Assembly: GCA_048940445.1 (NCBI GenBank)
Contig: JBHLON010000070.1
Location: 1-11,147 of the forward strand
DNA length: 11,147 bases
Direction of reading: 5' to 3'
Source of the DNA: Promethearchaeota archaeon
GTDB taxonomy: Archaea > Asgardarchaeota > Lokiarchaeia > Sigyniarchaeales > SOKP01
Shown one piece after another: positions 1-11,147 of the stretch. The notes under the pieces were generated by a model. It ran no database searches, was not told where the DNA came from, and saw nothing but the letters and a program-made list of their open reading frames with translations. Position 1 is the first letter of the stretch. Each line of letters opens with the position of its first letter. Position numbers and translations under genes: made by a program.

Positions 1-1091
1 TAATATTCTTGCATTGAATCATAGAGTGTTTGAAATTTTTTGTCAACTCTTTTACGAATCCTTTCGATTCGGAATATATTTAGAAGATGAGTTAATACAC
101 GAGTATAAAGTTCTCGAGGGTTCCATTCTAATTCATTATAAATCATAGTCATTTTTGCCTGAATCATTCCTCTTAAGAATCGCAAATCCTTCATTTTATT
201 TTCAATGGTTTCTAAACTCATAAATACATCGGAATATCGCTTACTAAATAGAATATCCAATGAGCTATTTATTGTCATCAGAGCGAATAGAACAGCTCTC
301 ACTTTTGGAGTAGGATCTAATATATGATCCTTAATATATTTAAATCGATATTCCTCTGCGGGCATATATAAAAATCCCGAATTTCTCTGAATGTAATGTA
401 ACTCAGAAAGCCGATTCGAAAAATTATTCTCTGTCCTTCTTTCAAAAAGCTCTTCAGAATAATCAGCCCATTCCCCAGAATAGATGCGAGTCCAGTAGCC
501 GATTACTTTTTTATATTTTTCTATATTTTCTCTATTCCATTGAACTGTAAAAGGAGTGGTTCTATTAGAAATGACGAAAGTGTATATTGGACTTCCTAAA
601 TCGAGAATTAAAAATTCATTTACTGTTTTATTATTAAATTCTTTAAGGATATCAACAGCAATAAAGGGAATTTGCTGTAGTAGATCTGGAGTTATTTGTT
701 CCTTCTTAAATTCTTCATTTTTAAAATATTCGACCTCGAATTTGAAGTATCCTAGAGTATTATATTCTAACTTTTTATTTTCTTCCACTTCTGAGTATTG
801 CTTATTTTCATCAGTATAAGGGAAATTTTGAAAAAATGGTTCCCAATCACATTCTATCGATATCGATTTTGCCATATCTTTTAATAGCTCTTTCTTTTCT
901 TCAGCATGAGGATATTTTTCTAAATATAAAAAAGCTTTACTGAGTTGCCTTTCATCTAGATTATGTATTTTTTCTAATAATAATGCTTCTATTTCTTCTG
1001 CCTTATTTTCACCGATAAACTCATTTGTATTAATAAAAGCACTTATATACCAATACTCTTTTCCGTAAATAAAACGTAAGTTTTCTTCCAT
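1..1091 (-). CDS. Hypothetical protein, >=363 aa, reaching the left window edge and absent from the ORF track; C-terminal helical region weakly resembles CorA/RMD1(DUF155)-like stalks
   Basis: Manual translation from the ATG at 1091-1089 (in-frame GTG just upstream, purine-rich AAGAGGG before it) stays open to position 3: MEENLRFIYGKEYWYISAFINTNEF...YWTRIYSGEWADYSEELFERRTENNFSNRLSELHYIQRNSGFLYM...NELEWNPRELYTRVLTHLLNIFRIERIRKRVDKKFQTLYDSMQEY. The last partial codon is TA-, so it is either Tyr or a stop. The family resemblance is by eye only. Confidence 0.85.
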   Translation of the reverse strand, partial: MEENLRFIYGKEYWYISAFINTNEFIGENKAEEIEALLLEKIHNLDERQLSKAFLYLEKYPHAEEKKELLKDMAKSISIECDWEPFFQNFPYTDENKQYSEVEENKKLEYNTLGYFKFEVEYFKNEEFKKEQITPDLLQQIPFIAVDILKEFNNKTVNEFLILDLGSPIYTFVISNRTTPFTVQWNRENIEKYKKVIGYWTRIYSGEWADYSEELFERRTENNFSNRLSELHYIQRNSGFLYMPAEEYRFKYIKDHILDPTPKVRAVLFALMTINSSLDILFSKRYSDVFMSLETIENKMKDLRFLRGMIQAKMTMIYNELEWNPRELYTRVLTHLLNIFRIERIRKRVDKKFQTLYDSMQEY

Positions 1092-1220
1092 CACAATTTG
1101 CCCTCTTATTAATTTTTTTAAAAAAGTGATTAAATAATTATTAAATTGTTATTCTATTTATTACTTTTTTTTCTTTTTTATTCTTCAAGTAATTTATCTG
1201 CTTCTATTAAGAAAATAGTA

Positions 1221-2039
1221 TTAATTAACCTTCTCTTTAGGTTTTAATTTAGCTTTAACTTTATAAAAGACTTTACTCCAATCAATATAGACAAGTAAAA
1301 AAAGAATAATAATGGAAGCTGCCCAAACTAATGAACTTTGTAAAATATCTATAGGATTACTAGGAGGTATAATTCCAGTTCGAGCAGCATTAAGGTCTAT
1401 ACCAAATAACCCGAACAAAAAGTTCCCTAAAGATGTATCAGCGAGCCAAATTGGTAGAGCACTGCACAAAAAACATAAGGTAAATTTTCCTATAAAACAA
1501 AATGCCAATGTCTTAACTAAACTATATTGAGCTAGTCCTAAAACAATTAAGAAAGGATCATCAGGAAGCGGGGTTGCTGCAAATAAGAAAATGAGAGCTG
1601 GAGCCCAACCCTTATCTACATACCTTTTCATACGTTTCATGCTTTTGGAATCTCCAATAAGTTCTTTCGAACTGCGTCCTACTAGCCATGCGCTTATTTC
1701 TCCAAGACTTGCACCTAATCCTGCGATTAATCCAATTAATATGGGATTTACATTCGGAATTATTGCAGATATTACAATTAAGGCAACAATATAGGGAACT
1801 GGAAAAAATATCGTAACATTACCGAAAATGCTAATTAAAAATATACCTAAATATATTCCAAAGTCTCCAAATTCATCATAAAACCATTGAACGCTATTGG
1901 CTAGCCATTGCCCAAAATTGATATCTAATAAAACTAAGAGTAAAAATGAGAATAAAATAATACAAATAACAAGAATTCCACCATACTTTTTTAAAAATAC
2001 TATAATATAGGTTTTTTTGTTGCTATCTTTTTTATTCAT
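1221..2039 (-). CDS. DedA/VTT-domain (SNARE-associated Golgi protein family) membrane protein, VMP1/YqaA-like
   Basis: 272 aa with several hydrophobic segments and two re-entrant-loop-type motifs (GNVTIFFPVPY; FAATPLPDDPFLIVLG). GLGASLGEISAWLVGR is typical of VTT domains. Confidence 0.85.
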   Translation of the reverse strand: MNKKDSNKKTYIIVFLKKYGGILVICIILFSFLLLVLLDINFGQWLANSVQWFYDEFGDFGIYLGIFLISIFGNVTIFFPVPYIVALIVISAIIPNVNPILIGLIAGLGASLGEISAWLVGRSSKELIGDSKSMKRMKRYVDKGWAPALIFLFAATPLPDDPFLIVLGLAQYSLVKTLAFCFIGKFTLCFLCSALPIWLADTSLGNFLFGLFGIDLNAARTGIIPPSNPIDILQSSLVWAASIIILFLLVYIDWSKVFYKVKAKLKPKEKVN

Positions 2040-2052
2040 TCAACATCTGACT

Positions 2053-2082
2053 AAAAAAAATTAAAAGAGATAAAAAAAGAAA
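2053..2082 (-). terminator. Oligo-U tracts downstream of the P-type ATPase (possible archaeal terminator or attenuator)
   Basis: The minus strand reads TTTCTTTTTTTATCTCTTTTAATTTTTTTT within the 48-nt gap before the DedA gene. Confidence 0.4.
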
Positions 2083-2087
2083 TAATT

Positions 2088-4943
2088 TTAGAATTTAATA
2101 CTTTTCAATCGTGCTAAATACTTTATTATTTCAATTCCAAAAATGCCAGGAAGAGCTAATAAAATGCAGATTAACCAATCAGTCCCGCTTAGGAACATAA
2201 AATTTAAATCAAGTCCAAAAGCGCTATTGATGTAATTATTAACTGAATATGAAAAGCATATAAATAAAACATGTATCGCTAGAGTGAACAAACTAATTAT
2301 TAATAAAGTACGCGAAAATTCTTCTTTTAGACTTTTGAAAATTGATTTATTAGGTCTTCTAAATGTCCAGATAAATGTAGTTTCAACAATATATAATGTC
2401 GTAATAAACATCGTTCTCGCTTTTTGGGCTATAAGAATTTCATCTGTAGTTCCAGAGAGATAACTAAGATTTGGATTGATATTCCATTCATTTAAGGGAA
2501 TTATTCCCCCTAATGTAAGTTGAAGAGCTAGTACCAGACCTATTCCCATTAAAAGTGCTTGTAATAATAATAATAGCCACATATTCTTATTTAATAACTC
2601 TTGTTCATTTCTAGGTGGTTCATTCATCACATCAGTAGGATAAGTATCAACAACTAATGCCAAAGAAGGGAGAGAATGAACAATTCCAAAGATGTAAATA
2701 TGCTGCCAATTACTCAGTAATTGAAAAAACGGTAAAAATTCATAGGTGAAAAAGATAGAAGCTTCCATTATATTTAAACAAATAAAAAAATATAAAATAG
2801 TTCGGATCTTAGCAAATAATCCGCGCCCAATTTTAACACCCCTCACGATCGAACTGAAATTGTCGTCACTGATAACCATATCAGAAGTCTCTTTAGCGAC
2901 ATCAGTTCCAGTGATTCCCATCGCTATACCTGCATTTGCTAGTTTTAGTGCGAGTGCGTCATTTATTCCATCTCCCGTCATGGCACAAATTTGTTCCTGT
3001 GTCTGATATTTCCTTACTATAACTTCTTTATCGGAAGGCTCTACACGAGCAAAAACGGATACCCTATTAAATTCATCAGGTTTTAATTTTTCAATATCTG
3101 CCCCCTCAATAACAAGATCTCCTTCTTTAAATATTTTCATCTGTGTTGCGATTGTTTTTGCTGTAGCTGGATGATCCCCTGTGATCATGACCACCTTAAT
3201 CCCTCCAGACTCGCTTTCCTCTACTGATTCTCTAACTCCCTGACGCGGAGGATCTAGAATTGATAGAAGACTTAAAAATGTTAATTCTTCTTCAATTTCT
3301 TCTCGCTTGAAATCATTATTTAAATTAAGCTCTTTATAGGCTACAGCTAGGGTTCTATATCCTTGATTTGCATGTGTTTGAATATTTTCAATTATCCTTT
3401 GATTGAGATTTTCATCTAAAATCTTTTGTTCGCCATTCATTTCAATCTTATTTGAAATTTTTAGGATTCTTTCGGGTGCTCCTTTACAAAATGCATAAAA
3501 AGTATTTTGATTAGAATTTAATCGGCATATTGTAGTCATTCTCTTGACTTCAGAATTAAAAGAAAATTCTTTTAAAATTTCAAACCTCTTTTTCAAAGAA
3601 TAAGGATCAAAGCCTGCTTTTTCTGCCAAAACAATTAATGCAGCTTCTGTTGGTGAACCTAAAGCCTTTCTTACGGCCATTTCTTTAATGTTTTTTAATT
3701 TCACTTGAACATCTTCATAGATAAGCTTAGCATTATTATTTAATACACTTGACTCAATGAACTTTTGAAATGTAAAATTATCTTTTAAAGTTATAGCATT
3801 CCCGTTTTCCATAATAATTCCTTCAGGCTCATATCCAGAACCTGTTACCTTATATTCTTTATTATTAATCCAAAATTTCTCGACAGTCATTTCATTTTTA
3901 GTAATTGTACCAGTTTTATCTGAGCAAATCACAGATACCCTCCCTAAAGATTCAATGGCAGAAAGATTTTTAATGATAACTCCACTTTTTGCCATATTTA
4001 GAACTCCTGTGATAAGAACAAGGGTGGTTAGTATCGGTAAATTAATGGGCATAATATTCATCGAGCGAAGGATTGAGTTAACAAGATCTTGCTTAATATA
4101 ATCACCGTAAAACTGATTATTACTAATCAAAATACTGAATTTATAAACAATGAGGACTGCTAAGCTTATAATTACAATTGTTCCTAGAATGTACCCTAAA
4201 TGATTTAGTTTTCGAGTCAGTGGTATGTCTTCAATACTTCCCATTTCATTTAATTGATTTGAAATTTTTCCAATTTCGGTATTAATTCCTGTTCTTGTAA
4301 TCATTGCTTTTGCTCTTCCAGTATAGACATATGTTCCCATAAACACCATATTAGATTGTTTCTGTATTGGTAAAGGCTTATTCTGTAACTTAACATTATC
4401 TTTCTCAGCGGGTTCACTTTCTCCTGTTAGAGGAGCTTCATCAATAGATAAATTAACAAAATCTAATATTCTTGCGTCTGCAGGAACTTTATCTCCTTGC
4501 TCTAATGTAATGATATCGCCTGGAGCTAGTTCTCTTGTAGGTATCTCAAATTGAATACCATCTCTCATTACTGTTGCTTTTAAAGCACTTATCTTTCTTA
4601 ACGATTCTAGTGCTTTCTGTGCTCTAAATTGCTGGATTATAACTGTCATCGAATTCATGAAAACAACTATAAAGGTAATTATAGTATCCTGTGGAGATCC
4701 TAAAATGAATATAATTAATCCGGAAACCAATAAAATAATAATCAGGAAGTTGAATATCGGAGCTAAATAAATTTTCCATATCGATTTTTTAATTTTAGGT
4801 AATTCATTATAGCCATATTTAGAATGTTTTAACTCGACATCAGTTAATTTTAGACCTTTTTCGGTGTCTGTATTAAATATTTCAACTAATTCAGAAACAT
4901 TTTTAGCATAATATAAATTATTTGGTAATTGAACTTCAGCCAT
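2088..4943 (-). CDS. P-type ATPase, P2A/SERCA-like scaffold with a non-canonical transport site (substrate unknown)
   Basis: 951 aa. Motifs present: YGYNEL, PGDI..GDKVPAD, LTGES (A domain), CSDKTGTIT (phospho-Asp D342), KGAPE, DPPR, MITGDH, VFARV.P..K and TGDGINDALAL, with about 10 TM segments. M4 reads PINLP instead of PEGLP. Confidence 0.97.
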   Translation of the reverse strand: MAEVQLPNNLYYAKNVSELVEIFNTDTEKGLKLTDVELKHSKYGYNELPKIKKSIWKIYLAPIFNFLIIILLVSGLIIFILGSPQDTIITFIVVFMNSMTVIIQQFRAQKALESLRKISALKATVMRDGIQFEIPTRELAPGDIITLEQGDKVPADARILDFVNLSIDEAPLTGESEPAEKDNVKLQNKPLPIQKQSNMVFMGTYVYTGRAKAMITRTGINTEIGKISNQLNEMGSIEDIPLTRKLNHLGYILGTIVIISLAVLIVYKFSILISNNQFYGDYIKQDLVNSILRSMNIMPINLPILTTLVLITGVLNMAKSGVIIKNLSAIESLGRVSVICSDKTGTITKNEMTVEKFWINNKEYKVTGSGYEPEGIIMENGNAITLKDNFTFQKFIESSVLNNNAKLIYEDVQVKLKNIKEMAVRKALGSPTEAALIVLAEKAGFDPYSLKKRFEILKEFSFNSEVKRMTTICRLNSNQNTFYAFCKGAPERILKISNKIEMNGEQKILDENLNQRIIENIQTHANQGYRTLAVAYKELNLNNDFKREEIEEELTFLSLLSILDPPRQGVRESVEESESGGIKVVMITGDHPATAKTIATQMKIFKEGDLVIEGADIEKLKPDEFNRVSVFARVEPSDKEVIVRKYQTQEQICAMTGDGINDALALKLANAGIAMGITGTDVAKETSDMVISDDNFSSIVRGVKIGRGLFAKIRTILYFFICLNIMEASIFFTYEFLPFFQLLSNWQHIYIFGIVHSLPSLALVVDTYPTDVMNEPPRNEQELLNKNMWLLLLLQALLMGIGLVLALQLTLGGIIPLNEWNINPNLSYLSGTTDEILIAQKARTMFITTLYIVETTFIWTFRRPNKSIFKSLKEEFSRTLLIISLFTLAIHVLFICFSYSVNNYINSAFGLDLNFMFLSGTDWLICILLALPGIFGIEIIKYLARLKSIKF

Positions 4944-5007
4944 TATTTTATTCTTGAAAATATTAATAATATTAAATAATTATAATTATAGAATTAAACC
5001 TTATTAA

Positions 5008-5982
5008 TTATATATCCTCCATCTTAATAGAAAGAGGGTCACCGATAATCTCTTTTAATATATTAAATTTCTTTCTTATTGTCGTACTTGAGAATTTTGT
5101 GGTTTCTTCTATAATACTTTGTGTAAATATTTTCTTATTGTCAAGTATTTGACCTATATAATAAATTAAGCCAGCAGTAAAGGCTTTATAGTTCAGATTT
5201 TGAATATCAGAATATTTAATCTTTTGTAATAATTTGTCGACAAATAACAGCATTTCAATTTTTAATTTATCATAATCAGATTTATTTGAAAATTGAGATT
5301 TTACTTTATCATAAGAAATGTTATTAAGGTCTTTTTGGAATAGAATTTTTATTTTTTCTTTTATCTCACGTTCCAAAACCGATTTGTCTTTAAGACTTTT
5401 ATCAAATGTGGTTTCAGTTCTCTTAACTTTAAGCATGGCATTGTTAAGCATCTTTTTATTGATTTTGTGACCTAGTTCTCTTGAAATTTTTATAAATTCC
5501 TCTATTCTTATACTGGTTGTATCTTTTATCTCCATCCAGAGGATAGCCAAAAAAATTATAACCATATTTTGATATGTATGTCTGTGATATTTATTATATT
5601 TAAGATATCTATCCTTAATTTCTCGATATTTTACACTGTCAATATTCAACCCTATTCCATAACTTTTGAATAATTCAATAGTTTTTTTTTGTTCAGTGAA
5701 ACTGGATTGATAGTCTCTAAACCATTTGTCTAATGTTTTGATTTGATCATACTTTTGTTTTATTTTTGGATCTTGAATTGCTTTTGAATCACCAATCCTA
5801 ATTTTTCTTTCATAGTTGATTTGTGAGTCTGAATAAGGAATTGGAGATGATGGTTCTTCAAAGGCAATGCGATCATCAAAAGTTAATCCGCAGTCTTTGC
5901 AAACTAGATATCCATCAACTTGTTCAATATTCTTATGTTCACATTTAGATTGTTCCGAAGTCAAATTTCTTTTTTTCTTCAA
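5008..5982 (-). CDS. Divergent TFIIB/TFB-like protein (Zn ribbon plus cyclin-fold repeats)
   Basis: 324 aa, TTG start. N-terminal C-E-H-x11-C-K-D-C-G Zn ribbon. The C-terminal AFTAGLIYY...FTQSIIEETTKFSSTTIRKKF matches the TFB second cyclin repeat/HTH (AAAxIY...TQxxIA......TIRxR). The middle region is highly diverged. Confidence 0.75.
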   Translation of the reverse strand: MKKKRNLTSEQSKCEHKNIEQVDGYLVCKDCGLTFDDRIAFEEPSSPIPYSDSQINYERKIRIGDSKAIQDPKIKQKYDQIKTLDKWFRDYQSSFTEQKKTIELFKSYGIGLNIDSVKYREIKDRYLKYNKYHRHTYQNMVIIFLAILWMEIKDTTSIRIEEFIKISRELGHKINKKMLNNAMLKVKRTETTFDKSLKDKSVLEREIKEKIKILFQKDLNNISYDKVKSQFSNKSDYDKLKIEMLLFVDKLLQKIKYSDIQNLNYKAFTAGLIYYIGQILDNKKIFTQSIIEETTKFSSTTIRKKFNILKEIIGDPLSIKMEDI

Positions 5983-6134
5983 AAGCAGTTCCCTTATTTT
6001 TAAGTCATAATTGATTGTTATTCAAAAAGAATTATATGCAAAATTTTTATTTAAATTTTTATTAAATGGCATCAAAATAATTATTATAAATAATTCTCTT
6101 ATTAAATAATAACTATAAATAATATTAAGAAAAA

Positions 6135-6698
6135 ATGAATAAAGATTTAATCTTTAAATTATTGAGATACTTCAGCGTAGGTTTTATTATTGTAATTGCG
6201 TTAGAGGTCATAGATATTGTTTTATTCAGCTCTATTATTAATCTTACTCTAGGTTTGCATAACCTTAGTATTATTAACATCATTTTTGTATCTGGTTTTA
6301 CACCTTTAGAGGTGGTAATAGAATGGTTAATATTAATTACAACTATTTGTGCATTTTTAATACTTGGAATTATATTATTAAACCTATCATTTAGAAGAAG
6401 ACTTGAAGAAGGGTTATTTGCGAGATTTATTCTATTAATTGGATTATTTTTTCTTATTTCTGGTTTAATTCAACTGTTTATTATTTATCAGTTAGGTGAT
6501 GCTGTAATTCACTATGATAGTACATCTATAATGTTCCAAACTGCTATTTATTCAGGAACAATAACTCCATTTATAGGAGTTATAATGTGGCTCTATTTTT
6601 CAGCTATGTGTATGGTCATTTTAATAGCAGGAACTGTTTTTGGAGGGGTAGGACTCAAATTACTTTTAGATTTTGGGAATAGAAATAAGGCAAATTAA
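6135..6698 (+). CDS. Hypothetical integral membrane protein (about 4 TM helices)
   Basis: 187 aa, ATG start. Four long hydrophobic stretches with a basic loop (SFRRRLEE). No family motif recognised. Confidence 0.8.
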   Translation: MNKDLIFKLLRYFSVGFIIVIALEVIDIVLFSSIINLTLGLHNLSIINIIFVSGFTPLEVVIEWLILITTICAFLILGIILLNLSFRRRLEEGLFARFILLIGLFFLISGLIQLFIIYQLGDAVIHYDSTSIMFQTAIYSGTITPFIGVIMWLYFSAMCMVILIAGTVFGGVGLKLLLDFGNRNKAN

Positions 6699-6723
6699 AA
6701 AAATTTGAAAAATCTTAATGAAT

Positions 6724-7647
6724 TTATAATAACTTTCTTTTAATCTGTTTAGCTCTACTTCTTAAGGTTACTTCTGTTATTTTAGCAATATCAGCAACCA
6801 GCGATTGAGTTTTTCTAATGGATCCATCTTTAGCGGCAATATATATACAAGCAGCTGCCAATCCTTTTGGATCTTTTCCTGTACGTTTCAATCCATTTTC
6901 AGAAGCTTTCCTGAGCATGTCAATAGCATGCTTTTGAACTGCCATAGGTAGGTCAAGTTCATTTCCAAAGCGAAATACGAGGCTTTCAGCAGTGATAGGT
7001 TGATAACGTAATCCTAATTCAGGTAAAACTTCTCTTATTATCATAGCTAAGCTTCTATGAACTGTTCTTCTTGGAGTCAATGATGCTTCACATACTTCAT
7101 CTAATAAACGAGGAAAATCATGAACCCTTATGGCAGCATATAAAGATCCCGCTATAAATCCATTAATTGAGCGGCCCATTGTTAACTTTTTTTTAGCTAC
7201 AATACTATAAACCTTCCAAGCAGTTTCGCTAATGTATTCTGGAATATTAAGTTTTGATGTTAGCATTTTTAGTTTAGGCTTAGCTTCCCAAAAGTTTCGT
7301 TCAATACTTGAAATTAAAGAATTTTGAATTTTTGATAACCTTGAGAATAATGCTTGTTCTTTTGGTCCTATAGATTTCCCTTTTGAGTCTGTTTTTGTTG
7401 ATGGTAACATCGTTCTCGGCCCGAAATCCCTCCATCTTGGCTCAGTTCTACGTCTAGTTTGAACTTCTTCAGCAGTATACGCCCTTCGCTCATTTCCTAC
7501 ATATGTTCTTTCAATTATAATTCCACAATTTAAACAAACTTTATTTCCATCTCTTTCTTCTATGTTTGGGTCTTCACAGCAATCACGAATTTGCAAATCA
7601 TCATCTAAATTCTTATTCTTCAGAAGATCACGATAAATATTATTCAT
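6724..7647 (-). CDS. tfb: Transcription initiation factor IIB (archaeal TFB)
   Basis: 307 aa. Zn ribbon (CC...VCLNCG), B-reader-like NERRAY, ERN linker, cyclin repeat 1 (MGRSINGFIAGSLYAAIR...PRLLDEV), cyclin repeat 2 (TGKDPKGLAAACIYIAA) and BRE-binding HTH (TQSLVADIAKITEVTLRSR). Confidence 0.96.
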   Translation of the reverse strand: MNNIYRDLLKNKNLDDDLQIRDCCEDPNIEERDGNKVCLNCGIIIERTYVGNERRAYTAEEVQTRRRTEPRWRDFGPRTMLPSTKTDSKGKSIGPKEQALFSRLSKIQNSLISSIERNFWEAKPKLKMLTSKLNIPEYISETAWKVYSIVAKKKLTMGRSINGFIAGSLYAAIRVHDFPRLLDEVCEASLTPRRTVHRSLAMIIREVLPELGLRYQPITAESLVFRFGNELDLPMAVQKHAIDMLRKASENGLKRTGKDPKGLAAACIYIAAKDGSIRKTQSLVADIAKITEVTLRSRAKQIKRKLL

Positions 7648-7758
7648 AATAACTCACTGTAAACAAAATGTCGAGAATATTTCTCTATTATAAAAAAATA
7701 ATGTTCTAAAAACTAGTCTTTATTATTCCTTTAATATTAACATAATATCCTAGTTGCA

Positions 7759-7773
7759 TTTATAAATCTTTGC
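7759..7773 (-). promoter_or_regulatory. Putative BRE + TATA box of tfb
   Basis: The minus strand reads GCAAAGA-TTTATAAA, a purine-rich BRE-like element abutting a TATA consensus, about 110 nt upstream of the tfb ATG. Confidence 0.5.
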
Positions 7774-7852
7774 TATAAAAACTCAAAATATTGAAAGTTC
7801 GTCCCATAAGATTCCCATTTGTTGAAAATTTTCAATTACTTCTTTAAAAGCA

Positions 7853-7867
7853 GTAAAAATTTATTTA
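7853..7867 (+). promoter_or_regulatory. Putative BRE + TATA box of the nitroreductase (and possibly aor)
   Basis: GTAAAAA-TTTATTTA about 48 nt upstream of the TTG at 7915. The AT-rich background limits specificity. Confidence 0.35.
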
Positions 7868-7914
7868 ATTAAGAATCTATTTCATCTAAAATTTAAATTT
7901 ATGAGGCTTTTATA

Positions 7915-8430
7915 TTGGATTTTTATGATGTTATAAAAAAAAGGAGAAGTCATCGGATTTTTAAATCTGGGATGATCCCCTCTAAGGAAAAAATTGAGAG
8001 AATATTAAACGCCGCCAGATTAGCTCCAACTTGGGCTAATTTCCAAGGAATGCATTATATAGTTGTTCAGAAGCCCGATAGGTTAAAAATCCTACGGAAT
8101 GCTATTGGACAAGATAAAAAGTTTGTAGATGCTCCTGTATTCATAGTTGGAGCAATTTTAGAATCTGGGTCTGGAGCGAATAAAAATGAAAAGTATTATC
8201 CTGTTGATTTTGGAATATGTTTTGAGCATTTAATTCTTGCTGCTACTTCTGAAGGGTTAGGAACATGCTGGATAGGAGCTTTTGATGAAGAAAAGGTTAA
8301 AGAGGTATTGGAGATTCCTAAAAAGTATCGTGTTTTAGGTTTAACTCCGCTTGGTTATCCTTTTAAAGAAAAAGGTGAAGTCACAAACAGAAAATCATTA
8401 GGAGAAATTGTCCATTATGATAAATTTTAA
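7915..8430 (+). CDS. Nitroreductase family flavoprotein (FMN-dependent)
   Basis: 171 aa, TTG start preceded by GAGG. Motifs: IKKRRSHR.F, ARLAPTWANFQ, LAATSEGLGTCWIG and PLGYP. Confidence 0.95.
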   Translation: MDFYDVIKKRRSHRIFKSGMIPSKEKIERILNAARLAPTWANFQGMHYIVVQKPDRLKILRNAIGQDKKFVDAPVFIVGAILESGSGANKNEKYYPVDFGICFEHLILAATSEGLGTCWIGAFDEEKVKEVLEIPKKYRVLGLTPLGYPFKEKGEVTNRKSLGEIVHYDKF

Positions 8431-8496
8431 AATTTCTACTTTTGTTCTACTTTTTTAAGAGGTAAAAGTAAAATAATTTTGATTTCTATCCTAATT

Positions 8497-10221
8497 ATGA
8501 AAATAGTCAGGATTAATTTAGAGTCTGATCAAGTAAATTATGAGGAAATTTCAAAAGATTCGAAATATTTCTTATTAGGAGGGAGAGGATTAACTTCTCA
8601 AATAATAATGGATGAGATTCCTCCTACTTGTGACCCTCTGAGTTCAGAAAATAAACTCATCATTGCTAATGGACTTTTAGCTGGAAGTCCGTTTCCTAAT
8701 TCTGCTCGCGCTTCTATAGGTGCTAAAAGTCCTCTGACTAATGGTATAAAGGAAGCTAATGTGGGAGGGCGCCCTGCTATGATGTTAGCAAGACATGGGA
8801 TTAGAGCAATTGTATTGGAAAATCAATCACCAAATCAAAAAGTAATTCTAATTCATAATAACAGAATTGAATTAATTTCACAAGAATATTATAAGAGATT
8901 GGGAAATTATGAGCTTCATAAAAAGATTAAGAAAAAGTATGGAGAGAATGTTGGAATTTTCTCAATAGGGCCTGCTGGAGAATTTATGATGAGAGCTGCG
9001 AGTGTAGCAGCAAATGATTTAGAAGGGTATCCAAGTAGACATGCTGCTAGAGGAGGATTAGGTGCTGTTATGGGGTCAAAAAACGTTAAAGCTATTGTTA
9101 TACTTCCTCCAAAATTATCAAAAGTGAAAATCAATGATATCAAGAAATTTAGGAGTATATCAAAACCATTCGCACAAAATTTGGCAAAAACTAGAAAAAC
9201 CTTTTCTACATTTGGAACCCCATTGATGATGAGACCGATGAATGAATACGGTGGAATACCTACTAAAAATTTCCGTATGGGTTCATTTGATAAAATTGAA
9301 AATATTACAGGGGAAAGACTTCATGAGATTGTAACCGCTAGAGGTGGTAAGAAGAGATTAGCTTGTATCCCTACATGTGTTATTAAATGTTCTAATTTGG
9401 TGCTTGATGAAAATGGAAATCATATTACATCCAGTCTTGAATATGAAACTATGGCATTAAACGGTACAAACCTATTAATTGATGATATTGACAGCTTAGC
9501 AAAAATTGATCATTTATGTGATGATATTGGAATAGATACCATAGAGTTTGGAGGAACTGTAGGTGTTGCTATGGATTGTGGAAAGATTGATTGGGGAAAT
9601 GCGGAAAGAGTCTTTGAAATTTTAGATACTGAAATTAGAAATAACTCTGAAATTGGTAATTTATATGGAAATGGGGTGAAAATTATTGGTGAAAAGCTCA
9701 AATCCAAAAGAATACCACACGTAAAAGGGCAAGGTATTTCTGCCTATGATTGCCGGGTTTTCAAAGCTATGGGTGTTACATACGCAACATCACCAATGGG
9801 GGCTGATCATACAAGCGGAGCAGCTATTGCAGGAAGGGTGGCTAGCAAACATAAAGACTATGGTGAGCTTACAGACAATGAGAAGAAATTAGATTTATCT
9901 TTCGAACTTCAAGTGTATACAGCTGTTTTAGACTCATGTGGTTGCTGCTATTTCATTGGACCTAGCTATGAAAATATGGATATTATCGCAAATGCTCTTA
10001 ATGCTATGTATGACCTAGATTTAAATAGAGATGATGTCATTAAGATTGGAGAAAATATTTTGAAAACTGAGCTTGAGTTTAATAAACAGACGAAAATTTC
10101 TTCAAATAATGTTCCAGAATTTTTCAGAAATGAACCTTCCAAACCAACAGATTTAATGTATACTTTTACTCATGAAGATTTAGCAAACTTCTGGAATCGG
10201 TTAGAGCATCATAAGTATTAA
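8497..10221 (+). CDS. aor: Aldehyde:ferredoxin oxidoreductase family (tungstopterin, [4Fe-4S]) protein
   Basis: Motifs: GGRGL, KSPLT, IGPAGE, ARGGLGAVMGSKNVKA, CIPTCVIKC, EYET, CDDIGIDTI, GADH and DSCGCC. The start is placed at ATG 8497 (MKIVRINL, the typical family N-terminus) rather than the track's TTG at 8479. Confidence 0.95.
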   Translation: MKIVRINLESDQVNYEEISKDSKYFLLGGRGLTSQIIMDEIPPTCDPLSSENKLIIANGLLAGSPFPNSARASIGAKSPLTNGIKEANVGGRPAMMLARHGIRAIVLENQSPNQKVILIHNNRIELISQEYYKRLGNYELHKKIKKKYGENVGIFSIGPAGEFMMRAASVAANDLEGYPSRHAARGGLGAVMGSKNVKAIVILPPKLSKVKINDIKKFRSISKPFAQNLAKTRKTFSTFGTPLMMRPMNEYGGIPTKNFRMGSFDKIENITGERLHEIVTARGGKKRLACIPTCVIKCSNLVLDENGNHITSSLEYETMALNGTNLLIDDIDSLAKIDHLCDDIGIDTIEFGGTVGVAMDCGKIDWGNAERVFEILDTEIRNNSEIGNLYGNGVKIIGEKLKSKRIPHVKGQGISAYDCRVFKAMGVTYATSPMGADHTSGAAIAGRVASKHKDYGELTDNEKKLDLSFELQVYTAVLDSCGCCYFIGPSYENMDIIANALNAMYDLDLNRDDVIKIGENILKTELEFNKQTKISSNNVPEFFRNEPSKPTDLMYTFTHEDLANFWNRLEHHKY

Positions 10222-10222
10222 C

Positions 10223-10240
10223 TTTATACTCTTCTTTTTT
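10223..10240 (+). terminator. Pyrimidine/oligo-U tract after aor
   Basis: CTTTATACTCTTCTTTTT just after the TAA, in a convergent intergenic gap. Confidence 0.45.
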
Positions 10241-10300
10241 ACTCTAATAAACTTTGATTTATGGTAGGAAGCTTAAAACATTAAAAATATTAATATATTA

Positions 10301-11101
10301 TTAATAAACTTGTGTTAACCTTTCGATAGTAGCAAGAGTAATTTCTCCTTCAAGTTCTACACATTTCTTATAATCTTCTTTAAACCATGGTACAATCCAA
10401 TCTTCAAGAGGATTGTAATAACTATAAAAGATTGCTCCAAATTTAACATGTTTCATCTTACAAATAAAAGCCAGTGTATTCAACTCTCCATTTTCCATTG
10501 AAATGTAGCCCTCTTTCTGTAAATCTTCAACCTGCTTAACTTTTATTCTATAAAATGCCTCTGTTGAATAGTTTTTCCCAATATGATAATTGTTGGTTCT
10601 TTTCTTTATCTCATCGAAAAATGTACTTACGATTCCTTTATCAATTAATGTTTGATCATCAGATTCACGTCCATAGAAAATAGAAATACCATCTGGACCT
10701 ATTGCATGAGTTGGGAGTAAAAAATCCAGCAATTTAACGTTTCTCGCGATTCCCCAGGCACCACACACTAATAAGAGAACTCTTGCTCCGCAAGTGATTA
10801 AATCCTCTGCTACTGATGCAATGGGAGAAGCACCCATAGGTGGAGTTATTACTGAAATCGGAATTCCGTTATAGATTCCCCTATAAAGTTGATTAGAAGC
10901 ATAAGGGTGATAGGGTGTTAACCATTCAGTAGCTTGCAAATTTAATCTTTTTTTTAGATATTCCAAAAGAGAATTAGAAAACAAAAGAATAGCAAATTTA
11001 TCACATGCAAACTCTTCTTGGCTTTTATTTGAATATTTGAGTGCGGACTCAATAACATTTTCTGAACGAATACAATATTCTTTTTTAAATGAATTTGCCA
11101 T
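10301..11101 (-). CDS. Nucleoside phosphorylase-like protein (PNP/UDP NP-I family) with divergent active-site motifs
   Basis: Motifs: GIYNGIPISV..PMGASPIASVAEDLITCGAR, DG.S.FY, STEAFYR and LQKEGYISME. The ATG at 11101 is preferred over the track's TTG at 11110. Confidence 0.82.
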   Translation of the reverse strand: MANSFKKEYCIRSENVIESALKYSNKSQEEFACDKFAILLFSNSLLEYLKKRLNLQATEWLTPYHPYASNQLYRGIYNGIPISVITPPMGASPIASVAEDLITCGARVLLLVCGAWGIARNVKLLDFLLPTHAIGPDGISIFYGRESDDQTLIDKGIVSTFFDEIKKRTNNYHIGKNYSTEAFYRIKVKQVEDLQKEGYISMENGELNTLAFICKMKHVKFGAIFYSYYNPLEDWIVPWFKEDYKKCVELEGEITLATIERLTQVY

Positions 11102-11127
11102 ATTTATCAAGAAGAGATTTAATCCAA

Positions 11128-11140
11128 GAAAATTTATATA
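11128..11140. promoter_or_regulatory. TATA box near the right edge (could serve the phosphorylase on - or an off-window gene on +)
   Basis: GAAAA-TTTATATA on +. TATATAAA on - lies about 32 nt upstream of ATG 11101, a spacing compatible with a leaderless or short-leader transcript. Confidence 0.4.
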
Positions 11141-11147
11141 TCTACTG

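Follow-up and report, generated by a model that had tools for sequence, protein, structure and literature searches.

Each family of P-type ATPases is defined by its transport site. The archaeal DNA studied here (the window, the whole 11,147-nt stretch that was analysed) encodes a P-type ATPase with isoleucine at the M4 position where Ca2+ pumps have a gating glutamate; P4 lipid flippases also have isoleucine there. Is the observation real, what does the pump transport, and how is it related to the P4 family?

An intact P-type ATPase with PINLP in M4

The pump gene lies on the reverse strand (2088..4943) and encodes 951 aa forming a ten-helix P2A scaffold. M4 (4035..4070, reverse strand, read from nt 4070) contains PINLP (P299 to P303, nt 4049-4035), at the coordinates reported in the initial annotation. 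I300 corresponds to SERCA E309 and N301 to SERCA G310. Both the open reading frame and an alignment of the pump to LMCA1, in which I300 aligns with the PEAL/PEGL glutamate, confirmed that Glu is replaced by Ile 42 residues before D342 (nt 3920; DKTGT, 3906..3920, reverse strand). In the predicted structure (pLDDT 84.3, a deeper model superseding a first one at 74.5), residues 296-301 are non-helical, with helix on either side.

The catalytic machinery is complete: TGES (173; 4416..4427, reverse strand), DKTGT (342), KGAPE (487), DPPR (564), TGD (588) and GDGIND (657). In the alignments, DKTGT, TGES, KGA, TGD and GDGxND are invariant. Among 120 close homologues (68-100% identity), PINLP was found in 115 and PFNLP in five, with N301 invariant and Glu at residue 300 in none. 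The initial annotation had considered decay unlikely and had asked whether close homologues all carry PEGL. None of the 120 does, and with all motifs intact, both gene decay and assembly error were rejected. The host is archaeal, as the annotation had it: homologues are named Promethearchaeota or Lokiarchaeota, and one genome of the same genus bears the name 'Promethearchaeota archaeon DZG_bin1.240'.

An Asgard clade on a P2A scaffold

This intact and strongly conserved P-type ATPase belongs to an undescribed subfamily that has a P2A (Ca2+-pump) scaffold and occurs in most Asgard lineages. Its clade, named PIN/His, was detected in 302 of 400 Asgard genomes, including Heimdallarchaeota-labelled ones; outside Lokiarchaeia, a genome typically has just one copy. 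The pump was found in 121 of 134 family genomes. The source genome also encodes one canonical PEGL pump and four P3A-like pumps; the cultured MK-D1 (Promethearchaeum syntrophicum) has three clade members (WP_369019573, WP_147661680 and WP_147664734) and two canonical PEGL pumps. A P-type ATPase review notes that some prokaryotic diversity is still undescribed (PMC10654040), and our literature searches, whose coverage excluded most subscription journals, found no description of the motif or of an Asgard P-type clade.

In trees, the clade stood separate from the P2A Ca2+-ATPases, with full support. The best HMMs for the pump were P2A models, at 458 bits (cut-off 703) and 454 bits (cut-off 798). 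Its scores were below every P2 cut-off, a shortfall that is weak evidence, since several true PEGL pumps also score below cut-off. The superfamily model TIGR01494 gave 269 bits (cut-off 62). The P3A model TIGR01647 gave 344 bits (cut-off 615), and P3A pumps formed a separate branch. The clade has 75 diagnostic columns in common with P2 versus five with P4. A comparison of the predicted structure with known pumps, proposed in the initial annotation, ranked P2/P3 folds first (Z 33.2-29.5, 23-31% identity) and P4 folds lower (Z ≤27.8, 18-21% identity). TGES, the 42-residue spacing and the ten-helix fold are P2A hallmarks. HMM scores, diagnostic columns and fold all favour the P2A scaffold proposed earlier, and we are highly confident of the pump's identity and ancestry as a P2A-scaffold Asgard clade member.

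Motif conservation in an Asgard clade, an open point of the annotation, was borne out by the 115 close homologues with PINLP and by the Ile found at this position in 73% of the clade. At site 300, basal members carry Trp, Phe, Val or Leu, and they keep a P2A-like AVAAIP stretch ahead of PFNFP, PWNFP or PWSFP; Thermoplasmatota form a basal PWSFP branch. Together these motifs form a stepwise series from PEGL.

The transport site

As judged from the alignments, SERCA site II has been erased, with E309 replaced by Ile, N796 by Phe, Tyr or Ser, and D800 by His. Site I is kept but rebuilt as N724/E727/H756/E854, and the unwound M4 has gained a polar residue, N301. The P2A site I ligands N768, E771 and E908 are present as N724 and E727 in M5 (2763..2777, with L723 at the P4 Lys position) and E854 in M8 (2382..2384). 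M6 (2676..2690; all on the reverse strand) has F752 and H756 instead of the ligands N796 and D800, and V755 at T799. The rebuilt site is buried and conserved across the clade (E727 99%, H756 99%, E854 95%, N724 89%); in P4s, none of these positions is acidic. The M8 Glu occurs in 95% of the clade versus 38% of P2 controls. Residue 752 is Tyr, Phe, Ser or Val, with Tyr or Phe in 63%. Residue 300 is Ile in 95% of P4s and Glu in 98% of P2 controls, which follows from their selection by the PEGL motif; Glu is not among the common clade residues.

The acidic cytoplasmic funnel is also neutralised, with 0.23 versus 2.9 acids over five entry positions. This de-acidified entry includes N247, where M3 begins on the cytoplasmic side (4203..4205), N65 (4751-4749) and Q105 (4631-4629; all on the reverse strand). 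Asn at the M3 start is found in 82% of the clade and 82% of P4s, versus 17% of P2.

The initial annotation had anticipated a pump other than a canonical Ca2+-ATPase, which is very probably correct. To our knowledge, no P2 pump with site I kept and site II lost has been characterised. One-site P2 pumps show the reverse, keeping site II and losing site I (PMC4937031).

A larger signature had escaped the initial annotation: His at SERCA D800, the kept site I Glu/Glu/Asn and the de-acidified cytoplasmic entry path.

Candidate substrates

The most likely explanation, to which we give an even chance for the whole of it, substrate class included, is that the substrate is a small non-Ca2+ cation, moved through the rebuilt site. 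One such cation would pass the Glu-His-Glu site in a normal E1/E2 phosphoenzyme cycle, and I300 would form a hydrophobic gate like that of P3A proton pumps. If the cation is a transition metal (Mn, Fe, Zn, Co or Ni), His would be a ligand; if it is H+ or a monovalent cation (Na+, K+, NH4+), His would be a titratable built-in counter-ion. We consider the two options about equally likely. Built-in counter-ions have been described, including His in a P1B-4 pump (PMC10654040). The neutral cytoplasmic funnel suggests that the substrate enters by a path other than that of SERCA, and it may be imported. With an ion as substrate, the pump would be a P2-type enzyme that relies on site I only. Against this reading stand the reversed site arrangement and one Heimdallarchaeota-labelled family with Ile for the M8 Glu, where the one remaining acid would suit a divalent metal poorly. 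A non-cationic substrate would be equally compatible with the lost entry acids, and no conserved gene neighbourhood points to an ion.

A convergent lipid flippase is a serious but unlikely alternative. H756, neutralised by E727 and E854, would be a tethered charge with the role of the P4 M5 Lys. Phosphorylation would be spontaneous, and a lipid head group (e.g. archaetidylserine) at the I300/N301 backbone in E2P would trigger dephosphorylation, with I300 as hydrophobic gate. We likewise doubt, to a similar degree, the broader proposition that most Asgards carry an ATP-driven lipid flippase derived from a Ca2+ pump, independent of or deep sister to P4, in which His-Glu-Glu charge replaces the lysine. 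P-hydrophobic-[N/S] is nearer to PISL than the P3A P-[I/V]-A is, with Ser in basal members. The conserved P4 M3 Asn (N247) and the de-acidified entry would also fit a flippase, and our own P4 profile gave a mean of 111.5±16.9 bits versus 100.7±18.3 for P2 controls, in overlapping distributions of non-independent rows. P4B pumps function without CDC50 (PMC10654040). It has been proposed that MK-D1 synthesises PS-like lipids and that the inner leaflet of Asgard membranes is anionic (10.1101/2025.05.16.653879).

Against a flippase, the pump lacks the main P4 hallmarks. The M5 Lys (ATP8A2 K873; 95% of P4s) is L723, Lys not being among the common clade residues, and the M6 Asn (ATP8A2 N905; 86% of P4s) is F752; both are important in ATP8A2 (PMC4937031, PMC11460456), and the full-length ones among 33 retrieved P4s carry both. 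The M4-to-P-domain linker insert, a P4 feature (PMC11460456), is missing. The 42-residue spacing noted at the outset is present and SERCA-like, but it is a P2/P3 trait, the Ile-to-Asp spacing being 52-62 in all 33 P4s and never 42. Instead of DGET, which is present in 100% of that P4 set by construction (retrieval by this motif), the pump has TGES, with Thr in 95% of the clade. The two buried glutamates are retained. N296, read by the initial annotation as a P4-like preceding Asn, is variable (N 70 and G 48 of the 120 close homologues; Asn in about 17% of the clade). Nor is Ile here specific to P4, as had been assumed: Arabidopsis AHA2, a P3A pump, has PIAMP, and the source genome's P3A pumps have PIALP or PVALP. 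The match of I300 to P4 PISL looks convergent.

The remaining substrates are less probable. A small organic cation or solute (polyamine, quaternary amine or ammonium-like), imported or exported in a loosely P5B-like way by aromatics at 300/752 together with acids, is improbable. Basal members have Trp or Phe at 300, and Tyr or Phe stands at 752, beside E727 and E854, in 63% of the clade; however, the core clade has Ile at 300, and the P5 model gave no excess (236-265 bits versus 208-281 in P2 controls). A Ca2+ pump with site I as its sole site, in line with the public annotations, is very improbable. The equivalents of N768, E771 and E908 are kept and the nearest families and structures are Ca2+ pumps, but those of E309, N796, T799 and D800 are all lost, canonical PEGL pumps are encoded in the same genomes (one here, two in MK-D1), and the pump scores under every P2 cut-off.

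Ancestry relative to P4 flippases

Direct membership in P4 was rejected: the P4 model TIGR01652 gave 117 bits (cut-off 431; PEGL controls 98-117), and spacing, TGES, the missing M5 Lys and M6 Asn and the 75 versus five diagnostic columns agree. The P4 model PF16212 was over its cut-off in 0 of 301 Asgard genomes, where no control genome was positive either, and PF03381 (CDC50) was not found in the 301, a search in which no positive control gave a match. A P4 motif search in viral contigs gave unrelated chance matches only.

The trees were built without P5, P2B, P2D, eukaryotic P2, P6 or P1B-4 sequences. P4 grafted inside the clade or beside its Ile-bearing core was rejected (p 0.011 to 7e-7). 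This disfavours the 'precursor-like' flippase of the initial annotation, which the basal Trp/Phe/Val/Leu at site 300 and the missing P4 hallmarks (M4-P insert, DGET, M5 Lys, M6 Asn) also oppose. The trees recovered a separate P2A-scaffold clade and rejected nesting of P4 within it, but neither favoured nor rejected P4 as a deep sister.

In three tests, P4 as sister of the whole clade gave p-AU values of 0.46, 0.24 and 0.84. It is nevertheless very unlikely, whatever the substrate, that eukaryotic P4 flippases have the clade as their archaeal sister or near-ancestor. The clade occurs in Heimdallarchaeota-labelled genomes, and no prokaryotic P4 is known (PMC10654040). Yet five deep P4 placements all lay within 2.3 log-likelihood units, the best being outside P2, P3A and the clade, and P2 has as many diagnostic columns in common with P4 (seven) as the clade (five). 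With 75 rows, the constrained tree came out 28 units above the quick free tree in the AU test. This gain is due to the longer search and not to the grouping, because the joining branch had near-zero length and P4 regrafts on the same backbone scored equally well or better elsewhere.

Gene neighbourhood and significance

A VTT/DedA-family membrane protein gene (1221..2039, reverse strand; PF09335 above cut-off) lies downstream, 48 nt past the pump. It appears to be a neighbour of patchy distribution: its orthologue occurs in 21 of 61 family genomes and adjoins a pump gene at 10 of its 21 loci. The adjacency would favour a flippase, but the orthologue is far less widespread than the pump (121 of 134) and, in the other Asgard lineages that were examined, did not cluster as a common neighbour. 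No partner gene was conserved across the Asgard families examined. In a single RNA run with the MK-D1 gene, depth was flat over genes and spacers on long contigs, indistinguishable from DNA.

Clade members are annotated as Ca2+ or generic cation pumps; therefore, the Asgard 'Ca2+ ATPase' counts behind a Ca2+-signalling argument (PMC7997004) may be inflated. Were a lipid the substrate, the pump would inform how membrane asymmetry arose, and the closest relatives of eukaryotes would have an active means of building lipid asymmetry. The P. syntrophicum culture, with three members and two PEGL pumps, makes the substrate testable with a built-in control.

Comparison with known P-type ATPases

The site signature (M4 P-hydrophobic-Asn, M6 His, M5 and M8 Glu) fits none of the families compared. 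P2A Ca2+-ATPases (LMCA1, PDB 6zhf/6zhh; SPCA1, 7yag; SERCA) are the pump's top sequence matches in PDB and NCBIfam. They share its ten-helix fold (Z 30.4-30.8), TGES, M4-to-Asp spacing of 42, PxxLP and M5 Asn and Glu; the pump differs by E309 to Ile, G310 to Asn, N796 to aromatic or Ser, D800 to His, E109 to Gln and M1 acid to Asn.

Like P4 flippases (ATP8A1, 6k7g; Drs2, 6roj; Neo1, 7rd6), the pump has Ile following the M4 Pro with a small polar neighbour (Asn here, Ser in P4), Asn at the M3 start and Asn at SERCA 768. Unlike them, it has TGES, a second Pro and buried Glu/Glu/His, and has no 10-11-residue M4-P insert, M5 Lys or M6 Asn; identity is only 18-21%, and the two groups are not nested together in trees. 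With P3A pumps (AHA2, PDB 5ksd) it shares Ile after the M4 Pro, the retained second Pro, TGES, the spacing and a titratable residue where SERCA has D800, whereas the M6 proton-acceptor Asp is His and M5 differs. The P6 pump CtpE of M. tuberculosis, an importer (PMC10654040), has likewise lost the M6 Asp, but it retains PEGL, with Ile in its M6 site; it serves as a precedent only. The same holds for P1B-4 pumps, in which His is an internal counter-ion (PMC10654040) within a different architecture.

A conserved PINLP motif in M4

The pump gene (nt 4943-2088, minus strand) encodes 951 amino acids with all catalytic motifs intact. Residues 299-303 read PINLP (nt 4049-4035), and alignment to LMCA1 placed I300 on the gating glutamate, 42 residues ahead of the phospho-aspartate D342. 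Homologues at 68-100% identity carried PINLP in 115 of 120 cases and PFNLP in the other five, never a glutamate, which rules out assembly error and gene decay. By the names of these homologues and of a record from the same genus, the host belongs to Promethearchaeota. The initial annotation was therefore correct in its observation of PINL replacing PEGL in an undecayed pump; its interpretation was borne out only in part. The predicted model (pLDDT 84.3, pTM 0.75) had the usual M4 break at residues 296-301. The asparagine ahead of the motif (N296), previously regarded as P4-like, was variable in homologues.

Distribution of the clade

When 1.84 billion representatives were searched with a profile, ~37 clade members came up, ranked ahead of and among PEGL pumps. 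They formed one fully supported clade by both FastTree and IQ-TREE. An M5-M10 profile split the groups (clade at least 172 bits, PEGL pumps at most 132 bits); with it, 302 of 400 Asgard genomes, and 71 of 90 rated high-quality, proved to have the clade, which was not found in about a dozen small families. Conservation of the motif in an Asgard clade, a check suggested by the initial annotation, was thereby supported. The signature was seen in fetched members of 11 further family codes, and source names include Helarchaeota, Heimdallarchaeota, Heimdallarchaeaceae, Hodarchaeota and Odinarchaeota. Beyond Asgard, genome-wide searches, which covered archaeal phyla, found the clade in 14/201 genomes of a phylum with members named Thermoplasmatota, in none of 251 genomes from the phylum of a Bathyarchaeia genome and in none of 201 from that of a Methanosarcinales genome. 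At the base of the clade stood the Thermoplasmatota branch (L154:8001-10955, P0302-P0325; M4 PWSFP, M6 His, M5 and M8 Glu), joined there by a PWNFP type of the Loki class. Our literature search found no paper describing the clade.

The source genome encodes a second member (contig C65, motif PINIP), one canonical PEGL pump, two P1B and four P3A-like pumps, the last on contigs C3 (truncated by the contig end), C74 (two genes) and C84. The two members are mostly in tandem in related genomes. The gene cut at the window's left end (nt 3-1094, minus strand), for which no Pfam family was found in the window part, matches residues 1-365, and the C65 end (L051:8379-8651) residues 484-574, of a 574-aa protein from a same-genus genome. 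This suggests that the gene continues there and that both pumps lie in the same tandem order, C65 probably following the window after a ~350 nt gap. Promethearchaeum syntrophicum MK-D1 has three clade members and two PEGL pumps. Three genomes of family f2 (G028, G032 and G025) have 4-5 members each, versus one in most non-Loki Asgard genomes.

Gene neighbourhood

The next gene downstream of the pump (nt 1221-2039, minus strand) encodes, by family match, a VTT/DedA protein, a superfamily that includes lipid scramblases. Its orthologue was found in 21/61 genomes of the family and adjoins a pump gene in 10 of these 21; the pump itself occurs in 121/134. At most this hints weakly at a link, and no neighbour common to Asgard families was found around clade genes. 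CDC50 (PF03381) was not found in 301 Asgard genomes, in a search where no positive control scored. A TFIIB gene (nt 5008-5982, minus strand) and a gene for a second, divergent protein whose TFIIB-type zinc ribbon is weak (nt 6724-7647, minus strand) lie on either side of a four-helix membrane protein gene (nt 6135-6698). Throughout the genus this block, with nitroreductase and aldehyde ferredoxin oxidoreductase genes, is kept upstream of the pump.

A rebuilt transport site

Residues were compared over 127 clade, 197 P2 and 22 P4 rows, redundancy included, using SERCA numbering mapped onto the pump by alignment. The E309 position was Ile in 73%, Trp in 15%, Val in 5% and Phe in 4% of clade rows; N796 was replaced by Tyr, Phe, Ser or Val, and D800 by His (99%). 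Judged from these replacements, Ca2+ site II is lost. Site I residues were kept (N768 89%, E771 99%, E908 95%, the last 38% in P2), and the G310 position was Asn (82%) or Ser (16%). Acid counts over five cytoplasmic-entry positions averaged 0.23 for the clade, against 2.9 for P2 and 1.2 for P4. Because the earliest branches (PWSFP, PWNFP, PFNFP) retain a P2A-like stretch ahead of the proline, the motif reads as a stepwise departure from an ancestor with PEGL; only in the core is Ile the typical residue.

In family f26 (L167:6095-9094, L161, L171, L174; named Heimdallarchaeota), the M8 Glu was Ile in 4/4 fetched members, with a His about two turns before it; families f10, f17 and f30 have both this His and the Glu. 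Outside the transport site, R335, L664, K841, R863 and P62 were clade-specific; they comprise additional basic residues close to the cytoplasmic face of the membrane, a Leu in place of the Pro that follows GDGxNDA, and one more Pro in M1. A nanoarchaeotal P2A pump outside the clade (L121:4896-7658) has PNALP, with Asn for the M4 Glu but the usual Asn and Asp in M6, and represents an independent loss.

Ancestry

P4 never grouped with the clade in unconstrained trees. In constrained tests a sister placement survived (p = 0.24 and 0.84), but so did a control pairing of P4 with P3A (p = 0.28). When P4 was regrafted on a fixed, well-optimised 75-row backbone, five deep positions lay within 2.3 log-likelihood units; sister to the clade was one of them (p = 0.46) and gained no positive support. 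All six positions inside the clade were rejected, on trees with a very long P4 branch and sampled without P5 and eukaryotic P2; p was 0.0007, 0.0004 and 5e-5 for P4 as sister of the Ile-bearing core, the Heimdall-labelled group and the pump itself, respectively. In a 33-row set the core-plus-P4 grouping was borderline (p = 0.051). P4 descent from within the family, and with it the suggested precursor-like flippase, is thus disfavoured, and the common Ile is best read as convergent.

Mechanism and substrate

The motor is intact and the scaffold is P2; site II is lost, and an Asn/Glu/His/Glu cluster is conserved. This cluster may well bind one small non-Ca cation, with the His either coordinating a metal or serving as a titratable counter-ion built into the protein; counter-ions of this kind have been reported in P1A, P1B, P3A and P4 pumps (PMC10654040). 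Less probably, as the main alternative, the His would permanently occupy the site and a lipid head group would bind, as in P4, at the unwound M4. The neutral cytoplasmic entry path, Asn or Ser at position 301 and N247 agree with lipid flipping, but two buried acids and the missing P4 hallmarks (M5 Lys, M6 Asn and linker insert) speak against it. An organic cation seems unlikely, Ca2+ more so, and any other substrate highly improbable. Any model has to explain the M8 Glu-to-Ile change in f26.

Comparison with P4 flippases and other P-type pumps

Real P4 sequences, P4 placement and the Thermoplasmatota branch were all tested directly here. P4 and P5 pumps are called eukaryote-specific in reviews (PMC10654040, PMC11460456). 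All 33 P4 flippases compared, from metagenome contigs, read PISL or PVSL, and in them the Ile-to-phospho-Asp spacing was 52-62 residues, as against 42 in the pump; a P4-specific linker insert, missing from the clade, accounts for the longer spacing (PMC11460456). Among full-length P4s, 95% had the Lys in M5 and 86% the Asn in M6, both important for ATP8A2 function (PMC4937031); the clade has neither. Clade members scored 84-117 bits with the P4 HMM (PEGL controls 98-117, cut-off 431), and the pump was rejected as a canonical P4. A P4 profile built in this analysis gave the clade a small excess over P2 (111.5 vs 100.7 bits), with overlapping ranges. The Ile itself is no P4 pointer, since the P3A H+ pump AHA2 (PIAMP) has it at the same site. 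The clade shared 75 diagnostic columns with P2 and five with P4 (N247, I300, I562, G569, I691); P2 and P4 shared seven. In the structure search, PfATP4, SPCA1, LMCA1, SERCA2, MgtA and AHA2 (Z 33.2-29.5) ranked above ATP8A1, Drs2 and Neo1 (27.8-27.5), a ranking of modelled overall fold that reflects kinship and says nothing on substrate. The P2A-type scaffold initially recognised is upheld by both comparisons.
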